A DNA stretch of 64,000 nucleotides from Entomortierella parvispora E1425 (taxonomy: Eukaryota; Fungi; Mortierellomycota). The notes beneath the pieces were generated by a model. That model made no database searches, had not been told where the DNA came from, and was given only the letters and a program-made list of their open reading frames with translations. A program made the translations under genes and the position numbers. Below are positions 1-64,000 of this stretch, one piece after another. Within the stretch, counting starts at the first letter, position 1, and the number at the start of each line of letters is the position of its first letter. Location of the stretch: contig BQFW01000008.1 in the NCBI GenBank assembly GCA_020891255.1, positions 1,240,001-1,304,000 of the forward strand. The letters run 5' to 3'.

Positions 1-377
1 CACCTTGGATGTGCCCCAGCCCAAGTTCTTGACGATGGGCAAGGAGGAGAAGGCCGGAAGCGTTCGCACACCCATGCCCTGCAAGATCTCGCAGGTTATG
101 TGCAAGCCCGGCGATGTCGTTGTTAAGGGCCAGGCTCTTGTTATCCTTGAGGCCATGAAGATGGAGGTAAATTACTTTTACGATATGGAATGTTTTTTTT
201 ATTCAAATGTTTGACACCCCAATACTAAACATTGTTGTTGTTGTTTTTTTAAACCATTAGCACATCATCAAGTCGCCCGTCTCTGGTGTTATCTCGGACG
301 TCTTCTTCAACGTCGGCGAGATGGTTGCAGAGAACAAGAACTTGATTGCGTTCGAGGAGGCCGAGGAGGCCAAGTAA
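1..377 (+). CDS. 3' end of a biotin-dependent carboxylase alpha subunit, probably methylcrotonyl-CoA carboxylase (partial, 2 exons)
   Basis: Biotinyl-domain motif PMPCKI...EAMKME ends at a GT intron (168-260); the next exon reads HIIKSPVSGVISDVFFNVGEMV...K, with TAA at 375-377. The EAMKMEH junction is typical of MCC alpha. Confidence 0.8.
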
Positions 378-644
378 ACACGAACGATGGTCAGTTTGGT
401 AGACGAGTAAGGGAGAGAGGGAGCAAGATATAAAAATCATAGATCGCATATACACAGTTCATATATTCACAGCAAAATATGTTCGTTCATTTCCATGTTG
501 GTATTGGGCAGAGGTATGGAACAACTCGATTAGATGCATGACCCAACAAGACGCAAAAGTCGATCTCTCAAAAGTTTTTTTTTTTTTACAAAAGGGTGTG
601 GGTTATCGGGCCAAATCCAAGTCTTGTTATCTTGACCTTGCCAT

Positions 645-2278
645 CTACTTTTTGCGAGGTTTGATATCTGCCTCGGACACTGGACTAAGCATGATGGTAT
701 TCTTGAAACTCTCTGATGCTCCAGTGTAGCCCTATTAGAATGGTTGGAAATAAAAAGAAATAAAGTGTCAATTGACCGATATACAACCCAATAGTTCAGC
801 TTGAATAGTATGCCCATGGTTACTGCAGTTGTTGTTGTTGTTGTTGTACCTTGCTCCAGTCGTAACTGACAGCGTAAGCATAGATGCTTCCGTTTCTGTT
901 GAATGTGGCCGCAGAGATGGGTCCAGCCTGCTTGTTGAAGACCTTGAGCTTCTGCTTTGAGTCCTTGTCCCAGAAAGTAAATCCACCATCAGACCCTGCT
1001 GTTGCAAAGGTACCAAATACGGGGTGGAAGGAAATGGCATTGACTGCATAGACGGATGCGTTGGCGGCCGAGGGTGCTCCATCGCGATGGCACTTGAAAG
1101 AAAAGTTTCCTCTGCAGAAATGAAAACAATATTAGCTCCCATGTAAAGGTGATACATCTCCTGAGAACCAGAAAAGGAGAAGCTTTCAAGAAAGGAAAAA
1201 AAAAACGTACTGGCTATCCTTGACGTCCGTGTACTGAATGGCGACACGACCTTCGATACTTCCGACAGCAAATCCACCACCGGTGGTGAAGCAGGAAACC
1301 ACGCGCGTCTGCATCTTGAGGGGACTCTCCATGGTTCTGAATGGCACGGCAGGGTTACTCATGTCGTACATTGTAATGGATCGGTCCGCCGTCGCTGCAA
1401 CAAGGAGTGATCCGTGTGTGTCCATCGAGTAAAGTCTATCGCTGAGCGCCACTGAAGAGACAGGGGTAGGCTGTCTAATATCCCAGTACTATTGTTGTAG
1501 AAAGAGAAAGAAAGAAAAAACAGGCAAGTTGGTAAGAGAGAGTATTCCTGCACATCCCTCATGGCACACAGCAAACGGCGGGATTCTGTCATCGTCCTCT
1601 CTATACCTTGATCGTCTTATCCCAGCTTCCTGTGGCCACAATGTTGGCTCCATCGACCCATCTCAACCCCTTGATGGGAGCATCGTGTTTTGCGAACTGT
1701 GTGGGTTGACCTGTGGTTACATCAAACATTCTTCCTGCACTGTCCGCGCCTCCTGAAGCGAGTTTTGAGCCATCCTAAAAGAACAATATAAAGAAGAATG
1801 GCAGAAACTGTGTGAGAAATCATCGATAAAGTAAAGCTCAATCAACCATAGGTATCGAGAATAAGAAAAAAACTGCTTACTGGACTCCATTGGCAGACAA
1901 GAGCGGGCCCTTCGTGAGAGTACATGGCCTTGGCCACGGTTGAGCCATCTCCCATGACTTCCCAGATACGAACCTATTACAGAGAAGAGGGGTTGGTCAG
2001 AGGCAAGGTACAAACTTGTATATGGCTCCATTGTTCCTTTGAATTGTCTCCTGAGTCTTCACCTCATTGTTCCATGAAGCAGCGGCGAGGAGATCACTCG
2101 TCTTTGAGAAGGCGAGATCTGAGATGCTGTCCGATGGAGCAGCAGTGACCTATTGACATGGAAAGGATCGAGTCAGTAATGTGATTAGACCGTTGTAATC
2201 ATTCGGGAAGTTTTGAGCTCAAGCTGAGAGTGTTACCTCGATGTCTTTCTGTTGCTGTGCCTGGTTACCGAGCATCAT
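645..2278 (-). CDS. RAE1: mRNA export factor Rae1/Gle2 (WD40), multi-exon
   Basis: Spliced exons [14 protein letters not shown]|[29 protein letters not shown]; [14 protein letters not shown]...[14 protein letters not shown]; last exon [28 protein letters not shown]. Confidence 0.9.
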
Positions 2279-2752
2279 CTTGACGAGAAGGGTATGGAGT
2301 GAAAGAGTAAAGTGAGTGTGGGAAAGTCTGTTCCTTTGAGGGGAGTGCGAATGGGATGCAAACACGAATCAAAGGGAGAAGAGCAAGGCAACAGGACGAA
2401 ACAAAGAGGCAAAGGTAAAAAAGCGTGGCAAAAATAGCGAACGAATCCATGGTGGCAATTTTTGTAGACGCGTCCCTCTCTCCCTTTGTCTTCTCTTTGC
2501 CAACCTTTCCTACTGATATTTTCCACGCCTCCCCAATATGCTCTGCTCCAATGACTCCTATCAACTTGTTCACCTTGATGAAAAACTGCTCCTATACTTG
2601 TGCCCGCTCGCTCGGCTGTCCTTCGCCTGCTCCTCCTTTATCCCAAAACGCGACATGTGTCACGTGACCCGATCAATGAGAATCTAAGCCACTCTGGCAT
2701 TGGTATTTACGATCCATTTTTTTTTTTTTTGTTGTTCTTCAACTTTTTCATT

Positions 2753-3103
2753 CCTTCAGAGACCACCCGCAGAATCGCATATTGAAGCATCACATTTCTA
2801 CGACAAGGCTGGGCAACCAGACCTTGCTCCATAATTGAAATGCTTTAGGGAAAGTCCTCGGACCTCACGACAGAAAGTGTCACCGATAATTCCTTACCGG
2901 TATTGCCTTGTCCATCAAAGATTGATTGTTTCGCACTTGGGCCAAGATTCCACCACTCTGTGGTGGATGAATGCTCCATAACGATCTGATTTCTTGGCTC
3001 GGCGTTTGTCATGGTTCACAGTCATGCGATTGCGGTTGTCATTCTTCATTGAATGATGATTGTAACTCAACGGGGCTCACTCGCGACCGTGGTCTCTTGA
3101 AGG
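2753..3103 (+). ncRNA. RNase MRP RNA
   Basis: CR-I-like GGGAAAGTCCTCGGACCTCACGACAGAAAGTGTCAC (2848-2883) and CR-V-like AACGGGGCTCACTC (3069-3082) closely match the RNase MRP motifs as I recall them (human GGGGAAAGUCCCCGGACCUCGGGCAGAGAGUGCCAC and CACGGGGCUCAUUC). AGTCCT/GGGGCT can form P4. The termini CCTTCAGAGACCAC and GTGGTCTCTTGAAGG are complementary. T-rich tract downstream. Confidence 0.88.
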
Positions 3104-3297
3104 AGAAAAATGAAAAAGTTCGCTTTTTCTACTTTTTTATTTCTCAAATCAAAACAACATTGGAGGACTGGGTGGGCATGAGTGCAGAGAGCGAGAGGAG
3201 GCAGACGACAGCTGGGTCCTGCTCCGATGTCGTGTACGCGCACTACCAAAAAAAAAAAAAAAATCACGTGATTTATCATGGCTGCACAAAATGAAAG

Positions 3298-3370
3298 CGC
3301 CCAATGTGGGGGTCGAACCCACAACCTTCAGATTAAGAGTCTGACGCTCTACCGATTGAGCTAACCGGGC
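3298..3370 (-). tRNA. tRNA-Lys(CTT)
   Basis: 73-nt cloverleaf GCCCGGTTAGCTCAATCGGTAGAGCGTCAGACT-CTT-AATCTGAAGGTTGTGGGTTCGACCCCCACATTGGGCG. Confidence 0.97.
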
Positions 3371-3392
3371 TAGGCTGTTATCCTGTTGATCT

Positions 3393-4000
3393 TGTCGTGA
3401 ATCAGACTGCTTTTATCCCCGCCAGCTCCGCGTCTGATCACATGACTTACGATCACCTGACCGCCGACACGCCTGATGAATGGACCCTTGTTGCGCGCCC
3501 TCATTGCACTTGTGCCGCGCGTCATCGTCGTTGACTATCACCAGGTCGACTACCCTCAATCGTGTATACTCACGAACGGAGCATTTCATGTTTCTCCGAC
3601 ATTAACCTACCAACCGTTGCCAATCAAAAGCTTGTCTCCACGCCGGTCGACCAAGCTCTTTGAAACCTCGGACGTTAGGGCCCCTATTCCAGAATAGTCA
3701 TAAGCCCTTCACTATTTATTTCCATAGTGTCAGCAGTATAGTCTCACTTCACTACCTTCAGTATATAAGTAGCTCTGTATCGAGACTTAGAACGGCATCC
3801 TTTCTTTGCCCTTCCATCTCGATTACAGGTAACCCTCTTGAGAACCCTATCAGTAGTAACACACAGAATATCTTATTAAACATATCCTTTCTTTGCCCTT
3901 CCATCTCGATTACAGTCAAGGTAGCTGACTGTGGTGCCCAGTGTAGAAGAACACGCTCGACACACCCTAAGGATCAGTCGTGATACCGAGAGTCACGACA
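3393..4000 (+). repeat. 5' LTR of outer element
   Basis: Direct repeat of 13962-14569; identical ORF translations in both copies; TG...CA ends. Confidence 0.97.
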
Positions 4001-4010
4001 AATTTGGTAG

Positions 4011-4114
4011 CAAAGGACAGTAGCAGTCCTACCGCCACGCCCATCCAAAGGACAGTAGTAGTCCTACCGCCACGCCCATTCAAAGGACAGTAGTAGTCCT
4101 ACCGCCACGCCATT
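4011..4114 (+). repeat. Three tandem ~35-bp repeats in the outer element leader
   Basis: CAAAGGACAGTAG(C/T)AGTCCTACCGCCACGCCCAT(C/T) at 4011, 4046 and 4081. Confidence 0.9.
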
Positions 4115-4150
4115 CAAGACGACCACCTTCCCTACCCACTTCCTTACATC

Positions 4151-5488
4151 ATGAATCAACATCAACACAACTTCGACGACGATATTGACGAGGAGCCCAA
4201 CACGTCAAGCTATCACGCCGCCTCCACCTTCACCGTTCCCGAACCTGTGATCCACAATGATCGTCCCAAAAAGAACCTTTTGCCCTCGGATCATGAAACT
4301 TTCAATGGCACCTGCTCCCACCACGAGGCCCGAGCATGGTTGCTACAGACAGAGTTGATTGCAGACATCAGTGAGATTCCTAGACCGAAATGGCCCAGAG
4401 CCGCGATTGCCAAGCTTCGAGGTGACGCAAGAGTCTGGGGCCTGAATTACAACTCACTCCACACCAATGCCACGTGGGACACTTTCTCAGCCGCCTTTTT
4501 AAGTCAGTTCAGCTCAGAAGACTTGGAAGAGACCCTTCGCAACGAACTCGATAGTGTTGTCTGGGAAAAGACAGACACCCCCAACACCTTCTTCCACCGT
4601 TTTCAGTTTGCTTTGATGCCTCTTGGTACCAATGTATCTGAAGGAGAAAAAGTACACGTCTTCAAGACCCGAAGTCCACAATTTTTGCGAAAATTTCTGA
4701 TCGAGCACCAAGTCAAAACCTGGCAACAAGTCCGCCAACACTGTGAAATCCGAACAGAGATGAGCACAAGCCTTGGTATCATTTCCCAATCCGCGCAGAA
4801 CCGAATCAACCAAGCCAGACAAACGCCGCCGTCTCGCCCTTTTGTTGCTCCATCACGCTTTGGTTCCCCAAGACTTTTCCAACACCACGCTGCAGCAACA
4901 GCCCCGCCCCCTCGTCCCTCTCACATTACTGGAAACCCCACTACTGGTTTTTCAACTGGAAAACGCGTTAGTTTCTCTGGTCATCCGTTTTCACGCCCTC
5001 CAGATCGACGAGACAGCACCCAAAACCAAAATCAAAGTCAAGGTCGTCGATCTTCGATGGATATGGACGTTGATGTGTTCAACATCGAGTGCCACAATTG
5101 CGGAGACAATCACAAGGCCGCAGAATGCCCCAAGCCGCAAACTTGTTATAACTGTGGACAGCGAGGACACTACAAACGCGACTGCCCTCAAGGAGGACAA
5201 AACCAAGGACGACCACAACGAAGGAATCGCCCAAACGTGAACATCAACATGACCCATATCGATCCACAAGATTTCAAGCCCGAAACTTGCCCATTGATGG
5301 TCGTACCCCTCTACGTCGACGGTTGGCAATTCGACGCCCTTTTTGATAACGGCGCCAACGTCAACGTTATTTCTTCTCGTGCCCTCGAAGTTATCCGTGA
5401 AGAATCCCCGGAATCCATCCTCGATGAAAAACGAATCTATGAGCCGACCCCTGTACGAACAGCCCATGCAGGGAGACCTAGGTGCTAA
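4151..5488 (+). CDS. gag: Outer element Gag with two CCHC zinc knuckles, plus the N-half of the aspartic protease
   Basis: [13 protein letters not shown] and [14 protein letters not shown]; protease motif [12 protein letters not shown]. Confidence 0.92.
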
Positions 5489-6255
5489 GGCACTAGGCGA
5501 AGTCATCCTTCGAGTTGTTATTGGAGAACACACCTGCCGTTTCACAGCCACGGTTGTTCCCGACCTAGCTCACGATGTTTTCATTGGACTTCCATGGATG
5601 TTCCGCTACAAACCTCAAATCAATTGGGATCGCTACTCATTGACTTGGCAAGTCAATGGCCGAAAACACGAAGCCATCGCCAGATCTCAGCCCGCCAGTA
5701 CCCTTCTGCAGAACGAACAGGTACCTGAACTTGCATATGTGCAGACGAACGCACAGCGGTTCTTACACACCATGGCCGCCGATGATACACAAGAAGCAGG
5801 AATCGTTTGGTTAATGAAAACCCACGTTCCAGAACACACCCGAGCAGAAGAGCTCATGACCAACCCGGACCTGACAGTAGAACAGCAAGCTCAAATCGAT
5901 GAGATAGTGAAGGAGTACCAGCAGGATGTATTCGCTCCACTCTCAGAGATGCCACCAGCCCGTCCCGGTTTCGATCACCAAATCCCCACTGGAGTAACAA
6001 GTCCTGTGGTCAAGAAGATATATAAGATGTCACCCCTCGAGCTCAAGACTCTCAAAGAACAGTTGGATGAGCTGTTACGGTTGGGGTACATCCAGCCCTC
6101 AACGTCGCCGTGGGCCGCACCAGTCCTGTTCGTCAAGAAGAAAGATGGAACATTGAGACTGTGTATCGACTATCGTGGACTCAACGCCGTCACGATCAAG
6201 AACAAGTATTTTCTCCCGCACACCGATGAATTTTTCGATCGCATGCGAGGAGCCC
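5470..6255 (+). CDS. pol: Outer element Pol, 5' part (protease C-half and RT start), cut by the nested insertion
   Basis: DVFIGLPWM; [27 protein letters not shown]. Lies in the +1 frame relative to gag. Confidence 0.9.
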
Positions 6256-6484
6256 TGTAACAGGAATACGGTGACATCACGCGATGTGTACCTACAAAAG
6301 CTAGAAACTTGCAATATAATAAAACTCACTTCTTGTCTCCACTCCACCCTCGATACTCCTATTGCATGGTAGCAAAGGTTTTCGATCCACTGACCTCACT
6401 GACCCACTGACCCTCCGACACACTCACACCCTGGACCCCCTCGTATCCCTCTTCGATCAACTCTCCCTCGACAATTCACCCAAC

Positions 6485-7405
6485 ATGGACCCCGCGACAC
6501 CGTCATTCAAATTCCCTCATCCAACACCGTTCAACGGCAAGCGCGACGGATTCTCTGTTCTCGGTTTTCTGAAACGCATGACCTTTTTCTTCGATGGCGC
6601 TGGAATTGCCGAACCTCGCAAGGTCGGGGTTACCCTTGCCTTTGCCGGCGATGAGGTTATCGGCTGGTGGGCACTCTTAAACAAGCCATCCGACACCTCA
6701 TTCCCGGATTTCAGCGAGCTCCTTGCCACCGAGTTCAGTCCTGCGAAGTTTAAGGAGCACATTCTCGCCCTCACAATGCAAATGAAAATGACACTGCCAC
6801 TGAACATCTCCAACGTCATGGCCTATATTACCAAAGCCCGTGAATACCACCTGCTCCTCCAGTCTTACTACGCCGACAACGCAGTTCTCAACGATACTAT
6901 CCGTACTGCCTTTCTCAGTGGTGCACCTACTCAGCTTCGCCAGATGCTGGAAGTGGCCATTGTTAATGCAGGCAACGACACCATAGATCTGCCCAGACTC
7001 TTTAAGGCCGCGGAGGAGTTCGGTCGTATCTTCCACACTGAAGACCCATCACTCGGTGCCAAAGCACTGGCTGCCTCGGGATCCTCTGCTGGTATCACCG
7101 ACCCCAACGCAATGGAAGTGGACAATATTCATATCCAACTCAACAATATCCACAAGCAACTCGGCACCCTTCACCGCTCCTTACAGAACCGCCCCACCAA
7201 CGGTACTAACAACCCTTCTCGAGATCGCCCCGCACCCCTGACCGCCGCCGACCGAGAGTACCTTGTACGTAACGGTGGCTGCTTCCGCTGCCGCGAATTG
7301 GGTCACATCAGTCCCAATTGCCCTAAGTACGGCAACGGCAGCCGAGGAATTAATCAAGTAACCGCGGGTGAATCCCCTGATTCGGGAAAAGCCTCCGGCA
7401 ACTAG
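6485..7405 (+). CDS. gag: Inner element Gag (single CCHC knuckle)
   Basis: MDPATPSFKFPHPTPFNGKRDG...CFRCRELGHISPNC...SGKASGN*. Confidence 0.92.
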   Translation: MDPATPSFKFPHPTPFNGKRDGFSVLGFLKRMTFFFDGAGIAEPRKVGVTLAFAGDEVIGWWALLNKPSDTSFPDFSELLATEFSPAKFKEHILALTMQMKMTLPLNISNVMAYITKAREYHLLLQSYYADNAVLNDTIRTAFLSGAPTQLRQMLEVAIVNAGNDTIDLPRLFKAAEEFGRIFHTEDPSLGAKALAASGSSAGITDPNAMEVDNIHIQLNNIHKQLGTLHRSLQNRPTNGTNNPSRDRPAPLTAADREYLVRNGGCFRCRELGHISPNCPKYGNGSRGINQVTAGESPDSGKASGN

Positions 7406-7429
7406 GGTCGGTCCGGACCCCAGTTGTCG
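7384..7429 (+). other. -1 programmed ribosomal frameshift signal (G GGA AAA plus 14-bp hairpin)
   Basis: Slippery heptamer 7384-7390 in the gag frame; 5-nt spacer; stem 7396-7409/7416-7429 (one G-U, one mismatch); the -1 frame is open from 7381 to 8337. Confidence 0.85.
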
Positions 7430-10400
7430 AAACTGTAGCCAACAACCCTGAGCTAAGTACCTCAAATAAAACTTCACTTGATTCTACACCTCAGAAACAT
7501 GACTCCAATCATGACAAGCGAACTCACATCCACGATGCTCTGGTTGTTCTATCGGACCGAAACCAAAACCAAACCAAAAAACCTGTTGCCTCGCCCGCTC
7601 CAGTTGCCCTGTCCGCTCCTCTACCTAGATCCTCCGATACAGATGAACCGGACCCTCTCGCTGTACCGCCGGCACCTAGTGTACCTCTGTCCAAAAGTCA
7701 GTTGAAGAAGTTGAAGCGTCGTGCGATTCGCCTACACGAATTCACTGTCCAAAAGGCAGAGAGCCAACTGCTCACTTTCATCGGTTCTGTCAATGGCCAC
7801 GCTGCCAGAATCCTGATTGATGGTGGTGCAGAAGGTAATATTATCAGTTCGTCTTTTCAAAAGCGACACCAGCTCCTCCGCACTGAATGCTTGCCCATCC
7901 CCATCCTCCTCCCCAATGGCTCTTCCTCCCTCACATCACACACCGTCCCCATCACCCTCAACCGCAGCGACTACTCCGATTCGCTCAACCCTATTCTCTA
8001 TCCTCTCAACAAATACGACCTCATCCTTGGCAAACCCTGGCTCACCAAAGTTAACCCTTGCATCAATTGGCGCACCAACGATCTTCATTTCACTCACAAT
8101 GGAATCGATGTCAAATGGAGCTGCCGCGGCTTCAAGGCCGATCACATCCAAAGCCGCACCAAAGGACTCCTCCTCACACACATGCACTTTCATTCCATGG
8201 CAACCCTGCCCGGCTCGGAGGTGTTCCTGGCCCTTATTCGCAACACCCCAGAGCCCTCTGAAGAAACTGACCAACCGCGTACAATTCCCGATATGACCCC
8301 CAGAGGTGCGGTCCATTGTCATGGAAGAGTTCGCTGATGTCTTTCCGGAGAAACTCCCGGACGGCCTGCCCCCAGACCGTGGTGATGCTATGAAGATCGA
8401 GACCGACCCGACAGCCGACCCACCCTTCCGCCCTGTCATTAGACTTTCAATCGCCGAGCTTGACGAACTTCGCAAACAACTGGACCAATTGCTAGCAGCA
8501 GGTTTTATCAAACCCAGTACCTCTCCCTATGGCGCCCCCGTGCTCTTTGTGCGGAAGAAGGACGGCACACTCCGAATGTGCGTCGACTACCGTGGCCTCA
8601 ACAAGATCACCAGGAAGAACAGACACCCGTTGCCCCGTATCGACGAGCTTCTTGACCGCTTCCGTGGAGCACGCTATTACTCCAAGTTGGACTTGTTATC
8701 CGGTTATCATCAGCAGCGTATCTTTGAACCACACACACACAAGACTGCCTTCCGTTGTCGCTATGGTCACTTTGAGTTCAATGTTGTTCCCTTTGGCCTT
8801 ACTAACGCTCCTGCTTCGTTCTCCAATATGATGTTGCGAGTGCTCGATCCAGTCTTGGACAAATGGGTTGTCGTGTATCTCGACGATCTGTTGATCTACT
8901 CCAAGACAAAGAAAGAACACCTGCAGCATCTCCGAAGCGTCCTGGCTCTCCTCCGCAAGAACGGTCTGTACGCGAAATTGAGCAAGTGCTCCTTCATGCA
9001 AGACGAAACTGAATTTTTGGGCCACACCATCACGAAGGACGGGATCAAAACATCGGCCGGGCTCAGCAAAGCCATCAGTGACTGGCCCACCCCCAAGAGC
9101 ACAAAGGACGTCCAGCAATTTTTGGGGCTTGCGCAATTTTATCAACAGTACGTATCGGGCTTTGCAGGGATTGCCCTCCCTCTCTCTTCCCTCCTCGCCA
9201 ACAACACTCCCTTCAAATGGACCGACGAACAACAATCTGCATTCCTTCAGCTCAAACGCGCCATCTGCTCCGCCCCCGTCCTCCGCATCTTCGACCCTGA
9301 TCTCTCACCTTTGTCGAAACAGATGCATCCGGTTTCGCCATCGGTGCAGTGCTGCTGCAGACTGACCGGGAAGGGAATACCCATCCCATCGCATTCACTT
9401 CCAGGAAAAATGCAGTCAGCTGAGCGGAACTACCCTGTCCATGAGCAGGAACTGTTGGCTGTCATCCATGCGCTCCGCACTTGGCGCTACTACCTCGATG
9501 GAACCAAGTTCAGCGTCCACACCGACCACGCCACCCTCCGCCACTTCCCCACACAGCCCAAACTCACTCGTCGACAGGCTCGCTGGATGGAGTTGCTTCA
9601 GGAATACGACTTTGACTTCAAGTACAAGCGAGGAGTTGACAACATCGTCCCAGACGCTCTCTCCCGACGACCGGACTACCGCGAGCCTGACCCTGTTGAG
9701 CTATACAACCTCAGCGTCTCCCTGTCCCCGGACGTCCGTGACCAGCTTGTCCAGGACTACAACGACGATCCTCGACTTGGACCCATCTACAAGGATTGCC
9801 TGGATGGGAAGGTTGCCAATGGATATTCATTCCAGAACAACCTCCTCTACTTTACCCGACGTGGAGCAACCACCCTGGCCATCCCTCGGCACTCCCCGAT
9901 CCGCCTCACTCTCTTGCACGACGCTCACGACTCTGCCACTGCTGGACACTTTGGTTTTCAAAAGACTTACGACAACCTGCGCCGTTTCGTATATTGGCCC
10001 CACATCGCCAAGGATACCCAGCAGTATGTAGCAACCTGCGAGAAGTGTCAAAGGAACAAGGACTCACAGGATCGACCAGCTGGACTCTTGCAACCGCTAC
10101 CCATTCCTTCGCAACGTTGGGAGGTAGTCACCATGGACTTCATCGGCCCTCTTCCGCCCACAGCTAGAAATTTTGACGCCATCACAGTGTTTGTCGACAA
10201 GCTGACCAAGCAAGCTCACTTCGTCCCCAGTACTACCTCTGCCACAGCCGTCGACGTCGCCCACCAGTTTTTTGACAACATCTTTAAGCTGCATGGCACA
10301 CCAACATCCATCATCTCGGACCGCGACACTCGATTCACTAGTAGATTCTGGCAAGAGTTGCACAGGCTAATGGATGTCAAACTTGCACTGTCAACCGCCT

Positions 10401-11200
10401 ACCACCCACAGACGGATGGGCAGACAGAGGTTATGAACAAGACGCTGAAGACTATGTTGAGAGCGTTTATTGACAACAAGCAGTCTAACTGGGACCAGCT
10501 CCTTCCGTCACTGGAATTCGCCTATAACAACGCTGTCAATGCATCCACGGGATACTCGCCGTTCTTCCTCAACTCTGGCCAGCACCCTCGTCTCCCCACC
10601 GCTCTCCTCGGTAAACCCAGCAGCTCAGTCCCCACTGTCGATACCTTCCTGACTGAGCAGGCGACCACCCTTGCCCTGGCCCAGGATGCTCTGCAGCGTG
10701 CTCAGGATCATCAGGAGCAACAGGCAAACAAGCGACGACGGGATCACAAGTACAAGGTTGGCGATAAGGTCCTGCTGCGTGCCACCAATATCACCATCCC
10801 TGCCGACAGTATCAGACCAGCCGATAAACTTCGACCTCAATTCCTTGGCCCGTTCACACTTTTGGAGCAACACTCACCTGTCACCTTCCGCGTCGAGCTG
10901 CCACCATTCTACAAAATCCATGACGTCTTCCACGTTGATACCTTTCGACCCTATTTGCCGTCCCCGGAGTCACTCGGCATTCGAGCTCCTGCCCCCGTGG
11001 ATCCCACTGTAATTGACGGCGAAGAGGAGTATGAAGTGGACGAAATTTTAAAGTACCGCTTCTACCGCAGACAACACCAGTTCCTAGTGTCATTCAAAGG
11101 CTACGGCAGAGAAGCTGACGAATGGCTCCCAGTAAGCAACTTGGACAACTGCATGGACTTGGTCACAACCTTCAAAGAGCAGCACGGTATCATTTTTTAA
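7390..11200 (+). CDS. pol: Inner element Pol (PR, RT, RNase H, integrase, chromodomain) with apparent single-base indels
   Basis: LIDGGAEGNIIS; YLDDLLIYS; integrase HHCC and GPF motifs; chromodomain EEYEVDEILKYR...LVSFKGYG..DEWLP. Indels near 8297-8301, ~9305 and 9406-9410. Confidence 0.92.
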
Positions 11201-11321
11201 AAGGGGAAGGTGTAACAGGAATACGGTGACATCACGCGATGTGTACCTACAAAAGCTAGAAACTTGCAATATAATAAAACTCACTTCTTGTCTCCACTCC
11301 ACCCTCGATACTCCTATTGCA

Positions 11322-14103
11322 AGCCCGTTATTTCAGCAAGTTGGATCTCCAGCAGGGATATCATCAACTTCAAGTTGCAGAAGAGGACAGACCCAAGACA
11401 GCGTTCTCTACCCGATATGGACACTACGAGTACTGTGTCATGGCTTTTGGTCTTACCAACGCGCCCGCGTCGTTTCAAGCCTTCATGAATACGATTTTCA
11501 GTAAAGAGTTGGATCAGTTCGTTGTTGTCTACCTCGATGACATCCTGATCTACTCCAAGACTTTCGAAGAACACTTGAAGCACATCCGAACAGTGCTATC
11601 AACGCTGCGAAAACATCACCTACATGCCAAGCAAAGCAAATGTGCGTTTGGATTATCCAGCATCACCTTCGTCGGACATGTGATATCCTACGATGGAATT
11701 CAAGTGGATCCAGCCAAGGTCGCAGTTGTCAAGAACTGGCCCACCCCAACCAACGTACAAGAGCTTCGTTCATTCATTGGATTTGTGAACTACCATCGCC
11801 GTCATATTTTCCACCATGCCGAAGTCACTGCTTGTCTTACAGACTTGTTGACCACTGGTCCAGGCCCAAACAAAGGAAAGTTGCGACCCGTGCCTACTTG
11901 GGGCCCAGTTCAACAAGCCGCTTTCGATGGAATCAAAGAACTTCTAGCGACTACCCCTGTATTGTGCCTTGGACACCCCGATGAGCCGTACTATATGGAA
12001 ACCGATGCATCCGACATTGCCACAGGAGGAGTCCTTTATCAGATGCACGAAGGCAAAAGACACCCAGTTGCCTATGAGTCACGAAAACTTAAGCCAGCCG
12101 AGAAGAACTACCCGGTCCATGAGAAGGAACTCCTCGCCATTGTTCACGCATGCAGAGCATGGCGCACGTTTATTCTTGGCGCCCCCGAAAACGTGGTCTA
12201 CACTGACCATGCAAGTCTACGATTTTTGTTGACCCAGCCACACCTGAGCCCGAGAATGACCCGTTGGGTTGAATTTTTGGCCCCCTACAACCTGTCGATC
12301 CAGTATAAGGCAGGAGCCACCAACATCGCTGCAGATGCGCTTTCCAGATTGCAAATCAACAATGTGACAGCAGGACGTCACATCGACACTTGGGATTGGC
12401 CGTTGCTTGTCCCTGCATTTCTGGATGATGGTTCTTTTCCGCCCCATACCGATGGAGACACCAAGAAGAGAGTCCGCAAGGAGGCTCATAACTTCACGAC
12501 TGATGACGACGAATTGCGCTACATGGTTGAAGGAAGAGCAGTTCCCTTCGTTCCGTTTGCAGAGCGCGCAGATCGTCTCATTGAGTTGCACACCGACATT
12601 GGACATCTTGGAGAGTCTGGAACGTTTGATTTGGCCAAGACTCGCATGTGGTGGCCCAGTCTTCGAACAGATATCAAAGCAGTAGTACGTGAATGCAAGC
12701 CGTGTCAATTGGTCAAGCCCGGTGGTGACCGCTCTGTTGCACCGTTGCATCCATTGGCGCCAGCACGTCCGTTTGAGCGCTGGGGAATTGATTTTATTGG
12801 TCGCATGCCAGCCACCAAGAAGGGAAACCGTTGGATCATTACTGCAATCGACCATGCCACGAACTGGCCGATCGCAAGAGCCTTGCCAGAAGCAACCGCC
12901 GACGCCGTTGCTACTTTTCTCTATGAAGAGATCGTCTTACAGTTTGGCTGCCCTAGCGAGATCGTTAGCGACCGAGGAGCCAACTTCATGTCTGACGTTC
13001 TTCAACGCTATTTGGAGAAGCTGCACATCAAACACAAGGCTACGTCTGCTTACCATCCAAGGTCGAATGGAAAGTGTGAGCGTCTCAATGGTGTTATCGG
13101 ACACATGTTGAGCAAGTATGTGGGTACACACATCCACAGCTGGGATCAGTACCTGCACCAGAGTCTGTTCGCTTGTCGCGTACACATCTCTCAGCGAACC
13201 AAGGTCAGCCCATTTCAACTTGTTTATGGACTTGAACCCCGTTTGCCGCAAGATCCAGTACGCCCATTCTTGTTTGATTTTCAAGATCAAGACGATTTCG
13301 CAGAACATCGTCGCAAGACTTTTCGAGAAATCGACGCCCTCCGAGAAAAGCACCTGCAGGCCCAGCAGACCGCCGCAGATGATATGGCCGCACACCATGA
13401 AGAGACACACACGGTCACCGATCATAAGTTCGCAGTTGGTGATTTTGTCCTGGTCAAGAACTTCGGCCGTACGAAGCTTCAACCCCATTTTTATGGCCCG
13501 TTGGAAGTGATCCGTATTACGCCCTTGTCGACTTATCAGCTCCGCTGGGGAGATGGTGAGTTGAAGACGGACTTAGTACACCAAGACCGTCTTAAGCGTG
13601 CTTATCCGCCAGATGAAGCATCTGCACGCCGTGCTTGGGTCACTAAGACAAAGCACACCATGGAGCAAGCCAACGACAACTCTGACGATGGTCTTCCAAT
13701 TGAAAGCCGCACTGAGGAGGAACAGCGCGTGGAGGAGGCCCTCGCTCTTAGAACCGCCAATGAAGATTACCTTGCCCGTCGCGATCAACTTGGCACTTAC
13801 GAACCGCCTATGATGGGTTCCGCCGCTGAAGCTGCCCGCGTGTACAGACAGGCACTTGCTGCTTCTGCCCCGAAGCCTCGTCGCCGTGGCCAACGTACTC
13901 GCGAACCCAGAGTCAATCAGTTGCAGGCAGGCCGAGGACGGCCTGAAGCCTGTGGGGGGAGTGTCGTGAATCAGACTGCTTTTATCCCCGCCAGCTCCGC
14001 GTCTGATCACATGACTTACGATCACCTGACCGCCGACACGCCTGATGAATGGACCCTTGTTGCGCGCCCTCATTGCACTTGTGCCGCGCGTCATCGTCGT
14101 TGA
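11322..14103 (+). CDS. pol: Outer element Pol, 3' part (RT, RNase H, integrase); ORF reads into the 3' LTR
   Basis: RYFSKLDL; VVYLDDILIYS; METDASD; PFERWGIDFIG; IVSDRGANF; GPL motif; stop at 14101-14103 inside the LTR. Confidence 0.93.
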
Positions 14104-14569
14104 CTATCACCAGGTCGACTACCCTCAATCGTGTATACTCACGAACGGAGCATTTCATGTTTCTCCGACATTAACCTACCAACCGTTGCCAATCAAAAGC
14201 TTGTCTCCACGCCGGTCGACCAAGCTCTTTGAAACCTCGGACGTTAGGGCCCCTATTCCAGAATAGTCATAAGCCCTTCACTATTTATTTCCATAGTGTC
14301 AGCAGTATAGTCTCACTTCACTACCTTCAGTATATAAGTAGCTCTGTATCGAGACTTAGAACGGCATCCTTTCTTTGCCCTTCCATCTCGATTACAGGTA
14401 ACCCTCTTGAGAACCCTATCAGTAGTAACACACAGAATATCTTATTAAACATATCCTTTCTTTGCCCTTCCATCTCGATTACAGTCAAGGTAGCTGACTG
14501 TGGTGCCCAGTGTAGAAGAACACGCTCGACACACCCTAAGGATCAGTCGTGATACCGAGAGTCACGACA
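13962..14569 (+). repeat. 3' LTR of outer element
   Basis: Copy of 3393-4000, preceded by the PPT and followed by the TSD ATCT. Confidence 0.97.
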
Positions 14570-14678
14570 ATCTATCGGGATTTTCGGACGTCTATATTCA
14601 GATAACTACTAAATAGATCACGTGCATATAAAGACACGTGTTTGGTTTCTCGATCACGTGACTATTGCAAGTTGATTT

Positions 14679-14750
14679 GGCCGGATGGTTTAGTGGTATA
14701 ATTCTCGCTTAGGGTGCGAGAGGTCCCGGGTTCAATTCCCGGTTCGGCCC
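14679..14750 (+). tRNA. tRNA-Pro(AGG)
   Basis: 72-nt cloverleaf GGCCGGATGGTTTAGTGGTATAATTCTCGCTT-AGG-GTGCGAGAGGTCCCGGGTTCAATTCCCGGTTCGGCCC followed by a T-run. Confidence 0.97.
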
Positions 14751-15099
14751 TTTCTTTTGTTCGTCTTCACGGTAATCATTTTGTTTGTCTGCGCTTTACT
14801 CCCGCTTTCATTCCATCGTGCCTCCTTTTAAGAAAGGTCGACCACCAGTTTCCCACCAAACAGCTCTATGTAAGTATTTTTGTTCTCGACCGATCTACAG
14901 GAAGTCTCCATTTATATATTGGTGGCGTTAAGGACCGATATTGCTGTTCTTGTCCCCATTCTCGCCTTAGTCTCCTTGCCTCTTTCTCTCTAGTCGCGTC
15001 TTTGACTTGACAGTGTGTGTACTTACAATTAACAGACGACAAACCCTAGATCCCACACTCGCGAGGGACCTTTGGCAAGGAAAAAAAAAAAAAAAAAAA

Positions 15100-16330
15100 A
15101 AGAAAAACTTACCGAATGTAATCCAGACGGGGAATTGGTGGAGGGGGGATCAGAGTAGTAAGATAGACTACGATCGGTGGAGACAATAGAACTGGCTCTG
15201 GTTGCTGTTGGCCCCATCTGGATTCACGGACATGTAGGATTTAAACCATTCTCTGGTCAGCCATAATCTTTTGAGTGAGCTTTTGGGGCGTTGAACCTAA
15301 TAGCCTTCAGCGATTCGTATCTATGAAGAGTCATCTTGGAAGGAAATCATGGCCAGTATTGCAATGACATGTGTCTAGCTTGAGGTTCTGCATCTGGTTA
15401 CATCTGGCGGTCCTCAAAAGACATATGGCTTCATTTCCAAAGCTCAGAAAGCCCAATAGTTGATCAATGCTTGTTAGCGATGTTCCTAATGCAATCCAGG
15501 CAGAGCCTGGAGAAGATCTACAGTCGACAGGTGGGTCGGAGAGTTGAATTATGAAATCAATACAGCCAAGCGCATGGGTAAGAAGGGCCTGGCGGGTGAA
15601 CCTGAAGCATATAAGGTGTTTTGGGCCGAGAATTGTCCCCTCCACAGCCTTGGGTTTGTCGAGGACTACAGTCTTTAAGAGCTACCATGGAGCGAATGCA
15701 GGATGATGACAAACGAAGCGAACAGACAAGTGTTTGGGCGATTCACTCAACTGCGAGAGCTGGAAGTAATCAACGTCCGCCCTGGATGGGCTAATCGACT
15801 GGGGGCTTCGATGCTTGAAAGCTTTCGAGTTTGTGTAGGCTACATAAAAAGTACGGCGAGCAAGGGTATCAGTGTATCAACCAAGACTGATATCGGAAAT
15901 GATAGCAACAACGAGGACGAGGATGATGCTGAAGACCATTTCTTTCATGGTGAGATGCAAAGTGCAAAGCAGCTTTTGAAATTGCCCTTGGAGTCCATGC
16001 TGGAGACCTGGTACAGATGAGAATCTGTCGATTGTCCAAAGAAAGCTGATTTTTGAATGATGTGATAGACCTTTCATACTCTTCGACAGCCTCTGATCTT
16101 CAGTTGGCTATGCCCTTTCGATGCCGATTTTTATTGGTGCCAATGTTCCTAAACCCCGAGCTCTGGGTCTGCTTTTCCGCTCAGGTTGGTTCAGCTGTAC
16201 CATCTCAAGGGCTTTACTAACACATGTAGTCTTTAAAGAAGGAGATCTCGAAGGGTTCTCAAGGTGCTGCAGGAGAGGAACAAACCTTCTCTCATGTAGT
16301 AATGTGTCTCTCGATTCCCTCATTGGTTAA
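15100..16330 (+). pseudogene. Possible degenerate LRR/F-box-associated gene remnant
   Basis: Fragmented ORFs with stops. RQVFGRFTQLRELEVINV...LKLPLESMLET resembles the C-terminal LRR motifs of expanded early-diverging-fungal F-box families (recognised from memory). Confidence 0.3.
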
Positions 16331-17938
16331 CTCCACACAACATTGCACATGCTCACCTGTAGTGCAGCCCTCAAATCTCCATCCACCTTCCAACTCGAAA
16401 TAGCCGTATATCTTAAAAGGAGAGAGGGGTTTTTTTTCTCTGCGCGGATGAAGATCAAAGTGAGTTGTTATCTTGACACAAAAAGGGCACACTGCTGTTT
16501 TCACATGAGACATGGTGGAATGCATCCACACCATCTGATTCTCCATCCTCGCGTGATCACGCGTCGTCAAGTGGAGAGAGAGCCTTGTACATAAGAGCGC
16601 TCCCCCCACACTTGCGGGCCAAATCACCGTCCAGTCCAGCGAAAGTGCGTCAAAAAGCTGTGGCCAGGTTTACGGGCCGAGAGTGACCCCGGACGCGCTC
16701 GCTGGACGAATGTCAATTTCATTGGTCCGTGTGCACACGCGCCTGTTTTGCACATATGCACCCCTCCGCTGTTCTTTCTCTCTCTCTCTCTCCCTCACTC
16801 TCTTCCCTCCCACTCCCCACCATTTCTACCTAACATTGACATTCACATTCCATCTCGGTCATCCTCCATCCCTACCATGACCCAAGGTTGTCCGAGTGAC
16901 CCTCACTCGCATGCACTCGCACAAGAGCACAGCTCGCGTGCTTTTAAGGTAATTTGAAATCCAACCAAACAAACAACGGTACGCCCTGCCCTTGCACAGC
17001 CTGGATCATCTTTTTGACGCCCCCTGCATGTCACCTTCTTCCTCAAGTGCTACCAAAGTATTACTGCCACGCTCAGCACACCCTGCTGCTAGCAACAGGC
17101 GCGAACACACCACGCCTTGGTGTCTGTCTCTTCAGGGCTCTATCTGCCAAGCTGGCCTTGTGAGGCGCAGTCCCTGAAAAGCGCCTCTTTGCCTCGAAGG
17201 TCACCAAGGGGCCTACCTATCTGTCAATAAGTTTTCTCTCTGTGCAGAGAACCGTGTCCTTTGTTGTCTGCCGCCTTTCCTGGAGGTCCCCCCCACGTAG
17301 TCGCTGAGACTGAGCGAAGCACTCCCCAGCTCCCACAAACTCAGCTTGGCTCTCAAGAGAGTTTCCTGCTTTTCAAGACCATCGTCTGCCAAGAGACTCT
17401 CTAAAGTAAGTACACCTCTCTGACGCACCCCCACCGCCCTCCAGCCATCGAGACACCCCTCCCCAGAGTCCCCACAATCCACTCACTCCCGCCCCACCTC
17501 AGCTTTTCTGCCGCGCATTTGGTCGCGTCAACGCAAAAAAAAAGCAGTCTGGCTCAATTTTTGATTTTTCACCAAATTCAAAAAAAAAGGCGCGCCTCCA
17601 TCCATCCATCTGTCCAAGGTCCTTGAGGAACAAAATACGCGCCTTCCATCCAACCAACGCCCTGATCAGGAATCGCAAAAGTAAGTCCTCTCACTCTTAC
17701 ATGATGTACTTTCCTCATATGTAAGAGATGACTTGCTAACAACGCGGTATCATTTTCGACCGCCTTCTTTCAAGGCCAACTTCCATTCAATGAAACGTGC
17801 CAGATGTCTCCGCCTAGCTGTCGTCCGCCTGTGTACATGAAAAGGTAATGGCGATAAGTTTGATTTTTGATGGTGTTTGTTCGTGTTTTGACGAAGGAGG
17901 ATTATGAAGAGGGGGAGGGAGAGGGAGGACGGAAAGAG

Positions 17939-18298
17939 CTCTGTGGCTGTCATTGTTAGGGAAGACGATGTGGGGCCTCTACCTGACTAGAGTAATAACA
18001 GAGCAAGAGGGAAAGAAGAACTCTGTGGCTGTCATTGTTACGGAAGATGGTGGGGGCCTCTACCTGACTAGAGTAATAACAGAGTAAGAGGTAGAGGTGG
18101 ATGTAATGGTGAATGGGAGATGAAGTAATGGTTACCGGGAAAGAACTTTGTGGCTGTCATTGTTACGGAAGACAATGTGGGGCCTCTACCTGACTAGAGT
18201 AATAACAGAGCAAGAGGGAAAGAAGAACTCTGTGGCTGTCATTGTTACGGAAGATGATGGGGGCTTCTACCTGACTAGAGTAATAACAGAGTAAGAGG
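17939..18298. repeat. Four copies of a ~70-82-bp unit in a 207-bp higher-order duplication
   Basis: Unit CT(C/T)TGTGGCTGTCATTGTTA.GGAAGA...GGGGC(C/T)TCTACCTGACTAGAGTAATAACAGAG.AAGAGG starts at 17939, 18021, 18146 and 18228 (spacings 82, 125, 82). Confidence 0.9.
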
Positions 18299-18299
18299 G

Positions 18300-18950
18300 A
18301 GACGTGCAGGTCAGGGAATGGGAGGATGAAGGTGGTCAAGAAGAACGCAATAATCAATGGATCACAGGAATCAGGACAACAACCGAGCGCCAACAGCACG
18401 TCAAGTTCAAGGAGCTGCAACCAGTGTATCTCGCCGTAAAGCTATCAGAGCCGCAAGGAAAGGTCCTCAATATCGTTTACGACAACATGGCCACGATGGC
18501 CCGTCTCACAAGTTCAGAGGAACTCGCTCCCCACAGTTGATGACACTGCCAGACAGGAGACGGCAACATGGCCAAGGGACAGGAACCCGTTTAAAAACCA
18601 CTATACGTCCCATCAGCGTTCAACCCGGCGAACAGCCCATCGCGACGGTTGGCACAGCAACTGGAATGGAGATCAGATCGCTCCTTTCCTGGACTCAGTC
18701 ACCACCATATCAATCTATTCGAATCGACGAAGAACAACCACCTTCCAACGTTCTTCTCGTAGAAACTACACCCGAAAGCAGCAGCGACAGACACTATGAA
18801 CCAGCCGTGGAAAGGATGGGGTCAGCCCACCTTTACATCTGCCCCCCACCGCAAGAAATTTCATCAGTCACATCCTAGCACCTCAGACAGGAGAAACTGG
18901 AGGCCACTGCAAGATATGTTTCTTCCTGGTCGTCCTCCCAAAGAAGAACC
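18300..18950 (+). mobile_element. Degenerate DIRS-like (tyrosine-recombinase) retrotransposon remnant: RNase H plus Dam-like methyltransferase segment
   Basis: Across frameshifts: HVKFKELQPVYLAVKL..GKVLNIVYDNMAT / HKFRGTRSPQLMTL / YVPSAFNPANSPSRRLAQQLEW / INLFESTKNNHLPTFFS*KLHPKAAATDT..QPW / LYICPP. This follows the DIRS RNase H and MT motif order. Confidence 0.7.
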
Positions 18951-19149
18951 CGACCCGTACAAACAGGAAAAAACAGTGAGTTGCCATCGATCTTGCTCAT
19001 GTTCATGAGAGGCGCAAGCCCATAGCTCGCGCTGAAATTTCTTCCCACCGTGTGCTCAAGATCGTCCTGTTTTTGATCATTCTAGTCGTTTCGTTTCTCA
19101 TGCGATTTATTCATGTAATTGTGATAAATATGTGTCGCAGTCGGAAGAG

Positions 19150-19660
19150 ACACCTCTCTTTCTTCATGAGTCCAAAGGCCAAAGCAATAACAACACCAAC
19201 ACCGAGTCCAACAGCTCCAGAGACAATCACAGGGTTGAGGCCTGCAAGAGTTACCTAGGCATCGGCTCCACCTGCTGCCGCCGTTCTCACCACTTTCTTA
19301 GAGTTTGCAGTGGTCACCGAGAGGCGAATCAAAGGCCATTGGTTCCTGCAGGCCATTTGGACAGCCTCGACAACATCCGTGCCTGGCAAGAGCAAAACCT
19401 GGTCGTCTTCCTCGTCAAAATAGCTCAAGAACGCAGCCGAACCCGCTTCGAGTCCAGCGCCTATCTTTTCAACAGTCTTGTCGTGCAACTCAGTAAATGA
19501 CCGTGTGCTCGAACCAAATCGATGGACCTCTCCACTGGGCTCCTTGAACTTGAGCGTGAACTCCGAGCCTGAACCGTCCAGATTTGACAAGGAAGGTAAA
19601 ACCGAAGGTCATGCTTCCAGGGCTGCTACCATAGTGGAGGTCCGAAGCTGGAGGCGCGAA
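19150..19660 (-). pseudogene. PB1-domain/C-terminal TM gene fragment (CBS-PB1-like), premature stop
   Basis: LKFKEPSGEVHRF...LSYFDEEDDQVLL..DVVEAV is a PB1 motif. An in-frame TAG precedes the hydrophobic helix VIVSGAVGLGVGVVIALAFGL. No upstream CBS exons are visible. Confidence 0.6.
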
Positions 19661-19819
19661 TCCTGAAAGGGCATCCGAAGCCGAGATTTAAGAGCCACTC
19701 TCACGAGCAAAAGATGACTCCCAAAAATTGTTCCGAACTGGGCCATGACCCCTCTGTTCAAGGCGCTGAACGTTCTATGTTAGAGAACTCGGAAAAAACG
19801 AATAAAAATTTTATTGCTA

Positions 19820-20806
19820 TTAATGATCGTCTTCAGCTTCCCCTGGACAGAATTTATCAAGATCCTCCTTGCCATCATACCGTGCGGAGCACCAGAAGCA
19901 GTAAAAGAATTCCTTGCGCAAATAAGCCACGACTCGTTCTAACTTTTCATGGACCTGTTTTCAAACAAACGCGTTAGTACGGAAATGGACACATGCTGTT
20001 ATTGACATCCATATCATCACCAACGGCAACTAGATCCCCTACCTCCAGTTCGGCAAAGTCGGGCCGTTCTCCCCATTTTGCTGGTTCGGTTACATCATCT
20101 CCTTCCAGCCCTATAGTTATCTCTGAATCGCTTGCTATCTTGACCCGTTTTTTAATCCGCTTGTCTTCTGGATCACCATCTTCGTCATCGCTGTGGTCAA
20201 AGGGTCGCGAGCTCTCGGCGTTCGGAGAGTCTTCAAGCAACTCTGGAACTTGTCCTGGACCCATTGCTCTTGTTCCAAGAATGTCGTCCGAAACAAAATC
20301 GGCAATCCACCAAAACTCGTTGGATCGGCTTCGTTGAGATTCTGCAGGCTCATCTGTGGGGGCCAGTGTGCTCTGTTCCTTCAAGTCTGCTTCTATTGCC
20401 TTAATGGCTAATGCTCTATCGGAATCCATTCGCATGCAGATACCTTGGGCTGCCAGCAATTGACGTTTCCGTTTCTCCTGATCAAATTGCGATCCCTTCT
20501 TTCCACGGTATCCCTCATCGAAAACCCTGTTCACTTCTGATTCCTGTTTCTGGAGTTCTTCTTCAAGTTGTCTCTTTTTGGAAGATTCCATGCCCAGTCC
20601 TCCACGACCTTGCTTGATCTGGATTTCTAGTGGAGCTCGGAGTGCCGTCGTTGATAACTCTGATGGTGGTGGTGATGACGACGATGTAGCAGAGAAGGAC
20701 GTTGCTGGAGAGAAAGTTCCGGATCCTTGAGATGCTCCTAGCGTACCCCCCTTCCTAAGATAAGGATGACATAGCGACGATTAGAAACGTGCTTCGTTGC
20801 TTCGTA

Positions 20807-20839
<33 letters not shown>

Positions 20840-21140
20840 GAGTTCCAGTTGATACCTACTTGAATCCCATCTTCAGCAGCATGGCCATGCCTTTATTCTC
20901 TTCACCCAGTTCCCTTTTGAGCCCTTGTTCTCGTGCCTCTTTCTCGCGAACATGCAACGGCTTGGGTAGGTTCGCCAAGTGCTTCTTCTCTTTTTCCCTG
21001 CGACGCTCAGAATAAGTTAGACTGACACCACTCTTTTTCGTGTTCTTTTCCGCTTGACTGACCAAATTGTTCAAGAATGCCTCGGACATGTAGTCCTCCT
21101 CCTCCTCCTCTTCTGGTTGAGCGCCATGAGGATTTGCCAT
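19820..21140 (-). CDS. G-patch domain protein (GPATCH11-like, DUF4187), 3 exons
   Basis: DYMSEAFL; NKGMAMLLKMGF..GRGGLG; terminal exon YLRKEFFYCFWCSARYD..DLDKFCPGEAEDDH* after an intron containing TACTAAC. Confidence 0.85.
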
Positions 21141-21320
21141 TTAGTCCCTGTCCTGATTTGCTGTCGTGGTGCGAGGATGGAGAGGCAACGACTGCGATGC
21201 ACAAAAAAAAAAGATCTGGCTGGGCTTAGCAATCACGTGAGGACCCTCTTTCTTTCTTTCTCTTTCTGCGCGATTGTTTTTTTGGGTTCATCCTCCTTAT
21301 CTCATTCCCAACAACTGAAA

Positions 21321-22695
21321 ATGGCATCGCCCGCATCATTACCACCAGCCAGGAGACAAGTCGCAAAAGAAAAAGTCCTCGGTCCACAGGCATCAATTTC
21401 TGCTAGAGGTGGACAAGCAGGACAGACTTACAACATCTATTACGACAAGTGGAGCGGTGGAGAGCGCACGGATCGGACAGGGGTCAAAGATAAGGCTGGC
21501 TACCGGTGCGATCCTGCCCGGGACTCGGGACGAACCAAAGGGACATATAATCCGAGTGCTTATTTCTGTGCCTTTTTCGCTAAAGGTTGTTGTCCCAATG
21601 GGTAAGCAAGGATAACCAAGGGAAGAAAATAGATTGCCGATCTCTGGATCGTTTATTCATGTTGTATTTTGATCTTGATTTGCATCTATAGTGAAGACTG
21701 TCGATGGCTGCACAGGATCCCTACTCGCCAGGACCATGTTGATTCTGGCATGGATGTCTTTGGGCGAGAAAGGTTTAATGACCATCGAGATGATAGAGGA
21801 GGCGTTGGATCCATGCGATCGGACAGTAGGACACTGTACGTAGGAAGGATTCATCAGGACCCCAATATCGAAGCCGCGGTGGAAAAACATTTCAAGATCT
21901 GGGGTGAAGTTGAGAGGATCAAGGTCCTGAGGGATAAAGGTGTCGCGTTTGTGACCTATCACAGTAGGCTGAATGCTGAATTTGCAAAAGAGGCGATGGC
22001 AAATCAGTCAATGGATCATGGCGAAGTGAGTAGAATGCGATTTCTTTTTTTTTTTTGTATTTTTTGTATAGTTGTTCATTCCCTCAACTAATGTTTTTGT
22101 CACGGGTTATTAGATAATAAATATCCGCTGGGCGACAGAGGACCCCAACCCAGGAGTGCAGGCAGCAAACAAGCGTAAAGCTGTGGAGTTGACGCGACAA
22201 ACCATTGAGGCAAGGCTCCCAGACTCTTATAAACAGGCAGAACATTTGCCTGGATCAGAGGAAATATCGGATTGGTCTGGATACGGACAGGAAAACAATG
22301 GAAAACGCTCCAAACTGACAGAGTCAGCAGCTACTACAGAGCAGATCCCCGTAGCAGAGCCTTATTTAGGACAGGATGGTCAATACTACTACGATTACGG
22401 AACCTACGGGTATAATTTTGAGACGCAGCAATATGACCCTGCTCGTCTCTTCCAGCAACCACAAACCGAACAGTATAATCAGTCCACAGAAGCCGTCCCA
22501 ACCCCTGCTGTGGCACCATCAATACAGGATAGAGTCAATGCTGCTTTGACTGCCGCCGCAGCTGCATCGTCATCAAAAGATTCAACTGGATCTTCTGCCG
22601 AAAAGAACACATCTAGTGTGGGCGATAAACCCCCTGTATCTGCTCTTAGCGCATTGGCAGCATACGGATCAGAGTCCGAGAGCGATGACGAGTAA
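21321..22695 (+). CDS. CWC2: Pre-mRNA splicing factor Cwc2
   Basis: PARRQV; TYNIYYDKWSGGER; RCDPARDSGRT; FCAFFAKGCCPNG; RRM TLYVGRI; NIRWATEDPNP. Confidence 0.92.
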
Positions 22696-22781
22696 TAAAG
22701 TCCCACTTTATTCCAGATATTTACGATGCTGGGTAGTAGTCCTGCCAAGTGAAATGTACAAAGCTCTTGCTATTTGATTGT

Positions 22782-23980
22782 CTATTTGCCCTTCTTCTTG
22801 TCTTCGATCAAGTCGATGTTATCCTCAGGAACCTAGAGTGTTGCAACGAAAGAGCGACAAGTCAGAACACGAGTTACAAATAAAGCCCTGAACACAGGAA
22901 GAAAGAACAAAAAAAAGTAGTGCATCCTTACAATAGGCCAGTGCTCCAGAATGAGATCAAAAATTTCATCCGACACATCTCCCTGGACCACAATCTCGTC
23001 ATTGCCCTGGTTGTTCTTGGTGACAGAGGAACCACAAGCGAACTTGTTGGCGAACAACTTTGCTGCCTTCTTCAAGTCGACATCTATTCATTTCCAAGGT
23101 AAATGATTAGGCATGGTCTCCTCAGAGAAAAACCTTTTTGGAGCCGCAGTAATGGCCAAGTTATAAAAAAAGAATTCACAAACTCTTACCAAAGTTCTCC
23201 AGACCAAAAACACTCGTGACGCACTTTCTCTTTGTGCGCTCAATTCTCTTGATCAAGACCTTGGATTGCTATACATTTGTAATTGAAATGCAATGTCAGA
23301 ATATCGTCCATTGAACATGATGGCTCCATGGTGAGATCTGATTCCAATCGCTTAAAAGAAGCCGCTGCTGCTTACCATCTTCTTCTGCATCTGCTTCTCA
23401 ATCTTGGCCGCTTCTAATATACAATAAACGGGGAAGCACAAAACAATAGCCCAGGACAGGTCAGTTTACATCTCCTGCTTTAAAACACTTTGAAGACAGT
23501 AAAGTTGACGAGCCGGTATCCTCTGCTCCGTCAAACTGTAGAGTCTAATTTCCAAGGTATTTGATGTGTCCATTTACCCTTGGCCTTCTTCTTGTCTTCC
23601 TCTGGCTTGTCCTCGCCGAGTGTCGCGGCAGCCAAGTGATCCTCCAGGGTATTGTAAAGAATTGCATAGGTCACTTTGTCGTGCTTGCTCAACCACTGTT
23701 TGCACCTAAAAGTAAAAGCAAATAGCGATTAATCTCTCTGCCTCTTCTCTCCTTTGTTGATGTTCCTCAGCTGCTCTTGCAAAACGCGATGCGATGTAGA
23801 GAGAGAAAGAAGGAGTCTTGTGTGGCATCGCGGATCGAATCCTTCTTTTTTCATTGGTCATTACTTTTCGAGAGTGGGGCCAAACTCGCAGTACTCTGGT
23901 GGGAGTGAGCAAAAGCCACAGTATGTGATCTCGCGAGGCTGAACATGCTCGCTCGAGGGTGCGTCTGGACTGTCTGCCAT
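22782..23980 (-). CDS. TMA22: Translation machinery-associated protein 22 / DENR (SUI1 domain)
   Basis: YCGFCSLPPEYCEFG...CKQWL; FACGSSVTKN..GNDEIVVQGDVSDE. Confidence 0.92.
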
Positions 23981-24234
23981 GGTGGTGATTTCTTGCTGAT
24001 GAGGGAGGCTGAGTTTAGTGAGGAGAAAAGAATGAGAGAGAGAGAGAGAGAAAAAAGAAAAAGATTAGAGTGTGCTGTTTGTGCACAGAAAGCAGTCCCT
24101 GTGTGATGTGCAGTGCGGTGCAGTGCGAGTGTGCAACTGCACACTCCTGCAAGGCACGCCTTTTCTGTGTCTTCTATTCTTTTCTTTTCTGCCTCTGCTG
24201 TCTGATCACCCTTCTCTTCTCCTCTTTGCTCGCC

Positions 24235-26284
24235 ATGGACCCCTCTCACCACCCACAGCGACCTCCCCATGGTCCACCAGGAGGACCTCTAGGAAGACCG
24301 CCATTCTTCCCTGGAGGACCACCTCCAGGAGTCATGATGGCCCCACCTCCAGGTGGCCCCTTTGGAGGTCCTCCTCCATTCCGACCCCCCATGGTCCCCT
24401 TTCTCCCCCCAGGATGGACCGAGCACAAGGCACCCGATGGCATGTCCTACTTCTACAATGCTGCCACAGGACAAAGCTCTTGGGTCAGACCTACCCCACC
24501 TCCAATGCCCACAGGCGTACCAGGAATGCCTCCACCCCCTGGGGCACAGCACTTTCCTCCTCCCGGATTTCATCCTGGACATCAACAGCCTCCACCACCT
24601 GGCCTTATGGTTGCAGCACCAGCTGCTCCAGGCACTTCCGAATCGACAGGCGCGCCTAAAGAAGATCCCTCAATGACATCCAAGAAATCCAAGAAGGCAA
24701 AGAAAGAAAAGGCCGTTAAGAAGTACGTTCCTGATCAGGGGTTTTTTTTTTTGCAAAGTTCGCGATCTGCACAATGGCAATGATTACAGGAATCTAATGA
24801 TTTGCACATTTTTTTCAATATTTGTTTTTATCCAGGGTGCAAGTATTGGACTCACAATGGTTCATTGTCACGACTTCTTTGGACAACACATTTTACTACA
24901 ACAAGGAAACAAAAACCTCAATCTGGATCCCCACCGTAGAATTGGAGACTCTTCTTGTCAAGATGGGTCAGGTGGAGACAGAAAAGAGAAAGGCCGAGGC
25001 GGAAAAGCTGGCAAAAGCAGAACAGGATAGAATCTCGGCCGCCGCTGGAGGTACTAAACGATCTAACGAGGAGAGTCAGTCCAAGGAGGCTATAGAGAAA
25101 CGATCCAAAACAGAGAGCAGTGCAGCTGGCCAGGACACCAATGTCGGAACAGAGTAAGTGAACAGGCTACTGGTGCTACTGCGTTTCTCGACTGTGATAG
25201 ATCTATGTTCTGATGCGCGTTTTATCTTCTTGTCTGCTTTCTCACTGCTTCGTTTAGGATGACAGAGGATGATGTCGCGTGGCAATTGGCTGCTATGGAG
25301 GAAATGGTGGACGACCAAGACCAGGACGAGGAAATGCAGAGCCAAGGAGACGAATCGGATGCAGATGCAGATGTTCAGGCTCGCCTTAAAATGCTTCAAA
25401 AGGAGCCTGAGAAGCCTTCCTGGGCTGAGAATCTCGATATTTCAGAGGACAACATCCAGGAGCGTGAAATGTTATTCCTGAACATGATGCGGGATCGTGG
25501 GGTGACTCAATTCGATACTTGGGAGCGGGCCTTCAGCAAGATTGAACGGGATCCTCGAATGTATTTGATTCCTGGAAAGAAGGATCGTCAAGCTCTTTTC
25601 GACAGCTTTTGTACTATTCGCGCCCAGGAGATCAGGGCCGCCAAAGAAAAGAAGGAGCAGGAGGAAAGAGAAGAGGCTGAGAGGAAAGAGAAGAGGGACA
25701 AGGAGAAGCATCAGCATGAAAGCAGAAGAGATACTTTGTCATCGTCGTCGAAACATCACGACACCTCGAAATCAGAGGCGGCAGTGGCATCTGTTTCTAA
25801 ACCAGAGGCAGTATATAGGCGGCTGATGGAGGAATATACCACAAAGAGTTCGACCTGGCTGGACTTTATGACAAAGTATAGGCTCGACCCTCGGTTCTTG
25901 GCACTCAAACCTGGTTCGTTGCGCGAGTCCATTTTCAGGAAATATCTCTCGGATCTCAAAAAGGGTATTTTGCCAACGACAAAGACGAGTTCCTCAACTT
26001 CAACCTCGGACGACAGGAAGCGATCCTCTTCATCCTCTTATTCTTCGTCTTCGTCGTCTAAAAAGTACAAGGCCACAAAGGAAGAGATTGACGAGTTCAT
26101 GAGCCTATTGAGGGAGACCAAGAAGGACATTTTGTATGAGCACAAGCACTCGTCTTCGGTAGAGTGGAAAAAGATCAAGAGAGCCATTGACCGCGATCGC
26201 CGCTACGATGCCGTTGGGTCCTCGACAGAGCGTGAAATGTTGTTCCGCGAATACGCGGACAAAGTCATTCAAAGGCGTGATTGA
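24235..26284 (+). CDS. WW/FF-domain protein (TCERG1/Prp40/Dre4-like)
   Basis: WW motif LPPGWTEHKAPDGMSYFYNAATGQSSWVRP; second WW-like exon; FF motifs such as FLNMMRDRGVTQFDTWE and DRRYDAV..STEREMLFREY. Confidence 0.85.
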
Positions 26285-26546
26285 TAATAAAAAACCTCGC
26301 ATTGAGGCTGCTTACTACAGACCATTGGTCAGTGGCACTTTATATTATTATAAGAATATTATTAGAATGGTAGAAGTGCAGACTCTGCTAAGTCGTGCTG
26401 TCAAAAGAATAGCCACCTTTCATTGCATTCCCAACGAAGAATAGGACGCTGTCAATGTCATAGTATGCAAATGCCTTTTTTTTATTATTTTTCTTTTTGA
26501 ATGGAAATGCTAGGTGGAAGGGGGAGAAGAGGACTTTTTGTTTTTT

Positions 26547-29025
26547 TTATGCAGTCTTTTGCCTCTTGCCTCCCTTGTTGTTCTTGCTTCCTCCGCCTCC
26601 GAAGCTGAACTTCTTCAAGGGGTCGTTCTTCTTTCCTCCAGACTTGTTGGCTCCTTTACCTTGACGTGCTTTCCGGACAGAGTTTTGGGTCTTCTTCTTG
26701 TATGTGATATGTCCCAATCCCTCTGGTGTGGTGTCGCCAATCTTTTGTGTCGACACAGCCTGGACCTTGGGCATCATGTAGTCGGGGACGTGCTTCATGT
26801 GGGGCTGGACGCGAGTGGGGTGGAGCGTCTTGTCGTGGCGCAAAAATTCGAGATCCTTGGGTTTATCTTCGAAATGGGCCTTCAACTTCTCAGAGTTCAA
26901 CATCTCGGCCTTCAACTCCTTCAAGCGCGCCTCACGGATCGAACCACGGGTCACGGCGCGCATGGCATCGTCCATACGGTATCTGAATCCTGCCAATTGT
27001 TGCATTGGAATGGTATAATTGTTTATCGTGCATCCAGCAGCTAAAAAAAAAAGTCGATTGAAGATAATTGTTAGAAAACAATGACACAATAGTAATGGAG
27101 AGTCAAAGTAGAAAAAGTCCAGCTCGATGAATAATTACCTTCTTGCTGTTTAACAACACGGTTGAAGACCTGCTCGTCATCGCCAAACATATGGACCCAG
27201 CCGGAAGAGCCCAAGATCTTGCTGGACTTTACCGACTTCTCCTTCTCCTCGGCCGTCACGACAAAACTCAAACTGGTACCCATCTGACCACCGCGGGCTG
27301 TACGACCAACACGATGTGTGTAAGACTTGGCAGTAGGAGGAAAGTCAAAGTTGACGACCGCAGCCACGTTCACGAAATCAATTCCACGAGACACTCCGTA
27401 TTCCTGATCCTTCTTGGGTCCAGACTTCTTCTTGGATTTGGTAGAGGCGGTGGCAGACTCGGCCTTTGTCTCCAGTTCTGAAGATTTCCTCTTCTTTGAG
27501 TCGACTGCTGCTGAGCCATCAATATCGGCCATGGCGCTCGCTTCGTCCTCGTCATCCTCGCTATCGCTGCCCTTCATCATGGCCTCCATCTCGTCGTCAC
27601 CATCTTCAATGTCCTCTCCTTCAGAACCATCAAACTCCATTTCGATCTCCCCCTCGGGAATCTCGTCAATCTCCTCATCTTCCTCCTCGTCCTCATCCTG
27701 CTCGTCCTCCTTGTCTTCATCCTCTTCATCCTCTGCCTTTTCTTCCTCATCGCCAGCCTCCAATTCCTGTACAGATGCCTCCTCCTCTTCCTTTTCGCCC
27801 TTAAGTCCGCCTTCATCCGTGGCGATCATGTAGTCGTAAACTCCCTTGTTAAACTCCTCGACAATATGCACGCGCGAGTTCAAAGGAAGCTCCGAGTTCA
27901 AGACGACACTGGGGATCGAAAACTGCTCCAAGAACAACTTGAGTCTATAACAACGTTCGATGCTGTTGACGAAAATGATGCACTTTCCCTTCAACAACTT
28001 GAGCTTCAAGAGCACATAGAGGATCAGGTACTTGTCCGTTTCGCTGCAGATCGTGTACAGTTGCTTCAAGTTGTCCCAGGAGGAATCCATGGTCTTGTCC
28101 TCCATCTTCAAAATCGCGGGTGAGCGCAAGACCAACTGTTTGAGCGAGTCGACATCGTCTCCCAAGGTGGCCGACATCAAGAAACTCTGAAAGATCTTTG
28201 GCAAGAAAGTCAACAGCTCCTTGACATCCTCCTGGTAATCGTAGTTGCAGACCAGATCGGCCTCATCAATGACCAAGGTCTGGAAGTGGGTCTTCAAATC
28301 TACGGCGTTCAACTTGAGTTGGGCGAGAATTCTGGAGGGGGTGGCGACAATGATATCAGGCTGGGTGGCGAGGAGAGGCCTAGAGAAACAAAGGATGCCA
28401 TTAGGTTCTATTCCATGAATTCTGTCAAAACGATTAAAAGCATCCGGTCAGGGAGACTTACTGTTGGACCTTGTCGTTTTGTTTTCCTGCAATGTTGAGG
28501 ACGTTGACGGCTCTTCCACAGAAGAGAAGGATGTTGTTGGTGAAAGCAGTAACCTGTCCAGCCAGTTCGACTGTGGGCACGAGAACCAATCCTCGAGTGG
28601 CAGTGGCCTCAGGGGAGTTAGCGGGGAGAGACTAAGAAAGACACAGACAAGATGAGGGGATAGTAATGTTAGCTTCAGGTCCTTTCTCTGGTAGGGGTCC
28701 ATGACAAGATCTGAGACTTCAGGTGTCCACTCATAAAACATACGTCTTTCACAGCGAGGATCTTGTGGATAAGAGGAAGCATGAAGGCGGCAGTCTTTCC
28801 ACTACCGGTTCTGGCCTTGGCAAGGATGTCCTTTCCGGCCAGGGCAAGGGGAATGGACTTTGCCTGGACTGGTGTGGGTTTCGTAAAGTTCATCTTGGCC
28901 AGTCCTCTCAAGAGGCGGTCATCGAGTCCAAGGTCAGCGAATGTGAGGTTGTCATCGACAGTGTTGGGCGTCACCTCCGCGGCCTCGGTCTCGCTAATGT
29001 GTTTTTGGGTCTTCTCCACAGACAT
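26547..29025 (-). CDS. DBP9: DEAD-box RNA helicase Dbp9
   Basis: PTPVQAKSIP..ARTGSGKT; VIDEAD; MSAT; EYGVSRGIDF..YTHRVGRTARGG; C-terminal FRYRMDDAMRAVT..LKAEMLNSEKLKAHFE; acidic insertion in the helicase C domain. Confidence 0.95.
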
Positions 29026-29245
29026 TGGTGGAAGTGTTAAAGTATGAGTGAGAAGAGGGGGGATGGGCAGAGAGCTGAAGGAACGGCATGCGCTGTTCTG
29101 CATGCACTTTAGAGGGAGAAAAAAAAAGAAAAAAAAGAAAAAATCGTGGCTTGTGTTTACTCGCTCACGTGACTCAGGCACGGTTCATTATCGTTTTTTT
29201 GTAAAGTCTTTGACGGTGTAGGACCACGGCATCTACACATACAGC

Positions 29246-30319
<1,074 letters not shown>

Positions 30320-30898
30320 GTCTGTGTGTCTGTCTTCCCGAGGTCGTGCGATGAAGGTCTAAGGGTATGGATGGTCAAAAGATGATGGAGATGAGCGCGC
30401 AACCGCACCGCAGGCAGCCAGCAGGCAGCAGCCCGCGAACGGCGCCCGTGACCGCTCGTCATGTGATTATTGAGGGCAAGGTTTATTCTATGGTGCAAGT
30501 CATCTAGTCCCGACAAATAGTTTGAAAATCTAATATCTTTTGTAAGAGCGGTCTTGAAGCTCAAAATGCTTCATACACTTGAGCGACTGCAGACAATAAA
30601 TAAGACTATGATGTCCTCTTGACAACAGAAGTTGGTGCGCAATGTGACATTGGCAATAAAAGCGTGTGTGTTACAGACCCTTAACTGAGAGTAAATTAAT
30701 CTCACTCTGAAAAAATCAGGAGTGGTGGCTCAGGAGTCAGCCAAATCCATCCACGACCACGTAAAAACGCGTCCTGGCTCCATTCCACTGCTTTCACCCG
30801 TCTCTCATTCATTCATTCATTCAGTCAGTCATACATTGCACGTATTCACTCGCTCGACTCGAACCTCGTCCAAATCAGCAACCATTTATACCATCGCC

Positions 30899-33800
30899 AT
30901 GACATTCTCATTCAACATTGTCGCGCGCCCTGGTACCGACCCACCTCAAAGCTTCACCGAGCTTGTCAAAAGTCGCCGGTCTTCCTGGTCTCTGCCGCCA
31001 TCCGACTTTAGACTTCGTCTGGAAAATGCCGCCAAGGACATCAGACTACAATCTTGTAGAGAACAGACTGAGAAAGCTTTGCTAGCTCTTCGAAGCTGCG
31101 GACTCCGTGTTGATGTCAATCCTGCAGACCCAAACAACTCCTTAGCCCACTTCATAATCCAACATTTTCTGAGGCCAGGAGGGAAGTACGACTTGCACCT
31201 TACAGTCAACAGCACCAACTCGACTATGATCGTCCCCACAAGAACGCAACTCTTGCTTGTCTACCTGGCAGACAGACTCAACTGCAATATCTTTTTGTTT
31301 TCCTGCCGAGGCGCACCGTCTCCCAGGACAGAGGCATCGTCTCCACCCTCAGTCTGTGGAATCTTTCACAGAGTGGATTCCTACCTTAAGTTTTCCGAAT
31401 TTCTGGCCCTCGCTCCAGTGGACACAGTAGACTTGTTGGAGGAACTAGCTGTTGCTCCTGCGAGCGAGTTGGCCTTACCGCAACCAATCGAAGAGATGTC
31501 TTCATCCAATGCTGTTATATTACCCACAAACATGGCAACTTTCCGGGCCAACAAAAGACTACGTATCAAAAGGAGTGGTGCCGACGACACTAGGAAAGCT
31601 GAGTTACTGGAATTTTTGGAAATGTCTTGGTAAGACTGATACTGATGCTGAAGCTTATGCGGGTGATTTCACAAAAAGACTTTTAATGACTGACTGCACG
31701 TTGTTCATGTTTGTATCTCTTAGTATCGAGCATTTGAAGAAAAAAATTGATGACCATATCTGCGAAAGCATCAAGAAAGAGGACCACGAAGGGAAGGAAG
31801 AGTTCAAAACCCGACTTTCCAATCTAAAGAGTCTTCCAAGAGGTCCCCTAAGCGATGCCGCTGCTTTATACATCGAACAAAGGAACCAGTTTTTGACGCG
31901 TATGCAGGTCGTCAGCGACATCACTGCAGCTACCAGCAACAACAATCTTCGTGTTTGGTGCGAGGTTGTTCAAAGACAGTTTGACGAAATCTGGACAAAT
32001 TCCGAGCAGAGTCTGGCAGACAACCAACTTCAGGCTGAAAAAGGAAAGAAGAGAAAGGAATGTGGTCCAGATGAAGGAAGGGAACCTGAGCCCAACACTG
32101 CGGACGATGACGAGAACACTGAGGAATGGCGAACATGTACGGTCACAATGAAGCAAGCCCTTCATCCCGGTCTTTCGAACCACGAAGACTTTAGCAGAAT
32201 TATTAGTCTTCTTCAAGAAGCACAGGATCACTTAACGGACGTTGAACAGTCGCTTTACCTCCTGGCACAAGTTGGAACGATCCTGGTGAGTTGAATCTGG
32301 ATGTCAGAGTCTGACGTTGTAGCACTGTACTACATATATCGAAGTTGATGCTGATACTCTTCATCTGTTATTGAATTGCAGATAGCAGGCGGTGTCTTCT
32401 CAGGGCAACAGGGTACCCTATGCCTGGGCGATATTTTACCATCAGAATGCATCATCCCGCCTGAACAAAGGATACTTAACGTGGCACCAATAGTCGCACT
32501 GCAGAGTGACATCGAAAACAAGAACTCTAGTCTCCATAGCGACATCCGCAACGTTCTATCACAAAACCACCTGAGCCAACTCTACACACAGTTCAAAAAG
32601 GATCCAATAGCTCGCAGAAAAACTTGGCTAGAGAAGGAGTCTGGCAATCATACGAAATGGCTAGAGTTGGCAAAGACCATCGACAGTAAGGTCCCGGGTC
32701 TGATCGCCCCCCACAAAGACCGGTACTCCAAAGTTGTCGAGGCTCATACTCGTCAATGCGCAACCGCCATCAGTAACTTGTGGGAAGGGAAGATTTATGA
32801 AAAAGCTCTTGATTATCTCCTGCGCTATCTTTTATCGGCTTGGTTGGCCCCGGATCGAATGGCGGCACATAAGGAGCGGAAGTCAAGTGCAGTCAAGAAA
32901 AAGAACGAGCAAAAGGCCACCAAAGACTCCAGCTCGGACAAACCAAGTCGATCGCACTGGCGTCACTCCATGAGCAAGCTTCTGAACAAAGTTGCGAAAT
33001 ATTACTCGAGTGGTCGCACCGATCAGCTTCATCACTCTATTGCTCCGCTCAAGGCCCTCTACGATACAAAGCCGCCAGAAGCCGACAAAGAATCCAAAAA
33101 GTCATTTCAGAGGATCTCTGAGGCTGGACTTTCAGCGTCGGATGTTGACCTGGCCTATGATGAGAATATGGAAGACGTGTTCTCGGAGGAGGATTCTTCA
33201 GACGATGATCTCGATATGTGCCTCCTTGAAAGTCAAGCCTTCGCAGACGAACTCGATACGGAGTGGGTCATGGATGTAGATGATGCAAGTCAAAGTAGTC
33301 CGATTACTCTCAACTCTGACCTCAAGGAGAAGGAACCGAGTCGAAAGACCCTTCGGCGTCTGCAGACCGTCGTCAGGACGTTGCTCGAGTCCCCGTTACC
33401 GACCCCAACGTTCAGCATGGATCACATCAAGGACTCGTTATACAAAGGAACCTCCTTTACTGAACGGCAACTCCTTGTCGCACAGAAGATCATTAATTTT
33501 CTGCGACCCTATGTTCCTCGCCGCTGGAGGGATGCTGAAGATGAGGATTATCGTCATCATACCCCACACATTGTCCTGCGCGCTCCAATTGTACTCATCT
33601 CCAACGCGGTGCTGCGATTGTTGGGCCAAACGGAGTTCACCAGACGACTCTCTCCCTCTATCTCCTCGGGAAAGATCCACGGTTTACAGCTGGGCGCTGG
33701 TCATCTCTACCAAGTGCTAAGTGGAGAGAGCGCCGGCCGATATGACCTACATGGTGCAACCGGCATCATGACCAACGTTGCTGACTGCACTGCGTCATTC

Positions 33801-36013
33801 AATGCAAAGCGGGTAGTGTTTGCAAACATTTTCGACATCGAGAAAATTGAAGGCATATGCAAGAGACATGGGTTTACGTTTGGCATGCGGTATGTACACA
33901 CCTCATGCACTGTTATGAGCAACAATTGAGTTTAGACGAGGAAAAAAAGCTGATGTCCGTATCTGAAAAACTGTGTAGGATGACCTTTGTGGACCAGTAT
34001 ACTCTCAACTTATCGGGACCGCAGACGACCAAGTCTGATACCCGTCATCCTGTCCATAGCGCGTTCGAAGAAAGCAAGAAGGCGGGCTCAGGCTTAAAAA
34101 ACGGAAGAAATGCACATTGGCGGAAGGAATTCGAAAGCAGAGGCATGTCCAAGGACGATGTCGAGCATCAGGTTGAACTGGCCACGAAACAAGTTGAGCT
34201 TACGGCAAAGGAACGGGAAGGCCCTCGCAAGGAGCTTGCTGCTCTTCGAAAAGAATGCAACGCGTTGAATAGTGGCATCAGGGCAATCCCTTGGACCATC
34301 AGCAACAATGAGAGCAACATCACCTTGAAAAAACAACAAATGTCTGAACTCAAGGCACAACAGGCAATACTTAGGATCAAGGAAAGGAGGTTTAGTCAGC
34401 TGGATATGGCCTGGGATCGTGCCAAAAAAGAGCTCTACTATTGGAACCGACTGCTGGCCATAGCAAAGCGAAAGGCGCCAAAGGATAACCCGAAGAAGAA
34501 ATTGAAGGCAAGAAAAACGGACCCCTCCCATACCTCTCCTTCTTGGGAATGGCCGCAAGCAGAGGACATCCCGCAACAATTGGACCTCAAGCCAATATTT
34601 GACCAACATCTCAAACCATTACCAGGGTCCAAACGGATCCAGGTTGTGGCGATATGTAGCGAGGACCCTGGCGTACGAGTGATGTCGGAGAACGTCTTTT
34701 TGACAGTTGAGGGAATTGAAAAGTCAATGAACCGTTTCCAAGTTCTTGCAGGTAAGTTCTACAAAATTATTAGCCGTAGTCCAAATGTTTTTGACACATT
34801 GTTAATCCTGATGCTAATAACTATCTTTCATGTCCTGCATGTAGATCTTGATACAACGGAGGAGCTTTTTTTGCCTACTGAACATGCTGCGCCGGAGGAG
34901 CACTATTCTAAGCAAGAGGGGGAACAGGTTGACATTACTACTGAACCGTGGACGAAGGAGAGGCGCAATCAAGCAAAAAAGGCCACGCGAGAGATGAAAC
35001 TCCCAAAGGCTCATCGAATAACAGCACGTCAAGTAGAGGACATTTCTTTTGGCCGCAAACTTCGTCGGAAACGGGAACGCTTGCTCGAGACCGACAAGCA
35101 CAAACAAGCCAAGGCGGATCTGGAGAAGCTTTCGGATCCAGATGCATCTCTTGCTACGGCCTCAACCATCGAATCCGTCCAGATTGCCATCAAGATCCGC
35201 GACTCGGTTGCTGAAAACAACAGCCTACGAGAGCTGAACAGGGATCGTGATCTTGTGAAAATCCGTCGTACCTGTAGGCATCGGACCAAACGGGCCTGGG
35301 CCAAAGTCGCAAGCAATTTGCGAGCAAAATCTGCGGAGTACACCATCAACAAATTGGCCGAAGACAAACGTGGTGAACCAAGCGTGGACACAGCTTCTGG
35401 CTATTGCTCCAATTGTTGTTGCATCGAGATATCCAAGTCCAGCATCGCGGCTCCATATAAGCATCCTACGCATTGTGTCAAGACAACCCCAGTCGTCCGC
35501 CATGTGATATTTATGGGTGCAGCTGGCACTGGTGTTGGATCCAGGATTGGTGGCCATTATCGCCTAGGTGGTAAGAACATCAGGAAGCAACATCGTCAGG
35601 TCGGGACTGTTGTAGTCACGGATGAGTACATGTCAACGCAGCGGTGCTGCTTCTGCTTGGAGAAAACCCACTCGGCGCGTTCAAGGCGAATTGTGGGGTC
35701 AGAAAAGGGCAGGACCATCAACACAGTAACAGTGAACGGATCCAAAGTCTGTTTCAACACGGCATGTCCTGCCTACAAGAACGGCTACACGACTCGGCCG
35801 CGAGACACACAAGCCTGTGTATGCATAGGAATATCAGGATATTCTGCGATCAAGGATGACGACAGGATCCCCTTGGCGCCATTCCGCCCATATCTTGTAC
35901 CAGAAAAAAAATTCGATCAACACCAGCCAGCTTCTGGACCCCACCAAACACGTAGCACAATCCGAGGCGGATCAAGTGCTACTCCTCGAACGAGGGGAAT
36001 AGTTTTATCCTAA
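30899..36013 (+). CDS. Giant Fanzor1-like (TnpB-derived) putative RNA-guided endonuclease; 5 exons, 1,580-aa model
   Basis: Exons 30899-31629, 31724-32285, 32382-33889, 33979-34751 and 34845-36013, joined at GT-AG introns, give one 4,743-nt ORF. RuvC-I SEDPG (D at 34664); relocated RuvC-II TDEY (E at 35624); CCFC...C-x4-C zinc finger; RuvC-III RDTQA (D at 35804); GAAGTGVGSRIGGH motif. Confidence 0.85.
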
Positions 36014-36060
36014 ATTTTTATCCCAAATTACTGAAACCGTAAACATGGAAATTAACCACG
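35880..36060 (+). ncRNA. Candidate Fanzor omegaRNA scaffold overlapping the 3' end of the ORF
   Basis: Hairpins at 35952-35982 and 35983-35996 lie in the low-complexity tail downstream of the last catalytic Asp. This is the expected position for a Fanzor omegaRNA; the boundaries are a guess. Confidence 0.4.
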
Positions 36061-36103
36061 TGATGTTGTCTTTTGGTGACAGACGCTGTACGTAAACGTT
36101 TCC

Positions 36104-37489
36104 TTAGTTGTGGGGCTGTGTGTTGTATCCACCAGTGTTGCCACTATAGGCGGTCGAGTCGGTAGATGTGGCCCCGGTGGGGACCGAGCCTCCGTGCAAG
36201 GTGTGATCGGCAGGGACAGCCTTGACAACCACGGGCTCGATCTTCTCAGTGACAATGGTACGGGGAGGTGCATGGGCGATATGGGTCGAGGCTGAGGATG
36301 CAACGTGAGCAGCACGCGTGCGGCGCCAGCAGAGACCAATGAGACCGGCCAAAAGGGCGGCAGCCAAAAGACCCAAGACAATACCAGCAATGGCACCGCC
36401 AGAAATGTGACGAGACTGGGTCGTCACAGGGAAAGGAGAGTCAGTGGGGGCCAAGATTGGCTGAGCAGTGGTGGTGCCGACAATGGTGGTACCAGTGCGG
36501 GTTCCTCGCCCGACGGAAGGAGTAGATGTTCCACGGATAATACCAGGAGTGCCAGAGACCCAAGTGGTAGTTCCAGGCAAGATGGTAGTACCATTAACAA
36601 TAGCGGTGGCGCTCACAATACGGGTAGTACCAGAAACAACACCATTCTGGCCACCATAGTAAGTAGTACCATTGTAGTAGCGGGTAGCGGGCTTGCCAGT
36701 GGCAGCAGGACCAGAGGGAGTGGAGGTGCCACGGATGATGCCTGGAGTACCCGACACCCATGTAGTTGTTCCGGGGAGAATGGTTGTGTTTCCAACAACG
36801 GCAGTAGCGCTGACAATACGAGTTGTTCCAGAAACAACGCCGGTTTGACCACCGTAGTAGGTTGTACCGTTATAAATACGTGTTGCGGAATTTCCGTTGG
36901 AGTCGTTGGGGTCAAGAGTGCCGGTAGGCCCACTGCCGCCTGGACGGGTTGGAGTTCCAATTGGGAAAGTAGAGGTTCCCTGACCAGGGCGATATTGATC
37001 AGGATTTCCGAAGGGGTTGTTAAGACCTCCTCCACAGCGATTAATAAGACCTTGGACGTTCACGGCATGCTTGAAAGTGGCAAATCCAAGAAGAGCAAGG
37101 TGTGAGAACTTCACATGTTTTATTTTCTTACATCGCGAAGAGATCGATACTTACGTGGTAAAACTGGGTCGTGCTGCGGCGGCACTGACAAGCGGCATAG
37201 TTGTCAACATAGGGCTGGTTGCACTGCTTCTTATTGCACTCGTCCTTGTTCACTTTAGGGTTGTAGCAGACCACTGTGATAGTTGTTGGTTAAAAACGAC
37301 ATAAACATACTGTTCCTTTTTCCATCGGTTCATGACACGGGTCGAGTCAAGTCAATACATCATTCGCTTACAAGGAAACACATTGAGCTGCTTGCAAGAG
37401 TACGAGACGGACTGAGGATCCGGGCAGACATAGGCTGAGACCGTAGAAAACGCGGCAACCACCGCGGTGATCATGAAGGTAGACTTCAT
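36104..37489 (-). CDS. Secreted/type-I membrane protein: signal peptide, 8-Cys domain, duplicated Thr/Gly-rich repeat, TM helix
   Basis: MKSTFMITAVVAAFSTVSA; spliced 8-Cys domain; two copies of YNGTTYYGGQ.GVVSGTTRIVSATA.V..TTILPGTTTWVSGTPGIIRGTSTP; ISGGAIAGIVLGLLAAALLAGLIGLCWRR. Confidence 0.8.
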
Positions 37490-37900
37490 TTGAGATGGGT
37501 GCGGTTGGAATAGAATGAGAAAAGGATTAAGCCCCAACGGATGACTGAGGACGAAGACGCCGGTAATGTGCGCGCGCGAATGTGGGGAAAGGGTAAAAGG
37601 AAAAAAGATGTAGATCAAAGATTACTTGCACAGGTAGTTCAAACTCAAAGACAAAAAAAAAAGTCATAGCCAAGTAGTACGTGGAAGTCTCGTCTAGGAC
37701 AATCTACCAAGCAACCGCGTTGCATGATAGTCCGGGGTGGAGCTGCCATCCCCATGGTTTGGAGAGAAAAGATAGTGGAGAAAAAAAAAATTGAACGCGA
37801 GACGTGTTTCATCAATTTTTTTGTGGATGTGACAAAAGCCAATAGCGCTGGCTTCTTTATTTATTTATTTTTCACGTTTTTTTCCTGCCGTGTGGGGACC

Positions 37901-39574
37901 TCAGTCAAACCGTTCAGCTGTTTTGGCCACAGGTGAAGATGCAAAGCCCGCTGGCAGGTTGCGTGCAGCTGGAGAGAGAGAAATCTGTGAAGAAGAGAAC
38001 ATGGAGGATGGAGACAGCTGCGGCTCTGGACCCGGGTAATTCGCGTAAGCACCGTTGCAACGATGTCGACTCCAACCTCCACTACAGAATGACCGAGATC
38101 TTTGTGTGGGTGTTGATCTTCCGGAAGAAGGTGAGTAGCCAGCAGAATGAAATGGTGACGCGGGAGGGTAGCCGAACGAGATCGGTGAGGTTCGTGGCGT
38201 TGTAGAGGCGGAGGTCGACCCTGGTGGAGGATAGGTTGGGGGTGGTGGCATCAGTAGCGTTAGATGCTGAGCATTACGGTGTGGACGCGTGGGTTTCGGA
38301 ACATTGAGGCTTTTACGAGGCACAGGAGCCCCATAAGATTCTGCTGTTGGAGGCAGAGGCATGGACGTGAATGGCGGATAGGGTGCGGGAGGCAGGATTT
38401 GAGAGAGAGTTTTAGATCCACGGACGTGAGCAGATGGACTTTTGTAGAGGCCGGGCTCCCTGGCCTTCAACGACTTGCCATGGGAGACTGATTGATGCCA
38501 GGCCATAGCCCGCGGCAATGGCGAGGAACTAGGCGAGTGTGGTGAAGGCACTTGTGCTGGATCAACGTGTTGTGCAAGGGGTTTTGGCTCACTGAGACCA
38601 TTCTCTTCCGACTGACTCTTGTGATTTGGATCTTGTTGTAATTCTGCTGTGGTGCTATCGTTCGATGGATCCTTGATGGCCAACTCAATTGATTCGGTTG
38701 AAGGGCCGGTTTCCTGCTGGTAAGAAGGAAACCTGTCTTTCGATACTTGCTTGTCATGGAAAATAGTAGGGGGGTATGTGGGAGAATACGATGTCGAATG
38801 ATGGGAGCGTGAGGAAGAGGGTATAGGCTCGATGTTCCTGGATGTCATGTTAACTAGAGCTGGCTCAGAGGTAAGCTCGTTGCGTGAGTACTTTCGGTCC
38901 AGTTCTTGGACATGTCCGTCTTTGTCGTCAAAGTGTAAATCATCCGTCGACGTTAACCTATGACCCCTTGAAGCCCATGTTACGGACGTCTTGACTGAGC
39001 GGTGGATCAAACGGAAAATCCCAACGATGAGGAGTACGGCCAGCACGCCAACAGCGGCAAGGAGGACCACAAGGATCGGGGATGAAAAGATGTTCTCTTG
39101 ATGAGCGACTCCGAACGGATCGTTGCCCAAGCTAACCACTTGGCTCCGAGAGGGAGGAAGGGGCAGTCTTGTTGAATTCATGTTGACACAGACGTGCCGG
39201 AGTGGGTCGCATGTCCCTGCATAACACGGAATGTCATTGGAGCAGTAGTTCAAAAGACACGTCTTGTCGACTCCATATTCGTAGCTTCTGCAGCTGTCAG
39301 CCACACGTGCCGTGTCAAAATTACACCCCAGGCTGAACAGGCGAACGGGAGGCGGTGTCAAAGAAATGAATTGTTGCTCGTTGGGAAGGCATTGACAAAC
39401 ACCATCGATGCAGTCAATGTTGGAAGGGCAAGGGTTTTTGTGGGAGCAGAATAAGGCATTTTTGATGCAGTGCTTTCTATCGTAGATGGACTCGGTCTCG
39501 TCACAGTTGAGATCCTGGAGTTCCTGACTCTTGTCACCATCGTTGTCGATTAAAGGTAGGGAGAGCTGCACCAT
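37901..39574 (-). CDS. Single-pass membrane protein with Cys-rich ectodomain and Ser/Pro-rich tail
   Basis: Long single ORF; Cys clusters CSHKNPCPSNIDCIDGVCQC and CLLNYCSNDIPCYAGTCD; TM segment PILVVLLAAVGVLAVLLIVGIF. Confidence 0.7.
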   Translation of the reverse strand: MVQLSLPLIDNDGDKSQELQDLNCDETESIYDRKHCIKNALFCSHKNPCPSNIDCIDGVCQCLPNEQQFISLTPPPVRLFSLGCNFDTARVADSCRSYEYGVDKTCLLNYCSNDIPCYAGTCDPLRHVCVNMNSTRLPLPPSRSQVVSLGNDPFGVAHQENIFSSPILVVLLAAVGVLAVLLIVGIFRLIHRSVKTSVTWASRGHRLTSTDDLHFDDKDGHVQELDRKYSRNELTSEPALVNMTSRNIEPIPSSSRSHHSTSYSPTYPPTIFHDKQVSKDRFPSYQQETGPSTESIELAIKDPSNDSTTAELQQDPNHKSQSEENGLSEPKPLAQHVDPAQVPSPHSPSSSPLPRAMAWHQSVSHGKSLKAREPGLYKSPSAHVRGSKTLSQILPPAPYPPFTSMPLPPTAESYGAPVPRKSLNVPKPTRPHRNAQHLTLLMPPPPTYPPPGSTSASTTPRTSPISFGYPPASPFHSAGYSPSSGRSTPTQRSRSFCSGGWSRHRCNGAYANYPGPEPQLSPSSMFSSSQISLSPAARNLPAGFASSPVAKTAERFD

Positions 39575-40813
39575 GGTGTGGATAGGGGGATGCAGGGGAG
39601 GGGGTAAGGGAGGAAGCAAGGGACAAGGGAAGATAAAGACAGTGAGAGGATGAAGAGGAGAAAGATGAAGAGGGGGTCAAAGAGGAGCAAACAACAACAA
39701 CAACAACAACAGGGACAGATATTCTCAAGAAAAAAAAAGACCGCCTTGGAGGTCGAAATCACGGCGAGGAGATCGCTCCAACTGCCAACTGAGACGCGCC
39801 TGTGTCTGAGTTTGCTATTCTCGGTCGCTTTCGTTTCTTGCTGTGGTCGCTTGTTGCCCTGGGTACCTGCAGCAACTGCGAAGAAGGGTCTGATCCTGTT
39901 TTTGATAAACAGCAGTTACCGAATGCACGGGAAATGGGCAGATAGCCCTCCTAAAATTAACGCTCTCTTCTCTCTTGGGTCTTTGAATAGCATGGAACAA
40001 GTAGAAAGATAGACGCGCTCAAACTTTCCCGCCGAAGCAAAGGGGCCGTTTGGGCTGAGCTGCAGCAATATTTTTCATGCTTCGTGGAATGTTATGTCTC
40101 AACTGACGATGAACATCTTCATGAACAGTTGACGACGAAGAGGGCAGCAATGTTCGCGTATGTTGAAAAGTCGTCAAGGCTAACTCACAATATCACTGGT
40201 GCTGTCTGACTGGCGCCGAAACCGCCTTCTGATTCGAGTTTGCTCAGCAATTGAACCGGCCGATCTGTACATGTACGCCGTAAGACCTCGAGCAAGCTGC
40301 CTTGTGTTTTTTGCACAGAGGTTATAAGAAGCCCGCTAGACCCAGCAAGGAAGAAAGAACAAGTTTCTTCAGTGCAGTCCAGTAGAACCGCGGAAAGGAA
40401 AAACTCGAGTTGAGCTCATTTCCCCCATTCTCTTCAGGATTAACTCCATTCATTCACTTCACCCTTTTGTCGACATTCACTCTTCCCGGTCCCGTTTTCA
40501 TTTATTTTCCACAAAAGAACCGCTGACATCCACCTTCTCGCCATTGATTCTCCAAGTGAAGCACCCTACCATTCTTGGACATTGCACAGACACTACCTTT
40601 TCTCCCCTCCTCCTCCCTCTTCACTCTTCCAAAATCTTTTCTTCCCACGACTCTCTACCACTCTCATCCCTAGCAGCTCTTCACTCCTTCTTCCGAGCAT
40701 CGCCAGATCGATTACAAAGAAAGAGGCACTGACAAGAAGGTGTAGGTCCCTTTCCCTCGTTTTATTCTCAGCTGGAACCTCTGGAGTTCTTTTTTGTATC
40801 TTCTCGGACAGCT

Positions 40814-42258
40814 ATGGACAAGCTCGGAGAGCCGTTACCACCGACACAGCCAGAGGACGAGCTGGTGAATCAAGCCGCCCCATCATCATCGTTGCAGCCC
40901 GCTTTGCTGACGGATGACAGTCGGAGTCGATTCAGTTTAGGCGCTCTTTCTAAATACGAGAACAGTGCGCCTGCGGACGGGAGCAACCAGAGTGATGATG
41001 CCATCACACGCCATTGCTCTCCCCCTCTCAGCCAAAACCGCGCGACACACACCCACCAGGACAACTGCGAACATTATGAACAAGACTGTGATGGCCACAA
41101 CGGCAATCAGAACGTACCGGAACCGTGCCTGGATCACTCACCCGAGCGGCCTGCTTTGGCTGTTATCCAGTCCCCTCGAGATCGTCGGAGGACACTGTCG
41201 TTGCAGTCACGAGCTCATTCCGAACGGTCTTTTCGGATACCCGATGGAGATCTGGCCAAAGACCAGACAACTCCTTGTGATCTCCATGGTGACCACGGGA
41301 CAAGCGCCATGGAGGAGGAAGAGGCTGCGCTGCAATGTGCTGCCGAGCTGCGAGCGGCCAAAAGGGCCTCTCTGATTACATCAAACAATTCCAAAATCTC
41401 AAAGTTGGCTTCAAAGACACTGAACAGCCTTGGGTTGTCCTCGGAGCTGCCTCTCTCCGCGACATTAACGCCACCAGAGTGCATTGAAGACGAGGAAGAG
41501 CATGATAACTTCCTGTCTGGACTCTGCATTCCAGAGTCAAAGTTTTTCATGACGAGTGTCATTTGCAGTAACACGATGACTCGAGATGGACTCGGTAGGT
41601 TGTGATGATAATGGTCATGATGATGCTCTGGGTGTGGTTTCTGCAACTGAAAACAGCAATAAGGGGAGAACCGAAAAAAACACCCCACTCATCGTCAGTA
41701 TGGTTTTAGCCAACGAGCGCACTTTCCTTGCATGGTCGAACGTGTGTGTCGCTCTCTGCTTGGTATCGTTCACCTTCATTTCCAAGTCATTCTCACTGGA
41801 CTCGCTGGATTTCATTACTCGTCCAGGGCAACCAGCACCCCACAAAGACAAACTGTCGATGGGGGTCGGGTACACTTGCTTCATCACCGCCTTCCTCGCC
41901 TCCATTTACAATGTCCTTCGATACCTCAGGTAAAAGACAAACCGGAAAAGGAACGCAAAGAGAGCCAAAAAGCGTGGGATGAATGTTTATTTGCTGTGGC
42001 CGTTTTTGATTGCACTTTGGGGTTGAGTTTGGACCTTCAATTCTCAAATCGGACTTGTGTGTTATTATTTTTCTTTTCAAAATAGGAATATCCGGAGAAT
42101 CTCCACACGATACCCGTTTGCTCAAGAGGGCAAATGGACTTTTACTGTCGGAATGTTCCTGGGAATACTCATCATGGTCATCCTCGTTCTCGCTTATACC
42201 ACTCACATCTAACAGCGCGTTGTCAGTGCGCGCGCATGCGACAGAGTTGACCCACTAG
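40814..42258 (+). CDS. DUF202-family membrane protein with long disordered N-terminus
   Basis: LANERTFLAWSNVCVALCLVSF motif after an intron; further TM segments. Confidence 0.75.
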
Positions 42259-42499
42259 GGAATAGCCTCCACCCATCCTTTCAGAGTGTTGAGAAAGTTC
42301 TTTGACTGGAGGAGTTGGGTTGTAGATCATAGAGCACATGCATAGAACACATGCATAGAGCACACGAATACCATCATATTTTGCATTTAGAGATGATATT
42401 TGATAATGTTTTTGTTTGGTTTTATAGTGGGGATATTAAGAGAGGAGAGTAATATACAAGAGAGACAAAACGAGCGCTACTACAAAAGAGGATCTCCTT

Positions 42500-44229
42500 T
42501 TAAGCACGAGCGTAGGTGCGACGGAACTTCTCGTCAACGCGGAGGAGGTAGTAGGTGCCCTTGGCGAGGGTAGAGACGTCACCAATGGGGTTGTAGTCCT
42601 TGAGCAAGGCAGTCTCCTCACGCAACTTCAAGAGCTCAGCAAAGCGGGCAGGGGTGACCTTGGTGCGCTGCTCCAAGCGAGTCTTAATCTGGAGGGTATC
42701 TCTGAACTTCTCGGTGGAGGCAACGACCTTCAAGGAGAAGAAGGTGGCGGCAGAGCCGGAACCATAGGAGAACATACCAACACGCTTGTTCAAGATCTCC
42801 TCATCCGAGGAAGAGGACAACAAGCTGGAGAGGCAGGACCAGACCGAGGCAGTGTACATGTTACCGACGTTGGTGGCAGCAAAGAGGGAGGGGATGACCT
42901 TCTTCTGGTACTCGCCCTTGGTGAACTGCATCATGGCGCGCTCGAGACCCTTGTCGTAGTAGGACTCCTCAGAGTGACCAAACTTGGCCCACTCCTTGAC
43001 AGAAGCGTAGAGCTCGTTCTCGGGATCCTGGAGCATGTCGTTGTAGGCCAAACGTCCATAGGCCTTCTGGACCAACTTGCAGTTGGGGGCGTGGAAGACG
43101 GCGTGGTCCAAGTCCTGGCTCTTGATCAATTGCTCGGGGTTGGGGCTGTAACGCTTGGTGAACTTTTTGGTGAAGAGGCTGTAGCAGGCGTCGACGGAGC
43201 GAATGTAGCAAGTGTTGGAGAAGTGTCCATCGACGGTAGGGTATTCGCTGGCAAGCTCGGGCTTGTAAAAGTCCCAAAGATGGTTCATGTGGGTGGCACG
43301 GACACCCTGGTCAAAGACAAGGGGAGCGTTGGGTCCGATGAGGATGGCGACGGCACCGGCACCACCGGTGGGGCGAGCAGGGCCCTCAGCGTAGGAAGCA
43401 ATATCAGCAGCGACAACGAGAGCATAGCGACCATCCCAGGAGGAGGACTCGACCCAGTTGACGGCGTTGAAGACCGAGGCGGTACCTCCGTAGCAAGCGT
43501 TCTTGGTGTCAATTCCCTCAACGTCGTGGTTGCCAGACTCCTCGAACAAGGACATGAGAACAGTCTTGACAGACTTGGACTTGTCAATAATGGACTCTGT
43601 GCCGACCTCGAGGTATCCAATATCCTTGAAAGAAAGGTTGTGCTTCTCAACCAAGTTCTGGACGACTGTGGTGGTTTTGGAACAAAAAAGAAAAAGAAAA
43701 ACGAAAACACAAGGTGGAGCAGATCAGAGAAAAAAAGAGTAATAGACCGTTAGTGATTGCGTTGGTAGTACAGCAGGGATGAGCTCTTTTTCATTTCTCT
43801 CGTGGCTGGTGCTTTTTTCATTCCGAAGCCGGTGTTGTTTTGTGCTTACCGGTCATGGAGATCGAGTTGATATCCTCGCGGTCGTCGCAGACGGCCATCT
43901 GGGTCTGTCCGAGTCCAATGGTGTACTTTCCAGCAGAGACGCCGTCGAACTGCTCGAGCTCAGTCTGGTCAACAAACTAGATGGGAGACAGGATGGGACA
44001 ATCCGGATGAGTTAGACCAGTGTGCATTAACATGAAGTTGAAAAGATGACTTTAGGGACGAATGGAAGGTGTCATCTGTTGCGTTGCATCAGAACAAGAG
44101 TGTCTGATGTAGCAGATGAGGAGTTGCTTCGACAAGTATTAGTAACGGTACCTGAGCAGGGAAGTAGAACTCGAGGGCGTGGATGCCGACGTTGGCGGGG
44201 AAGGTGCTGTTGTTGATGGTTCCGACCAT
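42500..44229 (-). CDS. ERG13: Hydroxymethylglutaryl-CoA synthase
   Basis: [12 protein letters not shown]; [17 protein letters not shown]; [12 protein letters not shown]; GNMYTASV; FSYGSG. Confidence 0.97.
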
Positions 44230-45564
44230 TGTGTCTGAGGGTGTAGATGGTTGAGAGGAGGAGGCGGTGGTGGAGTGGAGAGGGTTGGCGGAGGATGAAG
44301 ATGAAGAAGAAGAAGAAGAAGAAGCGAAAGAAGAGGATGAGACAGCGGTAGATAAAGGCGAGATTAAGGTCATAGTGGCGGATCAGGAGAGGCGACTGAT
44401 TTGCAGGTTGAGTTGAGCAGCGGAGGGACTGTGAGACGAGCGAAGGGAAGAGAGAGAGAGAGAGAGAGAGACAGAGACTGAGAGACCGAGAGGGAGAGTG
44501 GGATGAGGTGATGTCCAGGAACAAAGAACGTTTATTGTAGCTGAAGTCGCGATAATAGGAGTGTCGTGGTGGGTGCACCGTCAAATCAAAATCAACAGCC
44601 GGAAGAGCACCGCGCGGCCTATCTGATTGTTGTGATGATTTTGGGCCTCAGAATCATCCGATCCTCGCTCTGTGGCTTTGTTCCGATTTCAGTGTCTCTG
44701 GGCCCTGTGAAAAATGGCATGATCTTTTTTTTTGTTTGTTCTTGCTGTTCTTGGACGATCATTAATGCTTGTCTGTCTGTTCCCTTCCTTTTTGTTGCTG
44801 CTATGGCTCACCCCCTTCCCTTCTTCCCCCCTCCTCCCTACTTTACAGTACTTGCCATCTTTATCTCTTTGTTTCCTCCTCCTATTTCACAATGATCCAT
44901 CTCTCTTGGCAAATAGACCCAACAACCTTTCTGAGCCCTTTTTGCTCGTAGATCGGCCATTGAGGATCGTTCGTTCCGTATCCTCTAGAGTGCTCCATCC
45001 GTAGTTGTCGCGATCTACCGTGAGCTCAACCTTCTGCACCACAGCAGATGTACTCTTTCAGAACCTAGCAGCAATTGTTTTTTCCAAGGGACCAGCAAGA
45101 AGGGTCGGGGTCACTCCAAAGACCGACACAGCAAATAGTTGATTCACATGCGAGAGCGGACTGTCTTTTACTCTCAAAAGCACGGACTTTTTTTCCTTCT
45201 TTCTGGTACTGTAGCACCTTGTTCGATGAACAAGAGCTCCTGATGGCATAGAGCAGAAAGTAGTAGGGGGCAAAGGTCGATCAATTGCGCTCTCAAAGAT
45301 AGATACTTTTGCCACATATTTTGTTGCAGGATTATTTCGGCGGGTATCTACAATCTACAGAAAACGACTACGGCGGGATATGTCTTCATTCTTATTTAGA
45401 GTTGCATTTCTCAGTGAAGATGCCAAAAATTGTTGCCAGACCACATACAGGAACACAGGACCTCCACTTGTGTAATCAGACAGGAGGGCATCACAACCAT
45501 TAGGAGAAATAGGTGGCAAGTGGCAGATGGTAAAGAGAAGATTGCCTCTCCTTCCGCGATTATT

Positions 45565-46429
45565 TTAATTCACACGGACCAGACCCAAGTCAATACCATG
45601 CTTGCCAGCACCACCTTTGGTACCATAGGCGTAGTAGCCGTTGGTGTTGAGCTGCTTCTCGCGACGGTTGGGGCCAGTGGATTTGCCTCTGCGCTCATCA
45701 CCGTCGGCGTGAATGTCCATCTTCTCGTGTCTGGCTTTGACATCGACAATAGCCATGTCGAGCTCGGGAAGGCGACCGTTCTTGGCACCCTTTATCATGA
45801 TGTTGGCACAGTGGTGGTAGAATTGGTTCGTAGCATAAGCAGTCCAGGAAAAGGCAAAGAGGCACTTGTTCGAGTCTGTGCACGAGGGGACGTTGTGGGG
45901 GATTTGGACAGGCCACTCGTAGTAAATGTCAGGGCAAGTTTTGGTGTACTGACCAATGACTTTCCAAGACTTGCCACCATCGTACGAGAGGGAGAACTCG
46001 CAGGCACCACCACCATGGCGGGCCTGGGCCAGGTTTTTTGGTGGGGGGAACTTCTTGTAGTTCTTGATGTTAAAGTTCCAAAAGCGAACGGGAATAACCT
46101 CACCAGCCTTGTATGTGGTAACAGGACCCTTCTTGTAGCCACCTAAATGAGCAAATGCAGCAAATGCAGCAAATAAATAAGTACCGTTAGTTCATTGTTC
46201 CTTGCATGATGTATTGTACACATTCAGCGGTTCTCGTTCGTAAGCGTAACGTACCGCAAGGAAAAGGCTTTCCATGGTAGCCAATCCAAGCGTGGACTGC
46301 GTTGCTAGGGTTTTTTGTCCAGGGGCCAGCCTGGGCAGGGGGGTTGGAGATGGCCATATGGGCCGAAGAAGTCGAGAGAAAGGAGAGGGTGGCAAGCAGC
46401 ACGCTGCCAAGGATGGTAACGGATTTCAT
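45565..46429 (-). CDS. Secreted LPMO-like protein (AA11-like)
   Basis: Signal peptide ending SSA followed by His; ARHGGGACEFSLSYDGG; QFYHHCANI (candidate second His and axial Tyr). Confidence 0.7.
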
Positions 46430-48180
46430 TTTAAGACGAGGTAGAGGCGAGGAAGGAGTGTGTGCGTGTGTGTGGGGGGGTGGGGAGGGGGATAGTGGAA
46501 GAGGAGGTAAGGGTCGTGGGTCTGAGAATGACGAGTAACAGGCAGAAAAAAAGGTGGACTTCAAGAGACAGAGTGAGAAAAAGAAAGAACATGTACAAGG
46601 GTTCCCTTTTATATTACAGCAACGGCGTTCCCCAGACTAGCTCATTACCTCCCGGGACTTTTTCACAACAACGGTTTTAGTTCTCGGCGCTGTTTATTTG
46701 CACCTTGAGAGAATGCCTGAGCGAGGGAGCACAAGCACTTTGCAAGGCGCAGGCGACATTCCTCCCATCGTTTTCATCCTTCAGGAGATACTCTAGCGCT
46801 AGGTGCTCTTCATCGACCTCCCTGACCTGGGTTGCATTGCGGTTGACTGACGACTCTGGATGAGAGGTTTCAAGGTCTATGGATTGTATTCTTCTTTTGC
46901 CGTAATGTTGTTTGTTTGTCTCGCAAAACAAAAATATATCAAGGTGCAATGTTTTGGAGTGGTTGAAGCGTCCAAAAGGATGGGCGCCCCGTCCATCTAA
47001 CAAGACAATTCGTCTGTTGAAGCAACAGACTGAACAGCAACAAAGAGGCGCAATGTCCGCTGGTGTCAATTACTCTTTGACCACTCGGTGACCACTGTGG
47101 CTTTTACGGTTTGTCCATTGACACCAAGGCTCTTGTTTGGAGCGAGAGAGACAGCGTCGCTGCAAAACCTATCCCGAGTGGCAAAAAAAAAAAAAAAAAA
47201 AAAAAACATTTGCTTTTGAAGGAGATTGTAGACCAGCTGGACATGTAGAACTTACAAAAGTAAATAGTAAGCTCAGGTCCCTCTGGTCTATCATCTTATA
47301 TTGATCGGAAAAACATTTTCAGCCCTTGGATAAGTTGGCGAGTGCGTGTCAACGCACGCCTACTTGTTTCATGATGGTCTGTCAGGAGGGAAAGCGTCAC
47401 TTTAAATGGGATCGGGCACAAAGAAGGGCGGGAGGGATGTTGACGTGGTTCTTTAAATTCGATTTTGTCCACAAGATCCATTGTCTGTTGCCCAAAGATG
47501 GTCATTTCTATCCACACGCCTCTCCCATTCACGGACTTCACGCCCCTCCCGATTTTTTTTACAATAAATTGCAACAGGGGCTCTCATCAACAATGCGTGG
47601 TATAGCCGAAGAGATAACCACTTCCATGTCGTGCCCTACCACCGGATGAACAGGAGGGAGCACACAGGATACAGGAAAAAATGACGCTAGGTCAGTCAAG
47701 CTAGCCCTCTTTTACCGCCGTGGCTGCTGCGTTTGCTCAGAATGTTGTCAGGAGCAAGGCACCTAGGGGCAAAGCGCTCAGCACCATGTGTCTTTGAAAA
47801 AAGAGCTAGTGCAGAGAGACTCTGCACAAAAAAGGATCGTCAGAAAAGTTGTTCCATGTCTCTGTGTCCAAAACGGAGAGCCAGAACACGTTCAAGGCCC
47901 GTACCAAGAACCAGCCGCCACCAAAAGAAGAACGCCACCAAGAACCAGCCAAACGCCACCAACCTTTTAGATCACATGACCTGAGATGTGACTGCTCTAT
48001 CAAGTTGATGCAGAGAAAACGCATGATCCTTCTTGTGGGATCAGCATCCCCATCGCAAGACACCAGCCCCAGAGCAGGAACCGAGAGCCACCTGTGAAAA
48101 AGCAATCCTCCCGTCGAGCAAGGAAAAACAGCAGAAAAGCGCTAGAAAGATAGACTTCTCCCTTTATACCATCACACAAC

Positions 48181-49099
48181 ATGTCGCGCACAAACATCGA
48201 AGACGAGGAGACTTTCGAGCCCATTTACGCCACTCAGGAAGACTTCAACCCCAGCGACACTGTCAGCTCTTTTCTCTCTAACACTGCATATGATCCCACT
48301 CGGCTTCATCCTTTGGCTGGACTTGGCGGCGGCCTCGATTACCTTAACCTCGAGGATGATGACGGTGGACTGCCCGGAACCCATGGTGGTATTGTTCCCA
48401 GCAGAGGCTGGTCGGATGATATGACGTATGGAACAGGAATGGCCTATATCTCAGGTAAAAAAAAACGAGACAGTTCGAGTCTTGCAAGTCATGGCAAATG
48501 TCGCTGACATGCCAAAGCACAGACTTCTAATCATTTGCCCTCCCTTACTGACCGATCGCCACTTCTCGACTGACAGGATTGAGCTTGGGTGGTGCCTATG
48601 GATTCTACGAAGGTCTTCGCTCATCTCCAAGTCCAGCACTCAAAGTTCGTCTGAACACTGTTTTGAACTCGATGACCCGTCGCGGTCCCTTCATCGGAAA
48701 CTCCGCAGGCGTTTTGGGTAAGGGGAAAACTCACCCAGTTGCTGTCTGACAAGCAAGGCGAAGCGTGGTCTAACAAAAGCATACATAACAATCATCTTTT
48801 GTTAGCCTTGATGTACAACGGAGTCAACGGAGCAATTGGCAAAGCAAGAGGCACATACGATCCTTTCAACTCGGTGGCAGCTGGCGCATTGACTGGTGCC
48901 ATTTTCAAGTCGACTAGTAAGTTTGAATCAGCTGTATCCAATGAGGACACATGGTCATATATTTTTTTCTTTGTTGCTGACAACAAGGACTTTGCCTTCT
49001 TTGAACATTGTAGGCGGTTTGCGCGCAGCAGGATCAGCAGGAGGCGTGTGCGCCGTCCTGGCAGGAATCTGGGCTTTCGGCAAGGAGGCCGTCTTGTAA
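48181..49099 (+). CDS. TIM23: Mitochondrial inner-membrane translocase Tim23
   Basis: RLHPLAGL..GLDYL; PSRGWSDDMTYGTG; RLNTVLNSMTRRGPFIGNSAGVL; NSVAAGALTGAIFKST. Confidence 0.95.
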
Positions 49100-49337
49100 A
49101 ATATCATCAACATCGATAATTATATTCCTTTTTTTTTTTTTTTTTTTTTTTTTCAACCTGTGTCGAATGCTGATGTCTGTGATCTGTTGTATTTAAGCTC
49201 ATTGCTGAGGTCTGAGGAGGACGAGAAATGATCACAGACTCTGAAAGACTTCATTTCATCTCTTCCCCAACCTCGACTGTCTTCTGCAGTCGACTCAGTC
49301 CCGATTCACTATCCTACACCTTCTCTTCTCCAACCAC

Positions 49338-50276
49338 ATGCGGACTTATTCTAAAAAGAATTCTTCCAGAAAGGACAAGCACTCATCGACAAAGACCGAT
49401 AGTCTTAAGATCGGGTCTCTCTTCAGTCCGCCAAAGCGCCAGTTAATGACCACAAAGATCAAGGACTCTTTGTCCAAAAAGGTTCTTGACATGTATCATT
49501 CCAAGAAGAAGCAGACCAGAAGAAAGAAGGTCGATCCGGAGCACATACAGGTGTTTAATAACGCATGCCCTTCACGGTCGTCCACCGCTGCCAAGGATAA
49601 AGCAGGTCCTTTTGATGCAGATTTTGAAAGCATGTTCGAAAAGCCCGTTGTGCGATTGTCCCACATCTCACCCTTGCCATCACCAAGCTTGGCATCAAAG
49701 ACACGAAAGAGAAAACATTCTGCGCCGCTGCCAGCCACTCAACCTCAAGATGAAAGGAGAGAAGATACCGCAGACCATAAGATTCGACCCACATCTCCCC
49801 AAACAGTGTAAGAAGCCTCTAAGATATGGAATGACTTTTATGGCCATCCCTATCTTCCATTTTTGCAACGGCCACCAGCTGCTGAACCTGCTCGAATGAT
49901 CAATAGGCAAAGTGCGAAAGCGACAAGAGAAGAATTGCTTTTGGCATCTGCTCGAGTACTTCCTGTCGAGAGATCTCAAGAGGCGATGGATGAAACGATC
50001 GAGGAATCGCCAGTGGAGCTTGTGTGGCCTTCTTTATCTTCAAGTAAGTTTACCTGTCAAATGAGGTCAGAAGTATCATGCATACAATGAAGGAGATGAA
50101 GTAACGGTGTCAAATCATCGCACATTCACCTCGCAAAATATAGAGAACGCCAAAAGTTCATTGATTCCTTCGAGGACCAGGGGCTTTTGGTGGCGGCAAG
50201 AAAGCGCTCCTCTGGCCCACCTAGAACCAGACACCCTTTTTTCTCGACAGGCGTGATTTGGATGTTCAGACACTGA
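49338..50276 (+). CDS. Hypothetical basic, low-complexity protein (structure uncertain)
   Basis: 157-aa ORF starting MRTYSKK, plus downstream fragments with possible GT-AG introns; the splicing could not be made fully consistent. Confidence 0.3.
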
Positions 50277-50350
50277 CAGAGCAGGAACATATATTTCAAC
50301 AATAAATGGGTGTGTCTGCTTTTGACTGTGGCGATTTCCTGCCCCTTCTT

Positions 50351-51016
50351 TTATTCCCACATTTGCTTGCCACGCTTCTTCAGGGTGACTTTTTCGTGGT
50401 GCTTGTCAATTCTCTTCTCATCCTTTTCAGAGTTCATGAGTCCACGCTCCAGGGTCTTTTCTCTGCGGAGTTTTGCCTTGGTGCTCATGGGCTTCTTCTT
50501 GATGGTCTTTTTAGGCTTGTCGCTGGAAGAGTGTAAAGTGGGTAATTCAGAGTAGTCCAGTAGCGCGTTTGTGTTCCGCGAAAGTGAAGTTTCCAGTACG
50601 TCCAAGTTAATCCCATTTGTTCCGTATTGTCAGTCCATTGGAGAGCCATGAGTATGTTTCGTCGGTGAGTTGGTTTGGGGAGTTGATATGAAGACAAATG
50701 TTTTTTTTTGTTAGAGCTTGAACTTGTTTGTAGGTGCTATTGCTTGAGGCACTTCTTGTTCTTCCACTTACATAGCAACCTGCTTGCGGAGCTTGGCCAA
50801 TTCGAGCTCACGAGCAACCTTCTCCTTCATTGACTCTGGCTCTATGAGGCATTGAAAAAACATGGAGCAAAGATCAAAGGAAAGGGCACGGGAAAGGAGG
50901 TATCAGTACCCAGGCTTAATGTCCGAAGAAAGCCAATAATTGGGTTATGGCAAAGGATACCAAACAACACTAACCATCCTGTCCAGGAGCAACCTTCCTC
51001 TTGTTGTGAGGGGCAT
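50351..51016 (-). CDS. Small basic protein, possibly Alb1/Ecm1-like; splice signals look irregular
   Basis: C-terminus STKAKLRREKTLERGLMNSEKDEKRIDKHHEKVTLKKRGKQMWE*; two GT donors; ATG-frame and acceptor anomalies. Confidence 0.35.
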
Positions 51017-51286
51017 ATTTAGTCTGGTGGATATCTATGAGGGGCGAGACGTGTTCACATGCATCAGATTCCTGTTTATTTTCGCATCATACGTTTTCCA
51101 TGTTCCTTCATTTCCAGTCATTTCATTCCCAGTCGCCATTACTTGGTCGTGATTTTCCCATGGTTTTATATGTTAAGGCTGGATTATGAACAAAGAGGGT
51201 ATCGAATGAAGAGTGGTGGCAACTTGGAGAGGAGAGGAGGACAAAAAAAAAAAAGTTGGTTGTTGTTGCCCTCAATGATATGGCAG

Positions 51287-54200
51287 TCACAGAATTGCTG
51301 GCTGAACGCGAACACGCTTGGGCGAAATCATCACCACCATATCATCCTCATTCTCCTCCTCGTATTCATCGTCGTCCTCAGGATGCTCATACCGCCGGAA
51401 TGCAGGGGAGGACGAGCCCAAACGGTGCTTAAGGGATTGGCGCCGCTTGGAGGGTGTGCCTACGCCCGAGGAACGTCGGCTGGAGGGGGTCGAGGCCAAA
51501 TCCAGCTTTGCCTCATCCACAAACACTGCGTCATCGGCTCCACCATAGATAGCTCGATCGCCAGACTCGTCCTCATTGGCGTCTTCTTGATCAAGCATCT
51601 CCATCTGCTCAAAGGACTGCTCGTTTTCCATAGAATCCTCTGATCCGCCCTCACCCAAAAGTCGCAGCAGCTCTGCTTGCTCAGCATCCTCTTTCGACAC
51701 AGAGGGCAGTTGACCAGCGCTGGCATTGGACAGCGGTTCATTCTCCTTGTCCGATGAATCAGAGGCCGCTATCATCTCGGACGGTTGTCTTCCGCCAAAT
51801 CCTAATACCTTGGATGCCACTTGCTTGAATTCGGTCAAGGAAATGGTTCTCCGCCGGTTCGTACCACCCGAGACCTTCTCCATGTCGCTGCCGATCTGTC
51901 GATTTTCGTCACTGTGGCTCTGACTGCGAACGACCATAGTTCTCCTTTGCGGAAATATGTCCGAGCGTCTACCTCTAGCCCTGATCTGTTCCAGAGTGCG
52001 TGTCGACTGAAACATGGATTCTTGGGACCTTACGAAAGCAAAGTCCTTGGACTTGGGCGAGGGCTCTCGTCCACCGACAAGAATCTCAAGAGCATCTTGG
52101 TGCGTTGTCTGCCTTCTTGGAGTAGTTACAGAATCATCAGTCTTCTCTGCTACTTGAAGTTCGGATTCAATCTCTGCTTCCTCTACTTGCATGACCAAAG
52201 TATCTTGTTGCGGGTCGGATGGCTTCTCCAGGGTTTGAACTTCCAGGTTCACAACCAGATCTTCCCTCTTCTCCTCCAGCGGGGCAGACTCCATCAGCCC
52301 TGAGTTGGTAATATCCTTTGTGGGCGTGCGTACATAGTTTCTAAAGCCTGCAAAGCTCGCAAAGCCAAACTCCACAACTTTCTGCGGTGTCCTAAAGACA
52401 CTGCGAAGGCCAGTAAAGATGGGACTTTGGCTGCGATCCATAGGGGCGCTCGCGGGAGCACTGAGACGCCTATTTGGCATACTGGTGGATGAGAAAATCG
52501 AAAGATGACGTGTGTTTGGTGGGGATGGTGTTCGCATTAATTGGTCTCTGGAATCTTCAGCCTCTCTTGTATCCATAGCAGCATCGTTCGTCGTCGCTTC
52601 ATCGTTGGTGCCATCTACGCCTTCATCTTGGGCCATAAACTCTTCCTCACGGTCTGCGCTAGTCAGCTGCCCTGATTCTGTATTCCATTCATCCCGGTCT
52701 GCTAGTCCAGACGCTGAAAGGTTGGCAGGCGCACTAGGAGCAACGTCTGAAGACACTTGGAGCAAATCTGGTAGTCCCTGGAGTTTTTGGGCAGAAAGTT
52801 GGAGAAGCGCGAGCCTTGAAGCAGAGCCAGGCGTTCTGATAGTTTCCTGATGATTGATATCTCCCTCAGAACGTCGGATAGGAGTATGTACATGACGTTC
52901 TGTGCTCATAGCTGATGGAGAGGGTGATGAGGGTGGTGATGCTGAAGAGCTGCTGAGAGGAGACAGCATTTCAGGATCTTGCAGAAGGTCCTCCTCCTCC
53001 TCCATAAAGGGGTTGTTGTCGTCAAAGGGTGTGGACGTGGACTGGATGTTGAGCACACTTTCGTCATTGGTGTCCTGATATGAAGGTCCGCGTGCTTGTC
53101 CGATCGGCGTAAATCTGAGGTGGTCTGATAATTCCTCCCGAGGTGGGCGCGTAGGAGTGACTGGAGGACTTTCATCTGTATCGTCGGGGCCCAGATCTGA
53201 TGAAAGAATTGCCGTCAGGCTATCCAAAGCTCTAGAGTCCGCATCATCCCCAAATGACTCCTGCATGGCCACGAGCTTTTTCCATCTTCCATCATCAGGA
53301 CTCGAACTGCCAGCCTCCTGGTTATCACTTTTCACATCGTTGCAATCAGAGAAGGGATCTTCCATTTCCTCCCTGGGACTTGCAGCTTCGTTGTCGTAAA
53401 GTGCCTGTGGAGGCTCGACAGGTTGGAGTACTTCCGGTGCCTTTTCAGTTTGCGGGGGATCGTAATCATCATCCATATTCGCCAGAGCACGAAGACTGAG
53501 AGGCTTGGGTTTGGTGATGTTGTGCGTCAATCCTGTTCGCAGCCTTGACGGCGTCAGGATGGGTTTGGAAACAGACCCCACTGATTGTAGCCTTGAAAGG
53601 AGTGTAGGAGTCGATACCCCATTACGTCTTGGAGTATCGGGATCTTGCTGTTGTCCACGCTTTACTGGGGTACTGGGTGGATTCGACTTGTCAAAGACCT
53701 CTGGACTAAGTGCTGGTCCGAAAGAGACTTTTTTTGGAGTTCTGCCTGCGCATGGTGACATGTCCTCTGTTGCCTTTCTTTTGTCTCTTGTTGGGGTTGT
53801 CATACCCCTTTCCGAAAGTCTGTCCAGTGGCTGCTCCGATTCTGGACTTGGGTTCAGGATGGAGGGTTCATCCACCATGACATAGGTCTTTCTTGGCGTA
53901 GTCGACTTTTGTGGCGTAGTTGATTTCAATGGCTGTGTCAGGAATGCTGGAAGGGGCACTGGCTTTGGCGAAACAAGCAGGCTGGAGAGTTTGGCGGCGC
54001 GATTTGGGGTAAAGAGTCCCAAAGACGATTCGAGTTCTGCTGCTGAACGAGCCGTGTTTCTCCTTGGAGTGGTCAGTATCCGCGATTCGGGCTTTGGTGA
54101 AGATGTCCTGGCAAGACTGAAGAGTTCTTTGTCGACACTGGCTTGAATAGCCCGGATATCTTTTCCTGGTGTGTTGGGGACAGTCGTCGAGCTTGGCTAT

Positions 54201-55152
54201 TGTTTCAATCAAGTTGTGGATGTCGCAGTCAGCATAAAACAACACCCCAAAAAAGCCTCTATGGGGCAGGCTGCATGTCATCCCAAGTGCAAAATCTCGA
54301 ATAACGTACTGCAACCACTTCGAATCTAAACTTGCGTCCAGCAATCGTCAAGACATCGTAATGAAAAATAATCCGCGCCGTGTTGTGAAGGAGTACATCG
54401 TTCAGCAGCGTTCCGTCGCTTGACGTGTCTTTGAGCCAAACCTAGTCCACAATGAGATGAGAAGTATTTCGCAAGGTTAGTCCAACCATTCCTCTGTTAT
54501 GCTCTTAACGATGTTCCTTCTCACGATGCTACGACATAATCCAGAGACTAACCTCGCCATCGTCCCGTCTAATAAGTTTGCAGTGCAAGTCCGAGACCGC
54601 GTCGATTTGGACACGAATGTCATTCGTATCGTTCCGTCCAAAGGAACAATACGACTTGTCGATGGGGTACCGATAGTATTCGCTCTCGTCCTGTTTCTTC
54701 AGACCCACGATGTGACCCCAGACCCCCGTCTTGATTTTCGTCTTTTTAGGGGTGTTGGGAGGCATAAGTCGAGTCCTTGTTGGGGTTCGCTGCGTGGGGC
54801 TATTTCCGCTGCCGGGAGTTCCATTCTGTCGGTAGAGGCTGCTGAGTCGAGCTGATTTCCTCGAGGACGGACTGTGGTCCAGGGGAGAGTCTGGCTGCAC
54901 TGGCGTCGACTGCAACCCCGCGGAGGAAGGCGAATCATTAAAAGGGTTGGGCAGACCATGTTCTTGTGCCTGCGGTTGTGATTGTGGTTCTGATTGAGTC
55001 TGAGATCGAGGCGGTGAAGTTGAGGACGAGGACGCGCCTTTGCTGGTAGTTGCGGAGGTATGGAACGACTTTATGGTTGCGCCAAAAGGAGAGGCTTGCA
55101 GTGCGCTTTTGCGCAAGAGTCGCCGCCCTGGACTCTTTGGGGTGTCTGCCAT
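51287..55152 (-). CDS. Ki-67-like protein: FHA domain, PP1-docking motif, FxTP repeats, large disordered region (3 exons, 1,213-aa model)
   Basis: Exons 55152-54553, 54441-54310 and 54196-51287 join in frame. FHA: CSFGRNDTNDIRVQIDAVSDLHC...LKDTSSDGTLLND. PP1 motif: KKVSFGPALSPEVFDKSNPPSTPVKRG. Repeats: FTGLRSVFRTP and FAGFRNYVRTP. Confidence 0.75.
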
Positions 55153-56261
55153 TGAGAGAAGAGAAGATATTCCTGCTCAGATGATTTGATTGATGAATGG
55201 AAGCAAGGGCTGAGGGGAAACAGGCAGGGAGAGGGAGAGAAGGAGGGGGAGAGAACGGAGGACGGTGATGAATGAGAAGACAGAGGAAAGAATGAATCAG
55301 AGAAGGGGGAAGGGGAATGAAGAGAGAGAGAAAAGAAAAGCAAAGAGGAAGATGACGCGCTCTTTGTTTGTGTGTTTGTGTGTGTTTGGATGTGGATGCT
55401 TCCAAGTGACCTGGGAGAATGCAAAAAGGACTGTGTTCTGTGCCTGTGTTCTGCGGTGTGTCTCTGACGCGTGCTTTTTTTTTTTTTGCTTTCCCGTCTT
55501 TCCTTCTCTCACGCTGACTCCCAGCCTGCCTTTGTTGTTGCTGTTGTTGTTGTTGCTGTTGTTGTTTTGCTGCGGGAATTGCTTGGGTCCATGCATTATT
55601 GTCCCGCATCCATAATCGCAATCACTCGAAATAAAACAAATGGATTCTCATTCGCGTTCGGATCTCTGGGGCTCTCTGCGGTCTTTTATCGTTTCTTTGG
55701 GGTTTAGGTTAAGGTCCCTGGCGAGAAGGGTCTGACACGGTCCATGCCAAACTCGGTTGTCTGAAGTACCTTCGGACAGATGTCAAGGCCATCCATCCTG
55801 CTCCAAGAACAGGTCGATTTACACTCCTTCGCAGGCAGCATCGAACCACAATATTACTGTTTGTTCTTAGTTTCCGACACGGGCAACCCAATTGCTTTGT
55901 TATTTGTATTCGCATACATTTTGGGTTGCGCTCCAATATTGAGGAACAAGGAGCCCACTTAGCGAATTGAATGAAATAAACCAAGCAGGGTGGCCTCCTC
56001 AGCCTGTCAACTTCAAATGACTGGTAGCTGTCCCGTGAAGATCGTCGAAACTCTGGACCCTTCTCATCTCGGGCCACCAAACGCGCTCCCGGACACCTTT
56101 TATCTGTCTGGCTCTTAATGTTTGCAATATCGATACAAGTTCCTCTCCCAACACATGCCATGAAGATGACCCCATGCCACCAAACTTGTTCTATGCATTT
56201 TGTTTTCCGCTGCCTTATTTAATAATTATTTGCGAAAATTGTGATTACTGTACAAAATGTT

Positions 56262-59200
56262 CTACAACACAGAAAGGCCTTCGACAAGTCCATGGCGAAT
56301 CCAGACTAGCACCAGGAGCACAACTGCGGCCTGCAGCAGTGTGCCCTTGAGATCTGCCATAAAGAGCTCGACTGCACCGCCCCAAACCGCTGCGTGATCC
56401 TGCTCATGATCAATTTCCAACCCCATCCATGCCTCCTTGGCCAAGACCACAGGAGTGACAATAATCTCTGGCAACTTTGGCTCCTCTTTCTTCTCAATAT
56501 CGTTGGATGATTCCTCCGCAACTTCGGCCAAAGCCTCCACAAATTCACCTTCGTCGCTGTCATAGCCTTCCTCCTCAACAGTCTCCTCTGAGGAGGCAGT
56601 CGACGACCCTTCGATGATTGCTGGGATCGGTTCTGGGATATCGGTCTCCTGGACACTAGCCGTCGACTCTTCCACAGGGCTATCGACTTCGGAGGCCGCC
56701 ATGGCGGCATCAGCTGCAGAGTCGGCCTCATTGGCAGCCTTGACGGCCGCCGCGGCCGCAGCATTTGACTTTTTGGATTGTTTCTTGGGCTTTTTGCTCA
56801 TTGGGGGCTTGTCCGAATTGTCAATCACATCGGGCGAGAAAGTGACCCGTCGAGGCACAGCTGGCAAGGAAGAGGTTCTTTTTGGGGGGGATGGCATCGC
56901 TGACAGGACTTGCTCCATGGTTTCCAGAGAGAGTCCAGATTTCCGGTATCGACTTGGAAGTGGAGACGTCATGGGCGAGCTCATTTCAGCCAAAGAAGGG
57001 ACAGTGATAGAGGCAAATGAATCTTGCTCCTCTTTCAATTGCGCTTCCTTCTTCTTCTCCTTTTCCTCGTCCTCCTTGGCCTGCAGCTCCTGTTGTTCTT
57101 GCTTGATGGCAGCCTCCATGTCCCGGATGACGGCCATGCTTGCAATCAGGTTGGAGACAGAGACATTCGCAGGAGAGTCTGAAGAAGGTTTGCATGATGG
57201 GATATCAGCTGCAGGCTGCAGGATTGAAGCGGCGAGAACGGGTTGCTGCGTCAGCTGGAGGTCCGTTGTCGCGGCGCTAGAGGCTTTGGGTGACTCGGAG
57301 AGAAGAGAGAGCTCACTAGGTACCGATTCGATAGGAGCAACAGGAGCAACAGGGTGTGGTACATGGAATGGTCCAAGTGTTGGGCTGCCAAGAGGCGTTG
57401 TCGATTCGGGTAAAGAGGCGGTTTCAAGAGTCGGAGATTCTGTGGTCAAAGACGGTTCTTGACTGCATTCGGACTGCAGACGTGGAACCTGGGGAAGGAC
57501 GGGAAGGATGGGAAGAGGAGGCGCGTCCGAGGGAGAGAGATAAGGCAAGATCGGAATAGAGTATCGGCTGAGAGAACTTGAACGGCGTGGGAGAGGTGGT
57601 GGGGGAGCGCCTGTGGGCAGACTCACCAGACTGCGTGGAACGCGACTCCTAGAGCGACTCCTCTCGGACTCCGGCGAGTCCTTGGGATCCATTGAAGCCT
57701 GTGAGTGATCGGCAGGACGGTCAGAAGAAGAGGCAATGAGATTAGGGTCAAAGGCACTCAAGGTCGTGTAGCTGGCACTTCTCCTCTTGCGACCGATGGC
57801 AGAGGGGGCCTCATGCGGTCGCAGGTCAGATCCGTCGCCAGCCTCTGCAGAGGAACCATCATCTACCTGCTCTTTGCTGTGATCATTACTCTTTAGGTGA
57901 CTAGGAGACTTTCGCAGAGACGGTCCTCCATAGGCGGCCACGGATCCATCGCTGACGCGCGTGTTGTCTCGGGTACGTCTTGGTGTATCGCGCTTAGGGG
58001 GTTCATCTCGGTCAGTGTCGTCCTCGCGGGTACCCTGCTGCTCGTTTTGTCTAGCTTCCGATCCAGCAGGGTTCTGGCCTTTTCGTGTTACTTGCGCCAC
58101 GATGCTCTGGCCCTCATGATCAAGGGTAGTCCAGACACGAACACCTCCGAAATCGGGTGCCAATTCAACCCTCACTGTGGGATCGTCTGGCTTGATAAAG
58201 AAATCATAACCATCCTTGTACACCTTTCTGCCAACCCTGACCTCAGTCCATCCCGGTGCAGCCTTATAACACAACTCGTAGAATCCTGTCTTGGGCTCAA
58301 AAGTATCCAAGAGTCTGGTTCCAGAGATGTGAGAGGCGTAGGGTGGGTATCCGGTTTTGTTGATGAACTGGTTCAGGCGAGAGACTGCAGTCATCATGCT
58401 GGAGGTCATTGATTTGACCACGGATGTTGGGAGGGTGCCACGAATATCAATCTGAATCACAAATGTGACACTGACCGAGACCGTGTTGCCGTGGTTGTCG
58501 AAGGTGGGCCGCAGAGACCAGCCAGAGAGCTCGAGCATGGCACGAATACGGCCAGGGTCCTCTGGGATGGTTGGGTCCAGAACAGATGTTGACACGTTGC
58601 ACAGAGCGGATGTTTGAGGGTCGCGGTCAATAATGGTTACTCCTGCCAAGTCACGCCCACTATTTGATTATCGACAAGAGAGTATTCCCAATGAGTGCCG
58701 GAAAACAGTTGCAACAGATCCCTAGTACCTTTTCAATTGAAAAATAGTAAGTCGGCGTTTTCTGTTAAACTTACGTGAGTGATCCAATGCCTCGCAGAGT
58801 GACATGGAAGAGATATTCATTCGAGTTAAAGGTCTCTGCAATAGAGAGATTTTCGAATCTTTCGTCCCAAATCTGACGACAACCCGAGGACTCGATCACA
58901 GCATTGATCTGTTCCACAGTCCATCCTCCTGTAATGACACCCTCTCCACGAAGCATGGGAAGTCCTGCTCCAGAAATGATGCGACTGTAACATTTGAAGG
59001 TGCCCTCTGTGGAAACGGCTCTCCATCTATCCTCTGGGCTCGAGGCGAGAACCTTGAACATAGCCAGTGCCTTTCTTGCTGTCTCTGAATGGCGGTGAGG
59101 CAATGGAACAGAGGAGCTAAGAAGCGTCGAGGAGCGACTAGAGTCCAGGCTTGGTGCGGTCGAGTTTCGTTTTGCTGCAATGTTGGAAGGAGCGATGGTC

Positions 59201-61195
59201 AGGGATGCCCGACCAAGTCCCTGGAGAGTGAGATTGGAGTTCCCTCGGAGAGGGATGATATGGCTATGACGCGGAGCAAAAGACGAGCTGCGTCCGATCA
59301 GAGAGCTGTGTCGGCGTGCTTCCATAATGGCCGAGGGCGACTGCATTCCAAAAGCTGCGAATGCCATTGAGCTTGGCCTCGAGGCTAGTGATGTGTCGAC
59401 AGCTGCGTGGACTTTAGGTACTCTTGGAACAACCTTGACTTTTGGTGTCAATGACGCGTCGGAATCCGAAGCCGTGTCCTTTCCATCGATGGATGTTGTA
59501 GGCGTAAGGGGAGGAGTAGCGAGGGTAACGGCGGGTGGGATGGCTGTCCGTTCTGGAGTTGAGGGCTGAGCTACTCTGGAAGGCTGTCGTGGCTTTGAGT
59601 CTGTTTTTGTCGGAGCGGGCTGCACCTGAGAGTTTTTGTAGGTGGATTGCCTACTCCTAGGCTCTGGCTCTGAAGGTAGTGTCTTTGCTGCCTGAGGTGG
59701 TATGGGTCGAGAACGTTCTTGTTGCCGCAGGGGCGTCTGGATTTCCTGCTGAGCCGACGCCCTAGAGTCTGTCGATTGCTGTCCGTCCTGCCGCCTTAAC
59801 GTTCCCTCGTAAAGACCTCCTTTGCCAAACAGTAGGGAGTCGCCAAAAAGCGCAGTGTCACCGAGACGAGCATTCTTTTCCAAGAATTCCGGTGTAAAGA
59901 TTGATCGAGTAGACATTAAACTTGGTGCCAATGACGTTTGCGAGTTGCGAGCAGTCGATCCTTCTGTGACCGATGCCATTGCCAGCTGAAAGTCGTCGTC
60001 GCCCAAATCGTCCTTTTCATCCAGTTGCTCCATCCCGTCCGGCAGGATGGGGCCGATGGGGGACAAGAACGCCGAACCAGACTGGAGAGGCTCTTCTGCT
60101 TCTCGAGATGAGAATGAAAACTTGTCCGGCTTCAATGGTTCACTCAAACTTCTGTGGCGATTGGTTGTTTGAGATACAAGATTCGACATGACCATCGGAA
60201 CGCCATTCTTCTTCAAGTGTGTTTCAATTGTCGTGATGACCAGGGGCCTCTTTGCAAGAGCACGCCGAGCAATGAACTTTGGAAGTCGACTCAGTAGATC
60301 GGTTTGAATCACATATGTGATCTTGGTAATAGGGGGGTTCGATGGCAGAGGCTGGATGATCCAGCCCGCAACAAAGATATCGGCGCGTACTTTGCCCGAT
60401 ATTCGTGGAATTTTACTGGATTCCACAGAACACGAGGCAAAGTATATTGTTCCATCGCGTTCAACCTCTATCCGCTCCACCATTGATATGTCCCTCGTTC
60501 TAAAATTGGGCAGAAACCGGGTTGTGGTAAGTATTGGCCAATATATCAGTGGTGTCACAATGAAATGCGCGACTTACTTTGAGGATAGTGTTCCTTTCAT
60601 CACCATGTACATCAGGTTGGTGGCATCGTCATAGGATTCTACACAGCTCAGTTCATCATACCAGTCGCTGGAAAGGGATACAGTTAAAAGAAAAAGCTGT
60701 CAATACGTGGAGTTCAAATCATCTTTTTGGATCATGACGATCATGACAAAAGACTTACTCCCAAAGTTTCCGAACACCAACGACGGAAAAGACATCTTGA
60801 GCCCTATACCCGCGAAGTACATGCTCGCCTTTGAATGCTGGGTGCTTGTCGCTACTATTTGTTGATTGGTAGACGAGACATCCAGACTTGTGCTTGAGCA
60901 CCTTTTTCCACCCCGTTGGTTTTGAGGCTGCTTTAAGTAAATGAATGGCCTGTGTTGCTTGCTCGATGTGGTATTCCTTGGTGCTTTTCCGGGGATCCGG
61001 TGTATAGAATTGTGACCTCCGCTGCCTCTCTGCAGAGTCTGATTCATCGCCGCTGGGGGCCAGGTCGAAACCTGATGAGAGGTGTCCTTGACTGAGGTTG
61101 TACATGCCCTTGTGAGCGGTGTTGCGGTGGTGTTGCTCTGTCCACTCTAGGTTTTCGTCTCCGAGGATCAGTTCCGATCGATGCGACTCCTTCAT
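56262..61195 (-). CDS. Multi-exon protein with two START/lipid-binding domains and a C-terminal hydrophobic segment
   Basis: START motifs WKKVLKHKSG..AFKGEH..VRKLW; VRADIFVAGWIIQP..TKITYVIQTDL; second domain IWDERFEN...RAMLELSGW..VTFVIQIDIRGTLP. Confidence 0.85.
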
Positions 61196-62894
61196 GACAC
61201 TGACAGAGGTGGTTATGGGGGGCAGAGAGAGGGCGACGGACGTTTTGAAGTATGCAGTGTATGATCTAACAATGTAAATGAGAGGCAGGAGCCGTGAAGT
61301 GAAAGCAAGGGGGGAGTGGGGGAGTGGGTTTGTGAGGTTGACAAAAAAAGGAGATTGAAATAAAGGAGGGAGGTGCAGTGGGGAGGAAAAAAAAAGTGCG
61401 GCAAAACCACTGGCCAATTGAACTGATATTTATAACCGTGGCGACAGGGCTTTCGTTGCTCACAGCTTGATGAGAATAAAGAGAAAGTACGTCGACGGTG
61501 GGGAAGGAGAGATGTATTATGGATATGGTACAGCGGATAAAGAAAGGATCAAGTGCGATCGATGGGCGTAATCAGGCAGACTGGAGATTATAATATGCTG
61601 CAGAGAGATTGTGTGTTACAAAAGGTAAGGCAGGGGTTGTGTTTGAGGTGTGTCCGACAGAGAGCAGTAACGGTCGATAAAGATGCAGGACGCAAGATGG
61701 AGATGAGGAGACAGAAGGAAGAGGAATGAAAAAGAATTGAAAGGCAGAAAGCAAGAGGTTGACAGAGAAGAGAAAGAGAAGGAAGGCAAGCGAACAAAAA
61801 AAAAAAAAAAGTGGATAAAGAGTGCTATCCTGGTGGAAAAACGTGCTGGTTCTGCCCAAGGTCAACCTGCGTGTCTGTGTCTCCGTCTTTGGCTTTGTCT
61901 CCGAGAAAGGAAGCAGGCGAGAAGTGATGCGAGCAATGCGTGCGTGCGATGGACTCCCAGACACAGCCCTGCGAGAGTGATTCGAGGAGGGAGCAACAAC
62001 GGCCCGGGGAATGGTAGCGATGGTAGAGTGCTAGGCAAGGAGAGATGATGGTGAGGAGACACGCAACGAGGAGAGGGAGAGCGAAGGAGGATGGAATGAG
62101 AGCGCCAGAAAAAAAAAAAAGATGGAATGAGGGAGGAGGTGGGAGGGATGAAGGAGGATGGGGAGGAGAGGAAAGGAGGAGGGGAGGAGAAAGGGAGAGG
62201 GAGAGGGAGACGGTGCAAGGAAGGAAGAAAAAGGACCTGAAGGAAGGAAGAAAACAAGAAAAGAGAAGAGAAGAGAAAAGAGGCGAGTGAGGCAAGAAGA
62301 GCTTTGCTCGTTCGTCCAACGGGTTTTTTTGGGTCAGTTGTTTTTATTGTTTGTTTGTTCATCTATCTGTCCATTGTTACTGAAGAGCAAGGTCAGGGTG
62401 GGCATCTGCACCCTCGTTTCGCTCTATCCCGAGGACAAGCATCTTTGCCATACCCCTTTCCCCAATGATAACAGATAGAGGGACGCGTGCAGTGTCAGGC
62501 ACAAGTTTCGCGTCGCGACACTGGACGCCGTTCTGAGGGATGGATCCGGCCCCTTTGTGGCCGGGGGTGGGAAATAGTTCATATAAAGAGAGAGATAGAG
62601 GGGAGGGAGCGCTGTTTGTTCCTGGTTCCTGTTTCAAGGCAAAGAGGCAGACAGACCGCTTACAGCTGCAAACAACTCTCCACTCGCCAACGGGGACAAA
62701 AGTCAGCGTTGAGAGCATCTTTGTCTGGACCACAACAGAGCATCTGGTGAGCCTGAACACAAATCAACCAGCCATTTCAAACAAAATGTTATTTGTGGAC
62801 CCAGCAGCGAGTCTTTACGTTCGGCCATTCGGTTTATCCCTCTTGTCGCGTGCGCCTGGAGGACGCACAGAGAAGTTAACTCTGTCGACCTGTC

Positions 62895-62954
62895 GGTGGT
62901 GGTGGTGATGGTGGTGATGGTGGTGGTGGTGGTGGTGGTGGTGGTGGTGGTGGT
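62895..62954. repeat. (GGT)n microsatellite, about 20 units with two GAT interruptions
   Basis: Read directly from the sequence; lies in the long intergenic/5' leader region. Confidence 0.9.
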
Positions 62955-63620
62955 CAATGGAGGTGCAAGTGTGGCGGTCGTTGAGGCAGTCGTGTTGAAG
63001 GCAGATCTTGTTCCTGTCTCTAACTCTGTCTTTTGAAGCACCTTTCCCTGCAAGTAGGTCTCCAGCAGCTAATATAGACAGAGCGAGTGGACAGAGAAAG
63101 AAAAAGAAGCAGAAACAGAAACGGAAAACGAAAAAGAAAGAGAAAAAGAAACAGAAAAGGAGAGACGCGTCCCAAAGAGTCCCACGTTTTGGGAACAAAG
63201 TGAGGCCAGTCTGATCCAAGTGCGCCACCAAAATCAAAAAAAAATCCATCACTTATCCCAAAAAGAAATATTCGAATCACTCAGACCCTCCACGTCGATT
63301 CATCCGTCTCCCGCGCTGTCGACACGTTCTTTGCTCCCACACGGCCACCATAAATTTCTGGCGGGTGTCCTCAACTGCAAGTCACTTTCACTTTTCTTAA
63401 AGGTAGTGCATCCATCCAGCCAGCCAGCCCCTTTACTTCACGTCCTTTCTGCATCTCTCTTCATCCTCTACCCCCCCTCTCTCTTTCTCGCTGTCTCTCT
63501 TTCCTCGGAAATATCTCATTCTCTGCTCCATCCTGAGGGAATCTCGCTCATCCACAGTCGTATCACAGAGAGTAGAGACCTGCTTGCACATCTGGGGAAT
63601 ATCTACACATCCCTACTCTG

Positions 63621-63947
63621 ATGACCGAGGGACGCTCATCTTCAACCCTGTCGCCAGACGCGGCTCCATCCACTACTTCCACATCTGTAACTGTGTCGCT
63701 GGCCAACAAACTCACAGCACAACAGCGCACCCACCAATCCAGCCTGGCCACCACTGACGAAACCCCTGGCTACGAATTGCAATGGTCCCATTTGGTCCAT
63801 GCTGAAATCATCTCGGTCACAAGCGCTATGCGCCGTAACTCTCGATGGTCTGGCATGAGTGTCAGTGGACTGAATATGGGCAGTCTGGGCATGAACATGG
63901 GTCTTCGTGGACGTGAGAATCAAAAGGAGGGAACATATCGCAATCAG
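63621..63947 (+). CDS. First exon of an ARF-GEF of the Gea/GBF1 type (runs off the window)
   Basis: MTEGRSS...WSHLVHAEIISVTSAMRRNSRW resembles the N-terminal DCB helix of Gea/GBF1; GT donor at 63948; CT-rich leader upstream. Confidence 0.7.
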
Positions 63948-64000
63948 GTACTCGCATTCGATGCTGGAATCAAATTGTGTTGCCATTTGCGCTGGGAGCT

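Follow-up and report, generated by a model that had tools for sequence, protein, structure and literature searches.

A mobile 5.6-kb element whose single gene probably encodes a very large Fanzor1-family nuclease

Introduction

In eukaryotes, the counterparts of TnpB and Cas12 are the Fanzors, which are under development as genome editors. An earlier note on the 64,000-nt stretch of DNA analyzed here (the window), which comes from a soil fungus of the Mortierella type, had joined five open reading frames into one 1,580-aa protein, and had read it as an unusually large Fanzor1-type nuclease. This locus raises the question whether the five pieces are a single gene, whether the product retains a nuclease core, and what carries it. 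Our answer, with a probability of about 80%, is that a non-autonomous DNA transposon occupies positions 30487-36090, in a copy that is intact and transcribed, and that its sole gene codes for a Fanzor1-family nuclease of very large size (Table 1).

Table 1 Features of the element, its gene and the encoded protein.
Feature	Position in window	Strand	Remarks
Whole mobile element	30487-36090	+	5,604 bp, single gene; ~4-5 near-identical copies in source genome
Left-end terminal 30 nt	30487-30516	+	TCTATGGTGCAAGTCATCTAGTCCCGACAA; identical to L001 5590-5619; unique in window
5' non-coding part (promoter + 5' UTR)	30517-30898	+	(CATT)n run at ~30795-30839
Exon 1	30899-31629	+	aa 1-243, plus two nt of codon 244; frame and X1 contigs
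N-terminal alpha/beta domain	31016-31423	+	aa ~40-175; weak OTU-like fold resemblance; C53, H157, D160
Intron 1	31630-31723	+	94 nt; GT..AG, CTGAC before acceptor; spliced out in X1 contig
Exon 2	31724-32285	+	Frame and X1 contigs
Expanded Fanzor1-type WED/REC half	32124-34600 (introns included)	+	aa ~378-1140; disordered acidic/basic loops, long coiled coil
Intron 2	32286-32381	+	96 nt; GT..AG, CTGAT before acceptor; spliced out in X1
Exon 3	32382-33889	+	Frame and X1 contigs
Intron 3	33890-33978	+	89 nt; GT..AG, CTGAT before acceptor; spliced out in X1
Exon 4	33979-34751	+	Contains RuvC-I; frame and X1 contigs
RuvC-I Asp D1163	34664-34666	+	In VAICSEDPG; D and G invariant among 21 family sequences
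Intron 4	34752-34844	+	93 nt; GT..AG, CTAAT before acceptor; spliced out in X1
Exon 5	34845-36013	+	Contains RuvC-II, zinc finger, RuvC-III and TAA stop
IFMG, aa 1413-1416	35507-35518	+	Gly where TnpB has the canonical RuvC-II Glu; family consensus IGxAGTGVGSRI
Relocated RuvC-II Glu E1452	35624-35626	+	In VVTDEYMSTQRCCFC; invariant in alignment A6
C4 zinc finger (TNB/NUC)	35645-35767	+	C1459-x2-C1462, C1494-x4-C1499; (nearly) invariant in family
RuvC-III Asp D1512	35804-35806	+	In RPRDTQA; invariant (alignment A6)
Candidate omegaRNA scaffold region	35880-36090	+	Hairpin and conserved right-end block
Right-end terminal block, non-coding	36040-36090	+	~80% identical to L001

Gene structure and transcription

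The spliced frame on the plus strand (30899-36013) measured 4,743 nt: 1,580 codons, uninterrupted by stops, and a terminal TAA. Transcript data came from X1, a public sequencing run labelled 'DNA?' that nevertheless carries spliced contigs. We took X1 as RNA, because the adjacent minus-strand gene was spliced there too, while a 9.7 kb contig from X2, a DNA run of the same sample, was unspliced. The X1 contigs omitted exactly the four introns proposed in the earlier note, with joints at 31628>31723, 32284>32381, 33888>33978 and 34749>34843, all GT..AG, and X1 depth was halved in the intron-holding bins. Sequence alone leaves intron 4 ambiguous, as it keeps the frame and contains no stop; P0001, an Entomortierella parvispora gene model, was without precisely its 31 residues. 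The joints and P0001 together bear out the 1,580-aa frame. X1 contigs spanned exons 1-2-3 (31472-33229) and exons 3-4 (33475-34524), and a joint connected exons 4-5, placing all five exons in one transcript. The gene was correctly spliced, at a transcript level comparable to that of neighboring genes.

Nuclease core

The family profile and motif conservation identified the C-terminal half as a Fanzor1-type RuvC/zinc-finger nuclease. The catalytic residues D1163, E1452 and D1512 and the C-x4-C pair were found where the earlier note had put them, and were conserved family-wide. In the structure model, D1163 terminates strand E220-229. The family profile paired E1452 and D1512 with E541 and D606 of SpuFz1, whose catalytic residues are D383/E541/D606 (PMC10432273). 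In Fanzors, the canonical RuvC-II Glu is replaced by Gly or Pro, with an alternative Glu ~45 residues downstream (PMC10530073). E1452 is 36 residues downstream of G1416, so that the displaced Glu proposed before agrees with this published rearrangement.

Profile searches against the PDB, as had been suggested, gave SpuFz1 as best match (E 7e-6), then PpFz1 (E 1.2e-3), followed by Cas12f, TnpB and Fanzor2. The SpuFz1 alignment extended over the relocated Glu, the zinc finger and the RuvC-III RD. Among 29 family members, 15 matched PF07282, with a best E of 3.4e-7; the window protein's own sequence did not. No exon had a match in Pfam or NCBIfam, nor did exons 4 and 5 read through the in-frame intron 4, and single-sequence searches of the window exons against the PDB gave only coiled-coil noise. 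A profile of the RuvC-I region gave only spermidine-synthase matches in the PDB, which we judged spurious. Structural matches by Foldseek had modest E-values (1.8e-3) and TM-scores of 0.24-0.27, because only ~250-300 residues superpose.

Two sequence signatures have been published for Fanzors: DPG-x(120,280)-E-x6-[CH]-xx-C-x(10,65)-C-x(5,50)-RD(-x5-N) (10.1101/2023.08.09.552727) and D-x(125,275)-[TS][TS]-xx-C4-x(5,50)-RD (PMC3627910). All their motifs were present in order (DPG, E-YMSTQR-C-CF-C, C, RD), with ST preceding the finger. The first spacer, 286 and 291 residues under the two signatures, slightly exceeded the limits of 280 and 275. The optional final N of RD-x5-N was a C in the window copy and an N in other family members. 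The RuvC fold shared with TnpB/Cas12, the Fanzor-type rearranged D/E/D and the C4 zinc finger are all present. The profile and the conserved residues support the reading as an unusually large Fanzor1-type nuclease, for which RNA guiding would be expected by analogy.

WED/REC half and front domain

The folds of the N-terminal half were taken from a model of a homolog, 36% identical to the window protein. There, WED and REC domains are predicted N-terminal of RuvC-I. Foldseek with a 985-residue N-terminal model found nothing significant in the PDB; a match to GtFz1 came only from a Foldseek-independent search. ESM Atlas feature searches with exons 1 and 3 gave only unnamed Mucoromycota clusters or noise. 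Studied Fanzors have ~640-900 residues, in line with the earlier statement that they stay well under 1,000 aa, and the window protein is about twice the size of any of them. Judging from the model, the extra size probably comes in part from the WED/REC half, through long insertions and charged loops that are disordered, and in part from a conserved front domain of ~240 aa.

This front domain was modelled in the homolog as a conserved alpha/beta domain over the first ~240 residues, with weak matches to OTU-protease-like folds. Its fold may be OTU-like. C53, H157 and D160 of the window copy stand in the right order for OTU. In most relatives the Cys column held G, N, F, L or others, and the His was absent in three of 13. 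Neither the OTU entries of Pfam nor the PDB matched the front-domain profile, even at E 10; the domain thus has no recognizable OTU sequence, and its catalytic Cys and His positions are not conserved. XPG_N and XPG_I had no match in any exon or in 13 full-length relatives. A literature search on Fanzor and OTU returned nothing relevant.

Protein family

A word-indexed homolog search found two relatives only, and the family was reached by exhaustive profile search, with 836 database proteins at E<=1e-3. All named members belong to Mortierellaceae. Full-length members of 1,445-1,823 aa were found in Mortierella, Actinomortierella, Gryganskiella and Entomortierella, and a member of 1,042 aa in Linnemannia. 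Single full-length models of ~1,580 aa from several species aligned end to end. Mortierella sp. GBAus27b had at least eight near-identical copies (98.5% identity), with a sharp right end. Across the family, the D/E/D residues and Cys ligands were conserved at 20-50% identity. Members are labelled 'hypothetical protein' and mostly missed by Pfam. For Fanzor and Mortierella, our literature search found no paper.

The mobile element

The element is mobile, and recently so: it has sharp ends, a 4.4-fold depth and at least five distinct flanks. X2 depth was 342 on the element contig and 77 on the flank. At the left end, at least five single-copy X2 contigs with different flanks stopped at 30482-30487; at the right end, contigs split into at least three different flanks past 36090/36091. 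Homology to the E. parvispora copy started at 30487 and ended at 36090, and this copy sits between unrelated genes. DNA homology to L001 was colinear over the whole span. Only 0-3% of the element's words occurred in further runs carrying this species label.

The X2 depth of the terminal 30 nt on the left was above that of the rest of the element. Upstream of the ATG at 30899 there was no long ORF, and RNA contig coverage began at ~30796. Two 5' blocks were conserved with L001 (30487-30617 and 30724-30750). At the other end the terminal block was conserved as well, while the 26 nt directly after the stop were not. In runs X3 and X4, positions 36048-36090 were also present within a different sequence context. 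Inverted repeats around the element turned up at chance level only, with no TIR among them, and the end motifs had no second occurrence within the window. We recognized no transposase, target duplication or consistent flank motif for the element. A TA target duplication seemed possible for the GBAus27b relatives, and the flanks of the window's element family gave it no support.

Right end and candidate omegaRNA

The hairpin of the candidate omegaRNA region (~35952-35982) carried two compensatory changes relative to L001, in a two-sequence alignment only, and the fold z-score of the region was only -0.91. Rfam had no match in the element. RNA contigs ran on past the right end into flanking DNA. 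We rejected the post-stop block (GTAAAC...TTAAC...GACAG) as a small 3'-UTR intron, because an RNA contig spans 35738-36090 gap-free.

By analogy with SpuFz1, PpFz and TnpB, we infer that the 1,580-aa protein is RNA-guided. The gene's 3' end and the element's right end would give rise to an omegaRNA, with the guide supplied by the DNA just past 36090. The protein-RNA complex would then cleave matching DNA beside a short target-adjacent motif, and the cut might aid persistence or spread of the element.

Alternative explanations

That the exons come from two or more separate genes, joined into a long frame by chance, is scarcely credible. Such a division appears in the E. parvispora annotation, which splits its own copy into models of 595 aa and 785 aa, and is already contradicted by the X1 contigs connecting exons 1 to 5, the single models of ~1,580 aa in several species and the colinear L001 homology. 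A domesticated, single-copy and immobile host gene of Fanzor origin would suit the correct splicing and the expression at the level of neighboring genes. This is very improbable, being already contradicted by the 4.4-fold DNA depth, the five or more left and three or more right flanks, the unrelated genes around the E. parvispora copy, the near absence of the element's words from same-label runs (0-3%) and the eight or more near-identical copies in another species.

An unlikely but weightier alternative is a Fanzor-derived protein that kept the RuvC fold, lost RNA-guided nuclease function and serves the element or host otherwise, for example as transposition accessory, DNA-binding factor or carrier of the front domain. 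Such a loss would fit the protein's size and extended disordered loops, which are unlike those of characterized enzymes, as well as the omegaRNA results (a z-score of only -0.91, covariation in two sequences), the C in the strict Fanzor1 RD-x5-N of the window copy (10.1101/2023.08.09.552727) and the inactivity of some purified Fanzors in published assays (PMC10530073, CrFNuc-1). Against it, relatives at only 20-30% identity retain every one of the acidic residues (three) and zinc ligands (four), which is hard to explain without catalysis, and the right-end non-coding block and the last-codon hairpin are conserved between diverged copies. We favor a transposon-borne Fanzor1-family nuclease. A doubtful extension of this reading is that the front domain is a true but diverged protease of the OTU type, directed at ubiquitin or ubiquitin-like proteins and joined to a nuclease that is RNA-guided and active, or, relatedly, that the protein alone suffices to move the transposase-less 5.6-kb element. 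If the OTU reading were true, the element would both target DNA and manipulate the ubiquitin system of its host, e.g., by removing ubiquitin from the site of the break or by escaping its own degradation.

Significance

These proteins of ~1,500-1,800 residues form a whole, so far unannotated Mortierellaceae family of Fanzor1 proteins, which would have escaped those published surveys that kept only candidates of 500-1000 aa. The window copy is intact, has a gene that is transcribed and spliced, and moved recently, which makes it a practical starting point for study; at 1,580 aa it is a poor editing tool as such. The family raises the questions of how an RNA-guided nuclease in the eukaryotic nucleus is served by its expanded REC part and its additional front domain, and how a transposase-less element moves without inverted repeats or target duplications.

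Comparison with known systems

The best structural and profile match was SpuFz1, the Fanzor1 of Spizellomyces punctatus (PDB 8GKH, 9CEU-9CEZ). In common are the RuvC fold, the Gly at the canonical RuvC-II position, the relocated Glu in DE(Y)xTSxxCxxC, the C4 zinc finger and the RD in RuvC-III, as well as introns and a transposon-borne, single-ORF element. SpuFz1 is much smaller (638 vs 1,580 aa), lacks the front alpha/beta domain, and has 158 aa between D and E, whereas the window protein has 289 aa; identity over the superposed part is 15-16%. Its element is ~2.1 kb with clear inverted repeats, while none were found for the 5.6 kb element here. PpFz of Parasitella parasitica (PDB 9CF0-9CF3) and large Mucoromycota Fanzor1-like proteins are several hundred residues shorter, and their matches leave the first ~230 residues of the family uncovered. 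The Guillardia theta Fanzor1, GtFz1 (PDB 9CER), has 365 residues for a span that takes ~590 here, due to long disordered inserts. With ISDra2 TnpB and Cas12f, the protein shares the RuvC and zinc-ribbon (TNB) core. A guide RNA placed at the right end of the element would be expected as a further common trait.

Gene structure and transcription

The five exons together make 4,743 nt and stay open for 1,580 codons, up to the terminal TAA. The introns were 94, 96, 89 and 93 nt long, all four with GT..AG borders, and had CTGAC, CTGAT, CTGAT and CTAAT, respectively, upstream of their acceptors. This agrees with the earlier note, which had read from the sequence five fragments, four GT-AG introns with CTRAY-like branch sites and one uninterrupted 1,580-aa frame; each motif it quoted was found at its residue in the joined frame.

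Intron 4 is in frame and without a stop, which is why the mechanical ORF 33857–36013 runs across it. P0001, the gene model at an Entomortierella parvispora locus with a related copy (L001), lacks precisely the 31 residues of intron 4, and contigs from the public run X1 contained all four exon joints, with depth halved in intron-holding bins. Intron 4 is therefore a true intron. X1 behaves as RNA despite its label “DNA?”: the minus-strand neighbour gene was likewise spliced in it (five CT..AC joints), and run X2, from the same sample, gave an unspliced 9.7-kb contig spanning the same region. In X1, contigs spanned exons 1-2-3 as well as 3-4, and exons 4 and 5 were connected by a joint, so all five exons belong to one transcript. 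The RNA check proposed for the four introns thus upheld the gene model, and the exons did not prove to be separate genes.

The 5′ end of the spliced upstream neighbour is separated by ~230 nt from the left end of the element. Within the presumed promoter or 5′ UTR is a (CATT)n/(CAGT)n microsatellite, which read mapping skipped as a repeat.

Coordinates of annotated features in the window
Feature	Position	Strand	Source
RNase MRP RNA	2760–3094	+	Rfam, 91 bits
tRNA gene	3298–3370	-	Rfam
tRNA gene	14679–14750	+	Rfam
Upstream neighbour gene	28378–30260	-	
Neighbour-gene intron	28379–28460	-	X1 joint
Neighbour-gene intron	28632–28743	-	X1 joint
Neighbour-gene intron	29364–29516	-	X1 joint
Neighbour-gene intron	29807–29918	-	X1 joint
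Neighbour-gene intron	30018–30259	-	X1 joint
Microsatellite	30795–30839		
Exon 1	30899–31629	+	joined reading frame
Exon 2	31724–32285	+	joined reading frame
Exon 3	32382–33889	+	joined reading frame
Exon 4	33979–34751	+	joined reading frame
Exon 5	34845–36013	+	joined reading frame

Protein family

No window exon matched Pfam or NCBIfam, a single-sequence search of the PDB gave coiled-coil noise only, and a word-indexed protein search recovered two relatives. A profile built from these two and searched against 1.84 billion representative proteins found 836 proteins at E ≤ 1e-3, 124 of them at E ≤ 1e-30. All named members were “hypothetical protein” and all came from Mortierellaceae (Mortierella alpina, M. 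antarctica, Mortierella spp., Actinomortierella ambigua, Gryganskiella, Linnemannia and Entomortierella). Relatives aligned end to end with the window protein at 20–45% identity. Full-length members had 1,445–1,823 aa, and giant size is therefore a trait of the family.

The nuclease core

Its predicted fold, the layout of its active site, its zinc finger and its WED/REC half make the window protein a Fanzor1-type protein, and the feature is real and well supported. Residues 935–1580 were modelled from a 38-sequence alignment. The 31 residues read from intron 4 were included and formed a low-confidence loop; the model had pLDDT 79.8 and pTM 0.79. Foldseek against the PDB placed SpuFz1 on top (probability 1.0, E 1.8e-3), followed by PpFz, Cas12o, Cas12b, Cas12X and GtFz. 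A profile from 29 family sequences, covering RuvC-II through RuvC-III, matched SpuFz1 at E 7e-6, PpFz1 at E 1.2e-3, and Cas12f, TnpB and Fanzor2 at E 0.1–0.5. Thus, the HMM and structure searches suggested earlier both gave SpuFz1 as the best match.

In the profile alignment, the family's tDEyrTSktCvfC fell on SpuFz1 LLDEYKTSSVCPRC, its second cysteine pair on GCTNPNC and pRD on NRD. Allowing for the 394 residues by which MBP offsets the numbering there, the aligned positions are E541 and D606 of SpuFz1, whose active site is D383, E541 and D606 (PMC10432273). At the RuvC-II position that is Glu in most TnpBs, the window protein has a Gly (IFMG; the family consensus reads IGxAGTGVGSRI); its Glu, aligned to E541, sits 36 residues further downstream. 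A Gly at this position with a shifted Glu is the published Fanzor rearrangement (PMC10530073), so the relocated Glu claimed from the sequence holds.

Among family members of just 20–50% identity, the four cysteines, the Glu, the RD, and the RuvC-I D with the G after it were invariant or nearly so. Pfam PF07282 (Cas12f1-like TNB) was reached by 15 of the 29 members (best E 3.4e-7). All motifs of the Fanzor1/Fanzor signatures (10.1101/2023.08.09.552727; PMC3627910) were present, with a D-to-E spacer of 286–291 residues, slightly over the limits.

The N-terminal half and the extra length

The N-terminal 985 residues of P0005, a 36%-identical homolog, were modelled from an alignment that also took in 25 relatives and the three window exons (pLDDT 75.8). 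Residue 397 of this model corresponds to window residue ~378, the start of the family-wide WRTCTxTLKQ motif. AlphaFold DB cluster representatives (uncharacterised, 600–1,150 aa) aligned to model residues 232–985 at E 1e-15 to 1e-10, and much of the protein past residue ~240 is therefore common to other large proteins, which we infer to be Mucoromycota Fanzor1-like.

On these models, the extra ~900 residues would have two sources, an expanded WED/REC half and a front domain. The WED/REC half had ~760 residues, versus ~365 in GtFz1, in the P0005-based model, with long acidic and basic loops that are disordered (window ~340–380, 595–625 and 690–760) and a long coiled coil (~990–1100). The front domain adds ~240 residues, and its window part ~40–175 is kept in a dozen full-length relatives, with the motifs GL.V, LPP.SRLLL..L...L.I.I..FS.R and G.FH.VDSY.G.SEYL.L. 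Its only named fold matches were OTU-type proteases, all weak: TYMV PRO/DUB (probability 0.85 across 48 residues), the fly OTU protein CG3251 (probability 0.51) and two AlphaFold DB OTU clusters. The window copy has Cys53, His157 and Asp160 in OTU order; the Cys column is not conserved in relatives, and no sequence-level support for an OTU identity was found. The modelled OTU likeness is a lead, not an assignment. There was no XPG/FEN1 signal in the window exons or in 13 relatives. By eye alone, two basic patches, EKGKKRKE (~aa 349) and KRKAPKDNPKKKLKARK (~aa 1097), resemble nuclear localisation signals.

The mobile element

DNA similarity to L001 ran from the window ATG to 36090, 77 nt beyond the stop, between unrelated flanking genes. 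After the stop, 26 nt were diverged, followed by ~50 nt with ~80% identity to L001, up to ...GACAGACGCTGTA, where similarity ended. Sequence upstream in L001 also matched 30487–30617, opening with 30 identical bases. In X2, a contig from 30487 had a depth of 342 versus 77 in the unique flank (4.4-fold), and at least five single-copy contigs with all-different upstream sequences ended in the element's first 30 nt. Past 36090/36091, contigs from X1 and from two further runs of another sample (X3, X4) continued into at least three different sequences. The element therefore spans 30487–36090 (5,604 bp), with ~4–5 near-identical copies. Other runs under the same species label contained 0–3% of the sampled words.

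A 9-nt in-frame indel at 31318 is one difference between the copies. The collapsed multi-copy X2 contig and an X1 RNA contig had nine extra in-frame bases (AGGACATTC) after 31318, making the window copy a variant three codons shorter.

The window's element had no second gene, no recognised terminal inverted repeat or target-site duplication, and no clear motif common to its flanks; its mobilisation must be in trans or follow a route that the sequence does not reveal. Its termini (left 30 nt, right 43 nt) were found with raised depth or in different contexts, a hint that partner or “ghost” elements share these ends; “ghost” elements sharing ends are described for SpuFz1 (PMC10432273).

X1 depth was ~430 over the first ~100 nt (30484–30587), 20–70 elsewhere in the mRNA, and none at 30588–30795. 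The contigs over 30484–30587 extended upstream into sequence unlike the window, and the left terminus seems common to other, more highly expressed loci. The last 43 nt (36048–36090) occurred in X3 and X4 inside contigs differing on both sides, which suggests that “ghost” or partner elements share this right end.

Related elements

In Mortierella sp. GBAus27b, a related element was present in at least eight copies whose proteins shared 90% identity or more. Three compared copies (L003, L004, L005) were 98.5% identical across ~5.45 kb and ended just as sharply on the right. Their sharp end, ...CTTTCAGCTAGTTA, was preceded at a distance of 14 nt by a perfect hairpin, CCCGTGAGCAATCACGGG (~11300–11357), and their flanks were compatible with TA duplication. 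A ~950-bp upstream block was parted from the gene by a ~0.7-kb insert in two of the three, plus copy-specific sequence. In L001, the conserved left-end block lay ~1.7 kb upstream of the ATG versus 0.28 kb in the window, which indicates an extra ~1.4-kb insert in that copy (region 5722–7330); the annotation there divides the gene into 595-aa and 785-aa models.

In three relatives, a donor-like GTATGT, GTAAGC or GTATTG directly followed the annotated stop (L003 11184–11300; L006 from 9465; L007 from 9341), with ACTAAC and ...GACAG ~100 nt after it in L003. Judged from sequence, these blocks may be a 3′-UTR intron across the presumed omegaRNA region. The window's similar-looking block was ruled out as such an intron, being unspliced in X1.

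Proposed mechanism and comparison with known systems

The gene for this Fanzor1-type nuclease is intact, spliced and transcribed, the active site and the zinc finger of its product are conserved, and the element that carries it was recently active. By analogy with TnpB and characterised Fanzors, an omegaRNA would arise from the gene's 3′ end and the element's right end, its guide part would be read from the flank past 36090, and the guided RuvC would cut matching DNA adjoining a TAM. Evidence for an omegaRNA at the right end is suggestive only. The non-coding block there was conserved versus L001, a hairpin at ~35952–35982, within the last codons, showed two compensatory changes versus L001 (covariation from two sequences), and RNA contigs ran past the right end into different flanks; the fold z-score of 35870–36090 was -0.91.

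We found no paper mentioning Fanzors in Mortierella, and one Fanzor survey retained 500–1000-aa candidates only (10.1101/2023.08.09.552727). As the earlier note held, the protein is unusually large: at 1,580 aa it is 1.8–2.5 times the size of the studied enzymes. Other differences from them are its far longer insert between RuvC-I and RuvC-II, the added front domain, which is conserved, and a 5.6-kb element without recognisable inverted repeats.

Follow-up and report, generated by a model that had tools for sequence, protein, structure and literature searches.

An Entomortierella parvispora protein of the Ki-67/bridgin family with a putative two-copy Ki-67 repeat core

EMPS_06072 is very probably the single Ki-67/bridgin-family protein of the soil fungus Entomortierella parvispora, a largely disordered scaffold rich in CDK sites that would read phospho-threonine through its FHA domain and dock the catalytic subunit of PP1. 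Downstream of the PP1 dock, we read residues 818-872 as an array of two Ki-67 repeat-core units with a 21-aa period, and by sequence comparison this core appears to be common to vertebrates, a tapeworm, and, among fungi, the two lineages Mortierellaceae and Kickxellales. That fungi possess a Ki-67-like protein, and that the family is of pre-animal origin, is already known from published work; the shared repeat core is what our analysis contributes, and it alone appears to be new.

The gene lies in a window of 64,000 nucleotides, the whole stretch of DNA analyzed here, and had been placed at positions 51287 to 55152 by a first-pass annotation made from the sequence. The translation of each of its three exons is an exact, contiguous piece of the database protein P0001 (1213 aa), which is 100% identical to the NCBI entry [quoted passage not shown]. 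Because the exon translations match P0001 exactly, these limits are the exact limits of the coding sequence. The gene is built as follows:

51287..55152, minus strand: whole coding gene, three exons, 1213 aa, stop codon at 51289-51287, exon translations within P0001
54553..55152, minus strand: exon 1, residues 1-200 (200 aa), with the donor GTTAGT starting at 54552
54442..54552, minus strand: intron 1, 111 nt, GT..AG, interrupting the FHA domain
54310..54441, minus strand: exon 2, residues 201-244 (44 aa), the second half of the FHA domain, matching FHA profile positions 33-66
54197..54309, minus strand: intron 2, 113 nt, GTACGT..AG
51287..54196, minus strand: exon 3, residues 245-1213 (969 aa), and the stop codon

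Whole-protein analyses were run on P0001 and the exons were searched separately; splicing and expression of the gene are predicted from annotation and conservation. A search for MCB-like promoter elements upstream of the gene gave nothing notable. EMPS_06072 has 39 orthologues in Mortierellaceae, the majority of which carry the automatic database name "antigen identified by monoclonal antibody Ki-67", as the first-pass annotation had guessed of automated pipelines. Outside Mortierellaceae, a word-based homologue search returned one chytrid only and was replaced by an exhaustive profile search.

The protein opens with two features:

54703..55152, minus strand: N-terminal extension, residues 1-150, basic (pI 11.5), S/T/P-rich, and disordered as judged by composition
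54310..54690, minus strand, with intron 1 inside: Ki-67-type FHA domain, residues ~155-244, defined by Pfam, PDB comparison, AF2 fold, and tree

The FHA domain (Pfam: residues 170-233, E 2.3e-9) is of the Ki-67 type, distinct from the Rad53, CHFR, and kinesin types. It had been described as N-terminal; it is indeed present, but it begins at about residue 155, behind a disordered extension of 150 aa that sets EMPS_06072 apart from vertebrate Ki-67 (MKI67) and from bridgin and whose first ~30 residues are conserved across Mortierellaceae. Among PDB sequences searched with phmmer, the best match is the human Ki-67 FHA (1r21/2aff, E 1.2e-9), with Rad53 at 8e-4. The human domain, 34-36% identical, is also the nearest solved fold: an AF2 model of the EMPS_06072 FHA (pLDDT 88.7) returned the Ki-67 structures 2aff and 1r21 as the top two Foldseek matches (E 2e-8, rmsd 1.4-1.5 Å, 34% identity), and the matches that follow are at ~20% identity. 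In a tree of 74 FHA domains (106 columns), all 48 from PP1_bind-bearing proteins, EMPS_06072 included, share one side of a branch, a clade of moderate support (SH-aLRT 83). PDB E-values, Foldseek, and the tree thus agree in grouping the domain with Ki-67 FHAs and not with those of Rad53 type.

As in Ki-67, a PP1 dock composed of RVxF, PhiPhi, and KiR-SLiM-like elements lies downstream of the FHA domain:

53654..53743, minus strand: PP1 docking segment, residues 396-425, defined by Pfam PP1_bind, PDB peptides, and a predicted complex

Within it, KKVSFGPALSPEVFDKSNPPSTPVKRG corresponds to residues 399-425 (window positions 53654-53734, 1 nt away from the earlier placement) and contains the RVxF-type motif KVSF, a PhiPhi element, and the KiR-SLiM-like FDKSNPPSTPVKRG, together with candidate phosphosites for Aurora (S402) and CDK (S408-P and T420-P). 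Pfam PP1_bind matches significantly, at 36.9 bits where the cut-off is 27, and the segment is the sole PF15276 locus in the 38.9-Mb E. parvispora genome. A PDB sequence search with it returned only the PP1-bound peptides of Repo-Man (5inb/5ioh) and Ki-67 (5j28). Of the 13 specified positions that precede the final x(T/S)P in the published KiR-SLiM consensus, nine are kept (PMC5005033). Arg 20 of PP1 gives Ki-67 and Repo-Man their selectivity (PMC5005033), and this residue is also found in P0203, the PP1 of a congener.

A segment of the Ki-67/Repo-Man type predicts PP1 binding, and complex modeling points the same way. The modeled PP1-segment complex has an ipSAE of 0.87 against 0.00 for the best control, a score that the model may owe to having memorized 5J28/5INB. 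Of 78 solved complexes, 51 reach the 0.87 mark, as do 2 of 108 mismatched pairs. Three runs share at least 90% of contacts, with a partner pLDDT of 60-63. Predicted contacts involve residues 399-407 and 409-419 of EMPS_06072 and residues 19-24, 70-78, 242-243, 261, and 288-299 of PP1, the RVxF pocket included. By homology, EMPS_06072 would dock PP1 on the extended Ki-67/Repo-Man surface through all three elements. In early mitosis binding would be off, with an Aurora-type kinase phosphorylating the Ser inside KVSF and CDK phosphorylating the two conserved S/T-P sites. Binding would then resume in anaphase, when PP1 might be taken to a mitotic chromosome-associated structure, be it the chromosome surface, nucleolar chromatin, or the kinetochore.

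The resemblance to Repo-Man (CDCA2) raises the question of whether EMPS_06072 could be its functional equivalent, a chromatin PP1-targeting protein for anaphase histone dephosphorylation rather than an organizer of the chromosome periphery. The two PP1-binding segments are near-identical (KVSFGPALSPEVFDKSNPPSTPVKRG versus RVTFGEDLSPEVFDESLPANTPLRKG), EMPS_06072 retains the positions at which Aurora B and CDK1 phosphorylate Repo-Man, and the PDB E-value is slightly better for Repo-Man (1.4e-5) than for Ki-67 (2.8e-5), with LSPEVFD identical. The genome, moreover, holds one PP1_bind gene, which would need to serve both roles, and Ki-67 is reported to be ancestral to Repo-Man (PMC4032110). However, the E-values hardly differ, one role does not preclude the other, and Repo-Man has neither an FHA domain nor Ki-67 motif repeats, both of which EMPS_06072 carries. 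We consider a Repo-Man equivalent quite improbable and favor a Ki-67/bridgin-family scaffold, which the repeat region further characterizes:

52313..52477, minus strand: conserved block RRxSAP...SPIFxGLRxVFRTPQKVVE..FAGFRNxVxTP, residues 818-872, in 24 of 24 aligned orthologues, whose profile finds Ki-67 arrays
52385..52417, minus strand: Ki-67-motif-like unit 1, FTGLRSVFRTP, residues 838-848, followed by QK, giving a TPxK CDK consensus
52322..52354, minus strand: Ki-67-motif-like unit 2, FAGFRNYVRTP, residues 859-869, in register with consecutive repeats elsewhere

The core of the human Ki-67 repeat is LAGFKELFQTP (PMC8354752), and in both proteins the pattern Φ-x-G-Φ-[KR]-x-Φ-Φ-x-T-P occurs on the C-terminal side of the PP1 dock. 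Both FxGΦRxxΦRTP motifs had been singled out in the first-pass annotation and are kept in all 24 aligned Mortierellaceae orthologues, with R842, V844, F845, T847, P848, and Q849 invariant in unit 1 and G861 and R863 invariant in unit 2. An HMM of residues 818-872 built from Mortierellaceae only, and searched on 142 hits from unrelated lineages, reaches up to 43.5 bits and scores above 7 bits in at least 20 proteins, against a maximum of 5.4 bits for reversed and locally shuffled controls. The matches are named Ki-67 repeat arrays of Antechinus, pig, birds, reptiles, and alligator, as well as the repeat arrays of a Hymenolepis (tapeworm) FHA protein and of the Mycoemilia scoparia "Ki-67". In the converse direction, an HMM made from animal Ki-67 repeat cores only ranks residues 838-849 first within EMPS_06072.

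The Mycoemilia protein (P0087), also named "antigen identified by monoclonal antibody Ki-67" and among the fungal Ki-67 homologues of a 2026 preprint (bioRxiv 10.64898/2026.06.18.733134), provides a close fungal comparison. It likewise combines an FHA domain with PP1_bind and shares the repeat core, for example as FSGIKQLLKTP and FAGMRDLLKTPQK; residues 835-872 of EMPS_06072 can be aligned in register with two successive units of it. It differs in its size (2601 aa), in its eleven tandem units, which repeat every 18 aa, and in its basic charge (pI 9.0), the C terminus being basic too (pI 10.3).

Shared ancestry of the FHA domain and PP1 dock does not by itself make the motifs homologous to Ki-67 repeats, and they could instead have arisen by convergence. 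The motif is short (11 residues) and present in just two copies, and a hydrophobic patch followed by a TP site can arise repeatedly in disordered CDK substrates. The 112-position Pfam KI67R model (PF08065) gave no match at E<=10 when run against full-length EMPS_06072, five of its orthologues, or the motif block cut out by itself; it overlaps the bird and pig arrays found by our profile and does not match those of Mycoemilia or Hymenolepis. In the homologues from chytrids (Chytriomyces, Cladochytrium, Siphonaria, and Dinochytrium) and Jimgerdemannia, no repeat motif rises above shuffled controls, which makes the fungal distribution of the motif patchy. Several observations nonetheless argue for inheritance. 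The motif belongs to the same protein family and has the same position there, past the PP1 dock, and the similarity reaches past the core, with SP before it and TPQK after it. The two copies are in register with two consecutive 18-20-aa repeats of Mycoemilia, tapeworm, and birds, unit 2 aligning with the second of the two in each case. A motif regex gave 288 matches in 82 PP1_bind proteins, none in 60 FHA proteins without PP1_bind, and none in reversed sequences; composition-preserving shuffles of EMPS_06072 contained at least one match in 0.95% of cases and a pair within 30 aa in 0 of 20,000. Ten other conserved islands of EMPS_06072, searched as HMMs against the 142 family and FHA hits, gave no animal signal, and only one of them, the island that follows the PP1 dock, found anything in Mycoemilia (a weak match of 10.3 bits). 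We therefore regard convergence as rather doubtful and retain the reading of the block as a repeat-core array.

By homology, the FxGΦRxxΦRTP(Q/T)K units would represent the Ki-67 repeat core in a minimal form of two copies. Each consists of a short hydrophobic patch and then a CDK site, and would most likely form a CDK-gated contact with a partner.

FHA domain, PP1 dock, and repeat motifs are thus each detected above chance by a test of their own. The first-pass annotation had taken the conjunction of these elements to indicate true homology with Ki-67 and a pre-animal origin, and their separate matches to Ki-67 support both proposals. Its premise that Ki-67 is generally discussed as an animal protein no longer holds, as fungal relatives are published: the 2026 preprint describes fungal Ki-67 homologues and calls homology in non-vertebrate proteins unidentifiable except in the FHA domain (10.64898/2026.06.18.733134). 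Our literature search found no report of a Ki-67 motif core detectable in fungi.

The remainder of EMPS_06072 is a disordered body punctuated by conserved islands:

53933..54082, minus strand: linker island, residues 283-332, ...LGLFTPNRAAKLSSLLVSPKPVPLPAFL, nearly invariant in Mortierellaceae
52484..53488, minus strand: acidic disordered region, residues 481-815, pI 4.05, net charge -46, defined by composition
51290..51487, minus strand: C-terminal conserved islands, residues 1148-1213, ...TPSKRRxS..SSPAFRRYE..acidic run..MISPKRVRV, an end that is not basic

An S/T-P-rich disordered body had been noted, and 51 S/T-P sites are present, 21 of them full [ST]Px[KR] sites; S, T, and P make up 30-42% of the flanking regions, a composition from which we infer disorder. 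A long disordered body with many CDK sites is a further likeness to Ki-67. For the linker island, the HMM found nothing among the 142 hits beyond Mortierellaceae-like ones.

In size and charge, EMPS_06072 and Ki-67 diverge. The fungal protein has 1213 aa against ~3256 aa and two repeat units 21 aa apart against sixteen of 122 aa in human Ki-67 and many of 20 aa in birds and reptiles. It is acidic as a whole (pI 5.14, against ~9.5-10), and increasingly so toward its end (pI 4.74 over the last 300 aa and 4.29 over the last 150 aa). In most animal members of the family, the C terminus has a pI of 9-11. EMPS_06072 hence lacks a basic chromatin-binding C terminus and has no counterpart of the LR-type C-terminal domain of Ki-67. 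The "Ki-67 architecture" attributed to this gene therefore holds for the FHA domain, the PP1 dock, and the motif core, but not for a Pfam KI67R match, an overall basic charge, or a basic C terminus. The basic parts of the protein are residues 1-150 and 245-480, and these segments flanking the FHA domain would be the likeliest site of chromatin contact, if any. The domain hNIFK_binding (PF12196), carried by NIFK, the FHA partner of animal-type Ki-67, was not detected in a six-frame search of the E. parvispora genome, where the only candidate (15 bits, E 0.75) lies antisense to a V-ATPase proteolipid gene and was rejected as spurious; the partner might be diverged.

The acidic end also bears on how EMPS_06072 relates to bridgin (Bgi1) of Cryptococcus neoformans, the only functionally studied fungal family member (Sridhar et al. 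2021, PMC7794384), whose study answers the statement in the first-pass annotation that no functional work was known. The bridgin authors call Ki67 the metazoan homologue and list homologues in early-diverging fungi, including Jimgerdemannia of the Mucoromycota (PMC7794384); in basidiomycetes, retention of bridgin tracks loss of CCAN linkers. By its published description, bridgin has the same order of parts as EMPS_06072, with an FHA domain first, then a PP1 docking site, then a long unstructured stretch that is acidic (pI 4.65, against 4.05 for residues 481-815), and EMPS_06072 could accordingly be imagined as a kinetochore linker of the bridgin type. However, bridgin function requires a basic C-terminal domain of ~300 aa (pI 11.2), a feature its authors demand when calling homologues (PMC7794384), and the last 300 aa of EMPS_06072 are acidic. 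The repeats differ as well, being acidic EEDEVQ units in bridgin and Ki-67 motifs here, and the bridgin PP1 site is described as unconventional, whereas EMPS_06072 has the full Ki-67/Repo-Man-type segment. A role as a bridgin-type linker is thus unlikely, and a family scaffold with Ki-67-like elements remains our preferred reading.

Since 1993, to our knowledge, no function has been assigned to the Ki-67 motif. We lean, with some reserve, toward viewing it not as a vertebrate repeat but as an ancient short linear motif, gated by CDK and already present before fungi and animals diverged. Mortierellaceae would retain it as a minimal array of two copies, in a protein that is acidic and without a basic C-terminal domain. 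If so, what the motif does could be separated from repeat number, from charge blockiness, and from the coating of chromatin, and a search for its conserved partner could use a small fungal protein that has only two sites to mutate. Inheritance rather than convergence would argue for a specific conserved interaction over generic phase-separation chemistry, for which EMPS_06072 would offer a two-site minimal test system, and would mean that the Ki-67/bridgin family can do without a basic chromatin-binding tail.

The span 51287-55152 corresponds exactly to one minus-strand coding gene of three exons, as the first-pass annotation had delimited it, and matches the CDS of P0001, the database protein 'hypothetical protein EMPS_06072 [Entomortierella parvispora]' (1213 aa), whose residue numbering is used here. 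The exons were searched separately: exon 3 retrieved P0001 in a word-based search of proteins, all three exon translations are exact contiguous substrings of it, and it stood in for the spliced product in whole-protein analyses. Both introns are GT..AG (111 and 113 nt), and the predicted splicing rests on annotation and conservation. Approximately 380 bp 5' of the start codon, in what is presumably promoter or 5' UTR, lies a (TTG/CTG)11 microsatellite (55532-55564), which gives poly-Gln in a non-coding minus-strand frame.

Exons, domain, and motifs of the gene
55152-54553, minus strand: exon 1, 200 codons
54441-54310, minus strand: exon 2, 44 codons
54196-51287, minus strand: exon 3, 969 codons plus stop
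Residues 170-233: FHA domain, Pfam E 2.3e-9, interrupted by intron 1
53654-53734, minus strand: PP1 segment KKVSFGPALSPEVFDKSNPPSTPVKRG, residues 399-425
52385-52417, minus strand: FTGLRSVFRTP, residues 838-848
52322-52354, minus strand: FAGFRNYVRTP, residues 859-869

The PP1 segment and the two FxGΦRxxΦRTP motifs are present where they had been noticed from the sequence alone. The FHA domain, described there as N-terminal, does fall within the N-terminal part of the protein, but a basic, S/T/P-rich extension of 150 aa precedes it. By sequence, the closest solved structures are the human Ki-67 FHA entries 1r21 and 2aff (E 1.2e-9), followed by Rad53 FHA1 (8e-4). A Foldseek search of the PDB with an AlphaFold2 model of the domain (mean pLDDT 88.7, 36-sequence alignment) again returned Ki-67 FHA entries as its top two matches (E 1.9e-8, TM 0.78/0.86, rmsd 1.4 A, 34% identity), with the remaining FHA structures at ~20% identity each. 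In a maximum-likelihood phylogeny of 74 FHA domains, a single branch separates all 48 that occur with PP1_bind (7 Mortierellaceae, 8 other fungi, and 33 mostly animal) from all 26 that do not, with moderate support (SH-aLRT 83) from an alignment of just 106 columns. A grouping with Rad53/Tos4-type FHA domains, which would speak against homology with Ki-67, appears in none of these three comparisons.

The PP1 dock gives a significant Pfam PP1_bind match (36.9 bits; cut-off 27), and in the PDB this segment matches only peptides of Repo-Man and Ki-67 from their crystal structures with PP1 (5inb, 5ioh, 5j28; E 1.4e-5 to 2.8e-5). Its LSPEVFD is the same as in Repo-Man, and the stretch corresponding to the KiR-SLiM consensus FDxxLP(P/A)N(T/S)PL(R/K)(R/K)Gx(T/S)P (PMC5005033) reads FDKSNPPSTPVKRG. 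The Ser of KVSF, S408-P, and T420-P, invariant in 24 of 24 aligned orthologues, are counterparts of the switch sites for Aurora B and CDK1 that PMC5005033 describes in the PP1-binding segment. PF15276 has exactly one locus in the 38.9-Mb genome, namely this gene.

The PP1 gene of E. parvispora was also found. Two STPPase_N matches, representing a PP1-type phosphatase N-terminus, lie 1.9 kb apart on the same contig, ~490 kb past the window's end: the first (L004, G000:C8:1789921-1790043) is clearly a Glc7/PP1 gene of at least two exons, and the second (L005, G000:C8:1791806-1791928) may be a tandem PPP-family paralogue. A congener's PP1 (P0203, 331 aa) is 97% identical over the exon and carries Arg at position 20, the PP1 selectivity residue of PMC5005033. 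The predicted complex of P0203 with residues 385-440 reached an ipSAE of 0.87 against 0.00 for the best control. Of 78 solved complexes, 51 attain this value, as do 2 of 108 mismatched pairs; because similar complexes have already been solved, this score expresses likeness and is not proof of binding. At least 90% of contacts agree between runs (partner pLDDT 60-63), involving residues 399-407 and 409-419 of the E. parvispora protein and PP1 residues 19-24, 70-78, 242-243, 261, and 288-299.

As to the Ki-67-like repeats, the motif core is conserved and a profile of it finds Ki-67 arrays, but Pfam KI67R matches neither the protein, nor five orthologues, nor the excised block (residues 818-872), even at E<=10. 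The block, RRxSAP...SPIFxGLRGVFRTPQKVVExCFAGFxGFRNFVMTP, is kept in 24 of 24 aligned Mortierellaceae orthologues, so that the FxTP motifs are indeed conserved in related fungi. Since word-based searching reached a single chytrid outside Mortierellaceae, we used the region from FHA to PP1 dock as a profile in an exhaustive search, which gave 8392 matches at E<=1e-3, the best 150 of which were kept. Against the 142 non-Mortierellaceae proteins among these best 150 of 8392, an HMM of the Mortierellaceae block scored up to 43.5 bits, with at least 20 proteins above 7 bits, compared with maxima of 3.8 bits for reversed sequences and 5.4 bits for five locally shuffled sets. The proteins matched carry tandem repeat arrays.

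Repeat arrays in proteins matched by the Mortierellaceae block
Antechinus Ki-67: LSGIRELMATP, 20 times
Pig FHA-domain protein (UniRef, without name; Pfam KI67R 1524 bits): LAGLRELFQTP/LAGFQELFQTP
Birds: LSGIKQLMKTP, 20-aa period; similar arrays in lizards and alligator
Hymenolepis diminuta FHA protein (P0160): 13 units, 18-aa period
Mycoemilia scoparia, Kickxellales fungus (P0087): 11 units, 18-aa period; FSGIKQLLKTP, FAGMRDLLKTPQK, and others

Pfam KI67R matches the arrays of birds and pig and misses those of Mycoemilia and Hymenolepis at E<=1; its reach is therefore essentially vertebrate, and it seems to detect too few of the Ki-67 repeats outside vertebrates. When aligned, the two Mortierellaceae units keep the register of two successive array units, including the SP ahead of the core and the TPQK behind it. 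Conversely, an HMM built from animal repeat cores alone ranked residues 838-849 first in the protein, over all reversed and shuffled controls, with the low absolute scores of a very short model. A core regex finds 288 matches in 82 proteins with PP1_bind and none in 60 FHA proteins without PP1_bind (reversed sequences 0, shuffles 0-3); of shuffles of the protein itself, 0.95% gave a single match and 0 of 20,000 gave two matches within 30 aa. Ten other conserved islands of the protein had no match in animals. The core common to the fungal block and the published human motif, TPKEKAQALEDLAGFKELFQTP (PMC8354752), is Φ-x-G-Φ-[KR]-x-Φ-Φ-x-T-P, and on these sequence comparisons we read the block as a putative minimal two-unit Ki-67 repeat array. 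One caveat to this reading is that the motif is patchily distributed: chytrid and Jimgerdemannia homologues show nothing above shuffles. The two-copy pattern recurs in P0135, an intronless, SRA-derived, acidic FHA and PP1_bind protein of 1755 aa (Logan SRR29749770 contig, L008:3001-8268), with the motif-like units SFTGVKLMFQTPK and NLSALREGLRTPS.

The protein departs from Ki-67 and bridgin in its charge. Mycoemilia and most animal members are basic proteins whose C-termini have a pI of 9-11, whereas the E. parvispora protein is acidic (pI 5.14), as are its residues 481-815 (pI 4.05); its basic parts are residues 1-150 (pI 11.5) and 245-480 (pI 10.7). Chytrid members are acidic overall yet mostly keep a basic tail, unlike the last 300 residues here (pI 4.74). 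Bridgin function needs its basic C-terminal domain, and a basic tail was its authors' criterion for homologues (PMC7794384), a screen that the E. parvispora protein would fail. Cladochytrium replicatum has two FHA and PP1_bind paralogues (P0056, P0066) with nearly identical FHA domains and C-termini that are basic in one (pI 9.2) and acidic in the other (pI 5.4); the family's functions may be naturally divided between them. The E. parvispora genome yielded no hNIFK_binding domain; the sole PF12196 match (L007:1501-1566, G000:C5:1405754-1405819) scores 15 bits, lies on the strand opposite a V-ATPase proteolipid subunit gene, and is spurious.

Most Mortierellaceae orthologues carry the automatic name 'antigen identified by monoclonal antibody Ki-67'. 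Ki-67 has been described as ancestral to Repo-Man (Booth et al. 2014, PMC4032110). Sridhar et al. (bioRxiv 2019; Nat Commun 2021, PMC7794384) described Cryptococcus bridgin, a kinetochore-chromatin linker with FHA, PP1 dock, repeats, and basic tail, named Ki67 as its metazoan homologue, and reported homologues in Smittium, Batrachochytrium, Jimgerdemannia, Rozella, Paramicrosporidium, and Dictyostelium. Haider et al. (bioRxiv 2026, 10.64898/2026.06.18.733134) reported Ki-67-like proteins in fungi, Mycoemilia among them, found homology beyond the FHA unidentifiable, and described no shared repeat core. The novelty suggested by the first-pass annotation is hence unsupported: proteins of this kind are known, and one from a fungus, bridgin, has already been studied (PMC7794384). 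In the literature consulted, we found no earlier report of a motif core conserved across kingdoms, nor of the minimal form with two copies seen here.

All three elements, the FHA domain, the PP1 dock, and the repeat core, support the proposed homology with Ki-67. By homology, the protein, which contains 51 S/T-P sites (21 of them full CDK-consensus), would be an FHA-anchored disordered scaffold for cell-cycle-switched PP1 targeting that carries two CDK-gated Ki-67 motifs.
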